In this document: positions 1-64,000 of the stretch, one piece after another
How positions within the stretch are numbered: the stretch's first letter is position 1
Layout: every line of letters begins with the position of its first letter
Sequence record: NC_020079.1
Source: Escherichia phage phAPEC8
Direction: 5' to 3' (one strand)
Length of the DNA: 64,000 bases
Made by a program: the position numbers and the translations under genes
The notes under the pieces: model-generated
What the model saw: the letters and a program-made list of their open reading frames with translations, nothing else
Told to the model about the DNA's origin: nothing
Database searches by the model: none

Positions 1-504
1 ATCGTGCAGCCAAAAAGATTCTACTCTACAAACACAAATACCGTTGATAATGAAATCTACACAGGCTTTATTATTTTCGCACACTTGTTGACTATAAACA
101 ACCCCTAAAGAGTCATAAAGTGATCTCACTGTTGCTACCATTTCATCTGTTTCGTCTTCCTGTGAAACAAAGAAAACGAATACAGACAAGTTATTAGCGA
201 AAGTATTGCTATTCTCTACTTCAACCGACTTACAAGGTAAAAAGGAGTAATATTTACCGTTAGGTATCAATTTCGCCTCAACCTGGTTAAGTATGCTTTG
301 AGATGGTTTTGTTACATAAAAAAGATTTTCTGTTGGGTTTTCAACATTACTCCTTACTATGCAACGAGTGGGGTTCGAAGGATCAAAAACATGATCGAAA
401 TCGACACACACAGGTAAGTTAACAACTTTAAACTTTTTGCTAAGAATGCTTACTGCTGTAAAAATCAAACCAGCATTTATTTTGCCAGTGAAAGTTGAAC
501 GCAT
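1..504 (-). CDS. hypothetical protein, 3' end truncated by window edge
   Basis: ATG at 504..502 preceded by GGAG RBS; hand translation shows no stop down to position 1 (MRSTFTGKINAGLIF...); not in the ORF track because it runs off the edge. Confidence 0.5.
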   Translation of the reverse strand, partial: MRSTFTGKINAGLIFTAVSILSKKFKVVNLPVCVDFDHVFDPSNPTRCIVRSNVENPTENLFYVTKPSQSILNQVEAKLIPNGKYYSFLPCKSVEVENSNTFANNLSVFVFFVSQEDETDEMVATVRSLYDSLGVVYSQQVCENNKACVDFIINGICVCRVESFWLHD

Positions 505-518
505 AACTACTCCTCGGA

Positions 519-713
519 TCATTCTACCAAAGAGAATTCCGCCTCTTCCAGGTAGATTACAGACCTTGTTGCATGATATTTAACGCTCCAGAAATTACCT
601 TCGCGCCGTAAAAGTATCTCATTCACATCAAGATTGCTTAGAAAAACCATATAACTTAAAGCTTGTTGACGCGTTGAGAATTGTTTCTCTAAAAGTTCTT
701 CTCCGCTCTGCAT
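519..713 (-). CDS. hypothetical protein (64 aa)
   Basis: ORF track; co-oriented with the leftward gene block. Confidence 0.4.
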   Translation of the reverse strand: MQSGEELLEKQFSTRQQALSYMVFLSNLDVNEILLRREGNFWSVKYHATRSVIYLEEAEFSLVE

Positions 714-758
714 AATCCCTCCTTAAAATACTCCCTCCGAAAAGGGAGTATAAGTATA

Positions 759-962
759 TCACGTAGTTGTTATGTTGTCTTCTTGGATTCTAGAATCCAC
801 TTCTGCAAACATATCTTCTGCACTGTAATTATTTCCAGTCCAGCGTGATAAAAGGATAGCACCAATCTCTTTTGCATGAGATTCGGACTCCGCATAAACG
901 TTAGTCCCAGTGTCACCTTTTTTCTTTTCATGTGCATAAATGCAGTAATAATTGTAAGCCAT
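759..962 (-). CDS. hypothetical protein (67 aa)
   Basis: ORF track; stop/start abuts next gene. Confidence 0.4.
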   Translation of the reverse strand: MAYNYYCIYAHEKKKGDTGTNVYAESESHAKEIGAILLSRWTGNNYSAEDMFAEVDSRIQEDNITTT

Positions 963-1198
963 TAATCTTCCCAGTCATTGCCCTCGGTAGAGTGAACTAA
1001 AGCTCGCACGATACCACCGTAATCTACTGCCTGATTTGCAGCATGTTCGGCATAAACTTCAATGGCTTTTTTGAAGAAAAGAGCAGTAGCTGCTTCAATA
1101 TTATCCATTTCGCCATCTACGTCAGTAGAAAGTGAAAGGTTGAGGCTTTCATCTACTTCATCAAAATCAATAGCCACTGTCATAATTAGTTTACCCAT
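962..1198 (-). CDS. hypothetical acidic protein (78 aa)
   Basis: ORF track; tight packing with neighbours. Confidence 0.4.
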   Translation of the reverse strand: MGKLIMTVAIDFDEVDESLNLSLSTDVDGEMDNIEAATALFFKKAIEVYAEHAANQAVDYGGIVRALVHSTEGNDWED

Positions 1199-1210
1199 AG
1201 TTCACACTCC

Positions 1211-1720
1211 TTAAACAAAATAAAATGGTTGAGAGAGGCCCAAACGATTCTTTGGGTCGTATACATACCAAGCGTATGCTGTCTTATCTGTTCCACCTGC
1301 AACAAACGAAGGCCGTTCTGAAAGGACTATAAGGTTTGTTGGTGGATTCTTTTGATGGAACTCTCGTCGTTTCTTTGACTCCAAGAAGCCCAACCGAAGA
1401 AGATAAATACAAACATCCGCCTCTTTTAAGCTCTTTTCCAAGAACTCCATTGCTAACTTAAATGGAGGATTTGTGATTATAATATCGGGACGATTTTCCC
1501 ATTTATGACTAAAATAATCTTTACCTTCTTCAAGTTCGCAATATTCTGAACCTTCAGGAAAATGGCGATAAATCGCTTCAGCTTCACCTCTACAAGGTTC
1601 TGCAAAAACCCAACCTTCTTCCTTTAGATTTTTGAAATCTATAACACTAAACAAACTATTGATTGCTTTTTGCGGTGTCGGATAATAATCGCTCGTTGGG
1701 CGATCATAATCTAATGCCAT
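1211..1720 (-). CDS. small phage Dam-like DNA N6-adenine methyltransferase
   Basis: DYYPTP near N-terminus and catalytic-type motif DIIITNPPF; about 169 aa as in small phage Dam-family enzymes. Confidence 0.55.
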   Translation of the reverse strand: MALDYDRPTSDYYPTPQKAINSLFSVIDFKNLKEEGWVFAEPCRGEAEAIYRHFPEGSEYCELEEGKDYFSHKWENRPDIIITNPPFKLAMEFLEKSLKEADVCIYLLRLGFLESKKRREFHQKNPPTNLIVLSERPSFVAGGTDKTAYAWYVYDPKNRLGLSQPFYFV

Positions 1721-2138
1721 CTAAAATCTCCTCTTTTGTAATATTATCCAACTCTTTAAAGGATGAAATCTCGTTTAATAATCCTATTTGATCAGCTTCT
1801 AGAGGATAAGTGTTTTTATCTGTTTTTCTAGACAGGATATCTTCAACAAACTTATCAATAGCCAAAGAAGAATCATAAAATTTTAAAAGTTGGTAATCCA
1901 TAGGAGATATTTTGTCATCTCTTAGAAATATTTCTAACATGTTTTCAGGAGTATCGTGGTTTAGTTTATGTTCACCAAAAATATTAACTTCGTAAACATC
2001 TTTGCCAAACCAACGTTTCTTCTTTTCAACAGTATAGGTTTTTGCCACCAGACCATCTAAACAGTTTCTTGCCCTCTTACATGTTTGACGGTAAGAGTGG
2101 ATAGCGCCTTCAACAAACTTAGCAGGAACTTGTAACAT
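1704..2138 (-). CDS. hypothetical protein (144 aa)
   Basis: ORF track. Confidence 0.4.
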   Translation of the reverse strand: MLQVPAKFVEGAIHSYRQTCKRARNCLDGLVAKTYTVEKKKRWFGKDVYEVNIFGEHKLNHDTPENMLEIFLRDDKISPMDYQLLKFYDSSLAIDKFVEDILSRKTDKNTYPLEADQIGLLNEISSFKELDNITKEEILDGIRL

Positions 2139-2183
2139 TATTAATCTCCTATGTTTAAGAAATGCCCCCGAAGGGGCAGTTTG

Positions 2184-2876
2184 TTAAATAGCGGTTCCTT
2201 CGAAATCCGCCACATTTACGAGATTAATATTTTCAGATTTAGAAGTCAAGTTGTTTTCTGCAACAGATTTTTCTTCAGTATCCGCCTCGTTACCTGCCAC
2301 GTTACGAGGTTCTTCTTCACCGTAGGGATTACCGAATTTCAAAAGATTGATCAATTCTTCTTTGGAGAAGTTTTCTAAATCATCGTCTGTTAATTCAATA
2401 ATCTCGTCTTGTTCTTCAATAAATGTTTCACCACCAGAAAAAGCATCTCGCTTTTTAGCTACTTCCATAGCCTGTTCTGGTGTTGCCCCTGCATCAAGAG
2501 CAGCTAAAGCAAAGTCTGACCCACTTCCTACCGCATAATATTCTTCATCAATCGGATATGCACGTGTTGGGTTGTTACCTTCGTGCAGGAAAATACGTCC
2601 GTCTGGATGAACAACAAGTGCAATAAACTCTTCATCTTCTTTATCTGGATCAGAGTGAATCATCAAACCAGGGACAGCATCACGTGCTGCTTCGCACTGT
2701 AGATTTTGTTCAAACCATTGAAAGAAAGAAAGCACGGAGGTCAGACGACCAGCACCACCTACAAGGTAATCTCCAATTTTTCGGACCTTTTTGAAATTAA
2801 TAGAATCTACACGTCCACCAAAAGTTACCTTACCGTCACTCAAAATCTTATTTTTGGTTGCAATAATTGTCGTCAC
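2184..2876 (-). CDS. HslV-like N-terminal-threonine peptidase (proteasome family) with acidic C-terminal tail
   Basis: N-terminus MTTIIA (Thr right after Met), KVRKI, GGAGRLTS, AVGSGS motifs align with E. coli HslV (TTIVSV, KVRRL, AGGTADAF, AIGSGG). Confidence 0.55.
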   Translation of the reverse strand: MTTIIATKNKILSDGKVTFGGRVDSINFKKVRKIGDYLVGGAGRLTSVLSFFQWFEQNLQCEAARDAVPGLMIHSDPDKEDEEFIALVVHPDGRIFLHEGNNPTRAYPIDEEYYAVGSGSDFALAALDAGATPEQAMEVAKKRDAFSGGETFIEEQDEIIELTDDDLENFSKEELINLLKFGNPYGEEEPRNVAGNEADTEEKSVAENNLTSKSENINLVNVADFEGTAI

Positions 2877-3379
2877 TATTCTTCCTCCTCTGTTAATGTT
2901 TTAAGAACCGCTTTCCCGCCATTCACATATTTGCAGATGTATTCTATCGCACGTAGTGTCTCTTTGTCAACAAAAATTTGATCAGACGTTGCGAGCGGGT
3001 TATTAAGAAGATCACTGCAATCACGAACAAGCAGTGCTTTCTTATTAAACAAATTACTTAAGAACAGTAACTTCGCCTCTTCTTCTGTTATGTGCAGAAG
3101 GCTAGGATCGGAGCCAGCTATTCCTATTATACAATCAAACAAGCTTTCTTTACTATCAGAAAGTTCTTGAAAATGGTTTAAAAGCCAATCTTCTCCTAGA
3201 CACCAACATTTAAACATTTCCAGTTTATCTCGGAGGGTCATATTCTCTAAAGTAAGAGCAATCTCTTTTTCAATATGGTTTACACAAATTTGACGAAATT
3301 CGTTAGGTTTTACGAGTCCCGTTTGATAGCACTCATCTATACCGCTTCTTCCGATAGCTATTGTTGCTACACCCATCAA
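2876..3379 (-). CDS. hypothetical protein (167 aa)
   Basis: ORF track. Confidence 0.4.
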   Translation of the reverse strand: MMGVATIAIGRSGIDECYQTGLVKPNEFRQICVNHIEKEIALTLENMTLRDKLEMFKCWCLGEDWLLNHFQELSDSKESLFDCIIGIAGSDPSLLHITEEEAKLLFLSNLFNKKALLVRDCSDLLNNPLATSDQIFVDKETLRAIEYICKYVNGGKAVLKTLTEEEE

Positions 3380-3411
3380 TCCTCCTTATAAATGGCTTCC
3401 CTGCCATGTTA

Positions 3412-4221
3412 TTAAATAAACACTTCAGTAATCAGTTTAGACAAACGTCCACGTTTATTATCGTCCGTTGTCAGTTCAACGTATCCAATAAAATCTACAA
3501 TTGGCTCACGAACACCTTCTTCATTTTCTGGATATAAAAGTTCCAAAATTTGATGCAGACCATTGCTACGTTTTTTAATTGCATATGTCTGGCGAACATC
3601 GCCTAATACAATAACATGCGTATTAATACCTGCACGTTCAATAAGAAGTTTAAGTGTTTCTGTTGACATAAGTTGTGCTTCGTCAATAATGACGATTGTA
3701 TTATCCAGGGTGGCCCCCAACAAATAGTTAGGAATATTCAATTCGATCTTACCTGATCCAATATCGTTTTCCAATTTGTTGGCTGTCATGAATTGCTGGA
3801 AAATACGTTTTGTAGATTCATAGTGTGCTGCTAGTTTATCTGTTTTATCCCCAGACAAGAAACCAATCTGGTCATCTCCTACTTCAGTAGGGTTCTTGAT
3901 AAAAAGTAGTTTACGGAAGTCTCCTGAACGAAGCATCTGCAAAGCTTTCCATAAAGCAACAGAGGTTTTACCAGTCCCTGCCGGAGCATTTACAACAGTC
4001 AGATCATTCCAGATCATGCTTTGAACAATCTTATTTTGGTCCCCTTCAGGCATAAATTCATCTAAACGGTAATCGTCATTACCTACCGCTTTTGCTGCAT
4101 AACGGCTTTCAATCTTTGCTGAATTAGCCAATTTCTGCCGTTGTGTTTTAGCTGCGGTTTTATTTCCCATAGTAGCACTCCTTTTAGAAGGGGCCGAAGC
4201 CCCTTTATTAGTTGTAAGCAT
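3412..4221 (-). CDS. phoH: PhoH-like ATPase
   Basis: Walker A NAPAGTGKTS and PhoH signature IGFLSGDKTDK. Confidence 0.8.
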   Translation of the reverse strand: MLTTNKGASAPSKRSATMGNKTAAKTQRQKLANSAKIESRYAAKAVGNDDYRLDEFMPEGDQNKIVQSMIWNDLTVVNAPAGTGKTSVALWKALQMLRSGDFRKLLFIKNPTEVGDDQIGFLSGDKTDKLAAHYESTKRIFQQFMTANKLENDIGSGKIELNIPNYLLGATLDNTIVIIDEAQLMSTETLKLLIERAGINTHVIVLGDVRQTYAIKKRSNGLHQILELLYPENEEGVREPIVDFIGYVELTTDDNKRGRLSKLITEVFI

Positions 4222-4708
4222 CTAAAGTTCCAGAAGTCAGAACTTTAATTACTCGTTCAGCACGGTTTGGCGTCTGGCTATACCATTGGCTTTTACGCAT
4301 GTTTTTACCTGCTTGAGTATAATATGCATTGCTGATTAAAGTCAAGCTATTTTGAAACCCTTCAGCACCTTTTAACCCCAACTGGAAAACCATGTTGATT
4401 ATTCCCAATTTACGAGTATCACTAACCTTATCATAGATTGGTGATAAGATAGCACTGTTTTTTATGTCTCTCTTCACTTTTGCAACATCGTCAGCAAAGA
4501 TTTGACGGGCTTCTTTTTCTGTGATAACTCCATTAGTCTTACGACCAAGAAGATTATCTAAGATTTGAATAGCCTTTGCTTTATCTTTTATTTTAGTCAG
4601 AAGGTGTCCTATGCCGACTGTCCAATAACCAAGATGGTCTTGATAAACAGTAAGCTTCAGTCCTTCATCGACTCGTAGCATATCAAACTCATCTACTACT
4701 TTAGCCAT
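4208..4708 (-). CDS. T4 e-type lysozyme (endolysin)
   Basis: Near-collinear with T4 lysozyme: MLRVDEGLKLTVYQD..GYWTVGIGHLL..INMVFQLG..WYSQTPNRAERVI. Confidence 0.85.
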   Translation of the reverse strand: MAKVVDEFDMLRVDEGLKLTVYQDHLGYWTVGIGHLLTKIKDKAKAIQILDNLLGRKTNGVITEKEARQIFADDVAKVKRDIKNSAILSPIYDKVSDTRKLGIINMVFQLGLKGAEGFQNSLTLISNAYYTQAGKNMRKSQWYSQTPNRAERVIKVLTSGTLDAYN

Positions 4709-4715
4709 TTACTTC

Positions 4716-4865
4716 CTATTCGTCGTCTCCTACTCCGTGATCCAACTCGTTAAACAACAGATGTTCTGGAGAAGTTTCACGTTTTGGTTTCGTTTTCTTT
4801 ATGTTGGACTTCAGCTCATTTGCCAAAGCACGAGAAAAGATCTTACGTTTCTGTTTACTTTTCAT
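4716..4865 (-). CDS. small basic hypothetical protein (49 aa)
   Basis: Hand-translated sub-threshold ORF with GGAG RBS; MKSKQKRKIFSRALANELK... Confidence 0.3.
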   Translation of the reverse strand: MKSKQKRKIFSRALANELKSNIKKTKPKRETSPEHLLFNELDHGVGDDE

Positions 4866-4870
4866 AATTG

Positions 4871-5131
4871 TTACTCCGCAATTTGAGCCATGAGATCACG
4901 CAGTTCGGTAAAACCGCCTACGTATGTTACCTCCCCGTTCACTTCAGACAGAATTTGTGGAAATGTGCGTGGAGGAACTCCGGTAAGATCAACAACTGTT
5001 TTAGTCATTGATTCTAAATCATAGTCTTGATCAAGACTTAAATATTCAAACTGTTTATTGCGCATGGTTAATAGTTGTTTTGACATTTCACAAAATTGAC
5101 AGTTAGGTTTACCAAAAATTACAAATTCCAT
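4871..5131 (-). CDS. glutaredoxin-like protein (NrdC/NrdH type)
   Basis: CQFC redox motif near N-terminus, TFPQI and GGF motifs; adjacent to the nrd genes. Confidence 0.65.
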   Translation of the reverse strand: MEFVIFGKPNCQFCEMSKQLLTMRNKQFEYLSLDQDYDLESMTKTVVDLTGVPPRTFPQILSEVNGEVTYVGGFTELRDLMAQIAE

Positions 5132-5973
5132 TACCTCTCCTTATTAAGTAATACTGCTAAAGACTGTTCAATACCTTTATTTAAATCTGATTTTGTAAGA
5201 TAGTGACTGGTTACTAGTTGTGACTTCATCGGACGTGCTGCTGGAGCATTATAGGTTGAAGCTGATACCGCCGATATCTTAACAGGTTCTGGCATCTGTG
5301 TCAAGATCTTTTCCGCAAACTCCGCCCAAGAAATAAGATGGCTTCCTGCAAAATGGTAAGTCTTAACAGACCTTGACCAACCTGTTCTTAATACTTCAAA
5401 AATAGCTTCTGCTAAATCTGGAGCATATGTTGGACAAGAGAACTGATCAGCAACAATAATAAAATCACGTTGTCCATCATTATAGCGAGACAACATGGTT
5501 TTTAGAAAGTTATTTCCAAATTCGCTATATACCGAGGCTGTTCGAATAATATATGCATTTGGGTTAACTCCTCGCACCATTTTTTCACCAAGTTCTTTCG
5601 TATACCCATAATTGTTTATTGGGTTAGGTGTAGTATCTTCAAAAATAGGATGAGAATAATTAAAAATATAGTCTGTAGAAATATGCACAAAATCAATTTT
5701 AAGTTTGCTGCACACTGCCGCAATATTTGCAGGTCCATACGCATTAACAGCCAAAGCAGTAGCAAAATCATGTTCTGCTTTATCTACAGCCGTATAAGCG
5801 GCGCAATTAATAACACCATCTACATAATCTTCAATAATAGCGTTTCGCACAGCTTCAAAATTTGTAATATCTACACGTTCTTTAGGATAAATTAAAGATA
5901 CATTTGAAGGAGCCACTTTACGTAAAGCTTGTCCCAGTTGTCCATTACCGCCCAATACCAGATATGTTAGCAT
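5131..5973 (-). CDS. rmlD: dTDP-4-dehydrorhamnose reductase
   Basis: GGNGQLG Rossmann motif, NCAAYTAVDKAE, STDYIF, YGYTK motifs matching RmlD. Confidence 0.85.
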   Translation of the reverse strand: MLTYLVLGGNGQLGQALRKVAPSNVSLIYPKERVDITNFEAVRNAIIEDYVDGVINCAAYTAVDKAEHDFATALAVNAYGPANIAAVCSKLKIDFVHISTDYIFNYSHPIFEDTTPNPINNYGYTKELGEKMVRGVNPNAYIIRTASVYSEFGNNFLKTMLSRYNDGQRDFIIVADQFSCPTYAPDLAEAIFEVLRTGWSRSVKTYHFAGSHLISWAEFAEKILTQMPEPVKISAVSASTYNAPAARPMKSQLVTSHYLTKSDLNKGIEQSLAVLLNKER

Positions 5974-6533
5974 ACACCCTCGCTACGTAACTGTTGAAAA
6001 GATTTAGCCATTGCATCTTTTGTTGATAGAATAGGTTTAAAACCTTCGTCAAAAATCATATCGAAGCCCCAATCGATCCCTATATCAGGATCATCCCAAC
6101 GTAAACTTTGTTCACTAGAAGGGTCGTATGGAGTTGTGCATTTGTATTCAAAGATAGCATCCATACTCAAAACTATAAAACCATGAGCCAAACCAGGCGG
6201 AAGCCAAAACTGCGTATGGTGTCGTGCACGAAGAACAACACCGTCCCAAGCACCGTAAGTTGGACTATCTTTACGTAAATCTACAGCGAAATCCAATACT
6301 TCCCCACTTACACAACGAACTAGCTTACCTTGCGGGTTATTTGTTTGAAAGTGCATTCCTCGCAAAACACCGAAGTTTGATTTAGACATGTTATCTTGAA
6401 CGAAAGTTTGTCTACCAATAATATCTTCGTATTTTTGTTCATTATATGTTTCTAGAAAGAAACCACGATCATCTTTATAAACGTCTGGTTTGATAATTAC
6501 CGCACCTTCAATTTTTGTTTTTTCTACTTTCAT
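5967..6533 (-). CDS. rmlC: dTDP-4-dehydrorhamnose 3,5-epimerase
   Basis: Start moved to the internal ATG at 6533 ([26 protein letters not shown]..), giving an ATGA overlap with rmlA; the track ORF extends 40 codons further into rmlA. Confidence 0.8.
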
Positions 6534-7408
6534 TTTCTCTCCGCTAATTTGAGTAGGTATTGCCCGTACTCTGTTTTCTTCAGTGAGTTTCCATGATACA
6601 CCAAAGTCTCTAAAGAAATCCACCCTTTTTTGAAAGCAATTTCTTCCAAGCACGCAATCTTCAATCCTTGACAGTTCTCAATAGTCTGCACGAATTGACC
6701 AGCTTCCATCAGACTGGCGTGTGTTCCTGTGTCAAGCCAAGTAAATCCTCGTCCGAGAACTTCCACTTGTAACTTCCTGTCTTCTAGGTAGCTGCGATTG
6801 ATATCAGTGATCTCCAGTTCTCCACGCGCGGAAGGGGTTACTTCTAATGCACGTTGAATAACAGAGTTATCATAGAAATACAAACCTGTGACAGCATAAT
6901 CTGATTTAGGATTTTCAGGTTTCTCTTCAATAGAAATAGCTTGACGATTACTCCCAAATTCAACCACACCGAATCGTTCAGGATCTTTCACCAAATACCC
7001 GAAAATACAAGCTCCGCCCCAAACATCTACCATCTCACTGGCGTTAATCAGTAGTTTACCAAAGCTTTGTCCGAAGAATAGGTTGTCACCTAAAATAAGA
7101 GCAACAGAGTCTTCTCCGATAAAATCTTTACCTATGATGAAAGCTTCCGCAAGACCTCGTGGCTCGGATTGGATTGCGTAAGTGAGTTTTATCCCAAACA
7201 TAGACCCATCTCCGAGAAGATACTCAAAGTCTTCCTGATCACCTGGTGTGGTGATGATTAAAATATCCTTAATGTCAGCCAACATCAATACCGATAAAGG
7301 GTAGTAGATCATGGGTTTGTCATACACAGGGAGCAATTGCTTGCTCACACTGCGTGTTACCGGATGAAGGCGGGTTCCACTTCCTCCCGCCAAAATAATA
7401 CCTTTCAT
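6530..7408 (-). CDS. rmlA: glucose-1-phosphate thymidylyltransferase
   Basis: [19 protein letters not shown]-terminal nucleotidyltransferase signature; 292 aa. Confidence 0.9.
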
Positions 7409-7416
7409 AACCCTCC

Positions 7417-8409
7417 TTAAATTTTCTCACTCCACCATTGAGGGTTGTTTAAGTACCATTCAATCGTTGAGTAGAGATCTTGTTCAAATGTAGAGTTTGC
7501 ACTCCAGCCCAGTTCAGACTCTATCTTAGAAGGATTGATTTCATAACGCAAGTCATGTCCTTTACGATCTTCAACAAAAGTTATCAAGTTGGAAGAAGGG
7601 TAGGTTACTGCTTCTGGATGTACAGTATCCATATAGTCACAAACCATATAGATGATCTCCATATTGGTTTTGGGATTACGTGTTCCAACATTATACGTTT
7701 GACCTGGTTCTCCACCTGTTGCCACTTGAAGAATAGCTCGCGCATGATCCTCAACAAAAAGCCAGTCTCGCACCTGGTCGCCTTTACCATACACCGGAAT
7801 CTCTTTATTCGTCAAGATACTTGTGATGATTTTTGGGATCAGCTTTTCTGGATGTTGATAAGGCCCAAAGTTATTGGAGCAGTTGGTTATCACAACAGGC
7901 AAATCGTAGGTGCGGTGCCAAGCTTTCACAAGATGGTCAGATGCTGCCTTAGACGCACTGTACGGGCTTGAAGGGGCATAAGCTGTCTCTTCGGTAAAGG
8001 GAACGCCAGAGTCTGCCATATCGCCGTACACTTCGTCTGTGGAGACGTGTACGAACATCTTCAGTTTATTTTTTGGGAGGAGCCTTGCAGCTTCCAATAA
8101 ATTGTATGTACCGATAATATTGGAGTCGATGAAAACTCGTGGATTCTTGATAGAATTATCCACATGACTTTCTGCCGCTAAGTGAATGATGAAGTCAGGA
8201 TTGCACTCTACTACTAAACTTTTGACCTGGGTTTCGTTTGCCAAATCTGTCATGCTTAGTTTAACGTGAGTGATATCGCCTACATTCTCAATATCTGCTG
8301 CATAGCCCATCTTATCAACGACAAAAACTTCGTTATTAGGATCTTGACAAAGAGAGCGCACCACGGCACTCCCAATAAAACCAAGACCACCTGTTACCAG
8401 ATAGCGCAT
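7417..8409 (-). CDS. rmlB: dTDP-glucose 4,6-dehydratase
   Basis: [24 protein letters not shown] and YSASK motifs of SDR dehydratases; 330 aa. Confidence 0.9.
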
Positions 8410-8418
8410 CAGTTCTCC

Positions 8419-8745
8419 TTACCAGACATGTTGAGAAATAATAGTTTCCGTTTTAATGTTATATTTTTCAAGTAGCTTTGCATAGGCTTCTTTTGCATTC
8501 TCATTCAATTGCTCAAGATCTACAGCTATGCTTCCCTCTCCGCCTTCTAAATCAAGGCCATATATGCAATAAGACTCATCCGCATCGTAGAAAGGAGAGA
8601 TGCGGCTTAAGTCCAGACCTTCTTGTAAGAACCAGTTAAAATCTCCATCAAATTCTTCTTCAATTCTAGGATCTTCTCCTACAGCCTCTTCCCATTTATT
8701 AAAAGGTGCACCCTGTAACATACGCCATTCAATATCAATACCCAT
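8419..8745 (-). CDS. hypothetical acidic protein (108 aa)
   Basis: ORF track. Confidence 0.4.
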   Translation of the reverse strand: MGIDIEWRMLQGAPFNKWEEAVGEDPRIEEEFDGDFNWFLQEGLDLSRISPFYDADESYCIYGLDLEGGEGSIAVDLEQLNENAKEAYAKLLEKYNIKTETIISQHVW

Positions 8746-8920
8746 TTTTCATCTCCTCCTCTTCTTGAGCAGCTTTAATAATTGCTTCATAAATATCGTA
8801 AGCAATGCCTCCACAACATCTAGCTTCGAAAGCTATTGCTTCTGCAATGTGATCTGTTAATTCTCGTGGAATACGGACATACTCTTTTTCATTCTCCATC
8901 TTCCACCTCTTCTTTTTCAA
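8735..8920 (-). CDS. hypothetical protein; true start probably the internal ATG (MENEKEY..)
   Basis: ORF track (TTG-started); internal ATG overlaps the stop of the upstream zinc-ribbon ORF. Confidence 0.35.
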   Translation of the reverse strand: MKKKRWKMENEKEYVRIPRELTDHIAEAIAFEARCCGGIAYDIYEAIIKAAQEEEEMKNGY

Positions 8921-9035
8921 AGACTACTACTCGTCCCTCACCATGACAATTCAGGCAAGGAAATGTTACCATAATTTCCACTTCCATCTGTCCAGTCCCA
9001 CCGCACACAGGACAAAAAATAAGTTTTTCAGCCAT
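8889..9035 (-). CDS. small zinc-ribbon protein (48 aa)
   Basis: Hand-translated: MAEKLIFCPVCGG...CLNCHGEG; two CxxC pairs; start overlaps the upstream stop (TAATG). Confidence 0.35.
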   Translation of the reverse strand: MAEKLIFCPVCGGTGQMEVEIMVTFPCLNCHGEGRVVVFEKEEVEDGE

Positions 9036-9244
9036 TATTCCTCCTTAATTATTTCAAACTTGGCAACACCATTTACAATAATATGACCACAAGACATAAC
9101 TCCTAGCCAAGGATCGCCGTTTTTCTTCAGGCGTTTACCGAATACATCACAAAAACCATTCTTCATTTCGGAGGCTTCATAAGAAGCCCCTTTATCAAAA
9201 ACGTCTTTGAATGTGTCGATTATACCAACACATCTCAAAATCAT
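9035..9244 (-). CDS. hypothetical protein (69 aa)
   Basis: ORF track. Confidence 0.4.
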   Translation of the reverse strand: MILRCVGIIDTFKDVFDKGASYEASEMKNGFCDVFGKRLKKNGDPWLGVMSCGHIIVNGVAKFEIIKEE

Positions 9245-10329
9245 TAGAAGTCAAGCTCCTCATCATCAGAGAGATCTTTGTTAGCTGAATTCAATTTGTA
9301 ATTAGTTAACTGAATCTCTTGGGCTGCTGACTGAATCAAATCAGGATTCAACCATTTTTCCATCCAAGCTAAAGGACTATGTTTAGGTGCTTTAAACTTG
9401 GCTTTCATTTTCAATCGACGATAAATAGGAGCAGCATTGAAATAAACCCACTGTTTAGACAATTCGGCGTTAAGACCTACAATAAAACGACCTTCACTAA
9501 ACAGGTAGTCACACCACTGTTCCTCTTGTTCAACAACAGTGTCGAGGATCAAAGTCAACTCTTCAATATTGTCTTCGTAAATTTTACGCCAAATTGGGTC
9601 ATGCATCAATGCATCAATTACAGCATAATCCATCTTAACATGCAAGATTTCATCTAGCATAATTTTCTGGATCAGTTTACAAGCCCCAACAAACAGTTGT
9701 TGTTCTGCCATAGCAAAAGTAGCAGAGAAGGAAGATATAAACTGAATACCTTCTAATCCAATCAGGGCTACCATCCCTTTAAGAATCAACAATCGAAGTT
9801 CATCGTTAGCTTCAATCAATCCTAGAGCATACTTATGACCAGCTTCTTCCAACTGACCCATGATATCAGCAATGATACCCATACGATTGAAAATTTTATC
9901 ATTAACCATAATCTGATTGATGACTTCAATTGGATCTGGAGTACATTGGCGGATTATTTCAGAATACGTTAACGCATGGAGAACTTCCATTTCACTCTGC
10001 TTCATCATCATAGCACAGGCTTCATTGTTACTCAAGAATGGAGAGAACAAAGTGATGATTGATTTTGCAAGAGAATCATTTTCCCATTGGAACGATAAGT
10101 TTTTAATCATAACGTCATAGTTGTTTTTAGAACAAGCTACGAAATCTTTACGTGTCTGATCCAGATTAACTTCGTTTTCATCCCAATCTTGTGCTTTTTG
10201 AAGTTTGTAGAGTTTGTGCATTTCTGGATAAGTTACGTTAACAGAATCAAAGATCCCTAATTGCTCCCCCAAAAATACTGGATATTTCCCTGTCTTGTAA
10301 ACTTCGTTGTGTAAATTAATTGCTGCCAT
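9244..10329 (-). CDS. nrdB: ribonucleotide reductase class Ia small subunit
   Basis: 361 aa, adjacent to nrdA; length and overall pattern fit the R2 ferritin-like subunit. Confidence 0.75.
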   Translation of the reverse strand: MAAINLHNEVYKTGKYPVFLGEQLGIFDSVNVTYPEMHKLYKLQKAQDWDENEVNLDQTRKDFVACSKNNYDVMIKNLSFQWENDSLAKSIITLFSPFLSNNEACAMMMKQSEMEVLHALTYSEIIRQCTPDPIEVINQIMVNDKIFNRMGIIADIMGQLEEAGHKYALGLIEANDELRLLILKGMVALIGLEGIQFISSFSATFAMAEQQLFVGACKLIQKIMLDEILHVKMDYAVIDALMHDPIWRKIYEDNIEELTLILDTVVEQEEQWCDYLFSEGRFIVGLNAELSKQWVYFNAAPIYRRLKMKAKFKAPKHSPLAWMEKWLNPDLIQSAAQEIQLTNYKLNSANKDLSDDEELDF

Positions 10330-10654
10330 TTAAATCCTCCACTATTTCACAAAAACCTCTTAAGCTTAAAATATCTTCTTCCTCAAAATCATTGCTCCGG
10401 TAGAAAGCTTCCAGTGCTTCCCATACGCTTCTACCAAGTATAACAGTCACTGTTTCTTCACTTCTTGCCCTTATTATTGCGTAAGCCGTGGCTTCTGGAT
10501 AAAAAGATTCCCAAATCTGCATGTTAGCTATTTCAAGACCGCCAAGATAATGGTGACACCAAGTAGGGGTAAAATCTTCAGGGCGAATCAACAGAGGCTT
10601 AAACCCAGGTCGGTAGATTGGGGTTACTCCAGGTAAAACTATAAGTGTGCTCAT
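10316..10654 (-). CDS. hypothetical protein between nrdB and nrdA
   Basis: Start moved to the ATG at 10654 with GAGGAGG RBS (track start 10723 would overlap the nrdA 3' end). Confidence 0.4.
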   Translation of the reverse strand: MSTLIVLPGVTPIYRPGFKPLLIRPEDFTPTWCHHYLGGLEIANMQIWESFYPEATAYAIIRARSEETVTVILGRSVWEALEAFYRSNDFEEEDILSLRGFCEIVEDLNGSN

Positions 10655-10694
10655 AATCCTCCTCAATAAAAAGGGGCTGAAGCCCCTAGTTTCA

Positions 10695-12935
10695 TCACAT
10701 TTTGCAAGCTTCACAACCACCATCAGAATCTTCTTGTGCTAAAGAGTCTGCTGATTTTGTTCTACTGTTAAGGTAATACAATGACTTGCCACCAAGTCTA
10801 GCAAAATTCAGAATAAACTGCATCTCAGCTTTCACTGATAAACGTCCACCTACCAATTTAGAATAATCTAGCCAAGAATCACAAGAAATTCCTTGGTCCG
10901 TAAACTTGGTAAAGATACCATACATTTCTGCAAGATCTTTAGCCGGAGTGTCCCAGGCAGACTGGTAGAACATTTTCAGTTTTTCATAGTCTGGAACAAT
11001 AAATAATACACTACCTTTCTGACTTTGTTTATACATAATAGTATCACGAACAGGATACAGAGAGTTAGTAGTATTGCTTACCAAACTGCTGGACTCATTA
11101 GGTGCAATAGCAGCCAAGACACTGTTACGGATACCACCTTGTTCAATGATTTCAGCACGTAAGCCTTCCCAGTCCATTTTAAGATCAAAATTACCGATAC
11201 TATCTACTGTTTTAGCATAAGTGTCAATTGGTAGCCAACCTTGAGGCCATTTGGTCTTATCGATCCATTCTGCATTACCTTTTTCCTTAGCCAGACGCAG
11301 AGAGGCTTTTGCCAACCAAAAGTAATGACGTTCTGCAAGTTCATGCATTAATTTTTTAGCATAAGCGTCTGAATAATTTACAAAATTACTTGCCAAATAA
11401 TGCGCTAAGTTTGTAATGCCTACACCAATAGATCTACGTGCTTTAGCAGTTATTTCGTTATGTTTAAATGGATAATCCATTGTTTCAATAACGTTGTCAA
11501 TTGTCAATACAGTGTAGTATGCAACATCCTCATATTCTTCAGGTAAGACACGACCAGCAACAATAGAAGATAAGAAGCATAAAGCCAATTCTTGATTTTC
11601 TGTATTCTCACCAGTAAAGAGATCCGGCATACTGTGGAAAGCTTTAGTTGGTAAGAAGATCTCTTGACACAGGTTTGATTGATACACCGTATCCAGGAAA
11701 GGTGTATGGTTGTTAACGTTGTCAGCAAAGAACATGTAAATACGTCCTGTTTCTGCACGTTGAACAATAATCTCTGTCAGAAGATCACGAGCCTTAACAA
11801 ATTTTTTCTTAATGCGACGACGGCTTACTTTGTCATAAACTGCATCAAACTCTTCTTCACTTTTATACAAAGCTTCATAAAGTTCAGGAGCATCATCACA
11901 ACTAACTAACATCCAATCTTCGTTTTTTGCTGCTCGACGCAAGAACGAACGGTTAACAACAATAGAATAATCCAGTTTGTCTACTCGTTTATCTATAGGT
12001 GTTGTTGGATTCTTCAGTCGAATCAGATCGTCGAAGTCTGGTTCAAGTATGGTAAAGGTAACTGTAGCACTACCTCCACGGCTTGCTTGCTTCGAAGCTC
12101 CAACACTATCTTCCATCCATTTCAGATACGGAAGAAGACCACCATGAATAATACGATTATTCTTAACACCTTGACCTGTGGCACGAGTTTGAAGATTAAC
12201 ACCAATACCTGCGTTATTCAACGTATACTCATGAGCTAAGTAATTAGCAATGGCTAAAGACTCTGCCGTATCGTCTGCACGGAACAAACAACAAGACGCA
12301 CTTCCTTTGATTGGAGTTCGTAGAGTTGTCAGATACGGCGATGGCAGATTAATCTTAAGATCGCTAACATAAGTATAAAGTTTTTTAATATCTTCTATAC
12401 GGCGTTCTTTTGGTTGGATCTCCATAACCTTCATTGCGATACCAATGAAAAGAAACTGTGGAGACTCATGCACCACATCGTTTACTGCATCTCGAATAAG
12501 ATATTTATCTACCATCTGACGTAAAACAGAATAACCATAAGTTAGATTTTTATTATGCTTTACAATCTTACCGATTTCTTTGATCTCTTCATCAGTATAA
12601 TCCATTTTAGCCCAATGTCCACGTTCTACCATATCATGATAAAAGGTATTCAGTGAAGGGATACTGTGGTATCCCCCATGAGCCTGTTTGTAAATCATAC
12701 CCAGAAGAAGTCTTCCTGCCATATCACTGTAAGCTTGTGTTTTCTTGTCAATACACGCTGCAATCATTGCTTTATGCAGATCACGTGTAGACACACCGTC
12801 ATAACACCGCTTCACAGCTTCTAATTCAATTTCAGACCAGTTTAGTTTACCTGCTGCAAATTCAGACCACTTGCGAAGTTTTTCTGGATTAAACTCCTCT
12901 GTCTTACCGTTAGATTTAGTTACAAAACGAATCAA
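10695..12935 (-). CDS. nrdA: ribonucleotide reductase class Ia large subunit
   Basis: 746 aa; N-terminal ATP-cone-like region, NLCQEIFLPT active-site motif, C-terminal redox pair ..GGCEACKM; TTG start with GGAGG RBS. Confidence 0.9.
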   Translation of the reverse strand: MIRFVTKSNGKTEEFNPEKLRKWSEFAAGKLNWSEIELEAVKRCYDGVSTRDLHKAMIAACIDKKTQAYSDMAGRLLLGMIYKQAHGGYHSIPSLNTFYHDMVERGHWAKMDYTDEEIKEIGKIVKHNKNLTYGYSVLRQMVDKYLIRDAVNDVVHESPQFLFIGIAMKVMEIQPKERRIEDIKKLYTYVSDLKINLPSPYLTTLRTPIKGSASCCLFRADDTAESLAIANYLAHEYTLNNAGIGVNLQTRATGQGVKNNRIIHGGLLPYLKWMEDSVGASKQASRGGSATVTFTILEPDFDDLIRLKNPTTPIDKRVDKLDYSIVVNRSFLRRAAKNEDWMLVSCDDAPELYEALYKSEEEFDAVYDKVSRRRIKKKFVKARDLLTEIIVQRAETGRIYMFFADNVNNHTPFLDTVYQSNLCQEIFLPTKAFHSMPDLFTGENTENQELALCFLSSIVAGRVLPEEYEDVAYYTVLTIDNVIETMDYPFKHNEITAKARRSIGVGITNLAHYLASNFVNYSDAYAKKLMHELAERHYFWLAKASLRLAKEKGNAEWIDKTKWPQGWLPIDTYAKTVDSIGNFDLKMDWEGLRAEIIEQGGIRNSVLAAIAPNESSSLVSNTTNSLYPVRDTIMYKQSQKGSVLFIVPDYEKLKMFYQSAWDTPAKDLAEMYGIFTKFTDQGISCDSWLDYSKLVGGRLSVKAEMQFILNFARLGGKSLYYLNSRTKSADSLAQEDSDGGCEACKM

Positions 12936-12951
12936 CTTCTCCTCCCTATTA

Positions 12952-13206
12952 TTAATGCATATTCAAAACATCTACATCATAACCGAACTTCATTTCATTA
13001 AAAAGTCCATTAGCATATAGAAAACCTTCAAAATGAGTTATGTCATCAAACCCTTTTGCTTTTGCTCGACGGTCTGCTTCTTGTCTTTTAGGAGATAAAC
13101 GTTTTGAAGTGTCTAGAATTACAGTTACATTACAACCAACAGTTTCATCAAAATAGACTTCGATTTCACAGCCTTCATATTTATTATCAGTCATTGTCCC
13201 TCTCAT
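12952..13206 (-). CDS. hypothetical protein (84 aa)
   Basis: ORF track. Confidence 0.4.
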   Translation of the reverse strand: MRGTMTDNKYEGCEIEVYFDETVGCNVTVILDTSKRLSPKRQEADRRAKAKGFDDITHFEGFLYANGLFNEMKFGYDVDVLNMH

Positions 13207-13613
13207 TGATTAGTATCATCTGCTTTCGCAGGATCATAAGAGTTACCGAAATCATCCATCTTAATATGTGACGCACCCCAACCTGTAAATTCTTCATCAC
13301 CAAAATGAAAAATATCATTTTCTTGATAGATTCGTTTAAAACCACAATTAGGTGAAACAGGGAAAGTGAAAAGCGTTGTATTTGAAAACACTACTCGCTT
13401 ATCGTTATTGCTTCGGATATTCACATTACGCTCAACAGAATAGTGTGAATCTTCAGCCATACCCAGCATTACAAGCGACGCTCTAATAACAGCATTTTGT
13501 TTCTCGTGTGGGATATTGCCATTGTGTTTATTTGATTCTAGTTTCCAGATAGGGGTAGACATTACAGTAGACATGCTTACGGTAGCCCAAGTTGTAGTAT
13601 TTACTAATGACAT
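13203..13613 (-). CDS. hypothetical protein
   Basis: ORF track; start moved to the ATG at 13613 with AAGGAG RBS. Confidence 0.4.
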   Translation of the reverse strand: MSLVNTTTWATVSMSTVMSTPIWKLESNKHNGNIPHEKQNAVIRASLVMLGMAEDSHYSVERNVNIRSNNDKRVVFSNTTLFTFPVSPNCGFKRIYQENDIFHFGDEEFTGWGASHIKMDDFGNSYDPAKADDTNQ

Positions 13614-13711
13614 ATTTTCTCCTTCATTTTGAATGGGAGGACTCACCTCCTCCCAGTATTGTGCTATATTATACTAAAACTAATACTAAAGTCAATAACT
13701 ATTTAAACAGA

Positions 13712-14710
13712 TCACCATTTAGTATGATTTGTTAAAAGTTGACGATGTTGAATCCAGCCTTTGAAATTGCCAGACCAAAACTTACCATTACGATCTACAT
13801 GGGTAATACCTGGTTCCCAAGAGTTAAAATCCCAAGGAGCATTGATAAACAAATCTTCAAAACAGTTCTCTCCATATTGTTCGCATGTTTCTTGAATTGG
13901 AGTGGCTTGATGTTCAAACGGAGAAGCATGAACCTTGCGCCCAGTCAGCAAACGACCATAGATATCTAAAGCTTTATCTTTAGTTGCATTTAAACGACGA
14001 TAGCTAACCTGTGCACAACATGAAGCTGAAATAGCTTTGGCTTCTTCCAAAGTAAGCACAACAACTTCTCCAGATTCATCTTGAACGTAGTATCCACCAA
14101 AAACAAAATGATCGTCACCTTCTGTGCCAATATTATCGTAGAAATGGTCTACATAAGGTGTGTGCCATTGCCCTGGTTTCAGCACTTCTGGTGTAGATCC
14201 TTCATACTCTTTGTGCATCTCTTTAGCCAAAGCTTCGATAGTAGGATCGGCTTCTTTGTCATCACGTAGCCACCAGAAATTTTCATATTCTGTTGCTGTC
14301 AGAACTGTTTTAATTCGTTGGAAAGGTTCCAGAAGACGGTTTGCAACTTGTTTGTGGTACCCTGCCAAAGAGAATTCTTCTGCAAAACGTGCTGCACTAA
14401 GCGCGGCAAGATCCCACCACTCTTGAGCAGTATAACCTGCATCAATAAGAGCGTCATGATCAACACCTTTATCCTGCATACCAGGTTGGTTAGCCCCAAA
14501 ACGATAAGGACGAGCAGGTTGATTTCGCACCATTTCAATCAGTGTTTTAACAGGTATAGCACGGCTAGAAGCAGCATTACGACTGAACAGGCGGTGAGTC
14601 ATCAATTCTGAATGAATAATACGTGGATATTCTAGTTCAAAAGTTACAATCTCTTTTCCGTCTTCAGTGATGGAATGCGCAATAATACTAGCCGAAATCT
14701 GTTTTGTCAT
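13712..14710 (-). CDS. ThyX-like (FAD-dependent thymidylate synthase family) protein with divergent motif
   Basis: THRLFSRNAASSR aligns with the ThyX RHRx7-8S motif (compare RHRIASYNELSGR), but the first Arg is replaced by Thr; 332 aa. Confidence 0.55.
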   Translation of the reverse strand: MTKQISASIIAHSITEDGKEIVTFELEYPRIIHSELMTHRLFSRNAASSRAIPVKTLIEMVRNQPARPYRFGANQPGMQDKGVDHDALIDAGYTAQEWWDLAALSAARFAEEFSLAGYHKQVANRLLEPFQRIKTVLTATEYENFWWLRDDKEADPTIEALAKEMHKEYEGSTPEVLKPGQWHTPYVDHFYDNIGTEGDDHFVFGGYYVQDESGEVVVLTLEEAKAISASCCAQVSYRRLNATKDKALDIYGRLLTGRKVHASPFEHQATPIQETCEQYGENCFEDLFINAPWDFNSWEPGITHVDRNGKFWSGNFKGWIQHRQLLTNHTKW

Positions 14711-14719
14711 TTTTTCTCC

Positions 14720-15328
14720 TTAGTTTTTAAAATTGTTCAAAGTGTTAAAAACATCCAAACATGTTAGCCACTGATCTTCTAAACCTGTGATCACAACATT
14801 TGGTTTTTTCTTTAGTTCTTCTAGATGGTTATCTTTATAAGGCGTATTAAAATATATTTTAACCACTTCATCTGGAAAATATAGTAGGTTATCAGACCTG
14901 TCATCTATTGCTATATCACAAGGCAATAAGTATTTTTCTTTCGTAGCAAAAAAGCCGTTACCAGATCCTTTGCTAAAATCAATCGTATCTAACGTTCTTA
15001 AAACATGCTTATGTTTAGAACTTAAGTGACCACCTTTTGTCACACTTGCGATCAAAAGATTGCTACCTTTCCTTGAAACATACTTTAAGAAATCTGGCAT
15101 ACCTGGAACAAAACCCATTGTATCATAGAGATGAGGATTATCCAGAAATCCGTAAGGATCTATATTGAACTCCTCCCTGAAACCAGGAAAGTAGTTGGTA
15201 AGATCATAGTCTGCATTTTTTGTGAATGTGTCTATCTTAACACCAAGTCCACTAATCTTATTCAACCATTCTAACCAAGCAACATCTAATGGAGCCACAA
15301 CTAAATCCCAATCACATACTATCTGCAT
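14720..15328 (-). CDS. putative HAD-family 5'(3')-deoxyribonucleotidase
   Basis: N-terminal DxDxV-type motif (CDWDLVV); position within the nucleotide-metabolism module. Confidence 0.4.
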   Translation of the reverse strand: MQIVCDWDLVVAPLDVAWLEWLNKISGLGVKIDTFTKNADYDLTNYFPGFREEFNIDPYGFLDNPHLYDTMGFVPGMPDFLKYVSRKGSNLLIASVTKGGHLSSKHKHVLRTLDTIDFSKGSGNGFFATKEKYLLPCDIAIDDRSDNLLYFPDEVVKIYFNTPYKDNHLEELKKKPNVVITGLEDQWLTCLDVFNTLNNFKN

Positions 15329-15364
15329 AAAACCTCCTCTCTCTTTTAGTATAGTTATCTTATA

Positions 15365-15940
15365 CTAACTTTCAATTTCCTGCAATAGGATTTTGACTAT
15401 TTGTTTGCGGCGTTTCGCTACTGTGCTTTCAGGTTCTATTTTACGCTTCTTCAACCAAGCTTTATCTTTCTTAGCTCTACACAAAGCTATTGCTTCTTTT
15501 TCAGCTTTCGCTTCTTCAAAAGATATACCTTGTTTATCTGCATAAGCAAGAATAGAGTTGCACAATTTACAAACCATTCGCAAATCTTCTTCTTTCACAT
15601 AGATCAAACGGAAAACAAAAAGGGGAATATCCTCAAAACATTGAAGTTGTTTTGCTGCGTGAATATGATCCACTTGGAAGTCTTTCATTCCTCCTCTGTG
15701 TCCACATATTTCGCACTCACAATTCCAAACTTGTTTTGGTTTTCCAGTTTTCTTGTCTATCATCACATTGCCGTCTTTATCTACACGATCAACTTTAAAA
15801 CGCCTTGCATTGATAACCTTAATTTTATTAGGGTGTCTCATCCATGCTTTTCTAAAACATCCCCTAAGATAAGTATAAAATTCAGCTTGTGTTTTCCAGG
15901 GTGTTCCTTCACCCCACATTATTTTTGGTTCACCTGCCAA
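15365..15940 (-). CDS. HNH endonuclease (free-standing, homing-type)
   Basis: CECEICGH...VDHIHA and downstream CKLCNS motifs typical of HNH zinc-finger nucleases. Confidence 0.5.
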   Translation of the reverse strand: MAGEPKIMWGEGTPWKTQAEFYTYLRGCFRKAWMRHPNKIKVINARRFKVDRVDKDGNVMIDKKTGKPKQVWNCECEICGHRGGMKDFQVDHIHAAKQLQCFEDIPLFVFRLIYVKEEDLRMVCKLCNSILAYADKQGISFEEAKAEKEAIALCRAKKDKAWLKKRKIEPESTVAKRRKQIVKILLQEIES

Positions 15941-16163
15941 TATTGCTCACCTTTTTAGCTGTATATTCCCCTGGTGGGATATTGTGTTTAAAAAACAAAA
16001 GGCGGTCTAACCCCGCCTTGCACATTGTTTCTGGAATAGTCAAAGTTAGTAAAAGTTTATCACCTTTTCGGTTGAATATTTTATAAACTTCTCCTGCTCC
16101 ATATTGTTTAGTATTGCTCGCCACTAATACGTTCCTTAAGTTGTTTAATAGCTTCGATTGCAT
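15930..16163 (-). CDS. hypothetical protein (77 aa)
   Basis: ORF track. Confidence 0.3.
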   Translation of the reverse strand: MQSKLLNNLRNVLVASNTKQYGAGEVYKIFNRKGDKLLLTLTIPETMCKAGLDRLLFFKHNIPPGEYTAKKVSNIGR

Positions 16164-16509
16164 CTACATAAGAAGAGTTATACATGTGTTTCAGTGCTAC
16201 TCGTACTAAAGGATCTTTTGTGAAGAAATCAATAAGAAGCATAGCTTGATCATGTTTAGCTGCATTTGTCATAGATGGATAATTTTCACGAACCATATAC
16301 GTGTTATTTTGCATAAGGGTTCTTTCTAGTTCAATACAATGAATAGCTTTATCTAGGTTAATCTGACGTTCACCTTTAATACGTGTTGCGTATTTTGCCA
16401 ATTTGCAAAAACAAGGTGTGCCACCAACCAAATAAGCTAGTTCAATAGGTTGCATTGCCATTTTTGTGTAGTGATCACCGTCAACCTGATTATCAAAAGC
16501 ATTAGACAT
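16108..16509 (-). CDS. hypothetical protein, DUF3310-like (GDHY motif)
   Basis: N-terminal QVDGDHY motif recalled from a common phage domain of unknown function. Confidence 0.35.
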   Translation of the reverse strand: MSNAFDNQVDGDHYTKMAMQPIELAYLVGGTPCFCKLAKYATRIKGERQINLDKAIHCIELERTLMQNNTYMVRENYPSMTNAAKHDQAMLLIDFFTKDPLVRVALKHMYNSSYVDAIEAIKQLKERISGEQY

Positions 16510-16765
16510 AATTTTCCTCCTGAATTCCTACTGCACCTTCTTCTGGGTAGTCTGCATAATAAGCTACCCTACCTTGATAGATAACATCACCATCATTATT
16601 GTAGATTGCTGTATCTTCTTGAATTGTTATTTCAACATCAAGTAAATCTGGGTCTTTCTCGATGGTATAGTTCAAACCTAACATTTCAAACAGTTCGAAA
16701 ATTTCGTTACCTGTTAATGTAATGCTCATATTTCCTCCTTTTATTGTGGTTAGCAGAGTATACAC
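16502..16765 (-). CDS. hypothetical acidic protein (87 aa)
   Basis: ORF track. Confidence 0.35.
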   Translation of the reverse strand: MYTLLTTIKGGNMSITLTGNEIFELFEMLGLNYTIEKDPDLLDVEITIQEDTAIYNNDGDVIYQGRVAYYADYPEEGAVGIQEENYV

Positions 16766-16815
16766 TAATATAAAATTTTTGTCAATAAAAAAGGGAGCAA
16801 TAAGCTCCCTGATTA

Positions 16816-17775
16816 TTAGATTCCAATAATAGTTGCTGCTCGTTTATCCTTGGATCTGGTGTTTGCTCTACTACGTGACAAACCGCCGCAAGATTCACAA
16901 CGAATGATATCGAAAGAACTTACCGCAGTGTGGTATTGTTTACCAGTAACAACGTGAACGTGATCACTGCCACAACGAGAACAACGGACCTTCTCATCTG
17001 GGTAATAAGCGGATAAGTTAGGATGCTGTGGAATCCACGGAAGGATTTTCATATACAAATCACGGAGTGAAACAACATCACCATCATTGTAAATCTGCAT
17101 ACGTTCAAAAGCATCACGATCACCTTCACAACATGCTTTCCATAAAGGGAATCCCTCGTTATCCAGTTTTTCACTTTCTGTTTCGAAATATGCTCCCATT
17201 TCTTTAAGGGAGTTGGAAGGAAGTGCAAATTGTTTCTTAGCTGCCTTCAATGTATCAACAACTACATAATTAGAAGGAGGAGCCATATCGTGATATGCAA
17301 ATCGTTGGTTAATGTATGCACGGTCAAACTTATACCCGTTGTGTGCCACAACTACATCTGCCTCATTCAGAAGGTTCCAAAGATCTTGGCAAAGCTCCCA
17401 ATCATCTGTATGATCAATATCAAAAAGAGGATAAGAAGACAAGTTCTTACCTTCCACTTCACCAGTATACAGGTCAGCAGAAGAGTAAGATAACAAATAA
17501 CCCCTACGAATTACTTGATCTGGAGAAATGAAGGCTTTGAATCGACGGAAAGTATATGCAATCTCTGGTGCAGTTTCAACATCAATAATTTTAATAACGG
17601 GTTGTTTCTTTTTAACTAGCTCTTGTTTACTTGCTCCAAATCGTGCAAGGAAATCGTTCACTGTGCTTTTTCTTGTTGGACTACCTAAAACAATTGCTGC
17701 AATATTACGAGAAGACATACCCTCTGCACTCATACTAAGGATATCTGCTTTCTGCTCTTCTGTTAATCTGCTCAC
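16816..17775 (-). CDS. DEDD-type 3'-5' exonuclease with N-terminal HTH and C-terminal zinc ribbon
   Basis: Exo motifs IDVETAP (DxE), VAHNGYKFD, YNDGD; N-terminal HTH-like region; C-terminal CSRCGS...CESCGG. Confidence 0.5.
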   Translation of the reverse strand: MSRLTEEQKADILSMSAEGMSSRNIAAIVLGSPTRKSTVNDFLARFGASKQELVKKKQPVIKIIDVETAPEIAYTFRRFKAFISPDQVIRRGYLLSYSSADLYTGEVEGKNLSSYPLFDIDHTDDWELCQDLWNLLNEADVVVAHNGYKFDRAYINQRFAYHDMAPPSNYVVVDTLKAAKKQFALPSNSLKEMGAYFETESEKLDNEGFPLWKACCEGDRDAFERMQIYNDGDVVSLRDLYMKILPWIPQHPNLSAYYPDEKVRCSRCGSDHVHVVTGKQYHTAVSSFDIIRCESCGGLSRSRANTRSKDKRAATIIGI

Positions 17776-18890
17776 TCTGCCTCCTGTTGTGAGATGTATG
17801 ACTGAAGCATACTCTCAAATGTTGTATCGTCATTATCCCAGCGTTTCATGTATACCAACTGGAAAATTGTTTCTATCCATTCATCTGTTGTCATATGGAC
17901 TTCTTCTCCATCCCAAGAAGTAAAATTAACACCATCTGGGAACCATGAGTAGTAAGTATCTTTAACTGTTTGGAAAAGTTCTGCTTGAGTTTTACAAGCT
18001 GAAAGAAGATTAAAACAAGTAATATCTCCGAACTTAATATCAAAATCTTGATAAGGTCGGATACTATCTGTTTTATCTCCCATTAGCATCTGATATGCTA
18101 ACCAGTAACTGCCCCAACCTTTAACTTCTTTCTTTTTACCTTTATCTACGATCCATATATCGCCAATAGACTCGTCAATAAGAATTATATCTGGATTTTT
18201 AAATACTCCATCCTCTTTGTAGAAATTAAAAAGGATACTAGGAGTATGTAAACTATCTTTATCTATAGATACTACGATATAAGAAAATTTACCCGTCCTT
18301 TTATAATCTTTATAACCTTGGAAACCATACTTCTCTAACTCATCATCAGCTTCTATTACAGTAACAACATCACCATTGTGGAACTCCACAAGATAATCTT
18401 TGGTTTCTGAAAGCTGAAGTGGTTTGATATCTAATCGTTCAGATTTATATTCTACAGGCATTTTGAAGGCGTGTCTGAAAGTTTTTCCTACGCCAATAAC
18501 TCCGCAATATTTTTCTAAACGTAGATGTTTTAGAATACCTAAGACTTTTGTTTTAGCTGCTTGGAAGGTGTGTCCGATATCTTCTGGCGGGTATTGCTTA
18601 TCAATGATTTCGAACTCTTCCTTTGTGAAGGGACGTTTGTTTTTGGAGGCTCTTTCTGCATTTGTATCTCCTAGCCAACCTCCAATTTTAGTCTTGCTTT
18701 TACCCCAAAACTCTGTCTTATTTTTAAATTCCTTTTGAGCACCTGAAGGGATGTGCTTCGCAATGATTGTTCTTTTCTCTAATGCAGACGCTGCTTGGAA
18801 AGCGATCTGATCATAATCAATTGCAGCTATTGTTTCTTCATTGACATATAAATGAAGATCTTCAGGTTTAATTAAAATATAACCGCTAAT
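17772..18890 (-). CDS. RNase H / flap endonuclease (T4 rnh-like 5'-3' exonuclease); start codon non-canonical or unresolved
   Basis: Motifs AAIDYDQIAFQAAS, IEADDE, VSIDKDSLH, LMGDKTDSIRP match T4 RNase H in order; frame is open 146 codons upstream of the first ATG (18461) with no in-frame ATG/GTG/TTG; candidate ATT at 18890..18888 after a GGGGGA run. Confidence 0.55.
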   Translation of the reverse strand: MSGYILIKPEDLHLYVNEETIAAIDYDQIAFQAASALEKRTIIAKHIPSGAQKEFKNKTEFWGKSKTKIGGWLGDTNAERASKNKRPFTKEEFEIIDKQYPPEDIGHTFQAAKTKVLGILKHLRLEKYCGVIGVGKTFRHAFKMPVEYKSERLDIKPLQLSETKDYLVEFHNGDVVTVIEADDELEKYGFQGYKDYKRTGKFSYIVVSIDKDSLHTPSILFNFYKEDGVFKNPDIILIDESIGDIWIVDKGKKKEVKGWGSYWLAYQMLMGDKTDSIRPYQDFDIKFGDITCFNLLSACKTQAELFQTVKDTYYSWFPDGVNFTSWDGEEVHMTTDEWIETIFQLVYMKRWDNDDTTFESMLQSYISQQEAE

Positions 18891-18902
18891 ATTTCCCCCT
18901 AG

Positions 18903-19112
18903 TTATTCATCGTCATCCTCTGTTGAGAATGTTTTAGTATACGGACATTGACGACTTTTCGGGATTGCTATAACTTCATCTTGGTTAGCGTTAGAATAGT
19001 AGCAATATTTTGTATTGCCATTAACTTCAGAATCAGACAAGATTAAAGTAATTTGACCTGCTGCTACTGTGAAACTAAAAGCTAAAAGAACGACTGTCAG
19101 AATCTTTTTCAT
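18903..19112 (-). CDS. small secreted or lipoprotein-like protein (69 aa)
   Basis: AGGAGG RBS; hydrophobic signal-like N-terminus MKKILTVVLLAFSFTVAAG; two Cys. Confidence 0.45.
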   Translation of the reverse strand: MKKILTVVLLAFSFTVAAGQITLILSDSEVNGNTKYCYYSNANQDEVIAIPKSRQCPYTKTFSTEDDDE

Positions 19113-19184
19113 AACGCCTCCTAAAAAGCCTACCTCATTAAGTAGGTAGGCATAATATCATAACTAATCCCGCAAGTCAAGAAC

Positions 19185-20063
19185 TTATTTAAGGATTGTT
19201 GCTTTGGTTAAATCTTCCATCAGACCTCGAATCTCATTGAAGCACAGAAGGACTGAAGCTTCAATACTGCCTTCTTCGTCTGCAAAATATTTCGGAAAAC
19301 GTAGTTTAGAAAGTTTAAACTCTTTATCCACTACGAAATCTACAACACCGTCATATTCAAGACCGATTGCAACAACATCTTTACCATCTTCTTTTAGTTC
19401 GACAGCTTTAGACTCGTATAGGGATTCTTTACTCCAAACAACAACGCCCTCGCTATCCTCCATTTTGATATAATTTCCGAGAGTAATACGATCTGCTTCG
19501 TGATTCTCCAGCAATTCACCAAAACCTTTTACAATAGCTTCTTCATGCACACTAAAACCTACCGAAGGGAAAGTCCCCAGAACGGAACGGAGGAAAGAAG
19601 TAATCTCTTCTGCAACCTTTTTACTTCCATTAAGAACATAAAGAAGATTCGTAGTTTTATCCAAGACAACATAGTTAAAGAAATCTTCAGGTTCTGTTTC
19701 AGGCAATAGTGCAAATTCAATATCTTCCTTCATTGCTTTTACTACTTCTTTATCGACATAAAACTCTTTACCTTCGCTCTCCATGTCCTGACGCATTTCT
19801 TCTAGACGTTCATTCAGAATACGTTTAACTTTCTTTTTATCTACCTTCTTCACAGATTGACCTACATTAAGCAGTTCAAGATCTGAAAACTCTTTTACAA
19901 ATTTAGAGTCATCTTCGAAACGAACAAGACCGATAGTGTGTGACTGGGAGCCTTCTGCTGTTACAAATTCCAGAGGAATATCTGTAATGTTGTTAAGGGA
20001 TGCTACAGAAGCATTGTCACCAACAACCATAGGCAGAGCGGATTTAAAAGATTTTACAAACAT
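19185..20063 (-). CDS. RdgC-like recombination-associated protein
   Basis: 292 aa; C-terminal region (KLSKLRF...EASVLLCFNEIRGLMEDL) resembles E. coli RdgC (SLKRLKF...DADFILMTGELAALIQNL). Confidence 0.45.
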   Translation of the reverse strand: MFVKSFKSALPMVVGDNASVASLNNITDIPLEFVTAEGSQSHTIGLVRFEDDSKFVKEFSDLELLNVGQSVKKVDKKKVKRILNERLEEMRQDMESEGKEFYVDKEVVKAMKEDIEFALLPETEPEDFFNYVVLDKTTNLLYVLNGSKKVAEEITSFLRSVLGTFPSVGFSVHEEAIVKGFGELLENHEADRITLGNYIKMEDSEGVVVWSKESLYESKAVELKEDGKDVVAIGLEYDGVVDFVVDKEFKLSKLRFPKYFADEEGSIEASVLLCFNEIRGLMEDLTKATILK

Positions 20064-20119
20064 GTTTCCTCCTATTTAATACATCTCACATTACCGCCCG
20101 TAAAGGGCGGCTTACAACA

Positions 20120-20845
20120 TTACTTGTTAATAATACCTGCAATATTAGGTTTGACAAAGGTCGATGGTTTCATGATCTTACCTTTATCATCAAAGAACAC
20201 ATACACTTTCTGTTTTTCATTATAAACAGCATGAACACCAGTGTATGCCCCTTCTGGACGATTGGCATTTCGTTCTTCAATTGCAGCGCATTCTTGTGCA
20301 ATGGCTGAATCGATATCCGAAGTTTTCCAAGTTTTCAGCAACTGTTGTTTAGTTGGATACTTGGAATCATTACTTTTCAATACCTCTTTAATAACTTTCT
20401 TTTCTGGATATTTTGAACGGATTAGAGTGTCACGAGACATACGCATAATACCAGCAGCCATTAGTGCCATTTGAACTGGCTCTGTAAATGTTTGTTCCAA
20501 AGCATCAAAATCAGTATACACAGTTGGAGTAAAAACATCGCCTACAGCATAGTCCAAGAAATTCATCGTATGTTCTTCACCAAAGAACATGTAAGTCAGA
20601 TAACTGGATACTACAAAAATATCCGCTGCTGCATCCAAGAGTTCTACATGATCGTTTACTTTCGCGGCTGTTTCATACTCTTTAAGCTCTTCACGAACGA
20701 ACCCGATTTGGGACATAAATAACTCTTGAGTGAATTCAGGTTGTTCACCACCTCGTGCTTTGGCATTCCAATCAATTACGTGCTTTGCTGCATTTTTGAA
20801 AAATTCAGTATCGAATTTAATATCTTTAAAAAAATTCTCGATCAT
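20120..20845 (-). CDS. putative MazG-like nucleotide pyrophosphohydrolase
   Basis: FVREELKEYETA...ELLDAAADIFVV resembles the MazG EExxE...D helix pattern; weak. Confidence 0.3.
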   Translation of the reverse strand: MIENFFKDIKFDTEFFKNAAKHVIDWNAKARGGEQPEFTQELFMSQIGFVREELKEYETAAKVNDHVELLDAAADIFVVSSYLTYMFFGEEHTMNFLDYAVGDVFTPTVYTDFDALEQTFTEPVQMALMAAGIMRMSRDTLIRSKYPEKKVIKEVLKSNDSKYPTKQQLLKTWKTSDIDSAIAQECAAIEERNANRPEGAYTGVHAVYNEKQKVYVFFDDKGKIMKPSTFVKPNIAGIINK

Positions 20846-20854
20846 TATAACTCC

Positions 20855-21037
20855 TTATTTAAAATAGCTTTCTAGAAAGTTGCTAATATTTACTACAGAC
20901 TCACCCATGTAAATCCCTGCGAAACCGAAAACAAGCATACGTGGAATATTGAAATACCATTTATCTGCCGGAAAAGATGCCAGAATTACAATAGCAATTG
21001 CTATCAACATCATAAGAATTGTTGCTAAAATTATCAT
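20855..21037 (-). CDS. small membrane protein (60 aa)
   Basis: Strongly hydrophobic N-terminal half. Confidence 0.35.
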   Translation of the reverse strand: MIILATILMMLIAIAIVILASFPADKWYFNIPRMLVFGFAGIYMGESVVNISNFLESYFK

Positions 21038-21090
21038 AAAAATGCCTCCAGGTATTTTTCACAATGATAAGCTAAGAACATTTTTCCTCC

Positions 21091-22218
21091 TTATTCTGCT
21101 GGTTCCCAAGTGCCTGGGATCATTTCTCGAATACGAACACCAACAGGTTTTGTTGGAATACCTTCATCTGAAAATTCTTCATACTCTATTTCAACGAACT
21201 GATTAATCAAGGTAGAAGCATTCTCTGCTTTACGATAATTGATAGTCTCATGAGCATCTTTACGCATTAAGAATTCGACTACTTTACCATTTTCCATCTC
21301 GCCTGTCAACACTCCATCACCATTTTTATCACTTTTTGAATTTATTACTTTAACTTCAAGCGTATGACGAGGCTTACGTTTAATAACATCATAAGAACGT
21401 TTATCAAATTCGTAAACTCCGTGAGCATTACGATATACTACACCTTCAGCTTTCTCAAGTAAAGCTTTTTCATAGAAAGCATCAAACTGTTCTTGGTTTT
21501 CAATATACTCTGTATGAACTACACAAATAAGCTCATCAAGACCATAATCCTCCACTACTGCCTTAAGAGCAGTAAGAACATCAACACGTTTTTCAAACGG
21601 TAGATCTGGAACTGGAATATCGTATACGTAATAGTTCAGCAAAGGTGTATTTGCATTATGCTTCTTCCAGGCACTGTTAATTTGTTGTAGACTAAGGACA
21701 CCTAACCCAGCAAACACTTCACCATCAAGAGGATGACCAACAACTTCACTAATAAAGTTTGGAATACCTTTCCAATGAGGTGGCAGGTTATACACTTCCC
21801 CAGCTTTTGATAAACACTCCCCTTTCATGTTAATCATAGAACGTAACCCGTTCAGTTTGTATTGTGCATAACCAGGGAACACAACCCTTTCAGGATAATC
21901 TTTATAATCCTGGCATTTCATTGGTGTGGAAGGAACATGGTTTTCAGCTTCTTCTTTTGTTTTATAATAGCCATTCTTTAACTGTTTTGTCCATTTGGCA
22001 AAAGCTTCAAGTTCAGCTTGTTCTTCCGGTGTTGTTTCATTGGAACGACCAATGTTTTTTGCTTCTGCTGTATAAGATTTTTCTGTGATTTTTCCACCTA
22101 CCCTTCCATGAGCTACAGTAACAACTGCACCATCTGTATACACTGTCCACTGTTTAAGTTTTCCTTTTGAATCTTTACCATACAGCGTTTGATTTGTTTG
22201 TTGCATTAGTCCTCCCAT
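21091..22218 (-). CDS. putative ATP-dependent DNA ligase (nucleotidyltransferase superfamily)
   Basis: KLNGLR at about residue 121 fits the ligase motif I Kx(D/N)GxR; 375 aa. Confidence 0.45.
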   Translation of the reverse strand: MGGLMQQTNQTLYGKDSKGKLKQWTVYTDGAVVTVAHGRVGGKITEKSYTAEAKNIGRSNETTPEEQAELEAFAKWTKQLKNGYYKTKEEAENHVPSTPMKCQDYKDYPERVVFPGYAQYKLNGLRSMINMKGECLSKAGEVYNLPPHWKGIPNFISEVVGHPLDGEVFAGLGVLSLQQINSAWKKHNANTPLLNYYVYDIPVPDLPFEKRVDVLTALKAVVEDYGLDELICVVHTEYIENQEQFDAFYEKALLEKAEGVVYRNAHGVYEFDKRSYDVIKRKPRHTLEVKVINSKSDKNGDGVLTGEMENGKVVEFLMRKDAHETINYRKAENASTLINQFVEIEYEEFSDEGIPTKPVGVRIREMIPGTWEPAE

Positions 22219-22538
22219 TTAAAAACTGAAATTTTCAATCTGTTACACACTTCATCCAAATCTGCGTCGAGTAACGTTGTAGATGTTGCCAACATATAAT
22301 CAATGCTTGTGAAACCTTGCCCTTTGGCATAGTCAAACATATCTTCATACATATCTTCTTCAGTCCCGAAACAGAAGTCACCCAAATGCCACATCTTGAC
22401 ACCTGGACTCGTAGCGCATTTATTCCATGCTTCGATCAGTGCTTCTGTCATGTGGTCCATATCTTCCCACGGTCGATATTCAGGAGCAAACTCTCGTATA
22501 CGTTTGTGCATAAAATGCAAATCACTTGTAATAAACAT
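22206..22538 (-). CDS. hypothetical protein with metallophosphoesterase-like N-terminal motifs
   Basis: SDLHFMH ... HLGDF motifs; only 110 aa. Confidence 0.3.
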   Translation of the reverse strand: MFITSDLHFMHKRIREFAPEYRPWEDMDHMTEALIEAWNKCATSPGVKMWHLGDFCFGTEEDMYEDMFDYAKGQGFTSIDYMLATSTTLLDADLDEVCNRLKISVFKWED

Positions 22539-22894
22539 TAGTATAATCCCTCGCTAAATAGGTCACGATCATGACCATTACGTTCGTAGTCAATCTGGTC
22601 TGCGTGTTTTGCAATAATGTATGCATCTTCACGACTCCACCAATTGTAGTATTGATCAATAAAACCTTGATTGTTTGGAAGACAATGCACTTTATCAAGC
22701 ACACCTGCTTCTTTCAATACATTCAACTGTGTAGATAATACAGGATTTGCATGTCGAACACAAGGAATAATTAACTCTTCACCATTATTCAAAATATACT
22801 TATTCGCAGCACAGACTATAACACGTTGCGCATAATGACCCTCACCAATCCAGGTAAGAGGCTGGTAACAAATGTTGTTTTCAATACCACTCAT
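22538..22894 (-). CDS. hypothetical protein (118 aa)
   Basis: ORF track; GAGGAGG RBS. Confidence 0.4.
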   Translation of the reverse strand: MSGIENNICYQPLTWIGEGHYAQRVIVCAANKYILNNGEELIIPCVRHANPVLSTQLNVLKEAGVLDKVHCLPNNQGFIDQYYNWWSREDAYIIAKHADQIDYERNGHDRDLFSEGLY

Positions 22895-22900
22895 TGTTTC

Positions 22901-23044
22901 CTAATCCTCCTCTCTTAAGTTATCCTCTAAAAAGCTAGTATCTGGAAGTAAAAGATCATTACTTGTGTCGGGCCAACCCTCTTCTTCTCGGTAGATAAAG
23001 TAACCTTCGTCCTCTTCTTGTTCTGACCAAACCGAATGATGCAT
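22901..23044 (-). CDS. small acidic hypothetical protein (47 aa)
   Basis: Hand-translated sub-threshold ORF with AAGGAGA RBS filling the gap between track ORFs. Confidence 0.3.
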   Translation of the reverse strand: MHHSVWSEQEEDEGYFIYREEEGWPDTSNDLLLPDTSFLEDNLREED

Positions 23045-23053
23045 GTTCTCTCC

Positions 23054-23398
23054 TTAATAGTGCACACGAATCATTTTAATACCATAACGCAGCATGGATT
23101 CTTTTGCAAGCATGAATTTATCCCCAGCGGCGGGATTAGAAGTATGCACGAAAATGGTAGGTGAACCAAAGCAAGGTTTACCAAACGCCAGAAGTTCTTC
23201 CAGGTACAGGAAAACATCATACCCATCTTGGTCTGACTCCATACCTAAATCATTGTCAAAAGACCACTCGGTTACTCTTCGATACAGTTTAGCAGGATCA
23301 TTAAGAAAAGCCATAGCTTCTTGTGACGTTTTAAACCAAATTGCATCTTCCTGTCCATAGTCGGCTGGGTTCCGCATATCATCTATCCAAACTTTCAT
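23054..23398 (-). CDS. hypothetical protein (114 aa)
   Basis: ORF track. Confidence 0.4.
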   Translation of the reverse strand: MKVWIDDMRNPADYGQEDAIWFKTSQEAMAFLNDPAKLYRRVTEWSFDNDLGMESDQDGYDVFLYLEELLAFGKPCFGSPTIFVHTSNPAAGDKFMLAKESMLRYGIKMIRVHY

Positions 23399-23408
23399 AT
23401 AACCTCCT

Positions 23409-23879
23409 CTAAGCTGGCATGATTAAAAAAGAACTCTCCACTTCAAAATGCCAATCCTCCACAAGCCCTGATTCCCAGTCCTTCTCTTCGTGGAAGGAAC
23501 AGATCCAACGGTACATTCCTGGCGGTGTATTCTCCACATCTTCCGGCAACCCATAATCCAAGGCTGTCTTGCCATTCTCTGTAAAACCAGGGTGGAGATT
23601 AGGAGCTTTCAGTACAGAAACCATACCTCCAACATCCACAGCTACGATCCACTCTGTCATGTATGGGCTGTCATATTGAGGCTCATCAGAACCTACCTCA
23701 ACAGCCTCTGTGCGTAAGATGATAATAGGCTGCTCTGTGATTGGGGCTTTGACAATATAACCGTGGTCCTCAAAAAGATCGATAACCTCGAACTCATCGC
23801 CGTTTTCGACACCATAGCTCTTATTCAAAGAGATAAACTTCGGGTTATCATCATAAGCTTTAGTTACTTTAATTCTCAT
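23409..23879 (-). CDS. hypothetical protein (156 aa)
   Basis: ORF track. Confidence 0.4.
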   Translation of the reverse strand: MRIKVTKAYDDNPKFISLNKSYGVENGDEFEVIDLFEDHGYIVKAPITEQPIIILRTEAVEVGSDEPQYDSPYMTEWIVAVDVGGMVSVLKAPNLHPGFTENGKTALDYGLPEDVENTPPGMYRWICSFHEEKDWESGLVEDWHFEVESSFLIMPA

Positions 23880-24100
23880 TTTCCCTCCTTCACTTTAACC
23901 TCAAATTCTACAGGCTTACCCTCAATGTAAAAACACTGATACTCTGCCTTATCATCCTCATCACGAGGCCAAGTTACCAAGGAGTTATAGCAATCTTCTG
24001 GTGCTTTGAAGATGGTTTTAGTCTCCATAGTAACATTCCCATTAAGTGTTGCCAATACCACCCACCCAGCTACAGGGATCATAGTGCCTCCACTTTCCAC
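23876..24100 (-). CDS. hypothetical protein (74 aa)
   Basis: ORF track; 4-nt overlap with neighbour. Confidence 0.35.
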   Translation of the reverse strand: MESGGTMIPVAGWVVLATLNGNVTMETKTIFKAPEDCYNSLVTWPRDEDDKAEYQCFYIEGKPVEFEVKVKEGK

Positions 24101-24261
24101 GTTTTACCCTTATCAACCAAGGTCTTTGCTACAGCATACTCCTTCCCATTAACAAGGAAATAATAAACTATAAAAGATTTCCCGATTGTTACTGTCTTAG
24201 TAACCTCTACACGTTTAACACCTTGCATGTATTTTGCCTTACCGGAATAGAGTAAAATCAT
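24079..24261 (-). CDS. hypothetical protein (60 aa)
   Basis: ORF track. Confidence 0.3.
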   Translation of the reverse strand: MILLYSGKAKYMQGVKRVEVTKTVTIGKSFIVYYFLVNGKEYAVAKTLVDKGKTWKVEAL

Positions 24262-24539
24262 TTTGCATTCCTCTTGTTGTTGATAACATCCATAGCAGTA
24301 TATGGTTTATTAGTGCCATGATACTCTAGAATCATTGGAGAGCCTTCTTGCACTACTTCAAAAATACCATAAACAGAACTTTCAGCAAATACCATTTGCT
24401 TCGTTCCTTCATCGTTTACAACGAGAGAAAACTTCTTACCTGTCCCGTTGAGGATCTCGTATTTCTTGCCAGCAGTGAATAATCCAGAGTACCACTCACT
24501 ATCTGTTGCTTTTACACACTTCAGGAAAGTCTTGATCAT
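24258..24539 (-). CDS. hypothetical protein (93 aa)
   Basis: ORF track. Confidence 0.35.
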   Translation of the reverse strand: MIKTFLKCVKATDSEWYSGLFTAGKKYEILNGTGKKFSLVVNDEGTKQMVFAESSVYGIFEVVQEGSPMILEYHGTNKPYTAMDVINNKRNAK

Positions 24540-24889
24540 TTCTTTTTGCTCCTCTTCTTAGATTTATCATACAAACCTAACACAGCAGCCTCTTTTGCAC
24601 AAGTAGGGACTGAAGTCATTCCTCTTCGCTTTGCATCGGGCAGGTTGAGCGTCCACCATCCGAACCAGTAGATTTGGTCTTCCGTGAGTGGTTCAGCCAT
24701 TGGATCTGCCTCCTGCTTCTCAAGACGTTGCAACGCTTCTTCAATCTTCTCAATTGGTGTGTCAAAGACGAATGCCTCCGTATCAAACTTATCTTTCTTA
24801 GGAACTGATTTGGCTACTTTGAGAACCTCGTTTTTCGGTTTCTTAGTAACGTTCTTTGGCTTTGATAACTTCTTCGGTGTTTTCGCCAC
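24536..24889 (-). CDS. hypothetical lysine-rich protein (117 aa)
   Basis: ORF track; very basic N- and C-termini. Confidence 0.35.
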   Translation of the reverse strand: MAKTPKKLSKPKNVTKKPKNEVLKVAKSVPKKDKFDTEAFVFDTPIEKIEEALQRLEKQEADPMAEPLTEDQIYWFGWWTLNLPDAKRRGMTSVPTCAKEAAVLGLYDKSKKRSKKK

Positions 24890-25082
24890 TTACTACCTCC
24901 ATACGATCTAAAAAGTCATTCACAAATCTCCAATAACGTTGACCTGTTCTAAGATCTTCATAGATAACAACAGGATCAAACACTTTAGATATTCCGGCAG
25001 GTTTTGGAAATTCCACGACCGTATATAAGCCACCTTTTGATACACAAGAATAGGTTACACCTGTAATTGGATATTTGCTCAT
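24843..25082 (-). CDS. hypothetical protein (79 aa)
   Basis: ORF track. Confidence 0.3.
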   Translation of the reverse strand: MSKYPITGVTYSCVSKGGLYTVVEFPKPAGISKVFDPVVIYEDLRTGQRYWRFVNDFLDRMEVVSGENTEEVIKAKERY

Positions 25083-25273
25083 TTCTTTACGTACTCCATG
25101 ATTGGGGTATGGTCGCCAGTGAGCGTCACACGGTTGTAGGAAACGTTTTGTGTCTTCAACGTCTCAACCCATTCCAGGAAATGTTCTTTCGCTTCTGTGT
25201 AGTTCTGGGTGCCTTTAACAACATGAATATCATCCAGGGTGACACGGAATACCATTTGAATAACGTCTTTCAT
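25079..25273 (-). CDS. hypothetical protein (64 aa)
   Basis: ORF track. Confidence 0.3.
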   Translation of the reverse strand: MKDVIQMVFRVTLDDIHVVKGTQNYTEAKEHFLEWVETLKTQNVSYNRVTLTGDHTPIMEYVKK

Positions 25274-25386
25274 TTCTTACCTCCTTTGTTGTCAAAATAG
25301 CTTACCAGAACATCGTGAACCACACAAATGGCAAAAATCAGAACAATTGTTGCCAGGATTGGGTTCTCACTAATTAGTGCTATCAT
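25270..25386 (-). CDS. very small membrane protein (38 aa)
   Basis: Internal ATG with GGAGGTGG RBS inside the track ORF 25270..25467; hydrophobic core. Confidence 0.3.
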   Translation of the reverse strand: MIALISENPILATIVLIFAICVVHDVLVSYFDNKGGKK

Positions 25387-25693
25387 CTTTAACCACCTCC
25401 AATTGCCTTTCGAGTTTGACTCTGTTTGAGAACTGATAATGACACAACTTACATTGCATGTCAACAATCTGATCGTGATTTAACCCTACAATTTTAACTT
25501 CCTTTGCACCATCCCACTCCAAATACTCAAAGCCATCCAAATGATTACTCTTGTCCAACAGGAATGCTATCTGCTGCCATTCAATCTGAATGTCATTTAA
25601 ATGATATGCTGCACAGAAGATATCCTCATAGTAAAAGACGATCATTGTCATTGCTTCGTCCAGCACAACTACTTCTTGTCTTGTAAATCTCAT
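25370..25693 (-). CDS. hypothetical protein, first gene of the leftward block (107 aa)
   Basis: ORF track; begins right after the divergent intergenic region. Confidence 0.4.
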   Translation of the reverse strand: MRFTRQEVVVLDEAMTMIVFYYEDIFCAAYHLNDIQIEWQQIAFLLDKSNHLDGFEYLEWDGAKEVKIVGLNHDQIVDMQCKLCHYQFSNRVKLERQLEVVKDDSTN

Positions 25694-26164
25694 TCTAGCC
25701 TCCTAAACGCGTCTCTGACGCACTTTTTATATATAAGATGATAAATCACCTTACCTAGTAAGTAAGCTTGCTCTACGAGCCTCTTATGAAGCTTAAGTTA
25801 TACTATTGCTACCTGTTTAAGCAAGGTTTTGCACACAGAAAATAATTTTTAATAAAACTCTTGACTTTTGTGTTCGAAGTATGCTACCCTAGAAATCTAT
25901 TAACGAGCGCAGCGAGTTAAGGTTTTAGGTTGTTGATGTAGTACTCTGTACTAAAGCACTGTACTCCGTACTAGATTAATAATTATTAAATATTAATAAA
26001 TAATTATTAGATCTAACAAACAGGTACAGTGTATCAGAACTGGTACGTACATATCAACTTCTATCAATTAAAAAATAAAATAATAAATTATTATAAATAA
26101 TACTTGATCTATAAATCAGTATGAAGTACAGTACGTAACATCTTAACAAGAATGGAGGTGTGCA
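25694..26164. promoter_or_regulatory. divergent AT-rich control region between the leftward and rightward gene blocks
   Basis: About 470 nt without a credible ORF; GTAC-containing repeats (GTACTCTGTACT, CTGTACTCCGTACT, GTACAGT, GTACGTAC) and AT-only near-palindromes. Confidence 0.45.
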
Positions 26165-26350
26165 ATGATTAGTGAGAATCCGTGCAAATGGCATCATGTG
26201 CCTATTAAAGATTGTATGTCTTGTAATCCACGTTCTATTTATAACATTGCATCTTATGATGATGACAATGTGTTAGACGATGATGAAGGCTGGGAGGATT
26301 TAGATTGGACTGGTTATGAAACCAAAAAGGATAAAATTATTCCTAGTTGA
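26165..26350 (+). CDS. small Cys-containing acidic protein (61 aa)
   Basis: ORF track; GGAGG RBS. Confidence 0.4.
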   Translation: MISENPCKWHHVPIKDCMSCNPRSIYNIASYDDDNVLDDDEGWEDLDWTGYETKKDKIIPS

Positions 26351-26387
26351 CTTAAGATATCCTTCGTGCTAAACTAGAAGTGAGGAG

Positions 26388-26639
26388 ATGCCGATCACTC
26401 CCCATTTGGGGTTCGAAGGATATATGCAAAATAGCTTTTATTTTAGGTGCCGTGCTTGTAATAGGCATTTGACAAACCACTCCAGACGTGATAAAAATGG
26501 AGTCATCAAGGAATCAGACCTCTGTTCTATTTGCACAGGTTTGGCTTTTGATGATAGTCCCGAAAGGGTTTATCAGCATCAATGTATAACAGACGTTCTC
26601 GTGTCAAACTTGGTAGAGGACGAACAACTAACAGATTAG
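26388..26639 (+). CDS. zinc-ribbon protein (83 aa)
   Basis: CRACN ... CSIC Cys pairs. Confidence 0.4.
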   Translation: MPITPHLGFEGYMQNSFYFRCRACNRHLTNHSRRDKNGVIKESDLCSICTGLAFDDSPERVYQHQCITDVLVSNLVEDEQLTD

Positions 26640-26647
26640 GAGGAACA

Positions 26648-26896
26648 ATGTCTCTATTAGAAAAACACGTGTTTGAAGATGGTAACGGCAATGCAGTTTT
26701 TCTTTTCCATCCAGAAAAATACACATCTGAAAACAATGGTACAACTTCTATTGTAATCACTAAAGATGTTAAAGTTATTGATTTCTTGGCTCTGATGCGA
26801 GAGATGGATCTTGAAATTAATACTTTTAACGCAGAAGCTTTGGTTGTTGCTCTTCTGGAAAAGAAAGATAGTGAAGAAGTAGCAGAATATGCTTAA
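26648..26896 (+). CDS. hypothetical protein
   Basis: Start moved to the ATG at 26648 (MSLLEKH..) with AGGAGG RBS; track ORF starts earlier in the overlap. Confidence 0.4.
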   Translation: MSLLEKHVFEDGNGNAVFLFHPEKYTSENNGTTSIVITKDVKVIDFLALMREMDLEINTFNAEALVVALLEKKDSEEVAEYA

Positions 26897-26903
26897 ATAA
26901 CTA

Positions 26904-26933
26904 TTGACAAACGTATCCTTCATATGTTAGGAT
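26904..26933 (+). promoter_or_regulatory. sigma70-like promoter upstream of the tRNA operon leader
   Basis: CTATTGACA -35 box, about 17-nt spacer, weak TAnnnT -10. Confidence 0.4.
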
Positions 26934-27142
26934 ACGTTCATCAAGTGTGGTAACAGGGTCGTTGACTTTTGTTAAGAGGGGCTTGCACTGCGGTAGTGTT
27001 AGAGACTACTTCTTCAGAGGTTAGCTACCAAAGAGGAAAAGGAATAGTCTCGGCTCAAGAACTTTTACGCTGAAAGTTGGGCTTGGTCTTAGAGAATGTA
27101 GCGGTTCTCTACAATCGTCAGCGTCTCTGTTACCACATTTAT

Positions 27143-27217
27143 GGCCCTGTAGCTCAATGGGAGAGCTGTCGGCTCATAACCGATAGGTAGCTGGATCGAA
27201 ACCAGCCAGGGCCACCA
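27143..27217 (+). tRNA. tRNA-Met (anticodon CAT)
   Basis: Hand-folded cloverleaf: acceptor GGCCCTG/CAGGGCC, anticodon loop CTCATAA, encoded CCA; T-loop ATCGAAA. Confidence 0.7.
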
Positions 27218-27219
27218 AC

Positions 27220-27294
27220 GTCTTTATGGTGTAATGGATAGCACAGGAGTCTTCTAAACTCTTAGTCAAGGTTCGATTCCTTGTAAAGACACCA
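27220..27294 (+). tRNA. tRNA-Arg (anticodon TCT)
   Basis: Acceptor GTCTTTA/TAAAGAC, anticodon loop CTTCTAA, T-arm CAAGG-TTCGATT-CCTTG, CCA. Confidence 0.7.
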
Positions 27295-27490
27295 GAACAT
27301 TTTAACATGAATTAGCTCAAGTGATTTGAACCCACTACTGATCATGGTGGCAGAGAATGAGGCAAGTATGTCAGACATTATAAACAAAGGCCACGGTTAC
27401 ATTAGAAGACATAAATGCTCGAAGAGCACCGTTCGTGGAGAACGGGGGTTGGTGGAGTCACCATTCATGGTAAAATGTTTTAAAAAACTA

Positions 27491-27520
27491 TTGACAACTA
27501 ACATTATTTTATGTTAGATT
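27491..27520 (+). promoter_or_regulatory. sigma70-like promoter inside the tRNA operon
   Basis: CTATTGACA, 17-nt spacer, TTAGAT/TAGATT -10; a few nt upstream of tRNA-Ser. Confidence 0.45.
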
Positions 27521-32827: not shown

Positions 32828-34393
32828 GTGTCAACAGGAAAAAGAACGTACACTAAAAAGTCAGAATACTGGGACAAAGGTGCTGCAAATAAAGCTGCTC
32901 TCTCTCCAACAAAAGAGGCAGAGAAAGAGAAAACGTTACTCCTGTCACCTGAAATAGGAACGATCGGATTAAACTCAATCAAAGCATTTACGAATTTCAT
33001 GCAACCTTATGAGACTCGTTTCCCAGAATGTATTCGCACTTTTAAAGAGATGGGTGAAGACCCTGATGTAGCTACTGCTCTTGACGCTACATATATCTTT
33101 GTAGATAGAGCATTCTTTGATTTCAAGATAAAATACAATGTAAACTCGGCAAAGTCAAGAAAAGCTGCCAAGTTTATTGATTACATGTTACGCAATATGC
33201 AAGCCCCTCTACGTCAATATGTTAGATCACTTTTGACATATAAGCAATATGGTTTTGCATTCGCAGAGAAAGTTTATGAGTTGGATGAAGATCCTAAAAG
33301 TCCTTACTTTGGGTATTGGCGATTGACCAAATTGGCTTTTAGACCACAAGACACTCTTCACATGGCTCAACCTTTTACATATTCGGCAGACGGACGTTCT
33401 ATTCTATCTGTTAACCAGAATATCACCAATACGATGTTAGCTCCAGGTAATACAACTTTAGAAACTGGTATCAAAGAAATTCCTTTCAGTAAAGTTTTAT
33501 TTGTTGGTAGCAACATTACAGAGAATAACCCACTAGGAGTTAGTCCGCTTTTAGCTGTATATCGTAGCTGGCGTGAAAAATCTCTTATTCAGGAATTTGA
33601 GGTTATTGGGGTATCTAAAGATTTAGGCGGTATGCCAGTTCTCAAGGTTCCAAGTGACATTCTAAACAGGGCATCTTTAGATCCTGCTGGGGATGAAGCA
33701 CAATCTCTTCGAGTTCTCCAAGCCAACATCGCTAACCTGCACTCTGGTGAGCAAGCCTACATGGTATTGCCTTCAGACGTTTATGAAGGTACAGTGATGC
33801 GTCAATACGATCTTGTATTCCAAGGTGTTGATGGCACGGGTAAACAGTTTGACACTCAAGCGCTAATCAAACAACGCAAACTGGATATTTATAACCGTTT
33901 TGGTGCGGGTGTGTTGATTATGGGTGATGGTGATGCAGGAAGTTTTGCGCTTTCTGACAACAAACAAACACTATTGTCTCATTTTATTGAGCGAGATGTA
34001 GATATTGTTGTAGAAGCTATAAACTCTCAACTGATCCCTCAAACACTACGATTAAACAATATCTTCCTCTCTGATGAAGATATGCCTAAGTTTGTCAGTG
34101 GTGAAATGGGTGATCCTGATATTGAAGTAAATGCTAAAGCTATTCAGCAGTTGGTAGCCTCTGGTGCAATACCTTTAACCCCAGAAGTTATTAACGAGTT
34201 CCTTGAAAAAATTGGTTTTGAATATCGCATCCCTGATGATATTGTTGCCAACAAAGAGAAATTCTTTGAATTCATGGATAACTATATGCCTGACAAAACT
34301 TCACGATCAGGAGATGGTTTAGCTACAGCAGGAACTGGAACATCTGATAGCATTTCTGCTTTAGATCCTTCAGCACAAAACCTGTCGAATTAA
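32828..34393 (+). CDS. portal protein
   Basis: 521 aa, directly downstream of the terminase large subunit; GTG start with GGAGGA RBS. Confidence 0.65.
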   Translation: MSTGKRTYTKKSEYWDKGAANKAALSPTKEAEKEKTLLLSPEIGTIGLNSIKAFTNFMQPYETRFPECIRTFKEMGEDPDVATALDATYIFVDRAFFDFKIKYNVNSAKSRKAAKFIDYMLRNMQAPLRQYVRSLLTYKQYGFAFAEKVYELDEDPKSPYFGYWRLTKLAFRPQDTLHMAQPFTYSADGRSILSVNQNITNTMLAPGNTTLETGIKEIPFSKVLFVGSNITENNPLGVSPLLAVYRSWREKSLIQEFEVIGVSKDLGGMPVLKVPSDILNRASLDPAGDEAQSLRVLQANIANLHSGEQAYMVLPSDVYEGTVMRQYDLVFQGVDGTGKQFDTQALIKQRKLDIYNRFGAGVLIMGDGDAGSFALSDNKQTLLSHFIERDVDIVVEAINSQLIPQTLRLNNIFLSDEDMPKFVSGEMGDPDIEVNAKAIQQLVASGAIPLTPEVINEFLEKIGFEYRIPDDIVANKEKFFEFMDNYMPDKTSRSGDGLATAGTGTSDSISALDPSAQNLSN

Positions 34394-34421
34394 AAATATT
34401 TAATATTTTTTAATTTTTCTA

Positions 34422-34450
34422 TTGACAAAACAACAAATATCCTGTAGACT
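34422..34450 (+). promoter_or_regulatory. sigma70-like promoter upstream of the head-assembly genes
   Basis: ATTGACA, 17-nt spacer, TAGACT. Confidence 0.4.
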
Positions 34451-34486
34451 AAGATTTATGGGATATCTGTTTTTAAGAGGTTTCAA

Positions 34487-34966
34487 ATGGAACTCAATAA
34501 AGATACACTGTGGGAACTCTTCAAAACCTTCGCTGGTTTTAAAGAGAATTCTGAATCCCAACAAGATTCTATACCATCTCAAAAACCTGAAACTCTAGTC
34601 AAACAAAATAAATTTGATGAAGAAAAGATGCAGGTTATTGAGGTCTTGTATTGTCCACCTGAAGAAGACGATCTCCACGGAGAGCGCATGTCTGATTTGG
34701 AAATCAGGAAGATGGTTGACAACTTCAATGAGAATATTACCAACATTAGTGGTAATCTTGGTCACATGAAGAACACCGATAAGTTTTCTCCAATTAAAGC
34801 TTGGGTAAATGAAGTCGATTGTTACATTGGTGACGAACTCGTTGTGGAAGGAACTCCCCTCGTTAAAATCCAATTCAACGACCCTGAATTATATCAAGCT
34901 CGTAAAGACGGCGTTCTTAAAGGTTTGAGTATAGGCGCAATGGGCGTTAAAGTCAAGAAGGACTAA
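34487..34966 (+). CDS. putative head morphogenesis protein (159 aa)
   Basis: Position between portal and scaffold-like genes; no motif recognised. Confidence 0.3.
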   Translation: MELNKDTLWELFKTFAGFKENSESQQDSIPSQKPETLVKQNKFDEEKMQVIEVLYCPPEEDDLHGERMSDLEIRKMVDNFNENITNISGNLGHMKNTDKFSPIKAWVNEVDCYIGDELVVEGTPLVKIQFNDPELYQARKDGVLKGLSIGAMGVKVKKD

Positions 34967-34968
34967 TC

Positions 34969-36084
34969 GTGGCAAATACATATTTAACTAACGTAGACTT
35001 TTCAGGAAAAGCTACGGAAGAGTCACTAGGTGCTCATATTGCTTACACTTTTGATTTTCAAGGTGGAGCGGCATCTGGTTATAATACCCCCCTTTTATTT
35101 AAGTCAGACGGATCTCCAGACATAACTTTTGAAAAGTTAGAAGCTCTCACTAAAATGGGAGAAGATGTTACAGAGTTACGTAAAAGCTATATTCAACAAG
35201 TGATGGATCGCATTTCTGAAAAAGTGCGTGAAAAATTTGAAGCTGGTTGGGATTGGGTTTACGTTATTGATGCTGACTTCGATGCGAACGTTGCAATTTT
35301 CTGTTCAGATAACGGTATGTTCTCTGTTGGCTTTAAAGTTGACGGACTGAATGTTGAAGTTGAAGAGGTTGCTAAACCTGTTGTTCGTGTTACTGATTAT
35401 CAAGTTGTTGATGGTGATGTAATGATCTCCATTGATTTCTTTGAGGACGTTTTAGACGATGCTTTGAGTAATCTCGTTAAGAGTTCCTTGAAACAAAGTC
35501 AAGTTAAAGATTATTTAGTGAAAGCTCACGCTAAAGCTAATACAAACTCTGTGGATGCAGAGGCTAACCCCGCAGGTGATAAATCTGCAAACACAACTGG
35601 AATCAATAAAGGAGAAACCCCTTTGGAAAATATCAACAAAGAAGAATTCCTGAAATCTGCTGAATTCCAAGAACTGATGAAAGCACAGATTGCTGAAGCT
35701 GTAGAAAAAGCAGCAGCAGATGCACGTGCAGCCGCAGAACTTGAAGCACAGGAAAAAATCGCTAAGGCAGAACAGGAAGCAGAAGAACTTCGTAAAGCTG
35801 AACAAGCTCGTATCGAAGAAGAATATACAACTGTTGTTAAATCCTATTCTTTCGTAGAAGAAGACAAAGTTGAAGCTCTCGTTAAATATCTGGTAGACAA
35901 TAAAGATATCGCTGAAACTATCGTCAAAGCATTCGAAAAAGCACGTGCAGAAGTGGACGCAGTTAAGAAAGAATTTGGAACAGAACGTGGTGTTGACGTG
36001 ATCAATACTCAACCTGTAGCTAAATCTTCTTCTGAACTGATTAGTCAGAAAGCTGCTGAACTTAAAAAAGCCCAGAAACAATAA
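34969..36084 (+). CDS. putative scaffolding protein
   Basis: 371 aa; C-terminal half Ala/Glu/Lys-rich and helical (AEAVEKAAADARAAAELEAQEKIAKAEQEAEELRKAEQ); immediately upstream of the decoration and capsid genes. Confidence 0.4.
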   Translation: MANTYLTNVDFSGKATEESLGAHIAYTFDFQGGAASGYNTPLLFKSDGSPDITFEKLEALTKMGEDVTELRKSYIQQVMDRISEKVREKFEAGWDWVYVIDADFDANVAIFCSDNGMFSVGFKVDGLNVEVEEVAKPVVRVTDYQVVDGDVMISIDFFEDVLDDALSNLVKSSLKQSQVKDYLVKAHAKANTNSVDAEANPAGDKSANTTGINKGETPLENINKEEFLKSAEFQELMKAQIAEAVEKAAADARAAAELEAQEKIAKAEQEAEELRKAEQARIEEEYTTVVKSYSFVEEDKVEALVKYLVDNKDIAETIVKAFEKARAEVDAVKKEFGTERGVDVINTQPVAKSSSELISQKAAELKKAQKQ

Positions 36085-36103
36085 TCTTAGGAGATTAAAT
36101 TAA

Positions 36104-36502
36104 ATGGCTAAAGGAATTACTTTATCTAACTCTCGCCAGGAATTCGGACACCTGGTTCTGGGTGGAGTGTTTAGCTCTGACCTTGGACACTGTGTACGTG
36201 AAGTTAACCTGGTTAAAACAGCAACCATGAAAATTGGTTCTATCCTGAAAGCTGACAACACTGAAGCTGCTAAAGCTGAAGCTGCCGATGCTGCTAAAGT
36301 TCTGATTTGGACTGATGCTCTGTTCGGTATTGACGATGTAGCAGTAGGTGACACTTTCACCGCAGTTGTTGGCGTACGTGATCTTACTCTGAACCGCTTT
36401 GCAGTATACTACAAAGATGGCTCCCTGGTAGATGACGCTGGCGTAGCAGCACTGGAAACACATGATCTGAAACTGACCGAAAAAGTCGTTTTCACTTCTT
36501 AA
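36104..36502 (+). CDS. head decoration protein (lambda gpD-like position)
   Basis: 132 aa; strong RBS TAGGAGATTAAATTAA; high-expression codon bias; sits immediately before the major capsid gene. Confidence 0.5.
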   Translation: MAKGITLSNSRQEFGHLVLGGVFSSDLGHCVREVNLVKTATMKIGSILKADNTEAAKAEAADAAKVLIWTDALFGIDDVAVGDTFTAVVGVRDLTLNRFAVYYKDGSLVDDAGVAALETHDLKLTEKVVFTS

Positions 36503-36523
36503 TTTTAATAGGAGATTAATATA

Positions 36524-37525
36524 ATGCCAGCAGTAATTTTAGATCAGGTTGTAGATTTCAGCCCTATGATCGAACTTCAGGATTCCCCTGATACACTGAT
36601 TGCCAGCCTGAATCTGTTCAGTGTTGACTATCATTCAACTACCGCTATTGAAATCGGTAAAGAAAAAGCTGAAGATGCTCTGATCTCCGCTCGTGAGCGT
36701 GGTGGTGAGCGTAACTTCCTGACCATGAAAAATCCAGAACTGAAAGCGTTCCGCATTCCGTTCTTCCCTCTGGATAAAAACATCAAAGCTCAAGATATTC
36801 AATCTTTCCGTAGCTTTGCAATGGCAGGAATCAATGACTCTCTGCGCACAGACGCTGAAGTTGTTAACCGCTATATGTCCCAGATTCTGCGTGACGTAGC
36901 AAAAACCAAAGAGAAAATCTTTGCAGAAGCAGTTATGGGTCGTGCCTATAACGGCGTAGGTGGTGCAGCTAACTCTGCATACAACTGGTATACCGAATGG
37001 GGTGCTACCCAGAAATCTGTTGCTGTAGACTTTGCTTCTACCACTGTTTCTCCAGCAGCCACTATCGAACAAGAAGCTCGTGCTTACATCATCGATACTA
37101 AACAAGATGGCTCTACCGCTACCCGTATCGTAGCTCTGTGTTCTCGTGAATTTTTCGCATCTCTGGTTAACTCTCCGTTTGTTCGCCAGGCGTATCAGTA
37201 TTTCCAGGGAACTCCTAACCTTCTGCGTGACCGCCTTAGCGGTAACATGGATGTTCAGGTGTTCGAATGGAATGGTGTAACTTACATTGAAGATATCCAC
37301 GGTAACATCCCTGCTGGTGAAGCATATGTTCTGCCTATGGGTATCGAAGGTATGTTCCAGGCGCACTACGCTCCTGCGGATACTCCAGAACTGGCTAACA
37401 CCCAGGCTCGTGAACTGTATACCTTCATGATCAGCCAGCACCGCACTATTCAGCTTCAGTCTGAATTCTCGCTGCTCGCAGTTAACACCCGTCCAGAACT
37501 GGTAGTTAAACTGACTACGGCTTAA
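36524..37525 (+). CDS. major capsid protein (lambda gpE-like)
   Basis: 333 aa; C-terminal ANTQARELYTF.. resembles lambda E (GNTQARGLRTYG..); strong RBS, codon bias, terminator downstream. Confidence 0.7.
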   Translation: MPAVILDQVVDFSPMIELQDSPDTLIASLNLFSVDYHSTTAIEIGKEKAEDALISARERGGERNFLTMKNPELKAFRIPFFPLDKNIKAQDIQSFRSFAMAGINDSLRTDAEVVNRYMSQILRDVAKTKEKIFAEAVMGRAYNGVGGAANSAYNWYTEWGATQKSVAVDFASTTVSPAATIEQEARAYIIDTKQDGSTATRIVALCSREFFASLVNSPFVRQAYQYFQGTPNLLRDRLSGNMDVQVFEWNGVTYIEDIHGNIPAGEAYVLPMGIEGMFQAHYAPADTPELANTQARELYTFMISQHRTIQLQSEFSLLAVNTRPELVVKLTTA

Positions 37526-37546
37526 TAGAACTCTGTTAATATTAGA

Positions 37547-37575
37547 GGCTCGTCCGTGATGGGCGAGCCTTTTCT
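37547..37575 (+). terminator. rho-independent terminator after the major capsid gene
   Basis: GGCTCG...CGAGCC hairpin followed by TTTTCTGTTT. Confidence 0.5.
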
Positions 37576-37609
37576 GTTTACAATAAGAGTTTACAATGAG
37601 GAGATTGAT

Positions 37610-37954
37610 ATGTCAAACCCAGAATTGAAACGTTACTTTAGTTATCACGAAATGATTCGTGATTTCGAATCGCTTTCACCACTGATTGATGCTGATAAAA
37701 CATTAGTATCTGCGCCACCAATGTCTTTCTATCTGAAAGATGGTCGTATTGCATTAGGTGGAAACTTCATTCACTTCCTCACGCGTTTGAGAGAAGAAAC
37801 AGGTATTCTTGTGCATCCTTTTGCAAGTGAAGAACACATGGGTTACTATCTTGTGAGTTACGAAGACTATGCACCTGTAAAAATCAAAGAAGAAGTTTTA
37901 AAAGTAGAAGCGGTAGACACTCCAGCTAAAAAACGTTCCCTTCGTAAAAAATAA
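37610..37954 (+). CDS. hypothetical head-tail joining region protein
   Basis: Start moved to the ATG at 37610 (MSNPELKRY..) with GAGGAG RBS; the track start lies inside the terminator hairpin. Confidence 0.35.
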   Translation: MSNPELKRYFSYHEMIRDFESLSPLIDADKTLVSAPPMSFYLKDGRIALGGNFIHFLTRLREETGILVHPFASEEHMGYYLVSYEDYAPVKIKEEVLKVEAVDTPAKKRSLRKK

Positions 37955-37963
37955 GGTGGGCTT

Positions 37964-38512
37964 ATGCTGAATGCGGTAGAGTTGGCACCACTGATCCGAA
38001 TTCTTGTTTATAACCCTTCTCAAGAAGTATTGCCAGATGCAATGCTGATTCAGATCATCCAAACTTGGATTGATATTATAGGGAATGAAGATAAGGATAA
38101 GTGTGCAGTATTGTGGAACAGCTTGATTTCTGTTTTAGAGTATTTATGGAACAACGATGTTCTTAACAACAGTACTCAAACAGGGGGAGCTATGTCCCGC
38201 AGAGAAAAGATGGGTGAAGTCGAAGTTGAAGTTAAATTTAACAACGGTCAAATCACTTATAAGTCTCCGTGGGAAGATATCTATCATAACTATTTAAATG
38301 GTCTTATGGTCATTCCTGGGTGCACGGCAGGACGAGGAGCAACCAGTAAAGTTCTTATTGGTGGTGTTGATGCTCGTGAGATTGATCGAGTAAACAGCGA
38401 TCCTAACTCTGTAAATGGTCTTGGTAATGTTGCAAGTGTTGATCGTAATACACGCAACGTTAATTATTTGCGAAATTACGGACCTGTTTCTTTTTATCGT
38501 AGGGACAAATAA
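37964..38512 (+). CDS. hypothetical structural protein (182 aa)
   Basis: ORF track; within the head-to-tail module. Confidence 0.35.
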   Translation: MLNAVELAPLIRILVYNPSQEVLPDAMLIQIIQTWIDIIGNEDKDKCAVLWNSLISVLEYLWNNDVLNNSTQTGGAMSRREKMGEVEVEVKFNNGQITYKSPWEDIYHNYLNGLMVIPGCTAGRGATSKVLIGGVDAREIDRVNSDPNSVNGLGNVASVDRNTRNVNYLRNYGPVSFYRRDK

Positions 38513-39000
38513 TGGAAAGTGAGATCTTACCAGGGGACGATACAGATTGGGAAACCATTATCAAAAAGATGATGGACCTTGAACAAGTTCAAATCGAAGC
38601 TGGTTTTTTAACAAACAGAAGGCATCCTGAATCAGATCTCACTATTCCTGCAATAGCAGCTATTCAACAATATGGTAATGAAACAAATAACATACCTGCT
38701 CGCCCTTTTATAACAGATGGTGCTGTTATCTCACAGAACAATATCGCTAAAAAGATGAAGCAGGTGTTTGCAAATTACTTAATGCATAATGTTGGGTTAG
38801 CTGTTTTTGAGCCTATAGCGAGAGCCTCTAGAGAAGGAATAGCTCAAGCGATTGCAATGCAACGTTATCGTCCTTTATCTCCTGTGACAATTAAGATACG
38901 ACAAGATAAAGGCAACTATTCTAATCATATCTTAATAGATACGGCACACATGATAAATGCAATCGAAACAAAAATCACAAAAAGCAAGTCTAAAAAATAA
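38512..39000 (+). CDS. hypothetical structural protein (162 aa)
   Basis: ORF track; start overlaps the previous stop. Confidence 0.35.
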   Translation: MESEILPGDDTDWETIIKKMMDLEQVQIEAGFLTNRRHPESDLTIPAIAAIQQYGNETNNIPARPFITDGAVISQNNIAKKMKQVFANYLMHNVGLAVFEPIARASREGIAQAIAMQRYRPLSPVTIKIRQDKGNYSNHILIDTAHMINAIETKITKSKSKK

Positions 39001-39045
39001 CTTGCATAAACTTTGTTTTTGATGTATACTAAAAAGGAGATACAA

Positions 39046-39462
39046 GTGTTACTAGATCAATTTACTCTCCTTGATCTAACTGAATACCAAGGTCGTAGAC
39101 GAGTCTACAAAGAGGCCGTTGGTTCAGTTATTGCTAACTTAGAAAGTAGTGTAGAATATGAACCATTTACTATTGAAGCTGCAAGCTTACAACCGATATC
39201 TGGTAAAACACTGAATGCACTACCTGAAGGTTACAGATCTAAGGCTCAATATAGTTTCTGGACTAAAACAGAAATGAAGGGGTTACAACAAGGAACAGAA
39301 CAGTTATCAGATCAGATATTGATAGATGGTAAATGGTATTCTGTTTATTCCCTTAAAGATTGGACCAGAACATCTTTCTTAGTCCATCATCACTGTGTTG
39401 CAATATTAGATGATCAAAACAACTCCTGGTCTTATGGAACAGAAGGAGGAAATTTTGGCTAA
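39046..39462 (+). CDS. hypothetical structural protein
   Basis: Start moved to the GTG at 39046 with AAGGAGA RBS. Confidence 0.35.
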   Translation: MLLDQFTLLDLTEYQGRRRVYKEAVGSVIANLESSVEYEPFTIEAASLQPISGKTLNALPEGYRSKAQYSFWTKTEMKGLQQGTEQLSDQILIDGKWYSVYSLKDWTRTSFLVHHHCVAILDDQNNSWSYGTEGGNFG

Positions 39463-40093
39463 TATTTACCAACAAATAGAAGCATACGAAAATGCCATCT
39501 ACTTAAATATAGGTGGCTTCCTTCAAGAATTAGTGGGGTTGCCAGTCTATGTTATGGATAAGCCATTCATTAAACCGGATACTCCTTACCTAGCACTACG
39601 TATTATCACTTCCAGCGATTCTGGAGGTTGGTCTTACCGAAGCTCTATTCAAAATGATATGTATTCCTACGAGATGGATAATACCTACGAGATTGAACTT
39701 GTAGCCTATCGTGGAAGACCTACCACTTTGATGAGCTATGTTCTGGCTGCTCTCCGTGGTGCAGAGGAATTAAAATACAAACATCTCTATTCTAAAGGTC
39801 TTGGTTTTTTAGGAGCCTCTAATATAGCTCAAGCCAATACAATTGTAGACGGAGATAAGACTGAATTAAGAGCGCGTATGGTTATGACGTTCAACACTCG
39901 TATGAGTATTGAAGATATTGCTACTACACCAATAGAAGCAATCAACATGCACATCCGTTCATTCAGAGATAGTTACAATGATCCTATCCCTTTAGATTTA
40001 ATTCTAAACAGGGTTTATGCAATTACTTTGGTTCCAGGCGAATACTCGTCAGTTAATCAAAATGGATCATTATTTAACAACCCTACCGAATAA
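39434..40093 (+). CDS. hypothetical neck or tail-completion protein
   Basis: Start uncertain (ATG 39434, or TTG 39455 after AAGGAGG); precedes the sheath gene. Confidence 0.35.
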   Translation: MEQKEEILANIYQQIEAYENAIYLNIGGFLQELVGLPVYVMDKPFIKPDTPYLALRIITSSDSGGWSYRSSIQNDMYSYEMDNTYEIELVAYRGRPTTLMSYVLAALRGAEELKYKHLYSKGLGFLGASNIAQANTIVDGDKTELRARMVMTFNTRMSIEDIATTPIEAINMHIRSFRDSYNDPIPLDLILNRVYAITLVPGEYSSVNQNGSLFNNPTE

Positions 40094-40127
40094 ACTCATT
40101 GGAATTAAGTTTCTAACAGGAGCATAA

Positions 40128-41501
40128 ATGGCAACTTTTCGTGAAAAGGTAGCAACCGTAACTTTACTGTATGGTGCTACATCAATTCGTGAAACCCAGT
40201 TCGATATTCCCCTGATCCTTACAGGTCAGAACGTAACTGGCGAAGCGATTCAATATTACTCTTCTTCCGATGCACTTTTGGAAGCAGGTTATGGATTAAA
40301 TGATCCAGCGTATATTATGGCAGTCAAACTGTTTAACGGTTTGTTCCCACCAGATCAAGTCATGGTTGGTAAGCGTGAAGTTACAAACTTTACTCTAACT
40401 CCAATCGTAGAAGATAGTGCAACTTACACAATTACCATCAAAAATGGTACCAAGAAAAAAGAATTTAAATTCATTGCTGATGACACTGCAACTGCACAAG
40501 AGATTGTAGTTGGTCTGACTGAAATGATCAATGCAGATCTTGTTTATGGCCCACTGTTTACAGTAGCTAACAACGGTGCTGCAATGACTTTCACTCCAGT
40601 AGAAGGTAAGTTTGGTTCTATTGACAGCACAGGTTTCACTCAAGAAACTGTCTATGCTAATGCTATTACGGAAGATATTGCTGCTCTGCATGATATTGAT
40701 AGTAGCTGGTTCTGGACCCTTTCAGATTCCCATGAAACAGAAGATGTTCTAGCTTTGGCTGCATGGGTAGAAGAGAATGATAAAGTTTACTTCTTCTCTA
40801 GCTCTGAACCTGGAATTAAAACGAAAGCAGAAGATAACGTTCTGGAACGACTGAATGACCTCGGTTATAATAACACTTGCTTTGCTTTGTGGATGACCGA
40901 TGCAGATTCTGTATTCCCAGAAGCAGCAGTTGTTGGTGCAATCTGTTCTCGTCAACCTGGTTTAACTACTCTTCACGGTAAAACACTGGTAGGCGTAGAG
41001 ATCGAGAAACTGGATCAGACTTCGGAAAACAATATTGTTCAACAGAACGGTAACATCTATCGTAAAGAGCATGGAACTCTGTTCTATCGTGACGGATTGA
41101 TGGTTAGCGGTTTCTTTGTTGACTATGTTGTTCATGCTTTGTGGTTTAAAGCTCGCACAGAAGAATCACTGTTTACACTGTTTAAACAACAGTCTATGCT
41201 GGGTGGTGGTGTTCGTGCTACTTCAAATGGTCTGGCTTTGATTCGACAAGCTGTTCTGGCTAACCCGATCCAAGTAGGTATCCTCAACGGTTCCATCGCT
41301 AATGAAGTTGTTACTTCTGAAGAGACTGGTTTGCGTGTCGATCTGAAACCTATCGTTTATATTCCTTCTCGTGCCGATATGACTGATGCGCAAATCAATG
41401 CTCGTCTGGTCGATGGGATGAAGATTGAATATGTTTACGCTGGCTTCTTCCATTACGTTAAAGTTCAGGTTAACGTCCTGACTAACCGTACTGCAAACTA
41501 A
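40128..41501 (+). CDS. tail sheath protein
   Basis: 457 aa; high-expression codon bias; followed by tube, chaperone and tape-measure genes in canonical contractile-tail order. Confidence 0.55.
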   Translation: MATFREKVATVTLLYGATSIRETQFDIPLILTGQNVTGEAIQYYSSSDALLEAGYGLNDPAYIMAVKLFNGLFPPDQVMVGKREVTNFTLTPIVEDSATYTITIKNGTKKKEFKFIADDTATAQEIVVGLTEMINADLVYGPLFTVANNGAAMTFTPVEGKFGSIDSTGFTQETVYANAITEDIAALHDIDSSWFWTLSDSHETEDVLALAAWVEENDKVYFFSSSEPGIKTKAEDNVLERLNDLGYNNTCFALWMTDADSVFPEAAVVGAICSRQPGLTTLHGKTLVGVEIEKLDQTSENNIVQQNGNIYRKEHGTLFYRDGLMVSGFFVDYVVHALWFKARTEESLFTLFKQQSMLGGGVRATSNGLALIRQAVLANPIQVGILNGSIANEVVTSEETGLRVDLKPIVYIPSRADMTDAQINARLVDGMKIEYVYAGFFHYVKVQVNVLTNRTAN

Positions 41502-41547
41502 TACGGCGGGGGTTAAGCCCCCGTTATCAAAATAAAGAGGATCTATA

Positions 41548-42027
41548 ATGGATAAAATGCTTACTGGCGTAATGGCCTACGACCCATCTCAAGTTATCCT
41601 TTCATTAGGTGGTTGGGAACCGTGGGGTTTTGCGGCTGATACTAAAATCGTTATTGCTAAATCTAACGATATTATCAACCCTTATTCAGGGACTGATGGC
41701 GACGTTTCACTAGCTTTGAGTCGTAACCGTTTAGGAACACTCACAATGTCTTTGCAACGCACATCTCCAGCTAACGAAGTACTTGCAACATATGCACAAA
41801 CAATGTATTCTACTCGTCAAGTAGCGTTCAGTGTTTACTTGGAAGACCCACGTGGCTATTACATTAGCACGATTGGATGGATTCAAAGTCAGCCTGAAGA
41901 TACTATTGGCGAAATGATTACAGAGAACCAATGGGTTATTGGTCTTAAAGATGCAAGCCTTCTGCGTAATGAAGTTGGTGTAGGTTTGAGCACCCTTAAC
42001 TCAATCTCTGCTCTGACAATTCAATAA
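41548..42027 (+). CDS. tail tube protein
   Basis: 159 aa gene immediately after the sheath gene; terminator hairpin downstream. Confidence 0.5.
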   Translation: MDKMLTGVMAYDPSQVILSLGGWEPWGFAADTKIVIAKSNDIINPYSGTDGDVSLALSRNRLGTLTMSLQRTSPANEVLATYAQTMYSTRQVAFSVYLEDPRGYYISTIGWIQSQPEDTIGEMITENQWVIGLKDASLLRNEVGVGLSTLNSISALTIQ

Positions 42028-42034
42028 TAAATAA

Positions 42035-42056
42035 AGGGCAGAAATGCCCTTTTTAT
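42035..42056 (+). terminator. rho-independent terminator after the tube gene
   Basis: AGGGCA-GAAA-TGCCCT hairpin followed by TTTTT. Confidence 0.55.
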
Positions 42057-42072
42057 CATTAGAGAGGAAAAT

Positions 42073-42555
42073 ATGTCACAAGAACAAGATAACACAATTC
42101 AAAAATATGCTCGACCAGAAGAAGTAGTTGAGATTCCGTTAGATGGAAACAGATCTGTTACTTTCCGTATTATGAAGTGGAGTCCATCTAAAGTGTTTGA
42201 CAGGATTCCAGAATTAGGTAGTGTTCTGGTTGTTCCTATGACTATGTATAGCACAGCAACAATGTCCGCAGACGAAGACCTTGAGTCACGTATTGCTATG
42301 GCACTGATCCAACTTTTTGCAGGTTTGGAAGAAAAGAATTTAACTGTCTTTTTGCGTAAAATTTTAGATGAGGTTTATACTCAAGACGGTTATAACGTTG
42401 CAGAAAATTTTGATGAATTATTTATGGCTCACCCAGAACTAGTGTTAGATCTTACGGCTAAAGTTCTGGAGGTAAACTACGGCCCTTTTTTCAAACGAGG
42501 TTTCGGAAAACTGTTCACACAGCTTCAGGCGATGACGAGTTTAGCAGCAAATTAA
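42073..42555 (+). CDS. tail assembly chaperone (lambda G-like, zero-frame product)
   Basis: 160 aa ORF directly upstream of the tape measure gene; contains a slippery heptamer near its 3' end. Confidence 0.5.
   Translation: MSQEQDNTIQKYARPEEVVEIPLDGNRSVTFRIMKWSPSKVFDRIPELGSVLVVPMTMYSTATMSADEDLESRIAMALIQLFAGLEEKNLTVFLRKILDEVYTQDGYNVAENFDELFMAHPELVLDLTAKVLEVNYGPFFKRGFGKLFTQLQAMTSLAAN
42486..42492 (+). other. -1 programmed ribosomal frameshift slippery heptamer T_TTT_TTC
   Basis: X_XXY_YYZ heptamer in the zero frame of the chaperone gene; the -1 frame is open from 42462 to 42821. Confidence 0.5.
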
Positions 42556-42821
42556 CACCTGCGATTGAACATGCTATCGACACAGCAACGAAAACCCTTA
42601 CTTTGAAGTGGTATGAGGTTATTCTTTGCAAAGTCGTTAAAGATACCTCGGAAACACTGAAAACATTGGATAACTACGGTGTAGATTATCTTTTAAAACT
42701 ATATGAGTATTTAACATACGAAGAGTATGTTGAAGCCATGTATGTTAAAGACACTTCAATAAAGAGAAAACATCAAAACCAGACAAATAAAATGTCAGAT
42801 TTGTTTAAGAAACTTGTTTAA
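42492..42821 (+). CDS. frameshift extension of the tail assembly chaperone (GT-like)
   Basis: -1 frame open across the overlap and continuous with the track ORF 42603..42821; fusion about 249 aa. Confidence 0.45.
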   Translation, partial: QTRFRKTVHTASGDDEFSSKLTPAIEHAIDTATKTLTLKWYEVILCKVVKDTSETLKTLDNYGVDYLLKLYEYLTYEEYVEAMYVKDTSIKRKHQNQTNKMSDLFKKLV

Positions 42822-42841
42822 TCCAACACGAGGAACATACT

Positions 42842-44830
42842 TTGTTAGAAATTAACGCCTCCAAAATTAGTAACGTGGTTACGTTTAAGGTGGACAAGAA
42901 CAGTCTCAAGGAAGCAAAAGATGCCGTGTTGAGTGTTCAGAAGTTTGCAAATAAAATGCAACCCACTATGAACATGACCAAGTTTAGACAGCAAATGAAA
43001 GAGATTGAGCGTGAACTTAAGAAAGCTCAAACTCAAAGTCAAAAACCTATGCGAGCACCTACTCCCGCTGGAGCGGGTGCTCCTGTAGGAGGATCTGGTA
43101 GACCTAGAACTCCTAAAACCCCGCAAGGAAGAGAAGAAGAAAAAGCTCGTAAAGCTGCTGAACGCGAAGCTAAAGCAGCAGCACGTAGGGAAGATTTAGG
43201 TAATCTTCGTTTGCAGAACTTTAACTATCGAGCAAGAGCATTTAGTAAAGCTAGTCCTGGCGCTATGCAAGAAGCTAGAGACGTTATGGGTAAAGCTGTA
43301 GAACAATACAAAAAGGGTGAAATAACTCTTCAACGTATGAACCAAGCTCTTGCTCACCAGTTAGATGCCTTACGCAGATCTCATCGTGAAAAGAATGCTG
43401 AAATAGAAGACGAGGTTCGCGGTCGTCGCCGTATTCGTAGAGAGCTAGAAGCAGAAGCTAAAATGCGTATACGTATGCGAAATCGTGAACTTAGAGATAT
43501 AGAACGCAACCGTAAGCGTGAATTAGCTCAACAAAAACGTGATCGTGATCGTCGATATGGACAATTAAAAGAAGGTGCAGCAGGTCTTAATCCACGCATG
43601 ATTGCATCCTCTTTAATAGGTGCTGGGCTGTTTGCAGGTGGTTCTGTAGTTGGTAACACGTTGATGAATACTAACGAAAGAATTAAACTTGTAAGTCGTG
43701 GTGCTGAAAACGTTCAGACAAACGCCAACGCTATTTTGGCAATGACAGCTTGGGGTGAACAGAACGGTGTAGACTCTGCAAATATTATTAAGTCAATAGA
43801 TAATATTAAAGACGTTCGTGAACGTCTTGGTAATACAGTTTTAGCCTCAAAATGGAATGAGAAAGAAGGGAAGTGGAAAGGCGGTGATAATGGCATAAAT
43901 GACATTATGAACTTGTTTGGATGGAATCCAGAACAGCTTAAACCTTTACAGAACGATCCTTTAGCTTTTATTCAGGCTACTGTTAATGAAGGTGAGCGTC
44001 GAGGTATGAACTCTGCTCAAATCGGGCGACTTCTTGAAAACCTTGGTGATGACCTTATGCACTACCAACGTATGTTTAGTAAAAACGGCGAAGGGTATAA
44101 TGAAGTATTGAAAATGCTTCAAAGAACAGGTGCAACATTAACTCAAGAACAAATAGATGCTTCTAAAGAGTTTACTCGTTTTGCTGCAACAGTTCAGCTT
44201 GTAGGTCAAGGTATGCAGAACCATTTCTTAGAGGGTTTTGTAAAAGCTTTACCTAAAGATGATTCTTGGTTGGATAACGTTAAAGTGCTAGATCAGTTCG
44301 CCAAAGATTTAGGTGAAGAACTTGGTAAAACAACAGTTCAACTTGGTGGTTTTGCTAAAGAATTAGGAGATGGTTTCGGATCTTTTACCAATTGGCTTAA
44401 AGAAACATTCCCAGATACCTTCGGAGACAACACAGATCCTAATAAATCTTTGGCACAAAAAGCATACGAGGCAACGCAAAGTGGAGACAGCAATCCTGTA
44501 GCAGATTGGTTGTACAATTTAACAGGTATTGATACACAAGATATTGGTCGTATGTGGAGAGGAGAAGAAACAAGGACACGTGCTTTTGGATTTGGTAATC
44601 CTCTTGAAGATTTACGTGAATCAGCCTATACACCTAACGTAAGTTTGGCTCGTAATCAACCTGTTGTTGAGAATACGGTAGCAATACCAAGTGATCTTAT
44701 CAAAGTTACGATCAGCCCTTCTTCAGAGTTTGGAAATATTCTTGATGCAAGAATTCAAAATAGCGGAAATAGCATTTTCCAACGTTTGTCTCTTTCAACT
44801 CTAAGTGGACAATCTAACACTGGTGGTTAA
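42842..44830 (+). CDS. tail tape measure protein
   Basis: 662 aa; Arg/Lys/Glu-rich N-terminal third; follows the chaperone pair; TTG start. Confidence 0.7.
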   Translation: MLEINASKISNVVTFKVDKNSLKEAKDAVLSVQKFANKMQPTMNMTKFRQQMKEIERELKKAQTQSQKPMRAPTPAGAGAPVGGSGRPRTPKTPQGREEEKARKAAEREAKAAARREDLGNLRLQNFNYRARAFSKASPGAMQEARDVMGKAVEQYKKGEITLQRMNQALAHQLDALRRSHREKNAEIEDEVRGRRRIRRELEAEAKMRIRMRNRELRDIERNRKRELAQQKRDRDRRYGQLKEGAAGLNPRMIASSLIGAGLFAGGSVVGNTLMNTNERIKLVSRGAENVQTNANAILAMTAWGEQNGVDSANIIKSIDNIKDVRERLGNTVLASKWNEKEGKWKGGDNGINDIMNLFGWNPEQLKPLQNDPLAFIQATVNEGERRGMNSAQIGRLLENLGDDLMHYQRMFSKNGEGYNEVLKMLQRTGATLTQEQIDASKEFTRFAATVQLVGQGMQNHFLEGFVKALPKDDSWLDNVKVLDQFAKDLGEELGKTTVQLGGFAKELGDGFGSFTNWLKETFPDTFGDNTDPNKSLAQKAYEATQSGDSNPVADWLYNLTGIDTQDIGRMWRGEETRTRAFGFGNPLEDLRESAYTPNVSLARNQPVVENTVAIPSDLIKVTISPSSEFGNILDARIQNSGNSIFQRLSLSTLSGQSNTGG

Positions 44831-44837
44831 TAAAATA

Positions 44838-44860
44838 CCTCGCTTCGGCGGGGTTTTTTC
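44838..44860 (+). terminator. rho-independent terminator after the tape measure gene
   Basis: CCTCGC-TTCG-GCGGGG hairpin followed by TTTTTT. Confidence 0.6.
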
Positions 44861-44867
44861 GTTTCCC

Positions 44868-44897
44868 TTGACACGAAGTTTCTATATGTGTTACAAT
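44868..44897 (+). promoter_or_regulatory. sigma70-like promoter for the baseplate genes
   Basis: TTGACA, 18-nt spacer, TACAAT. Confidence 0.5.
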
Positions 44898-44956
44898 AAT
44901 CAATATGGGAAGATCTTGCATCTTCCTTTTGGCATTATCATTACTACGAGGTTATC

Positions 44957-45658
44957 ATGGCAGCAATGACTCCACAACAGTCGGTGAGAGCCGTCTATAA
45001 GGCAGAACAGGAAATCAACTCTACCGAGAATAAAAATACCTCGGCATCTACTGTAAAGGGTGATAATGGTTTCTGCATTTTAGCAAGTGTTTATAATAGT
45101 TCAAGTGATCAATATATTCAAAACTTTAAAGCAATTACTTTCGATTCAGTCCCTGAAATAGGTGTAACTCGTGAGGCAGATGTTACAAGTTTTCCAGTAG
45201 AATCAGGATCAGATGTAAGTGACCACGTTCAAATAAAAAACAACAGATTTAAACTTTCAGGTATAATTACCGAAACACCAATTCGGCTTATGCGAGATCA
45301 ACTATACAGCGCAGGTGTAAATGGGGCAAGGATTTCTCAAGCAATAGAATATCTAGATCAAATATTTGAGTCAAGACAACCAATAGTTCTTTTGACAGAA
45401 CACAGGACTTTTGAAAATGTTATTCTGAAAGGCTACTCTTATGATTATAAATCTGAATTTGCTATGCAATTTGATTTAGAGTTCGAACAAATTCGTCTAG
45501 TCTCTAAGGCCACTACTAATGCTATTGCTGTAAAAACAGCACCAAATAAGTCAACTGGTGGTGATGTGAAAGGTCAAGTCGCTTCTAATGGTCCTAAGTC
45601 AGATATTACAGTAAGAACTGCTGAAGCTACTAACACCCCAACAAACAACGGAGGTTAA
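44957..45658 (+). CDS. hypothetical tail or baseplate protein (233 aa)
   Basis: ORF track; first gene after the tape measure gene. Confidence 0.35.
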   Translation: MAAMTPQQSVRAVYKAEQEINSTENKNTSASTVKGDNGFCILASVYNSSSDQYIQNFKAITFDSVPEIGVTREADVTSFPVESGSDVSDHVQIKNNRFKLSGIITETPIRLMRDQLYSAGVNGARISQAIEYLDQIFESRQPIVLLTEHRTFENVILKGYSYDYKSEFAMQFDLEFEQIRLVSKATTNAIAVKTAPNKSTGGDVKGQVASNGPKSDITVRTAEATNTPTNNGG

Positions 45659-45660
45659 TA

Positions 45661-46074
45661 GTGACAACTTATTCTAAAACAACAAGGTCTACAAGTAATA
45701 CAGGCTACAGTGCAGTTTATCTGGAGGACCATTCTACTTATTTTGCATGGTATCTGAAAACTGAAGAGTACCCTGATCAAACATATACAGTTACATTGGA
45801 TGGAGTTGATTATGACATTCGTTTAAGGTGGAACACTAGGGACGAGTCTTGGCAATGTCAGATCGGATTATCTGGAGATGATCCAAGTATAAGTTTCAAA
45901 GTTACAAATGGTTTAGATCTTCTTAAACCTTATAAATATCTTGAAAGTGTGCCAGATGGTCAATTGTATATAGTAGATACAGTTAAGATTAATGGTCGTC
46001 CTGGGTATACAACTACAGGTCGAGATAAACGTTTTGTATTGGTTTATATTGATAACAAACCTAATCAGGCGTAA
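45661..46074 (+). CDS. hypothetical tail or baseplate protein (137 aa)
   Basis: ORF track. Confidence 0.35.
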   Translation: MTTYSKTTRSTSNTGYSAVYLEDHSTYFAWYLKTEEYPDQTYTVTLDGVDYDIRLRWNTRDESWQCQIGLSGDDPSISFKVTNGLDLLKPYKYLESVPDGQLYIVDTVKINGRPGYTTTGRDKRFVLVYIDNKPNQA

Positions 46075-46083
46075 GGAGATAAT

Positions 46084-47094
46084 ATGGCAGAAAGAGAGTA
46101 TACAAAAGCTCCTGCCCCTAATTTAAACAGGGCATACAAATTATTAATTGGTTCTGCCACAAACACAATACAGAAGAGAACTAAGAACTCGGCATTTAAA
46201 TCTACAGTAGATTTGGATACCAAGTTAGGAACAACAGAAAAATCCTCTTCTAATTTGTATTTGTTGCAAGACCATCAAATAACCTTCAGTATTAAGAAAG
46301 ATAATAACAAAGATCCTAACCAAGCAGAGATTGTAGTTTATAACCTTTCGGATGATACTGTTAACTATATAAACCGTGGTATCCGAAATAACTTGGCTGT
46401 TGCTTTAGCGGTAGGATACGAAGGTGAAGAGTTGGTTATGGTCTTCAAAGGAACTATCCAGTGGGTTAGTGATACTTTTGACTCGGTAGACAGGAAAACC
46501 ACTTTACACTGTTTGGATGGCGGTATTAACATTGCAGAAGCAAGAACAAGCCGCAGTTATCCAAAAGGAACTAAAATCAAACGTGTTGTGACAGATTTGG
46601 TAAAGGATTTAGGAACTACAGAAGGTAATATACACGTAGATAATGATCAAACCTTATCCTCAGCAACAGCTATGTGTGGAAACACTTCACATTACCTAGA
46701 ACATATTTGTAAAAGTATTGATCACAATGTGTCAATACAAGATGGATCTGTTTATGTCACTCCTCGTTCACAAATGTCTAGTGCACGTAGCGCCTACATT
46801 AGCCCTGAAACTGGTCTGATAGGAAGTCCAGAACCATTCCACAACGATATAAAACCTACTAAAAAAGTTACCAAGTCATCTAAGAAGGCAAAGAAACCTA
46901 CAGATGGTGTTAAATTCAAATGCCAAATGAATGGTGCAATATTACCAGAAAAAACAATCTGGTTAAAAAGCCGAGATTATGATGGTCCATTTAAAGTTGT
47001 TTCTGTTTCTCACAATGGTGATAAAGAGGGTAAAGAGTGGGTTACTGAAGTGGAGTGTGTATCCGTGTCTGAAATAATGACTAAGGAGAAATAA
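46084..47094 (+). CDS. putative baseplate hub protein (336 aa)
   Basis: Position immediately upstream of the spike gene. Confidence 0.3.
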   Translation: MAEREYTKAPAPNLNRAYKLLIGSATNTIQKRTKNSAFKSTVDLDTKLGTTEKSSSNLYLLQDHQITFSIKKDNNKDPNQAEIVVYNLSDDTVNYINRGIRNNLAVALAVGYEGEELVMVFKGTIQWVSDTFDSVDRKTTLHCLDGGINIAEARTSRSYPKGTKIKRVVTDLVKDLGTTEGNIHVDNDQTLSSATAMCGNTSHYLEHICKSIDHNVSIQDGSVYVTPRSQMSSARSAYISPETGLIGSPEPFHNDIKPTKKVTKSSKKAKKPTDGVKFKCQMNGAILPEKTIWLKSRDYDGPFKVVSVSHNGDKEGKEWVTEVECVSVSEIMTKEK

Positions 47095-47828
47095 TGGATG
47101 CATTGAATTTTGTCACAGCAATGCGTGGCTTAATGACAGAACAATTAGCAGAAGTCCATACAGCCTTGCCAGTCCGTGTGACTGGCGTTAATTATGGTGC
47201 TAAAACTGTCACTTTAGAATCTATTGTTAAAAACACACGATCTAGTGAAGATGAAATAGATTACCCTACTTTTGAAGATGTTCCTTTTATGGTTAATGGC
47301 GGGGGGACAGGAAGAATCTCATTCCCTATTAAAGCTGGTGATTTAGGAACTGTTATATTTTCTGAAAGAGATCCTTCTAATGCACTGCAAACTAGTGGGG
47401 AAACCTCTTCATCATCCACTTTTATGCAGCCTTGTGGATTATACCCTATTTGTTTTATTCCCAAAATAGCTACAGGAACAGATTCAACAGAAGCTGTAGA
47501 TTCTGAAAAGGTAGTTATTTCTAATAACAAAAACACGTACGCTTCTTTCGACCCTACAGGTAATATTTCAATATGGAATAGTCAAGGGATGAAAATAGAT
47601 ATTACTACCTCTGGTATTACTATTACAGATGGCACAGGGACTTTGGATCTAAAAGGTGGTAATTTAACTTTCAAAGGCGGCGTAGCAGATATTAATGGTC
47701 TTAAAATAGATCAGAACGGTTTGATGACAGATGGTAATGGCATCGGATTCCATACTCACACGCACACGGTTCGTAACATTCAGAGCGGTAGCTCAAGTGC
47801 CGAGTCCTTAAAACCAACAGGAGCCTAA
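47094..47828 (+). CDS. baseplate central spike (Mu gp45 / P2 gpV-like)
   Basis: C-terminal GIGFHTHTHTV HxH repeat typical of iron-binding spike tips; 244 aa. Confidence 0.5.
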   Translation: MDALNFVTAMRGLMTEQLAEVHTALPVRVTGVNYGAKTVTLESIVKNTRSSEDEIDYPTFEDVPFMVNGGGTGRISFPIKAGDLGTVIFSERDPSNALQTSGETSSSSTFMQPCGLYPICFIPKIATGTDSTEAVDSEKVVISNNKNTYASFDPTGNISIWNSQGMKIDITTSGITITDGTGTLDLKGGNLTFKGGVADINGLKIDQNGLMTDGNGIGFHTHTHTVRNIQSGSSSAESLKPTGA

Positions 47829-47829
47829 C

Positions 47830-48456
47830 ATGGGAATCCCTTTTGACTTAAAACTTGGACCAAACAACGACCTCATCATGGATGATGGGGATTTGGTCCT
47901 CACTACAACCAGAACAGAAATTGCAGCACAAACTCTTGGGATAACTCTGAACACGTATCGTGGGGAGTGGTTTTTAAATACTAACTTCGGTGTTCCTTAC
48001 TTACAAGAGATTATTGGTGTTGCTAGAAAGAAAGATATTGTAGACAGAATATTTTTAGCAGAGATTGCCAAAAACGTTTACATAGATACAATAAACAGTT
48101 ATAAATCTGCTTATGATATGGATCAACGTTATTACTCAATGACAGTTATGGTCACAGTTGGAGCAGATACAGTAACATCTATATTCAATACTCAACCTTC
48201 TGAAGAGTTTATTTACCCTGAAGCTGGTGAAGACAATGCAGCGATCATTTGTGAAGCTTACAGTATTGTTGAGAATTCGAATAGACTTTATCGCTTTATC
48301 AACTTTGTTGGTTTGCCACGTGATACCTACTCTACTTGGTGGAATGAATGGTCTACAGAGTCAGCAGTGGAAAGAATCATGGTTAACGAAAAAGGTGATG
48401 CATTAGCTACAAACAATAATTTCGGTATAACAGCTATGACAGGAGTAGAAGAGTAA
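47830..48456 (+). CDS. putative baseplate protein (208 aa)
   Basis: ORF track; gene order. Confidence 0.3.
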   Translation: MGIPFDLKLGPNNDLIMDDGDLVLTTTRTEIAAQTLGITLNTYRGEWFLNTNFGVPYLQEIIGVARKKDIVDRIFLAEIAKNVYIDTINSYKSAYDMDQRYYSMTVMVTVGADTVTSIFNTQPSEEFIYPEAGEDNAAIICEAYSIVENSNRLYRFINFVGLPRDTYSTWWNEWSTESAVERIMVNEKGDALATNNNFGITAMTGVEE

Positions 48457-48929
48457 TGGCAGATTTAACTACGATCAAAATTTCTGATCTTACACAAACA
48501 ACCTCTGTGTCTGATACAGATTTCTTTGTAACAGATCAGGCTGGAATAACAAAGAAAACTTCTTTGAAAGTGCTGTTGAGTGGTGCAGGGGTAACTAGAA
48601 ACCGTTTAAATGCACGTGGAACAGTAACTAGCACCTTGGCATTAGATATTAGTTCAGCAGAATATTTTTCGGCAACTTTATCTTCTGCAACATGCACAAT
48701 TAGTTTTACTAATATTCCAGTAGCAACAAATGCAGTTTTAAACTTTACTTTAGCTTTGCGTCAAGGAAGTGGTGCAAATAAAGTTGTATGGCCTTCTTCT
48801 GTAAAATGGAGTTTTGGTCGTTCCCCAGTTTTGAGTTATCGTCAAGGTGCAACAGACACTTTTGAGTTTATCAGTTATGATAATGGTGCAACTTGGACAG
48901 GTAGCTTAGTTTTAGCAGGAGTTATTTAA
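48456..48929 (+). CDS. hypothetical baseplate or tail protein (157 aa)
   Basis: ORF track; start overlaps the previous stop. Confidence 0.3.
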   Translation: MADLTTIKISDLTQTTSVSDTDFFVTDQAGITKKTSLKVLLSGAGVTRNRLNARGTVTSTLALDISSAEYFSATLSSATCTISFTNIPVATNAVLNFTLALRQGSGANKVVWPSSVKWSFGRSPVLSYRQGATDTFEFISYDNGATWTGSLVLAGVI

Positions 48930-51805
48930 TGTCAAGAGTTAAGCACAATATTGACAACACGTTTCAGTTGATTGAAGGGTTGGTTCAGTTTTTGGAAAGA
49001 AATACTGGGCTTACCATAGATCCTACGGTTCAGCATTACATTATCAACCCACAAAACGTATTGGCGAACAACAGACACTTTATTAACTGGACAGCGCAGG
49101 AAGGGCAACCAAACGGTGACGCTACTACCGAAGGTCAATCTGTGCTTATCACTGGTTTTGCCTATGCATATTTGGCTACAGGGGATAAAAAATATCTTGA
49201 ATCTGCCGAGAAGTATTGGCAAGCCTATATAGATCACTTCTTCGGGGGCCAACCTATTCCTGATCCTCCGGCTAAATATCGTCCCAACTGGATCATCAAT
49301 GGTAAAGAACCACGTTTAGCACATTACCCTCTCACAGATGATGGGTATCCTACGCACGGTGGGTTCAAAGGTAGCATGATGACTTGGATTAACGGAAGGA
49401 CTGTTATTCCTAAAGGTGCACCGCATTGGGGGGAATACTTAGATAAAGCTTGGTTTGCTTTCAATGGCAATCTTGGTTGGAACTCCGTTAACGCAACAGT
49501 TTATGCAACTAACCCAGATGGTTCAACCAACTGGAAAGAATATGGAGATCAGTGGGACGTTGAATGGATTATAGACCGTCTAGGACGTAAAGTTGATTGG
49601 GATGGTAACATTTTATCTACTGGTCATAGCTTTGCAGAATATGGAACAGTACAACTTAAAAATGCTTCTGTGAACGGGGACTATAAATTCAACTACGCTA
49701 CATGCAATCCTGTAGAACACGGTGGATATCTGCTTAAGCGTAATGAGATGTGGCATAACCGTCCTGTAAACGTTCCGGTAGAGTTAGGCTATCAAGATAA
49801 TGCTTCCGATGCTGAAACGTGGTGGTGTGATGCAAACTACTTGATGTATCAGATCACAGGAGAGAGAAAATACTGGCTTTGCTGGCAATCTTCTTTATTG
49901 TTGTGTCAAGACTACTCAAACATCGATATGTTTGATAAATTCTTCCGTAGATCTACGACAGCAATAATTCCTTTTACAGATGGTATCTCGTATGATTACT
50001 CATACCCATCTACAGCAATACCTAAATATTCTCGTGACGAATTAGGATACACAGTAATTCGCCAAGATGTTTCAGCACAAACAACTCTAGAACAACAGGC
50101 AGTTTGGTTCAGAGTAGATCAGAATTCAAAACTGCGTATTGAGTTTCAAGGTGTAGATGATGCAGGGGAAGGTGTTCTTTTCCGTCCAGAGCTAGAATTA
50201 AGCAAAACTAAGAGTGAAACAGACACAGTGACATATCGTTGTGGCTTACCTCTTGGTGCAGCTAATATGACTAAGATGGATATACCTTTATCTAGTTTTA
50301 TGCGCACCGAACCTCCTGGAGGTGGTGTATATATTATTGCTGAACCTAGAATTATTGTTGACTGGGGAAGCAATACTGTGATACAATATAAATATGCAAC
50401 TGGTATTGCTGGGACAAATAGTGATCAGATAGTTTCTGCTAATATGGATTCAGATGGTGGTTTTACTGTTGGGTTTTGGTTAACACCAACTAAAACAGCC
50501 AATTTAAAATCTATTACGTATCGTTCATACGCAGATGATTTTAACATCACTATTACGGATTCCGCAGGTTGGAGATGGTGGGCCATGTTAGAAAAAACAA
50601 ATTCTGCATGGGTTACTAAAGCTTTAAGTCCTGCTGATTTCAAATTAAGCACTTGGCAACCCAATCATAACGACACAGAGACAAAACCTTCGTCAATAAA
50701 CCTGACTGCTGTTGATCAGATCAACATTGCATTGGATTCTGAACCTGCAAATGGCTTGACAGGGGCAATCGATTTTTATTGTGTTAACGATATCCCATCT
50801 TTGTATTCTTCAGCCGCTGGTGATGATTACACAATGTATTTCAGGGTTACAGTTTCATCTGAAAATCCTTATACAGCAAAACTTGGAGATTGTACAATAC
50901 TGGACTATAAACTTGACAGTTTGAATTATACTCCAGGAATCATTCCATTTTCCAATATTAGTGATCCTAACACAGCATTATATGACGGTTGGCGTGGTAT
51001 TCCTTACCCAGGTTATCAATACCCATCCTTATATTGTTTTAAAGGGAGAGATATTGACTGGGTTCGTATGAACAACAGTATAGACTTTTTATATGATTCA
51101 CAAATGTGGTTTTATAATAAGTTTGCCCCTGTGATGCCTGGGCCAATGGCACAAGCTTATGTTTGGGATCGTTGGGATGCTCATAAATACGGAAACAAGA
51201 ATGAGTTCACAATGTATCATTGGAACGATAAAGCTTGGGATGGTTATGAAGCACGAGCATTCTTCTGTGCGTGTCATACAGTATACGAACTGAAGCAACG
51301 AGGAGCAGAAGTTCCTGAAAAACTTTTAACAGTTTGTAAAAACTGGATCAATTATCTGAAGTGGTTCCAGGATAACAACGAAGGAAGAACACCAACAATA
51401 TTTTATCCCAACGGAGAAGTGGCTGCGCCTGTAGATGACTTTACAAGTCACATGTCTGCGCTCTTTATGGCGGGATGTGCTATAATGGGGATGGCTGGAT
51501 ATGATTCAGAAATTCCTAACATTAAAATAGTAGCAGATCGCTGTTTTGAACTTATTCAGGAAAATTATATTGTTCTTGGTCCTAATCACGTTATGAATGG
51601 TTGTTGGAGTGCTGCTCCTAGACCAGACAGTGATAACGGAGTCTTCTTTGGCTTCCACGCCGGAGAGTTGTTACGTGGTTTTGGGTTGTATGCCTTATAC
51701 AAAAAACTTAATCCCCAAAATGCATTACCTGTTTTGGATTCGAGCAATATTCCTGCACTTACTGTTTTGACAATGGCAAACATTAGTGTGGACGTTACCG
51801 AGTAA
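48929..51805 (+). CDS. large Trp-rich tail-associated protein, possible glycan-degrading enzyme (958 aa)
   Basis: ORF track; many Trp/Tyr/Asp residues reminiscent of glycoside hydrolases; no motif firmly recognised. Confidence 0.3.
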   Translation: MSRVKHNIDNTFQLIEGLVQFLERNTGLTIDPTVQHYIINPQNVLANNRHFINWTAQEGQPNGDATTEGQSVLITGFAYAYLATGDKKYLESAEKYWQAYIDHFFGGQPIPDPPAKYRPNWIINGKEPRLAHYPLTDDGYPTHGGFKGSMMTWINGRTVIPKGAPHWGEYLDKAWFAFNGNLGWNSVNATVYATNPDGSTNWKEYGDQWDVEWIIDRLGRKVDWDGNILSTGHSFAEYGTVQLKNASVNGDYKFNYATCNPVEHGGYLLKRNEMWHNRPVNVPVELGYQDNASDAETWWCDANYLMYQITGERKYWLCWQSSLLLCQDYSNIDMFDKFFRRSTTAIIPFTDGISYDYSYPSTAIPKYSRDELGYTVIRQDVSAQTTLEQQAVWFRVDQNSKLRIEFQGVDDAGEGVLFRPELELSKTKSETDTVTYRCGLPLGAANMTKMDIPLSSFMRTEPPGGGVYIIAEPRIIVDWGSNTVIQYKYATGIAGTNSDQIVSANMDSDGGFTVGFWLTPTKTANLKSITYRSYADDFNITITDSAGWRWWAMLEKTNSAWVTKALSPADFKLSTWQPNHNDTETKPSSINLTAVDQINIALDSEPANGLTGAIDFYCVNDIPSLYSSAAGDDYTMYFRVTVSSENPYTAKLGDCTILDYKLDSLNYTPGIIPFSNISDPNTALYDGWRGIPYPGYQYPSLYCFKGRDIDWVRMNNSIDFLYDSQMWFYNKFAPVMPGPMAQAYVWDRWDAHKYGNKNEFTMYHWNDKAWDGYEARAFFCACHTVYELKQRGAEVPEKLLTVCKNWINYLKWFQDNNEGRTPTIFYPNGEVAAPVDDFTSHMSALFMAGCAIMGMAGYDSEIPNIKIVADRCFELIQENYIVLGPNHVMNGCWSAAPRPDSDNGVFFGFHAGELLRGFGLYALYKKLNPQNALPVLDSSNIPALTVLTMANISVDVTE

Positions 51806-51813
51806 GGGGTAAA

Positions 51814-53967
51814 ATGAAACAAGCTATATTTACTGTCACGCGAGACAAGAGAGTAAATGCGAGTTCATTTAACTACACGACTGTTGATGGAACAGCAGTC
51901 GCTGGTAGAGATTATATTGCAAAATCGGGAACACTTGTGTTCCCTGATGATGCTGATTCTGCTACCATTGTGGTTGAAGTATTTGAACGACCAAAGAACT
52001 CAATAGATCTTAACTTCTCCCTCCAAGTTTCAGGGATTAGTCAAAATAATATGATGGTTGAAACAACCATCAATTGTATTATAACTACTATCCAAGAAAA
52101 TACTACTCCAATAACTTGGACTACAAAAGACGTTAAAATGTTCTCTCCTATGTATTGGACAATAGATTCTCAAGCAACGGAAAGTTGTTCTATTGTATCT
52201 CATGGAGACTCTTTTACTGCAAGATTTGTAAACAGAACAACAGCAGGTTTGGCAGGGGTTATCTGGAGCACAGTTGACAAATATGACCATAAAGGTGTTG
52301 GGTATTTACCCCACACAGATTTAAGTTCAGAGAAACTTTGGTTTAAAATGGAAATTAGTCAAAACATGCCAGGTTTTAAAGAAGAACCTTTGGTGCCGAC
52401 TTTGACTGTAACTCTCCTGGATAAAAGTGTTCATTATGTCAGTTTAGGATTCTACGCTTCAGATATTTCAGAAGATGGTAAAACAGCTACAATCAAGTTA
52501 GATTTTGGTAATATCTTTTCTGGCCCTAATAATGATATTCCTTTGGATATGAGTGCTGTAGATAATATTTTCTTCTCTTTGATTACAGCAAGGTATGAAG
52601 AAATAGAAGAGGTTGTACCTATTGACAGTCAAGAGGCTTGGTTTACTTTCACTCTTCTTGAACCTACTTCTGGTTACAGTATGATGAAAGTCAGCAACCT
52701 TGTCCAGCCTGAACATGATATTCGCATGTGCACATCTTATGATGATATGTATAACCTGACTCCAGAGAGAGTTATTTATAATACATATGCACTAGGTTAT
52801 CGTGGGATGATTAACCATTATAACGGAATGTCTCACTATTATGAGTTCTCATGGAATGGAACATCTTGGGCTTTAAATAAATCTGTTTTCCTGAATCCGG
52901 CTACAGAAGCTTGGCTTAACAGCTTTCATTCTATAGCAAACGAGAAGGGCTACACAATAATGAACTCTTTAAGTTTTGAATTGATGAGCACAGTTTGTCC
53001 TGTAGAATGGGTCCAGCATGATTGGAACGATGCTCTTGCAGCAACAGGGTATAAACCTCCTAGTTATGTGTTGTCTCCAACTATTGACGAAGGTATGGAA
53101 TATTTGCAAAATGTTATTAATAAAATAGCATCTATTTCTCAAGCTAACAATATTCCAGTCGTCATTCAAATTGGTGAACCTTGGTGGTGGTATAATACAG
53201 CAAGTAAAATGCCTTGCATATATGATTACACTACCAAACTGGCATTCAACACAGAAACAGGTTTATTTGCACAAGATGCAGGAACAATAGATAATTATAA
53301 AACAGGAACGCCGTTTGACGAATACTATGCATTTTTGTCTCGTAAACTAGGATTAAGAGTTACAAAGTTTGCAACAGATCCCAGAGCAACTTACCCAGGA
53401 GCCAAGGTAACATTGCTTCCGTTCTTGCCATCAATTATCGGCAACGGTTTGATGGAGAAAGTTAACTTTCCGTCTGATTACTACATTCCTGAAACTTTTG
53501 ATTTTTACTGTTCAGAGTGTTACGACTGGCTTCTGGAAGGTAAAATGATGAAAGCATTCGATGCAATTACCATACCACATGAAAAATTAGGTTTTGAATA
53601 TTCTGATATTCACTATCTTTCGGGTTTTGTTCCAGATGCTACTCTTGCACCTTTGTATGGCTTCGATCCTGAATCAAACTACCGAACGTATCTTTGGAAA
53701 ATGATTATAGGCAATATAGTATTGAACGCCAACAAGTTTGACGGACTTACACAATATATATGGGCCTATCCTCAAATAATGCACGATTCCATCACGGTAG
53801 TTAATTCTCAATCTCAAGTTTTCTATATGGGTAACGTGCCTTTGAACGTTTATTTACAGGATATCACTCTTAAACAGGTAAATGTTGAGATTGCCACCAT
53901 AAGTGGAATTACATTAGCCACTAAATCTGGAGAAGATTTGGTAACAACACAAAAATTTTATATATAG
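51814..53967 (+). CDS. tail-associated protein with N-terminal Calx-beta-like domain (717 aa)
   Basis: TVDGTAVAGRDYIAKSGTLVFPDDADSATIVVEV matches the Calx-beta consensus pattern. Confidence 0.4.
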   Translation: MKQAIFTVTRDKRVNASSFNYTTVDGTAVAGRDYIAKSGTLVFPDDADSATIVVEVFERPKNSIDLNFSLQVSGISQNNMMVETTINCIITTIQENTTPITWTTKDVKMFSPMYWTIDSQATESCSIVSHGDSFTARFVNRTTAGLAGVIWSTVDKYDHKGVGYLPHTDLSSEKLWFKMEISQNMPGFKEEPLVPTLTVTLLDKSVHYVSLGFYASDISEDGKTATIKLDFGNIFSGPNNDIPLDMSAVDNIFFSLITARYEEIEEVVPIDSQEAWFTFTLLEPTSGYSMMKVSNLVQPEHDIRMCTSYDDMYNLTPERVIYNTYALGYRGMINHYNGMSHYYEFSWNGTSWALNKSVFLNPATEAWLNSFHSIANEKGYTIMNSLSFELMSTVCPVEWVQHDWNDALAATGYKPPSYVLSPTIDEGMEYLQNVINKIASISQANNIPVVIQIGEPWWWYNTASKMPCIYDYTTKLAFNTETGLFAQDAGTIDNYKTGTPFDEYYAFLSRKLGLRVTKFATDPRATYPGAKVTLLPFLPSIIGNGLMEKVNFPSDYYIPETFDFYCSECYDWLLEGKMMKAFDAITIPHEKLGFEYSDIHYLSGFVPDATLAPLYGFDPESNYRTYLWKMIIGNIVLNANKFDGLTQYIWAYPQIMHDSITVVNSQSQVFYMGNVPLNVYLQDITLKQVNVEIATISGITLATKSGEDLVTTQKFYI

Positions 53968-53975
53968 GAGTAAAA

Positions 53976-56741
53976 ATGTCAACTACAATTACTAATTTAC
54001 CCGAAACATCAAAAGTTAATGGTTCTGATTACCTGGTTTTAGATCAACCTGATAAGACTGTTAAAAGCACAGTTTCCAACTTTCTTACTGACACTGGGGT
54101 GGTTTTAGCCACCCAGCTAAAAGATACTTCTGGAGCTACCAAGTATCCAGAACTTCAAATGTCACGTTGGAGAGATGAAGGTGATCCTAGAGGATGGGGA
54201 GCAGTAGGTGACGGAGCAACAGACGATACTAATGCCATAACACAGCTTCTTGCTGCTATGCCTGATGGATGGATTGTTGATGGGCGTAATCTCACTTTCA
54301 AGGTTACAACACTACCAGATATAAGCAAGTTTAAAAACGCTGCTTTTGTTTACGAGCGTATTGTTGGACAACCCCTTACTTACGTATCTGAGGGTTTCTT
54401 TGATGGAAATCTGACAAAAATTACGGATACACCATTTTACAATGCTTGGACGCAAGATAAGACGTTTGTTTATGACAATGTTATATATGCACCATTTATG
54501 GCTGGCGAACGTCATGGTGTACAAAACCTCCATGTAGCGTGGGTTAAATCAGGAGATGATGGACAAACTTGGTCTATGCCAGAATGGTTAACTCCAATTC
54601 ATCCTGATTATAATGCCTCTTCAGCAAACAAAGTTAACTATCATTGTATGAGTATGGGTGTATGTGGTAATCGCTTATATGCGGTGATCGAAACCCGTTA
54701 CTTATCTAACATGCGATTGAAGAAAGCAGAACTTTGGTCACGTCCAATGCCTTATTATAGAAGGCCAACTGGAGGCATAACAATTAGTTCTGGGTCTACT
54801 ACAGCGACAATTGTTTTAGAAAAGCATGGTCTTAAAGTTGGAGATGCTGTTAACTTTTCCAATTCAGGTGCAACTGGCGTATCTGGAAATATGACTGTTG
54901 CATCTGTAATTAACAAGGATACATTTACTGTTACATTAGCGAGTGCTGCCACATCTAATATAGATAATACAGGAACTACTTGGCATTTTGGAACACGTTT
55001 CTGGGATAGCCCTTGGGAAATTACAGAATTACCAGATGTTGCCTATTCTACTAATGCAGATTTATGTGTTACAGAAACCCATAGTTTTACAGTTATAGAT
55101 GATGATAATTACACTTTTGCTGTTGGTTATCACAATGGTGATGTTTCCCCAAGAAGATTAGGTATTTTGTATTTCAATAATGCTTACTCTGACCCAAGTT
55201 CTTTTACTCGTAGAACAATTAGTCAAGAATATGCTGACAATGCAGCAGAACCCTGCATTAAATATTATGATGGAATTTTATATTTAACTACCAGGGGTAC
55301 TTCAACTTCTGCTGCTGGTTCTACATTAGCAATGAGTACCGACCTTGGAGAAAACTGGAACTACTTAAGATTCCCTAACAACGTTCATCATACAAACTTA
55401 CCATTTGCAAAAGTTGGTAACTACCTTTATATCTTTGGTACAGAACGTTCATTCGGAGAATGGGAAGGAGAAGAACTAGATAATAGATATAAAGGCACGT
55501 ATCCTCGAACGTTTATGTGCAAGATTAATGTATCTTCATGGCCTACATCTTTATCCGATGTTCAATGGTTTAATATCACTGATCAGATGTATCAAGGGCA
55601 TATTGTTAATTCTGCATGTGGTGTTGGTTCGGTATGTGTTAAAGATGGTTGGTTATATTATATCTTTGGAGGCGAAGATTTCTTATCTCCTTGGTCTATT
55701 GGGGATAATAGTAAAAAATTATGGTACAAGCATGATGGTCATCCAGCCGATTTATATAGTTATAGACTAAAGATTACCGAACATGATTTTGTATCACGTG
55801 ATTTCAAATATGGAGCTACGCCAAACCGTACATTGCCTGTATCTATGGGTACAGATGGGGTAAGGCATGTCTCAGCCCCTGTAACTTTTGATAATGATGT
55901 ACAAGTATACTCTTTAACAGTTACTGGCCTTGAGCATGATGGGACACAACAATCTGCCGTTAGAATAAAATTAGATGGTGATTATGGGGTTGTTGCAAAA
56001 AATGTCCCAATAAAAAATCCTTCTAAACAGCGACTAATCCTATGTGGAGGAGAAACTCCTTACGTTACTGATGGATCGCTATTACAACTATATGGTTCAA
56101 ACCATACGTATCCAAACAGAGCAGTTTTATATGCCCCAGGAGGAGCATATACCCAAAATAATTTCATGCCGTATTTAGATGGACAAGTTGCATTAGGCGG
56201 TGCGTCTAACAGATGGTCAGAAGTGTACGCATCTACAGGAACCATTAATACTTCAGATGGAACATTAAAAACTAAACCTACAGAGATTGAAGATATTTTA
56301 CTGAAAGCATGGGAAGATATTCATGTAATCTCTTACCAATGGCTTAGTGCTGTCGCGGAGAAAGGAGATTCTGCGCGTATTCATTTTGGTGTTATAGCTC
56401 AAGATGTAAGAGATATTCTGATTAATTATGGCTTAATGGATGAAAATAGCACTGATTGTAAGTATGCTTTTCTGTGTTATGATGAATACCCTGCTATGTA
56501 CGATAGTGTTGTTACGGGACAAAAAGAAATCCCTTTATTTGATGATGAAGGGAATGTTGTAATTGATGAAGAAGGTAATCCAGTAACAATCGTAGAAGAT
56601 GTTGTAGAAACTATCGAAATAATTCCAGCAGGATCGCGATGGGGTATCCGCGCTGACCAAATGTTTTTTATTGAGATGGCTTATCAACGTAAAAAGTTAA
56701 AAGCTCTTGAAGAAAGACTTGCAACCCTGGAAAGTAAATAA
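53976..56741 (+). CDS. sialidase-like (Asp-box) tailspike or fibre with C-terminal intramolecular chaperone domain
   Basis: Asp-box repeats SGDDGQTW and STDLGENW; last about 163 aa (from 56250: TSDGTLKTK...GVIAQDV...AYQRKKLKALEERLATLE) match the endosialidase / T5 pb1 chaperone domain. Confidence 0.6.
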   Translation: MSTTITNLPETSKVNGSDYLVLDQPDKTVKSTVSNFLTDTGVVLATQLKDTSGATKYPELQMSRWRDEGDPRGWGAVGDGATDDTNAITQLLAAMPDGWIVDGRNLTFKVTTLPDISKFKNAAFVYERIVGQPLTYVSEGFFDGNLTKITDTPFYNAWTQDKTFVYDNVIYAPFMAGERHGVQNLHVAWVKSGDDGQTWSMPEWLTPIHPDYNASSANKVNYHCMSMGVCGNRLYAVIETRYLSNMRLKKAELWSRPMPYYRRPTGGITISSGSTTATIVLEKHGLKVGDAVNFSNSGATGVSGNMTVASVINKDTFTVTLASAATSNIDNTGTTWHFGTRFWDSPWEITELPDVAYSTNADLCVTETHSFTVIDDDNYTFAVGYHNGDVSPRRLGILYFNNAYSDPSSFTRRTISQEYADNAAEPCIKYYDGILYLTTRGTSTSAAGSTLAMSTDLGENWNYLRFPNNVHHTNLPFAKVGNYLYIFGTERSFGEWEGEELDNRYKGTYPRTFMCKINVSSWPTSLSDVQWFNITDQMYQGHIVNSACGVGSVCVKDGWLYYIFGGEDFLSPWSIGDNSKKLWYKHDGHPADLYSYRLKITEHDFVSRDFKYGATPNRTLPVSMGTDGVRHVSAPVTFDNDVQVYSLTVTGLEHDGTQQSAVRIKLDGDYGVVAKNVPIKNPSKQRLILCGGETPYVTDGSLLQLYGSNHTYPNRAVLYAPGGAYTQNNFMPYLDGQVALGGASNRWSEVYASTGTINTSDGTLKTKPTEIEDILLKAWEDIHVISYQWLSAVAEKGDSARIHFGVIAQDVRDILINYGLMDENSTDCKYAFLCYDEYPAMYDSVVTGQKEIPLFDDEGNVVIDEEGNPVTIVEDVVETIEIIPAGSRWGIRADQMFFIEMAYQRKKLKALEERLATLESK

Positions 56742-56789
56742 TACAGCTTAGGTGGTATTTCAATCTTTATATCCCACTTAGAGGTACTC

Positions 56790-57053
56790 ATGGCTAAAGA
56801 GAAAAATGGTTTTAAAAAATTTATTCGCGGAATGTTCTGCACTTACCCCGGCAACGGGGTAAGCTCTACGAAAGTCTGGAACGCTGTAGGCATGTCTGTT
56901 ATGACAGGCATGTTTATCTTTTTAGGAATAGAAAAAGAAATTCCTGAATGGATGGGCTGGGCTTTTGTTTTCATGATAACCCCTTCTCGCCTCATGAAAA
57001 ATCTTATTGATTTACGTTGGGGCAGATCACAATCTACCAAAGAGGATGACTAA
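56790..57053 (+). CDS. small two-segment membrane protein (87 aa), holin-like topology
   Basis: Two hydrophobic stretches and a charged C-terminus. Confidence 0.3.
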   Translation: MAKEKNGFKKFIRGMFCTYPGNGVSSTKVWNAVGMSVMTGMFIFLGIEKEIPEWMGWAFVFMITPSRLMKNLIDLRWGRSQSTKEDD

Positions 57054-58540
57054 TGGACGAATATGGTTTGACAGATGCGGGATTTGTAATCCCGACTTTT
57101 GACGATGTTTTAAACAACTACATGACAGCAGTAAAAAACACATTTGGTGCAGATGCAGCCACTTCGGAAGACACTGTGATCGGGCAACTGTTTAGAATAA
57201 TTGCATACACAGATTACACATTGTGGGAAGGTATGCAAGGTGTTTATAATACTCAAACACTGGATGGTGCAGAAGGTATTTATCTTGACGAAATCTTTTC
57301 TAAACGCGGTTTCTATCGAGCAGGGGCAGCAGCAAGTACAGGTTATGCATATGTTAAGAGCAATAACAAAGCAGCTTGGACTTATGAGCTAGGCACGGAT
57401 ATTTACTTCAACTCTGATAGTGATATGAACTACTATGTTAGCACACCAACTATGTTGAATGCTAAGATTGCAGCTTATCAAATCTCTTGTGCTAATGCAA
57501 CTGCTACAGGTGTTCCAAATATTACTTTTTATGCACAAAGTGCGGTAGATGGAGGACTAAACAGTAAAACACTTGCACCTGGTTCTTCTACATTTATAAC
57601 CGATCTTGAAACTTTTATCAAGGCAAATTTAACAGAAGCTGATCGTAGTCTTGTATTTTCTGATTCAGGTAACTTATCAATTGGTTTTACTTCTTTAACT
57701 AGTGATACTCCAGTGGGACTGGTAACTCCTATTAAATTTTATGCTAGTGTTCCGGTTGGAACCAAGTGGAGTGAGATTCCGGTAGTTGCAGCAGAGAAAG
57801 GATACAACCCTGTTGGCGTGGAGTCTATTACAGGGATATCTTCTACCTTTACAGGTTATCTTGACAGTGGTAACTTTTATTCATTTTCTCCTGGTCGGGA
57901 TGTTGAGACAGACGCAGAATTCCGCTCTCGTTTCAATGACAACGTTGATGAAGCTAACGCAGGGACACGAGCAGCTATTGTGAAAGCTCTGCTACTTACA
58001 GATGGTGTTACTAAGGTGAAGATTTATGATAACCCTACATTACATGATCAAGAACATGCTCCGGCTATGACTTTCCAGACTATAGTTTATGGAGGAAGTG
58101 CTGAAGAAGTTGCTGAAGTTATTTACAAAACTAAACCAATCAACAGTTTGACACATGGAACAACCAACATAACTGTTACAACGGAAGACGGAGGACAAGA
58201 AATTATTCGTTTTTCTCCTGGTGCTTCTGCTACGTATTCCGTAAAACTTGTTTATCAAACTGTCAACGGAACAACTTTAAGTGGAACAGAAAAACAAAAC
58301 ATTGTAGAAGCTTTACAAAACCTGCAAGCTTACTTTGAATTAGGTTCTTCAGTAACGAACGATCAAATCAAAGGTGTTATTTATGCAGCACTTGCTTTTG
58401 GACGCTTGACTTCTCTTCGTGTTTATGTTAAACTTAATACTGAGGATGACAGTAAATATACAGAGAATAATATAGTTCCTGCTTATAATGTTGTCCCTTC
58501 TTTTGACCTTGATAACATTTCTTACGAGTATGGAGTGTAA
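57053..58540 (+). CDS. putative baseplate wedge protein (J-like)
   Basis: 495 aa; position in the baseplate and fibre module. Confidence 0.3.
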   Translation: MDEYGLTDAGFVIPTFDDVLNNYMTAVKNTFGADAATSEDTVIGQLFRIIAYTDYTLWEGMQGVYNTQTLDGAEGIYLDEIFSKRGFYRAGAAASTGYAYVKSNNKAAWTYELGTDIYFNSDSDMNYYVSTPTMLNAKIAAYQISCANATATGVPNITFYAQSAVDGGLNSKTLAPGSSTFITDLETFIKANLTEADRSLVFSDSGNLSIGFTSLTSDTPVGLVTPIKFYASVPVGTKWSEIPVVAAEKGYNPVGVESITGISSTFTGYLDSGNFYSFSPGRDVETDAEFRSRFNDNVDEANAGTRAAIVKALLLTDGVTKVKIYDNPTLHDQEHAPAMTFQTIVYGGSAEEVAEVIYKTKPINSLTHGTTNITVTTEDGGQEIIRFSPGASATYSVKLVYQTVNGTTLSGTEKQNIVEALQNLQAYFELGSSVTNDQIKGVIYAALAFGRLTSLRVYVKLNTEDDSKYTENNIVPAYNVVPSFDLDNISYEYGV

Positions 58541-58542
58541 AA

Positions 58543-59172
58543 ATGGCAGTGAGTGTTGACCATGTAACAACTTGGGCCAGTATCAATGAAGACGTTAAAA
58601 ACCTTCTGATTGAAGATTTTAAATCTTCTCCTAACATTGTCAAGCTCCTCTACATCGTATCCAGTGAAAAGCAAAAGATAGATCAGGCAATGATCTATCT
58701 TGCTAAACACCGCTTGATCTCCACAGCCACAGGCAAATACCTAGATATCTTAGGAGAAGAAATGGGGATCGAACGTAATGGCTCTGATGATGAAGAGTAT
58801 AGAACAATATTAAAAATCAGGGCTTACCGCGTAGCCTCATCGGGGACTCGTGGTGACATAATTGATATCTTCGCCCGTTTCACAGGAACAGAGCGTGAAA
58901 CGCTTAATACTTACGTAGGTTTGAATAAAACCTTTGATGTGTTTTTCTACAACCTGTGTCTTCAATCTGATCAAGCTTTAGAGCAGTTGCTAAGTGTTTT
59001 CCCTATTATTAGTAGCTACCGTCTTGGAGCAAAAGCAGGATCAGCTTTTGGTTTTAGTTCTTATTATGCTACCAAACCGCCTCATGGTATTGGTGGTTTA
59101 GGTTCCCTGTACATGGAATCTACTGGGGATGAAACAGGACGCATGTGTACGCTTCTCAAGCAAATAGATTAA
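58543..59172 (+). CDS. putative baseplate protein (209 aa)
   Basis: ORF track; gene order. Confidence 0.3.
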   Translation: MAVSVDHVTTWASINEDVKNLLIEDFKSSPNIVKLLYIVSSEKQKIDQAMIYLAKHRLISTATGKYLDILGEEMGIERNGSDDEEYRTILKIRAYRVASSGTRGDIIDIFARFTGTERETLNTYVGLNKTFDVFFYNLCLQSDQALEQLLSVFPIISSYRLGAKAGSAFGFSSYYATKPPHGIGGLGSLYMESTGDETGRMCTLLKQID

Positions 59173-59181
59173 GGAGTTTAA

Positions 59182-60243
59182 ATGGCGAAGCCAATATATT
59201 ATCCTGACTGGGCTACACAAACTGTAACGCTCCCAGGAACTTTAAACACAAACAAAATTAGACCTAAAGAAACCATCCGCACAATTGGTATGGATTATGG
59301 TCAAATCATGACTTGCGAAGAGATGAACTGGATTCTTAATAATATCGGTTTATGGATTCGCTATTTGGTGGATGATTTTCTTCCAACTTTACCTAATACC
59401 TACTTGCCTTTAGTGGGAACTAAGATTACAATGGCAGGTGATGCTACTGGTGAGGCCACTTGGAACGGTAACAAAGAAGTTACTTTATCTATCCAAGTTC
59501 AAGATAACAGTCATAATCACTTGTCAGCAAACATTACAGATGCTACTAGTTCAACAGTAACACCAAACGTGTTGGTAAAACGTGATGCGGGTGGTGCTAT
59601 TTATGGTGGCGATGTTTATGTTAACGGTACTTCCACAACAGATCCTGCAACACTGTTCTTCAAAAACTTTGCAGGACAAACAAATGGTGAGATTTCTGCC
59701 GAGTATCAAAGCGGAGGTCAGCTTTACATCTATCGTAGAAATCCTAGCACAGGTAGTGTATCGGCAGGTGTTCGTTTATATGATGCAGGTTATGTTCTAA
59801 TAGATAATCCAAGATCGAACAGTGGACAAGATACTTCTAACGGAAATGCTTTAGTTCGTTTAGATTATCTGAACTCTCGTTTGACTTCCCTTCAGAACAC
59901 ATTGCAGACGAATATTAACACTGTTCAAAACAACTTGAATAATGTTAACAACAACCTCTCTTCTCGTATAAACAATGTAGAAAGTAATCATCAAAGTCAG
60001 ATTACAAATAACTACAACTATGCTAACGGAACCTTTGTAAGAGATATTCGTTATACTAGCCAAGGTGTGTATTATCCACCAGGGAACGAGGTTTCTTGGA
60101 CTTATATCTGTTCTTCTGGTTATGTTCTTTCTGGTATTATCGTACAGGAAACAGGACGTAGCTCTGCGGATAACATCGGTGGGGTTTACTTCAAACGCCT
60201 CCAGCGCAACGTTAACGGAAACTGGTACGATATTGGAGGCTAA
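59182..60243 (+). CDS. putative tail fibre protein
   Basis: 353 aa; Asn/Gln-rich heptad-like segment NTLQTNINTVQNNLNNVNNNLSSRINNVESN. Confidence 0.4.
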   Translation: MAKPIYYPDWATQTVTLPGTLNTNKIRPKETIRTIGMDYGQIMTCEEMNWILNNIGLWIRYLVDDFLPTLPNTYLPLVGTKITMAGDATGEATWNGNKEVTLSIQVQDNSHNHLSANITDATSSTVTPNVLVKRDAGGAIYGGDVYVNGTSTTDPATLFFKNFAGQTNGEISAEYQSGGQLYIYRRNPSTGSVSAGVRLYDAGYVLIDNPRSNSGQDTSNGNALVRLDYLNSRLTSLQNTLQTNINTVQNNLNNVNNNLSSRINNVESNHQSQITNNYNYANGTFVRDIRYTSQGVYYPPGNEVSWTYICSSGYVLSGIIVQETGRSSADNIGGVYFKRLQRNVNGNWYDIGG

Positions 60244-60789
60244 ATGATATTTACAAACTTTAAAAAATATATTCCTGAAGACCCTGAACTAAAAGAATTG
60301 GTAGAAGCAGAGAACATTCTTTTTCTTCGTTGCGATCAAGGTTACGACTGGTATGATTTACGTAGCACAGAATTCAATAACGATAAAATGAAAGTCGTTT
60401 TTGATGATCAAAATCGTATTGTGTTTTGGAATACTGATCCTACACTACTTTGCCCTGAAGATCTTTCTATAGCACAAGTAGATTTTAATATAGATACTTT
60501 TGAGGATATTAGGAACAAGGTTCTGGATTTAGAAACCTTAACTCTTAAGGATAAAGAGTATTCCCGTGAAGAGTTGATGACACAAGCTAGTGCAAAAATT
60601 CGCTCTTTACAAGAAACAGCGGTAGCACTTATAACACCTTTACAGTATGCTAAAGATTTAGAAATGGCTACTGAAGACGAATTAGCTTATCTTAAAAATC
60701 TTCAAGTTTATGTAGTTAAACTAAATCGTGTTCCGCTTCAAAAAGACTATCCTTACGCTATAGATTGGCCTACATTACCGACAGAATAA
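60244..60789 (+). CDS. putative tail fibre assembly protein
   Basis: 181 aa gene directly after the fibre gene (ATGA overlap). Confidence 0.3.
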   Translation: MIFTNFKKYIPEDPELKELVEAENILFLRCDQGYDWYDLRSTEFNNDKMKVVFDDQNRIVFWNTDPTLLCPEDLSIAQVDFNIDTFEDIRNKVLDLETLTLKDKEYSREELMTQASAKIRSLQETAVALITPLQYAKDLEMATEDELAYLKNLQVYVVKLNRVPLQKDYPYAIDWPTLPTE

Positions 60790-60798
60790 GGGATCACT

Positions 60799-61134
60799 AT
60801 GGAATTTCAAGAAGCATGGGGACTTGCAAAGGATGCAATAATCCCTTTAATCGGAGTCATCTGGTTCTTTTTCAAACAAAAAATGGATAAATTCGGCTCT
60901 GATCTTGAGGAAATGGAGGAGAAAAGTCGAGAGCTAGAGAAGAAGTTGGTCTTTGTTGAATCAACTTACGCAACTAAAGCCGAACTTACCCAGATGCTAA
61001 ATCAAATTAACTCTACATTAATGGCAAATAACAACACCCTTGAGCAAAAAATTGAAAAGATTATGGACCTCAAGAATGCGACTATCCAAATGATGCTAGA
61101 TGACATAGTTAAACGTACACAGAATAAGGGGTAA
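60799..61134 (+). CDS. small membrane-anchored coiled-coil protein (111 aa)
   Basis: N-terminal hydrophobic segment IIPLIGVIWFFF followed by a charged helical region. Confidence 0.3.
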   Translation: MEFQEAWGLAKDAIIPLIGVIWFFFKQKMDKFGSDLEEMEEKSRELEKKLVFVESTYATKAELTQMLNQINSTLMANNNTLEQKIEKIMDLKNATIQMMLDDIVKRTQNKG

Positions 61135-61137
61135 TTA

Positions 61138-64000
61138 ATGGCAACATTCCCAACATATCCAGCAACGTCTCTCGAACAGGGCGTAGACCTGGTTATTTTC
61201 TCATCTAACCAACTCCATGATGTTATTAATGGAAGTGCTACAGAGAGTATTGAAACAGAATCAGGGTTGATACCAACCCTGAGAAAAGCCCTTGTTGACA
61301 ACTTTTTCTTTAAAAGTCCATTAGATTGGGCGCAAGGCACAAACGAAACAGTTTTTAACCAACTTCGTTATTTCCAGAACGGGGTGTTGAGTGGTTATTA
61401 CTATGCGCCTAACGCTACACTGGTAAACCCAATTCCTATGCAAGGGACTCCAGTAGGAGATAACAACTGGGTATTGTGGGGACTGAAGACAGAACAACTA
61501 GCAACAGAAGTCACCCCTTGGGTATATTCTGGTGCAACTGGTTATGAAACAGTAATCAGTCCTCCCTACATCTTTGATAGTGCTATTGTTACGATCAATG
61601 GTGTTATTCAGGTTCTGGGAGAAGCTTTCCGCATAGAAGATAGTAAAATCATCTTATCTGAACCTTTGGGACACGATCCTGCAACAGGACTGCCAAACAA
61701 ACTTTTTGCCTATATTGGTAAAATCGTAGCTTCCGCAGATACAGATCCTAACTTAGAAAACCGTCTTGTCAGTTTAGAAACAAAAACTGAAGAACTGACA
61801 GAAAGCATGGATAAAGTACCTTTACAAACTATTGCTCGTAAATACGGTTTGTTGGATGATGAAGTAGCTTACGCAACAGCGGGTCAATCGTTAACAGGGA
61901 TTAAAGCTCTGTATGATCCAGTAGCACAATCTTCCTACACATTGCCTCCTAACATCACAGGGACTTTAACATCCTTGTCTGTTTCTGGAGTAATGACTTA
62001 TTCTGGCGGATCTGTAGATCTTTCTGCATTGGCTGTTGAACGTGGACAGTTTGTTCATTTGCCTACAAGCTTTGGTAATAACGTAACTCTGACAGCTAAA
62101 AATCAGACGATTGGACGTGGTGCTGGTCGTTATCGTTGGGCTGGGAGTTTACCAAAAAGTATTTTGGCCTCAGATACATTGGAGACAAGCGGTGGATTAG
62201 GTCCAAATGCATGGGTTCTGACCAATACAGAAGGACTGTTAACCCCTCGTGGTGGAACATACAACGATTTATTCGATGTTGTCTACTTATCAGAATTTGC
62301 TAACAACACAACAACATATACCACACCAGAAGCAGCTTTCCAAGCGGCACTGTTAGCAGCAAAAGCTTCGAAAAGCAAGATTCTCGATGCTTACGGTTGC
62401 GATATGACTTTCACGACAAGCTCTTTTGATATTCAAGGTATCACTTTGCGTGGGGGTGTGTTCCGTGGTCAACGCGACTATCGTGTGCAAAATGCTACAG
62501 TAGAAGGCACAACTTTCCGTAACTCTCGTGTTATGTATTGGGGTGGTGCTGTGCGCATGTTCGATTGTTTGTGGGACGGTGCTCCTCGCGCAGGTCAAGT
62601 TGGTAGCTTGGTATTCCAAGGCAACCCAATATCAGGTACTTTTGAAATTGATAACTGTACTTTTAAAAACGGGTTGTATGGCATCCTTCAACAAGGAACA
62701 GGGGAACCAGTAACACGTGGTGTCTTCCGTAACCTTACCTTCATGGACATGCAAGGTGATGCAATAGAACTGAACGTCATCAATAAACATTATGACGATG
62801 GTTGTGTGATTGAGAATATTTACCTGTCTAATATCGATGGGACTAACGCTCCTATTCCTCTGTCCAACTGGGGTATCGGTATCGGTGTAGCTGGTAAAGG
62901 ACCATATGGTTACGGAATCCCTGATGATCAATATTGCAAGAATATTACAATTCGTAACGTTTTTGCAAAACGTTGTCGTCAGATTGTCCACGTAGAAGTT
63001 GGTCGTAATATCTCTATCGAAAACATTCATGGCGATCCAGACCAGACCGTATCTGTTGGGACAGGTTTGGCAACTGGCGCAGTTGTAATGTATGGAAGTA
63101 AAGATTTTACGATTGACGGTGTTTACGGAGAGCCTAAAACAGACGGTAGCACACTTGCAAGTAATATCCGTATGATTTATTTGGAGTGGGGAACTAACGC
63201 AGTTCTGGACGAAGAGGGTAATCCGGTAGTTCCGGCACAGGGTAGACCTTCAAACCCATGCTTTAACTATTCTGTTCGTAATATTCACACCAAAACTGGG
63301 CGTGTTTTTGCAGGAGTTTCCGCTGGGCCAGGTTATGAAAACAGAGTTAGCTTTGAAAATATTCGTTGCGCTGCATTGCAGTTATTCGGTATAGCTTCTT
63401 GGCTTTCAATGTCTAACATCACCTGTAATATCTTCGATTGTGTTGGTCAACCTGAATCTGGTCCAGGGACATTTTATGATGGATTCTTCCGTAGAGAAAA
63501 ATCTGTTCTTGAAATGGTTAACGTGAACTGTTACCCAGATGGCAAGACGATGGTTACTGGTCGTCCACAGTGGAGCCGTTGCCGTTACTCGGATATTCAT
63601 CGTGTCAATTGTAATGTTGAAGCTAATATGTATACCAATATCGCAGGTGGTATTGGAGCTATTGTAGGGACAACGGGCAAAGTTTATTACTTAGAGCCTA
63701 ATCCTAGTCGAAACATTGATGGAATGCATTTCCCAACAGGGAAAGAGTTTGACAAAGGTGATATGATAGTCAAGGCGGATAATACGTTCTTCCTTGTAAC
63801 AACAAGTGGGGCATATATTCCAGATATCCCAGCTTTCGGTATTCGAGCTACACAGGCAGGAGATACCTTCCTGACACAGAACTTGACTCCTAACGGGACA
63901 GCAACAAATGCTTCTTGGTTGTATCATTACCCTCTGTCAGCAGGGACACGTATCCGTATTCCTGGCGCTGGTGTAGGTGGAGCAGATTTGGACACAGTTA
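61138..64000 (+). CDS. tailspike with parallel beta-helix (pectate-lyase-like depolymerase fold), 3' end beyond the window
   Basis: Hand-translated from the ATG at 61138 with no stop to 64000; repeated beta-helix-type segments (NITIRNVF, NISIENIHG, VRNIHT); absent from the ORF track because it lacks a stop. Confidence 0.5.
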   Translation, partial: MATFPTYPATSLEQGVDLVIFSSNQLHDVINGSATESIETESGLIPTLRKALVDNFFFKSPLDWAQGTNETVFNQLRYFQNGVLSGYYYAPNATLVNPIPMQGTPVGDNNWVLWGLKTEQLATEVTPWVYSGATGYETVISPPYIFDSAIVTINGVIQVLGEAFRIEDSKIILSEPLGHDPATGLPNKLFAYIGKIVASADTDPNLENRLVSLETKTEELTESMDKVPLQTIARKYGLLDDEVAYATAGQSLTGIKALYDPVAQSSYTLPPNITGTLTSLSVSGVMTYSGGSVDLSALAVERGQFVHLPTSFGNNVTLTAKNQTIGRGAGRYRWAGSLPKSILASDTLETSGGLGPNAWVLTNTEGLLTPRGGTYNDLFDVVYLSEFANNTTTYTTPEAAFQAALLAAKASKSKILDAYGCDMTFTTSSFDIQGITLRGGVFRGQRDYRVQNATVEGTTFRNSRVMYWGGAVRMFDCLWDGAPRAGQVGSLVFQGNPISGTFEIDNCTFKNGLYGILQQGTGEPVTRGVFRNLTFMDMQGDAIELNVINKHYDDGCVIENIYLSNIDGTNAPIPLSNWGIGIGVAGKGPYGYGIPDDQYCKNITIRNVFAKRCRQIVHVEVGRNISIENIHGDPDQTVSVGTGLATGAVVMYGSKDFTIDGVYGEPKTDGSTLASNIRMIYLEWGTNAVLDEEGNPVVPAQGRPSNPCFNYSVRNIHTKTGRVFAGVSAGPGYENRVSFENIRCAALQLFGIASWLSMSNITCNIFDCVGQPESGPGTFYDGFFRREKSVLEMVNVNCYPDGKTMVTGRPQWSRCRYSDIHRVNCNVEANMYTNIAGGIGAIVGTTGKVYYLEPNPSRNIDGMHFPTGKEFDKGDMIVKADNTFFLVTTSGAYIPDIPAFGIRATQAGDTFLTQNLTPNGTATNASWLYHYPLSAGTRIRIPGAGVGGADLDTV

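Follow-up and report, generated by a model that had tools for sequence, protein, structure and literature searches.

A phi92-type endosialidase tailspike precursor with a predicted self-cleaving chaperone domain in a Phapecoctavirus-like Escherichia myophage

The window analyzed here is a 64,000-nucleotide stretch of the genome of Escherichia phage phAPEC8 (NC_020079.1), to which all positions refer. The open-reading-frame list of this window includes an unbroken frame on the forward strand, with an AGGAG ribosome-binding motif 5' of its ATG, that codes for a protein of 921 aa. The gene and the domains of its product are as follows:

53976..56741, + strand: endosialidase tailspike precursor gene; ATG start, 921 codons and a stop; orthologue of phage phi92 gene 143
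53976..54200, + strand: N-terminal adaptor (aa 1-75), delimited by alignment and presumed, by inference, to serve for baseplate attachment
54201..54401, + strand: endosialidase N-terminal extension (aa 76-142); PF12218 End_N_terminal, E 3.5e-33, profile 1-67/67
54402..55775, + strand: catalytic beta-propeller (aa 143-600); PF12217 End_beta_propel, E 3.6e-213, 707.7 bits, profile 1-366/367
54750..54998, + strand: beta-barrel inserted in the propeller (aa 259-341); PF12195 End_beta_barrel, E 4.1e-38, profile 1-83/83
55782..56252, + strand: trimeric stalk (aa 603-759), the last residue of which is the mature C-terminus, Thr759; PF12219 End_tail_spike, E 5.1e-63, profile 2-160/160
56253..56738, + strand: C-terminal intramolecular chaperone domain (aa 760-921, 162 aa); PF13884 Peptidase_S74 on aa 760-819, together with structure matches

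The gene is embedded in a tail and baseplate module, with a gp142-like gene on one side and gp144-like and gp145-like (Baseplate_J) genes on the other, an order identical to that in phi92. The surrounding phage genome carries 11 tRNA genes and shows 98-99% identity to sequenced Escherichia myophages; the matches to PNJ1809-36, ASO2A and ESCO5, all at this level, identify the window as part of a Phapecoctavirus-like myophage. A scan of positions 53700-57100 for regulatory signals yielded 14 promoter-like sites, compared with 13.1 expected by chance, and 3 terminator-like sites, compared with 2.3 by chance, numbers that give no ground for proposing a gene-specific regulatory element. The open reading frames in other frames and on the opposite strand within the gene are all 61-80 aa long and were taken as chance occurrences.

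Profile searches show that the protein matches all four of the phage endosialidase Pfam families over their full length and, in addition, Peptidase_S74. The PF12195 match is nested within the PF12217 match, so the inserted beta-barrel is present, and the PF13884 match begins at aa 760, directly after the end of the PF12219 match at aa 759. Residues 1-75 are covered by no Pfam family. Moreover, residues 75-759 are near-identical to the crystallized endosialidase gp143 of phage phi92 (PDB 4HIZ; E = 0, 1573 bits), an entry that consists of three chains of a single sequence. The full-length propeller match and the near-identity to 4HIZ bear out the sialidase beta-propeller that the initial annotation had proposed on the strength of two Asp-boxes. 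According to the literature, the endosialidase propeller has six blades, and in the K1F enzyme, endoNF, the beta-barrel is the polysialic-acid binding domain (PMC12632334).

Both Asp-boxes are present as originally described and lie in the propeller: SGDDGQTW spans aa 192-199 (nt 54549-54572), and STDLGENW spans aa 454-461 (nt 55335-55358). When the protein was shuffled 20,000 times with its composition preserved, the strict pattern S-x-D-x-G-x-x-[WFY] turned up 0.046 times per shuffled sequence, and 0.1% of the shuffles had at least 2 copies. Alignment with K1F, in which the catalytic residues are H350, R549, E581, R596 and R647 (PMC12632334), places H180, R393, E425, R440 and R491 of the present protein at the corresponding positions, all five being identical. 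The second-shell residues Q160, D161, H369, S370, K429 and N545 are likewise the same as in K1F. The generic BNR/GH33 sialidase family fares differently: the BNR_2 (PF13088) match stops at 15.3 bits, short of the 31.4-bit cut-off, no stretch passes on its own, and it is PF12217, a family specific to endosialidases, that covers the propeller instead. The likeness to BNR/GH33 exo-sialidases goes no further than the fold and the Asp-boxes, so the protein is not placed among them, and the family matches support the assignment of the protein to the phage endosialidases (endo-N-acetylneuraminidases, GH58; PF12217, PF12195, PF12219 and PF12218).

A C-terminal intramolecular chaperone domain is present. 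Peptidase_S74 matches aa 760-819 with 48 bits (cut-off 22), the K1F chaperone-domain construct 3GW6 matches aa 663-921 (E 1.6e-70), and both T5 pb1 (4UW8, E 1.6e-7) and the GA-1 neck appendage (3GUD) are matched as well. More generally, the domain is homologous by sequence to the T5 pb1, GA-1 and MYRF-type ICA chaperones (MEROPS S74), with E values from 1.6e-7 to 2.6e-9, whereas the passengers of those domains, namely a fibre tip, an appendage and a transcription factor, are wholly unlike the tailspike. The self-cleavage residues D735, R746, T759, S760 and K765 are all retained. Three of these, T759, S760 and K765, align with K1F T910, S911 and K916, and the spacing (Asp at -25, Arg at -14, the scissile Thr-Ser bond, Lys at +5) is the same as in K1F and in the T5 pb1, GA-1 and MYRF-type domains, the T5 pb1 counterparts being D1239, R1250, T1263, S1264 and K1269. 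The folding-sensor residues D735 and R746 fall within the stalk. Both the Peptidase_S74 profile and the conserved residue set accordingly uphold the recognition, in the initial annotation, of an endosialidase/T5 pb1-type chaperone domain.

The placement of the domain boundary required a small correction. Cleavage is predicted at T759|S760 by homology to the phi92 annotation, with Ser760 as the nucleophile and Lys765 as the base. In the phi92 record (FR775895.2), the mature peptides endoN92* and endoN92-CTD are listed separately and endoN92-CTD begins at the homologous Ser, and the C-terminus of the 4HIZ chain (...TGTINT) corresponds to residue 759. Because the cleavage site is placed at T759|S760 by this homology, the released domain would comprise 162 aa starting at nt 56253 (Ser760), one codon later than the roughly 163 aa from 56250 initially assigned.

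Among characterized enzymes, phi92 endoN92 is the nearest relative. This enzyme is reportedly the subject of work by Schwarzer and colleagues that appeared in J Virol in 2012 and in Virology in 2015. Identity between the gene and phi92 gp143 amounts to 96.3% in nucleotides and 96.9% in amino acids, and the GenBank annotation of gp143 describes a proteolytically matured endo-alpha-2,8-sialidase along with a released intramolecular triple-beta-helix chaperone domain. The two proteins share the order of domains (adaptor, N-terminal extension, propeller with inserted barrel, stalk and cleaved chaperone domain), identical catalytic and cleavage residues, and a location between gp142 and gp144 homologues. 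They differ in 26 substitutions and in a 3-aa insertion, N213-A214-S215, which sits in a propeller loop past the first Asp-box and accounts for 921 aa as opposed to 918 aa in phi92. A codon comparison yields 61 synonymous against 26 non-synonymous differences, a sign that the gene is functional and under purifying selection.

The relationship to K1F endoNF (gp17; PDB 1V0E, 3GVL, 3GW6), the structures of which match the protein at E ~1e-237, is more distant. The two have in common the catalytic module, with 60% identity in the propeller, the catalytic residues, and the chaperone domain with its Ser/Lys dyad, with 53% identity. In contrast, the K1F adaptor is of the T7-type N-terminal capsid or tail type and spans ~245 aa, compared with ~75 aa here; the stalks are only 38% identical; and K1F, a podovirus, bears just one type of spike. 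Of the residues that we take to form polysialic-acid binding site b in the K1F stalk (R837, S848 and Q853), two differ, the Arg alone being kept in phi92 and in the present protein alike. At one of these positions the latter two also differ from each other, with V697 here and T694 in phi92.

Much closer relatives exist within the Phapecoctavirus-like phages. Genes of the same length (2766 nt) and 98.2-99.2% nucleotide identity are found in MirsaeidiM_Esher1, PNJ1809-36, ASO2A, ESCO5, REC, nepoznato and ECO340P2, the flanking genome also being 98-99% identical to the window. These endo-N-acetylneuraminidase genes are a few point substitutions apart, the MirsaeidiM_Esher1 protein, for instance, differing from that encoded in the window in 5 residues. 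Their annotations vary between tail fiber, tail spike and endo-N-acetylneuraminidase, several being labelled just "tail fiber". The depolymerase genes of ESCO5 and REC show 98.3% nucleotide identity to the gene in the window, and these depolymerases are 96% identical to the phi92 endoN, a degrader of K1 and K92 capsules (PMC10269720; PMC10975011).

In an alignment of the N-terminal regions of the proteins from the window, phi92, ECO340P1 and SF1-1, nearly all columns are invariant as far as approximately residue 76 (RGWGA) and the sequences diverge beyond this point; at the DNA level, homology ends at position 54202 for ECO340P1 and at 54214 for SF1-1. Hence the adaptor (aa 1-75) is common to unrelated tailspikes that occupy the same locus in related phages. 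The genome backbone, unlike that of phi92, is Phapecoctavirus-like: the tailspike gene is 96.3% identical to the phi92 copy, whereas its flanking genes are merely 67-79% identical at the nucleotide level. This disparity marks a recently exchanged tailspike cassette, and the surroundings of the gene neatly illustrate tailspike modularity in textbook fashion. Conceivably, the Justusliebigvirus (phi92) and Phapecoctavirus lineages exchanged the endosialidase cassette (approximately 53915-56790) not long ago, and the resulting allele, with the NAS insertion at aa 213-215 and V697, may differ measurably from endoN92 in linkage preference (alpha-2,8 versus alpha-2,9) or processivity. We regard this combined proposal as unlikely; if it is true, the allele would be a natural variant for studies of endosialidase regioselectivity.

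Taken together, these observations lead us to conclude, with a probability of about 0.96, that the product of this gene is a precursor from which a phi92/phAPEC8-like myophage (subfamily Stephanstirmvirinae) makes a homotrimeric tailspike, an endo-N-acetylneuraminidase (endosialidase). The domain architecture, the near-identity to the phi92 enzyme, itself characterized in structure and biochemistry, and the conservation of the catalytic and self-cleavage residues were each verified, and nothing that contradicts the phi92-type endosialidase explanation turned up in the analyses. With respect to the substrate, the annotation of phi92 gp143 favors the polysialic-acid depolymerase activity proposed at the outset, whereas the restriction to the K1 type appears too narrow, given that K1 (alpha-2,8) and K92 (alternating alpha-2,8/alpha-2,9) polymers are both reported substrates of endoN92. 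The substrate range of the present enzyme likely includes K1 and K92, as reported for endoN92, to which it is 96.9% identical (PMC10269720; PMC10975011).

The alternative that survives best retains the phi92-type endosialidase and assigns to it a linkage preference or processivity unlike that of endoN92, for example, specificity for alpha-2,8 linkages only, as in K1F, or greater activity on alpha-2,9 linkages. Several observations are compatible with such a shift: 29 positions differ from phi92 gp143, among them the three residues inserted in the loop at aa 213-215 and 12 propeller changes; the V697/T694 difference falls at the equivalent of a K1F stalk-site residue; and the E. coli hosts on which the closest relatives were isolated were avian pathogenic and O2 strains rather than K92. 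However, every catalytic and second-shell residue examined is identical, and at 96.9% overall amino acid identity, the differences are scattered through all domains without clustering, so that we consider altered specificity improbable. Far less probable still is a tailspike devoid of catalytic activity, able to bind polysialic acid but not to cleave it, like laboratory mutants of K1 phage endosialidases. This possibility is raised solely by the separability of binding and cleavage in the endosialidase family, which Jakobsson and colleagues are said to have described for K1 phage enzymes in 2007, and it is countered by the retention of H180, R393, E425, R440 and R491 and by the ratio of 61 synonymous to 26 non-synonymous differences relative to the active phi92 enzyme. 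Finally, a generic GH33/BNR exo-sialidase or non-phage sialidase that is not a virion tailspike is scarcely credible, given that the two Asp-boxes and the weak BNR_2 match (15.3 bits, under the 31.4-bit cut-off) compare with 113-708 bits for the phage-specific endosialidase families and that the gene lies in the tail module of a phage genome with 11 tRNA genes and 98-99% identity to those of sequenced Escherichia myophages.

For the preferred phi92-type endosialidase, we infer trimerization, the cleavage event, the substrate range and the location in the virion by homology, and the following course of events can be envisaged. The chaperone domain (aa 760-921) would join three precursor chains and act as the nucleus from which the trimeric stalk (aa 603-759) folds. 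With the stalk in its correct fold, Asp735, together with Arg746 from a neighbouring chain, would complete the oxyanion environment, whereupon Ser760, activated by Lys765, would cut the Thr759-Ser760 bond and free the 162-aa chaperone domain. The mature spike (aa 2-759) would then be held on the baseplate by its first ~75 residues. In the assembled virion, the beta-barrel is predicted to bind polysialic acid while the beta-propeller, through H180, R393, E425, R440 and R491, would cut the polymer internally, and the phage could thereby tunnel through the capsules of E. coli K1 (alpha-2,8) and probably also of K92 (alternating alpha-2,8/2,9).

The gene is real but ordinary and has been described previously: its orthologues carry the endo-N-acetylneuraminidase annotation and have been discussed in the literature, and publications already cover the enzyme family and its structure, the mechanism by which its chaperone cleaves itself off, and its occurrence in phi92 as well as in phAPEC8-like phages. 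The present analysis raises no new question and its value is practical only, in that the tailspike gene marks the phage as a myophage that likely targets K1/K92 capsules. This bears on the prediction of host range and on the therapeutic use of phages or enzymes against K1 E. coli, an agent of neonatal meningitis and avian colibacillosis.

The gene at the tailspike locus encodes a full-length phage endosialidase precursor: its ATG is preceded by an AGGAG Shine-Dalgarno motif, and a Pfam scan of the 921-aa protein gave full-length matches to four phage endosialidase families, followed by the chaperone domain.

Features of the endosialidase gene
53976..56741, +, uninterrupted endosialidase ORF, 921 aa, ATG start
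nt 54549-54572, +, Asp-box 1, SGDDGQTW, aa 192-199
nt 55335-55358, +, Asp-box 2, STDLGENW, aa 454-461
aa 76-142, End_N_terminal, Pfam E 3.5e-33
aa 143-600, End_beta_propel, Pfam E 3.6e-213
aa 259-341, End_beta_barrel, nested inside the propeller, Pfam E 4.1e-38
aa 603-759, End_tail_spike, Pfam E 5.1e-63
aa 760-819, Peptidase_S74 ('Chaperone of endosialidase'), adjoining End_tail_spike, 48 bits vs cut-off 22
nt 56252, Thr759, mature protein C-terminus (homology-based)
nt 56253-56738, aa 760-921, predicted released chaperone domain, 162 aa (homology-based)

The initial annotation had recognized a sialidase beta-propeller from the two Asp-boxes, both of which are present in the ORF; the propeller itself is borne out by the full-length End_beta_propel match and by the near identity of aa 75-759 to 4HIZ, the structure of the phage phi92 endosialidase (E = 0, 1573 bits). 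The same segment matches the K1F endoNF structures 1V0E, 3GVL, 3GVJ and 3GVK (E ~1e-237). When the protein was shuffled 20,000 times, the strict Asp-box motif occurred 0.046 times per shuffle and at least two copies were seen in 0.1% of shuffles, so chance does not account for the pair. A profile search for the S74 and BNR families had been suggested; Peptidase_S74 exceeds its cut-off, whereas the generic BNR_2 family fell below threshold in the Pfam scan (15.3 bits vs 31.4). The proposed C-terminal chaperone domain of the endosialidase/T5 pb1 type is likewise recovered, given that aa 663-921 match 3GW6, a K1F construct of stalk plus chaperone domain (E 1.6e-70), and that the chaperone domain further matches 3GUD (GA-1 neck appendage) and 4UW8 (T5 pb1).

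The gene is 99.1-99.2% identical at the nucleotide level in Escherichia phages MirsaeidiM_Esher1 (whose protein differs at 5 residues), PNJ1809-36, ASO2A and ECO340P2, 98.2-98.3% identical in ESCO5, REC and nepoznato, whose records call it endo-N-acetylneuraminidase, and 96.3% identical to phi92 gene 143. The phi92 product, gp143, shares 96.9% amino-acid identity with the phAPEC8 protein; 26 substitutions separate the two, and phAPEC8 has a 3-aa insertion (N213-A214-S215). The differing codons comprise 61 synonymous and 26 non-synonymous ones, the pattern expected when purifying selection acts on a functional gene. In the phi92 record, gp143 is annotated as the precursor of endosialidase 92 with two mat_peptides: the endo-alpha-2,8-sialidase produced by proteolytic maturation, and an 'intramolecular triple-beta-helix chaperone domain' that is released.

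With respect to catalysis, K1F gp17 is 54% identical to the phAPEC8 protein across 851 aligned residues. The residues that a deep mutational scanning study of K1F names as catalytic, H350, R549, E581, R596 and R647 (PMC12632334), align with H180, R393, E425, R440 and R491, identical in 5/5 cases, and the second-shell residues Q330, D331, H527, S528, K585 and N699 align with Q160, D161, H369, S370, K429 and N545, again all identical. Together, the four Pfam families and the 97%-identical phi92 orthologue predict by homology the polysialic-acid depolymerase originally proposed. Digestion of both K1 (alpha-2,8) and K92 (alternating alpha-2,8/2,9) capsules is reported for the phi92 enzyme, and because of the 96.9% identity this range is the default expectation for the phAPEC8 enzyme. 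In the K1F stalk, R837, S848 and Q853 form a processivity-linked polySia-binding site; of these, phi92 and phAPEC8 keep only the Arg, and they differ from each other at one of the three positions (V697 in phAPEC8 vs T694 in phi92). These differences leave a small possibility of quantitative departures from the phi92 enzyme in processivity or regioselectivity.

The K1F self-cleavage site T910|S911 aligns with T759|S760, and the K1F base K916 with K765. The T5 pb1 self-cleavage residues D1239, R1250, T1263, S1264 and K1269 (PMC4690869) have counterparts at identical spacing in D735, R746, T759, S760 and K765, so that the upstream Asp and Arg 'folding sensor' of both K1F and T5 pb1 is kept. The conserved site places the predicted end of the mature protein at Thr759, in agreement with the phi92 mat_peptide coordinates and the 4HIZ chain C-terminus. 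The chaperone domain, earlier placed at ~163 aa from 56250, therefore stands, with its start one codon later and its length one residue shorter.

By homology and established knowledge of the endosialidase family, three precursor chains would trimerise through their C-terminal domains, which would act as a template for stalk folding. Correct folding would bring Arg746 of a neighbouring chain beside Asp735 and Thr759, whereupon Ser760, activated by Lys765, would cut the Thr759-Ser760 bond; departure of the chaperone domain would leave a kinetically stable trimeric spike. The spike would attach to the baseplate via its first ~75 residues, and polysialic acid would be bound by the beta-barrel and cleaved internally by the propeller.

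This is a well-characterised gene: its enzyme family and the S74 chaperone mechanism are documented, a 97%-identical orthologue has a crystal structure, and the gene's occurrence in phAPEC8-like phages is on record, since the ESCO5 and REC depolymerase was reported to be 96% identical to phi92 endoN (PMC10269720). The proposals of the initial annotation are, overall, supported and all previously documented for the family and its orthologues.

Elsewhere in the window, identity to the PNJ1809-36, ASO2A and ESCO5 group is 98-99%. Eleven plus-strand tRNA genes (Met, Arg, Ser, Tyr, Asn, Thr, Gly, Gln, Pro, Ile, Met) cluster at 27143-29148. GC skew is negative over 1-26000 and positive over 26001-64000; the flip at ~26000 would fit a transcription-direction switch from a presumed minus-strand nucleotide-metabolism/replication module to a plus-strand tRNA/structural module.

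Gene order around the endosialidase (gp141-like, gp142-like, endosialidase, gp144-like, gp145-like with Baseplate_J, gp146-like, gp147-like) is the same as in phi92.

Neighbouring genes
48929-51805, +, gp141-like, large tail protein, 958 aa, 83.2% aa identical to phi92 gp141
51814-53967, +, gp142-like, 717 aa, 76.6% aa identical to phi92 gp142
59182-60243, +, gp147-like, 353 aa vs 326 aa in phi92, 62.9% aa identity

The gp141-like protein has no Pfam family at E <= 0.001; phi92 gp141 is listed in a review table as a glycosidase-type receptor-binding protein. The gp142-like protein, mislabelled 'capsid protein' in one GenBank relative, carries an N-terminal Calx-beta domain and 'non-contractile tail sheath protein' N-terminal and TIM-barrel domains (PF23844, PF23845). 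The gp147-like protein, without a Pfam match, is the neighbour least conserved relative to phi92, with abundant Asn/Gln/Ser repeats in its C-terminal half, and may be another variable host-range determinant.

At least 80% of the endosialidase gene is present in only 12 phage records; at least 80% of the surrounding 25 kb is present in 63, at 95-99% identity. The relative ECO340P1 (Stephanstirmvirinae; Phapecoctavirus), whose flanking genes are the same, has at this locus an unrelated 536-aa tailspike without a Pfam match, and SF1-1 has an unrelated 625-aa tailspike with a pectate-lyase-like domain. Only aa 1-76 are common to these proteins and the endosialidase, DNA homology ending at 54202 and 54214, respectively; this comparison places the recombination junction of the locus at the RGWGA motif. 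The first ~76 codons are 94-96% identical at the nucleotide level (window 53976-54202; ECO340P1 locus L004, 3001-3227; SF1-1 locus L005, 4001-4239). No endosialidase domain was found in the SF1-1 protein, and its 'Endo-alpha-sialidase' label is thus probably a mis-annotation inherited from the shared N-terminus. ECO340P1 also retains the last ~100 chaperone-domain codons at 96% nucleotide identity (L004 4614-4912, window 56443-56741), immediately downstream of the stop codon that ends its own, different tailspike gene and with no CDS annotated; this segment looks like a non-coding relic of an endosialidase whose body was replaced in that lineage.

The high-identity block shared with phi92 was finely mapped to ~53915-56790, from ~60 nt before the ATG to ~50 nt past the stop codon. 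The six flanking genes (48929-53967 and 56790-60243) are 66.6-79.1% identical at the nucleotide level to their phi92 counterparts, in contrast to 96.3% for the endosialidase, which indicates that the Justusliebigvirus and Phapecoctavirus lineages recently exchanged the whole endosialidase cassette.

Follow-up and report, generated by a model that had tools for sequence, protein, structure and literature searches.

The 87-aa protein encoded at positions 56790..57053 (+ strand) of the Escherichia phage phAPEC8 DNA is probably the holin of this phage, and it would be a class II holin with two membrane helices and both termini in the cytoplasm. Positions refer to the window, i.e., the whole 64,000-nucleotide stretch of sequence record NC_020079.1 that was analyzed. 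The protein is a member of the phrog_1322 family and a homologue of phi92 gp144, rV5 gp29, PVP-SE1 gp42, and CB7_35. We regard it as a probable holin because many Mu-like phages encode distant relatives of it between their endolysin and spanin genes. The location of the gene on the late structural strand and the soluble endolysin of phAPEC8, which needs a holin and has no membrane protein encoded beside it, support the same reading. An earlier note on this DNA had suggested that the protein could be the missing holin, placed in an unusual position. The suggestion gained ground from these three lines of evidence, but the claim about the position failed, and the idea itself was already in print, as a phrog_1322-type gene of phage BME3 was flagged in silico as a holin (PMC12210895).

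phAPEC8 is a myophage of E. coli with a genome of about 150 kb, and it belongs to the genus Phapecoctavirus of the Stephanstirmvirinae, the sister group of the rV5-type Vequintavirinae. Its 56000-58000 region is 97-99.5% identical to the Phapecoctavirus genomes ECO340P2, ASO2A, ESCO5, and nepoznato and 83% identical to phi92. A Shine-Dalgarno sequence, GAGG (56781..56784, + strand), was read from the sequence 5 nt before the ATG of the 87-aa ORF, and a ribosome binding site of the GGAG/GAGG type is annotated at the equivalent site in the phi92 record. The ORF contains two in-frame methionines, M1 and M15, and certain gene callers begin at M15, giving 73-aa entries. No Shine-Dalgarno sequence was found before M15, and the relatives from lysis cassettes lack the second methionine. 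The TAA stop codon (57051-57053) overlaps the start of the baseplate-J gene (57053..58540, + strand) in a TAATG sequence (57051..57055, + strand), which implies co-translation of the 87-aa ORF with the late structural genes. The comparison with phi92 gave a dN of 0.098, a dS of 2.29, and a dN/dS ratio of 0.04, a purifying constraint about the same as that on the baseplate genes. In the search with PHROG HMMs, residues 7-87 matched phrog_1322 with an E-value of 2.6e-26, as did all of the tested relatives (146/146), and tblastn detected the protein in 370 phage records, including phages of Escherichia, Klebsiella, Cronobacter, Salmonella, Pectobacterium, Erwinia, Aeromonas, and other hosts. The number of records, the phrog_1322 match, and the low dN/dS ratio allowed us to conclude that the ORF is a real gene. 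In RefSeq, its counterparts in ESCO5 and phi92 (gp144) are labelled 'membrane protein'.

The gene is flanked upstream by the endosialidase tailspike gene (53976..56741), whose product contains four End_* domains and a Peptidase_S74 chaperone domain according to Pfam, and downstream by the baseplate-J gene, whose product was identified as a Baseplate_J protein by Pfam and is 80% identical to phi92 gp145. The baseplate-J gene is followed in order by genes for a DUF2612 baseplate protein, a short tail fiber, a tail-fiber assembly protein, and a 111-aa protein. The coordinates and the Pfam-typed neighbors thus agree with the earlier placement of the ORF between tailspike and baseplate genes. A scan for regulatory signals returned 39 promoter-like sites, which is the level of shuffled sequence (34.7 expected), and 13 terminator-like sites, about twice the shuffled level (6.3 expected). 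One terminator-like hairpin is located within the 87-aa ORF (56886-56917) and has only 4 G-C pairs.

The membrane topology of the protein was predicted from hydropathy, charge distribution, and an AlphaFold2 model. Helix 1 (residues 29-47, VWNAVGMSVMTGMFIFLGI; 56874..56930, + strand), delimited by Kyte-Doolittle analysis and AlphaFold2, is preceded by the family hallmark S-x-T-K-x-W, and its 19-residue Kyte-Doolittle mean is 1.65; the transmembrane domains of lambda S105 scored 1.4-1.6 with the same script. Helix 2 (residues 53-77; 56946..57020, + strand) consists of a short hydrophobic core, EWMGWAFVFMITP, followed by an amphipathic basic stretch, SRLMKNLIDLRW. The core spans about 12 residues (W54-P65), and the best 19-residue window (55-73) reached only 0.93, so by sequence helix 2 is a marginal membrane span. 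The second hydrophobic stretch of the rV5-type members is weaker still on the Kyte-Doolittle scale, and gp29 was not flagged as a membrane protein in the TMHMM/Phobius scan of the rV5 authors. The AlphaFold2 model, built on an alignment of 146 sequences with a mean pLDDT of 78, contains helices at residues 7-16, 26-48, 53-63, and 66-77, the last two being separated by a kink at T64-P65. Charges are distributed as +6/-1 in the N-terminal 28 residues, +1/-3 in the loop EKEIPE, and +5/-4 in residues 66-87. Under the positive-inside rule, this distribution predicts an N-in/C-in orientation with the short acidic loop outside. The description given before, of two hydrophobic segments and a charged C-terminus, is borne out by the clear helix 1, the weaker second segment, and the charges of the C-terminal 22 residues; the topology prediction that had been proposed as a check likewise returned two helices, N-in/C-in, and a charged tail.

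At least 90% of the 146 relatives share S25 and W30, and alignment A2 shows no variation at E53, W54, L68, R76, and G78. Conservation is highest next to the helices on the side predicted to face the cytoplasm, at S25, T27, K28, and W30 ahead of helix 1 and at L75, R76, W77, and G78 after helix 2; helix 2 also has two conserved residues at its outer end, E53 and W54. A Foldseek search of the model against BFVD retrieved only family members and a few 'holin' entries at non-significant E-values of 0.9-6, which makes the helical hairpin uninformative in this respect.

A profile of 15 diverse members was used to search 1.84 billion representative proteins, and at a cut-off of E <= 1e-3 it retrieved 154 clusters of relatives. 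The family has a tail-cluster branch and a lysis-cassette branch, which aligned over their full length in hhalign (78 columns, probability 99.5%, E 2e-22). Both branches are also linked by tblastn, since P0081 or the Bise protein used as a query finds PVP-SE1 gp42, KpS8, and Aeromonas proteins. In many relatives, helix 1 is preceded by the motif SHTK-x-W-x-N and helix 2 is followed by SKFLSL(K/R)YG. The Pfam scan of the 87-aa protein returned zero matches even at E <= 10, DUF2644 included, and none of the 146 relatives matched the holin models of Pfam and NCBIfam. Weak matches to DUF2644 (PF10841) at E <= 0.01 were obtained for 10 of the 146 relatives (best E 6.3e-7), and the precomputed matches are also marked 'weak'. 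The 87-aa protein is therefore a clear member of phrog_1322 with a distant relation to DUF2644, both of them uncharacterized families. The databases name its relatives only "hypothetical" or "membrane protein", and our literature search found no report of permeabilization or holin-null complementation for phrog_1322. phrog_1322 is probably a widespread, unnamed holin family, and it matches no named holin sequence family.

The strongest indication of function came from the relatives in Mu-like phages. In one contig (L011), a GH108 endolysin gene precedes the family gene, which is followed by the gene of an i-spanin that has an N-terminal transmembrane domain (TMD) and a coiled coil, and by an overlapping gene for a lipobox-containing o-spanin. 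Ralstonia phage RS138 carries a late activator, an endolysin, the family gene, and an Rz-like spanin in this order, and Pseudomonas phage Bise carries Mor, an M15 peptidase, the family gene, a spanin-like protein, and a 92-aa protein with a TMD and coiled coil. The IMG/VR collection was scanned with a sub-alignment of 25 sequences, which gave 352 confirmed relatives, and the best 80 loci were kept; they come from a single branch of the family, with some redundancy among them. In 65 of these best 80 loci, the boundaries of the family ORF could be set, and in 58 of the 65 this ORF abuts an upstream ORF on the same strand. Pfam assigned these 58 neighbors to VanY (23), Peptidase_M15_4 (11, overlapping VanY), Amidase_2 (10), Glyco_hydro_19 (3), Peptidase_M15_3 (2), and CHAP (1). 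After clustering of the 65 family ORFs at >=70% identity, at least 16 of the 24 clusters abutted a peptidoglycan hydrolase, and these hydrolases fall into six sequence-unrelated groups. A downstream ORF with a lipobox was present in 48 of 64 loci, accompanied in 36 of the 64 by an ORF with an N-terminal TMD. Upstream neighbors of at least 125 aa were taken as endolysins, and 40 of these 46 lack an N-terminal hydrophobic segment; in 32 of the 46 cassettes, no other membrane ORF was found within 800 nt upstream. A soluble endolysin that works with spanins needs a holin, and most of these cassettes offer no candidate other than this family. By guilt by association, the family thus appears to occupy the holin slot of Mu-like cassettes and to recur there with at least six endolysin types, most of them soluble, and ahead of embedded i-/o-spanin pairs; the cassettes belong to prophages as well as phages.

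In phAPEC8 itself, the lysis genes are dispersed. The endolysin, encoded at 4208..4708 (- strand), is a soluble T4 E-like lysozyme without an N-terminal hydrophobic, signal, or SAR segment and is presumably the cargo of the holin. It shows 99.4% identity to ESCO5 gp080 in tblastn and matches the endolysin and tail lysozyme families of PHROG. [quoted passage not shown] The 87-aa gene is linked to neither locus. Such linkage is typical of holins, though the example of T4 shows that it is not obligatory, and dispersed lysis genes were already described for rV5, PVP-SE1, and CB7 (PMC7344957).

We considered other holin candidates in phAPEC8 and its kin. The 49-aa ORF adjoining the endolysin gene in ESCO5 (gp081) was rejected as its product is basic and hydrophilic, as were the hydrophilic small ORFs beside the spanins (29356-30030) and gp113, labelled 'hol-like chemotaxis', which is an acidic soluble coiled-coil protein. 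In silico holin proposals have been published for rV5 (ORF129; PMC3606486) and for CB7 (CB7_82, adjoining a SleB-like protein; PMC7344957). ORF129 was found only in Vequintavirus (116 records), in a block of small ORFs outside the morphogenesis unit. Neither ORF129 nor the 157-aa membrane protein of Seunavirus has a homologue in the 64-kb window, and the latter is also absent from the rV5 tail cluster. A 60-aa ORF with two helices (20855-21037, - strand; phi92 gp090) was detected only in Stephanstirmvirinae (113 records), and it is located among DNA-metabolism genes on the strand opposite to the structural genes. The published candidates are lineage-restricted and belong to early-strand blocks. 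The phrog_1322 family is the sole small membrane protein found to be common to all these genera, and it is encoded on the late structural strand.

The position of the gene, which the earlier note had called unusual, is shared across Vequintavirinae, Stephanstirmvirinae, and Plateaulakevirus, where the gene lies in the tail-fiber/baseplate cluster; as this placement is conserved within the group, it is not odd there, and T4 gene t provides a precedent for it. In rV5 and V18, the family gene is flanked by two tail-fiber genes, and rV5 gp31, with one TMD, is encoded two genes from gp29. Seunavirus, Mydovirus, Avunavirus, and Certrevirus have the order short tail fiber, assembly protein, a ~104-aa protein with a TMD and coiled coil, a ~157-aa polytopic protein, the phrog_1322 gene, and tail fiber, so that the ~104-aa, ~157-aa, and phrog_1322 genes form a three-gene membrane cassette. 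The gene is also found within the fiber cluster of the Aeromonas Plateaulakevirus, and it never adjoins the endolysin gene in the phi92/rV5-type group. The variants from T4-like phages (Acidovorax ACP17 and metagenomic contigs) have one more TMD at the N-terminus, and their gene is a solitary one, located between those for DNA polymerase and dUTPase and oriented the opposite way. These variants neither help nor hurt the holin reading.

This conserved location raises the question of a role in the tail, either as a tail or baseplate assembly factor or as a virion-associated, membrane-interacting protein involved in anchoring of the fibers or baseplate at the inner membrane or in DNA entry. A place among tail-fiber and baseplate genes has been kept in three phage lineages over large evolutionary distances, the stop codon overlaps the baseplate-J start, and the protein is conserved as strongly as the baseplate proteins. 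On the other side, the Mu-like homologues are located in lysis cassettes beside late activator and terminase genes rather than tail genes, and the T4-like relatives have DNA polymerase and dUTPase genes as neighbors. Data on virions also speak against such a role. In the GenBank record of CB7, CB7_24-31 and CB7_36-37 are marked 'MS/MS confirmed', and this mark is missing from the assembly protein CB7_32 and from three membrane proteins, CB7_33-35, among which CB7_35 is the family member (BLASTP E 3e-18). The MS data of rV5 do not flag gp29. No PDB chain matched the family profile at E <= 1, and none matched the 111-aa protein; the chains searched included gp145 and gp146 of the phi92 baseplate (entry listed as 21vq) as well as models of the baseplate and the whole virion of phiTE (9cuy, 9mjn; PMC11972413). 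The virion check named by the earlier note therefore turned out against its alternative of a membrane-targeting tail accessory, which is disfavored by the CB7 list and by the phi92 and phiTE models. Small hydrophobic proteins are easily missed, so absence from virions is supporting negative evidence and not proof. Overall, we consider a tail or baseplate role improbable. The peptides KFIR/GMFCTYPGNGVSSTK and NLIDLR could serve as markers of the 87-aa protein in virion MS.

A lysis accessory function, i.e., that of an antiholin, timing regulator, or releasin-like protein, would leave the role of the true holin to another protein, e.g., the product of the 60-aa ORF, the 111-aa protein, or a protein encoded outside the window. 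Phage Mu, with gp19 and gp20, which had been proposed as holins, and with the releasin gp25 of its lysis cassette, shows that small membrane proteins of these kinds need not be holins and can have other roles (PMC9239132). The weak hydrophobicity of helix 2 and the conservation pattern, which is highest in the predicted cytoplasmic juxtamembrane motifs S-x-T-K-x-W and LRWG and suggests a binding surface, fit an accessory protein, as does the co-occurrence of the family with a phrog_462-like TMD and coiled-coil protein in phAPEC8 and in Mu-like cassettes and with the 157-aa polytopic membrane protein in Vequintavirinae. On the other hand, in the 32 of 46 cassettes described above, the family gene is the sole small membrane ORF detected next to a soluble endolysin or upstream of it, and such an endolysin needs a holin; the other candidates are lineage-restricted and encoded on the early strand, and the 157-aa protein is missing from both the window and the rV5 tail cluster. 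An accessory function is thus unlikely in our opinion, though it deserves more weight than the other alternatives. Some small two-helix inner-membrane proteins, such as T4 Imm, act in exclusion. This precedent, together with the PHROG category of phrog_1322 ('moron, auxiliary metabolic gene and host takeover'), points to a superinfection-exclusion or host-takeover membrane protein. Morons are patchy in distribution, whereas the 87-aa protein is universally conserved and under strong purifying selection; its gene belongs to a late operon with translational coupling to a structural gene, and its relatives are found in lysis cassettes. We consider this explanation very improbable.

The 111-aa protein (60799..61134, + strand) contains an N-terminal transmembrane segment and a coiled coil, and it matched phrog_15210 (E 4e-70) and phrog_462 (E 5.7e-7). 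Databases label it a lipoprotein, but the protein lacks cysteine and hence a lipobox. The 92-aa protein of the Bise cassette is a member of phrog_462, and in at least 30 of the best 80 viral contigs, a gene for a Bise-like protein follows the family gene at a distance of 0.6-1.2 kb. In Vequintavirinae, the 111-aa-type gene and the phrog_1322 gene are 0.5 kb apart. The same two families, phrog_1322 and phrog_462-like, are found together both in Mu-like cassettes and, among large myoviruses, in the tail clusters. The 111-aa protein may thus be a partner of the 87-aa protein or regulate it. Its architecture resembles that of Mu gp25 releasin, as in both an N-terminal TMD is followed by basic residues and then by a helical or coiled-coil domain of ~70-90 aa in the cytoplasm, and phrog_462-type proteins are encoded downstream of the spanins in Mu-like cassettes, as is Mu gp25. 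The resemblance is limited to architecture: Mu gp25 belongs to phrog_736 and not to phrog_462, and homology of the 111-aa protein to Mu releasin (DUF2730) was rejected based on the hhalign result (E 0.017, probability 2.7%) and the lack of a DUF2730 match in Pfam. One can speculate that the 87-aa and 111-aa proteins constitute a portable two-part lysis-timing module, in which placement among and translational coupling to baseplate genes would tie the lysis clock to tail and baseplate expression, and the 111-aa protein would act through its predicted cytoplasmic coiled coil on the conserved motifs of the holin that are predicted to be cytoplasmic, as a new antiholin or releasin-like regulator. 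We regard this extended model as rather unlikely.

The proposed holin can be compared with two known systems. The T4 holin gene t adjoins the tail-fiber gene 38 and is far from the endolysin gene e. The 87-aa gene is arranged similarly, within a late tail-fiber cluster and apart from the endolysin and spanin genes, and rV5 shares with T4 an rII-type gene, rIIA. The proteins themselves differ, since T4 T has 218 aa, one transmembrane domain, and a large periplasmic domain and shows no homology to the 87-aa protein. A closer likeness in size and predicted topology was noted to the class II holins, exemplified by S21 68 of lambdoid phage 21, which have 70-90 aa, two helices with a short periplasmic loop, and a basic N-terminal and a charged C-terminal cytoplasmic end; the late expression of these holins is also probable for the 87-aa protein. 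The class II holins are also encoded in endolysin-spanin cassettes, like the relatives of the 87-aa protein. S21 is a pinholin with an SAR endolysin encoded adjacent to it, whereas the endolysins of the 87-aa family are mostly soluble and that of phAPEC8 is encoded ~52 kb away. Moreover, the 87-aa protein shows no similarity to the holin models of Pfam and NCBIfam, and no dual-start motif is evident in its ORF.

Under the holin reading, the 87-aa protein would be made late, in translational coupling with the baseplate-J gene, and would accumulate in the inner membrane. At a critical level it would form holes, through which the soluble T4-like endolysin (4208-4708, - strand) could reach the cell wall. 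From the soluble endolysins paired with the family, we infer that these would be large holes rather than pinholes. The spanin pair (30014-30641) would then disrupt the outer membrane, and the timing may be adjusted by the 111-aa protein (60799-61134).

Phages of the rV5, phi92, and PVP-SE1 groups are isolated widely and have uses in therapy and biocontrol, and the published guesses at their missing holin differ by genus. The novelty of the present proposal is modest, as it concerns a probable new holin family that was hinted at once in print, for BME3. As one more holin family among dozens, it would bring a modest conceptual gain, unless the link to the 111-aa protein represents a new mode of regulation. 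If the proposal is true, several large phage groups would have a complete set of known lysis proteins, and a widespread 'hypothetical' family in the Mu-like prophages of Proteobacteria would gain a function. Lysis timing in these phages would also become engineerable, and lysis-deficient therapeutic phages could be built.

The spanin pair is encoded by overlapping genes at 30014-30641 of the window, directly upstream of the large terminase gene, where it heads the late block. The endolysin gene (4208-4708, minus strand) lies far away from it. A putative small membrane protein is encoded amid the genes for DNA metabolism, on the opposite strand from the structural genes. This 60-aa ORF (20855-21037, minus strand; phrog_19851; gp090 in phi92) contains two strongly hydrophobic segments and was found in the Stephanstirmvirinae only. 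The '61-residue' protein named as a holin candidate in phage BME3 is probably this ORF. In Vequintavirinae of four genera, we also observed a polytopic membrane protein of ~157 aa (phrog_7451) with about five hydrophobic segments, which has the coiled-coil protein on one side and the holin-like protein on the other. It is exemplified by 5446-5919 of locus L008 (Salmonella phage GEC_vB_MG) and occurs also in the Vequintavirinae loci L006, L007, L009 and L102 (CB7_34 of phage CB7). This protein has no match in Pfam, and both the window and the rV5 tail cluster lack it.

The 111-aa protein encoded at 60799-61134 is labelled 'lipoprotein' in both RefSeq and PHROG. However, the sequence contains no cysteine and hence no lipobox. 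Its N-terminal transmembrane domain leads into KQK and then a long coiled coil, an arrangement that predicts an N-out/C-in topology. The related phrog_462 has members that come after the spanins in Mu-like lysis cassettes; the likeness of the 111-aa protein to the Mu releasin gp25 is one of architecture only.

Relatives of the 87-aa protein (56790-57053) differ in both layout and gene neighbourhood. [quoted passage not shown] There, the family gene stands alone and runs in the opposite direction, flanked by the genes for DNA polymerase and dUTPase/regA. In some contigs, the gene directly 5′ of the family member does not code for an endolysin, and the spanins come after. This upstream gene (L013, 111-440; L025, 1146-1484; L026, 1228-1563) encodes a protein of ~110 aa with a coiled coil at the N-terminus and a transmembrane domain at the C-terminus, which is an XhlA-like layout.

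Inside the 87-aa ORF, a terminator-like hairpin was detected at 56886-56917. It consists of 14 pairs, only four of them G-C, followed by a T-run, and it overlies the codons of helix 1 (GMSVMTGMF). The hairpin is probably a by-product of repeated GGCATG codons.

The tail-fibre assembly protein (60244-60789) shares only 27.5% identity with its phi92 counterpart (dN/dS 0.61), whereas its neighbours share 69-87%, which suggests that it was replaced, or diverged quickly, along with the fibre tip. The endosialidase tailspike (53976-56803) is 97.2% identical to phi92 endoN92 at the protein level, with a dS of 0.11 as compared to 1.3-2.7 in the flanking genes, and thus looks recently exchanged. In many Phapecoctavirus genomes, the match to the window begins only at position 56803, 14 nt inside the 87-aa ORF. 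Judged from these matches, the boundary of the tailspike cassette lies within the first codons of this gene. Such a location explains why two N-terminal forms occur, one of 87-88 aa starting with MAKEKNGFKKF and the other of 80 aa starting with MRKF.
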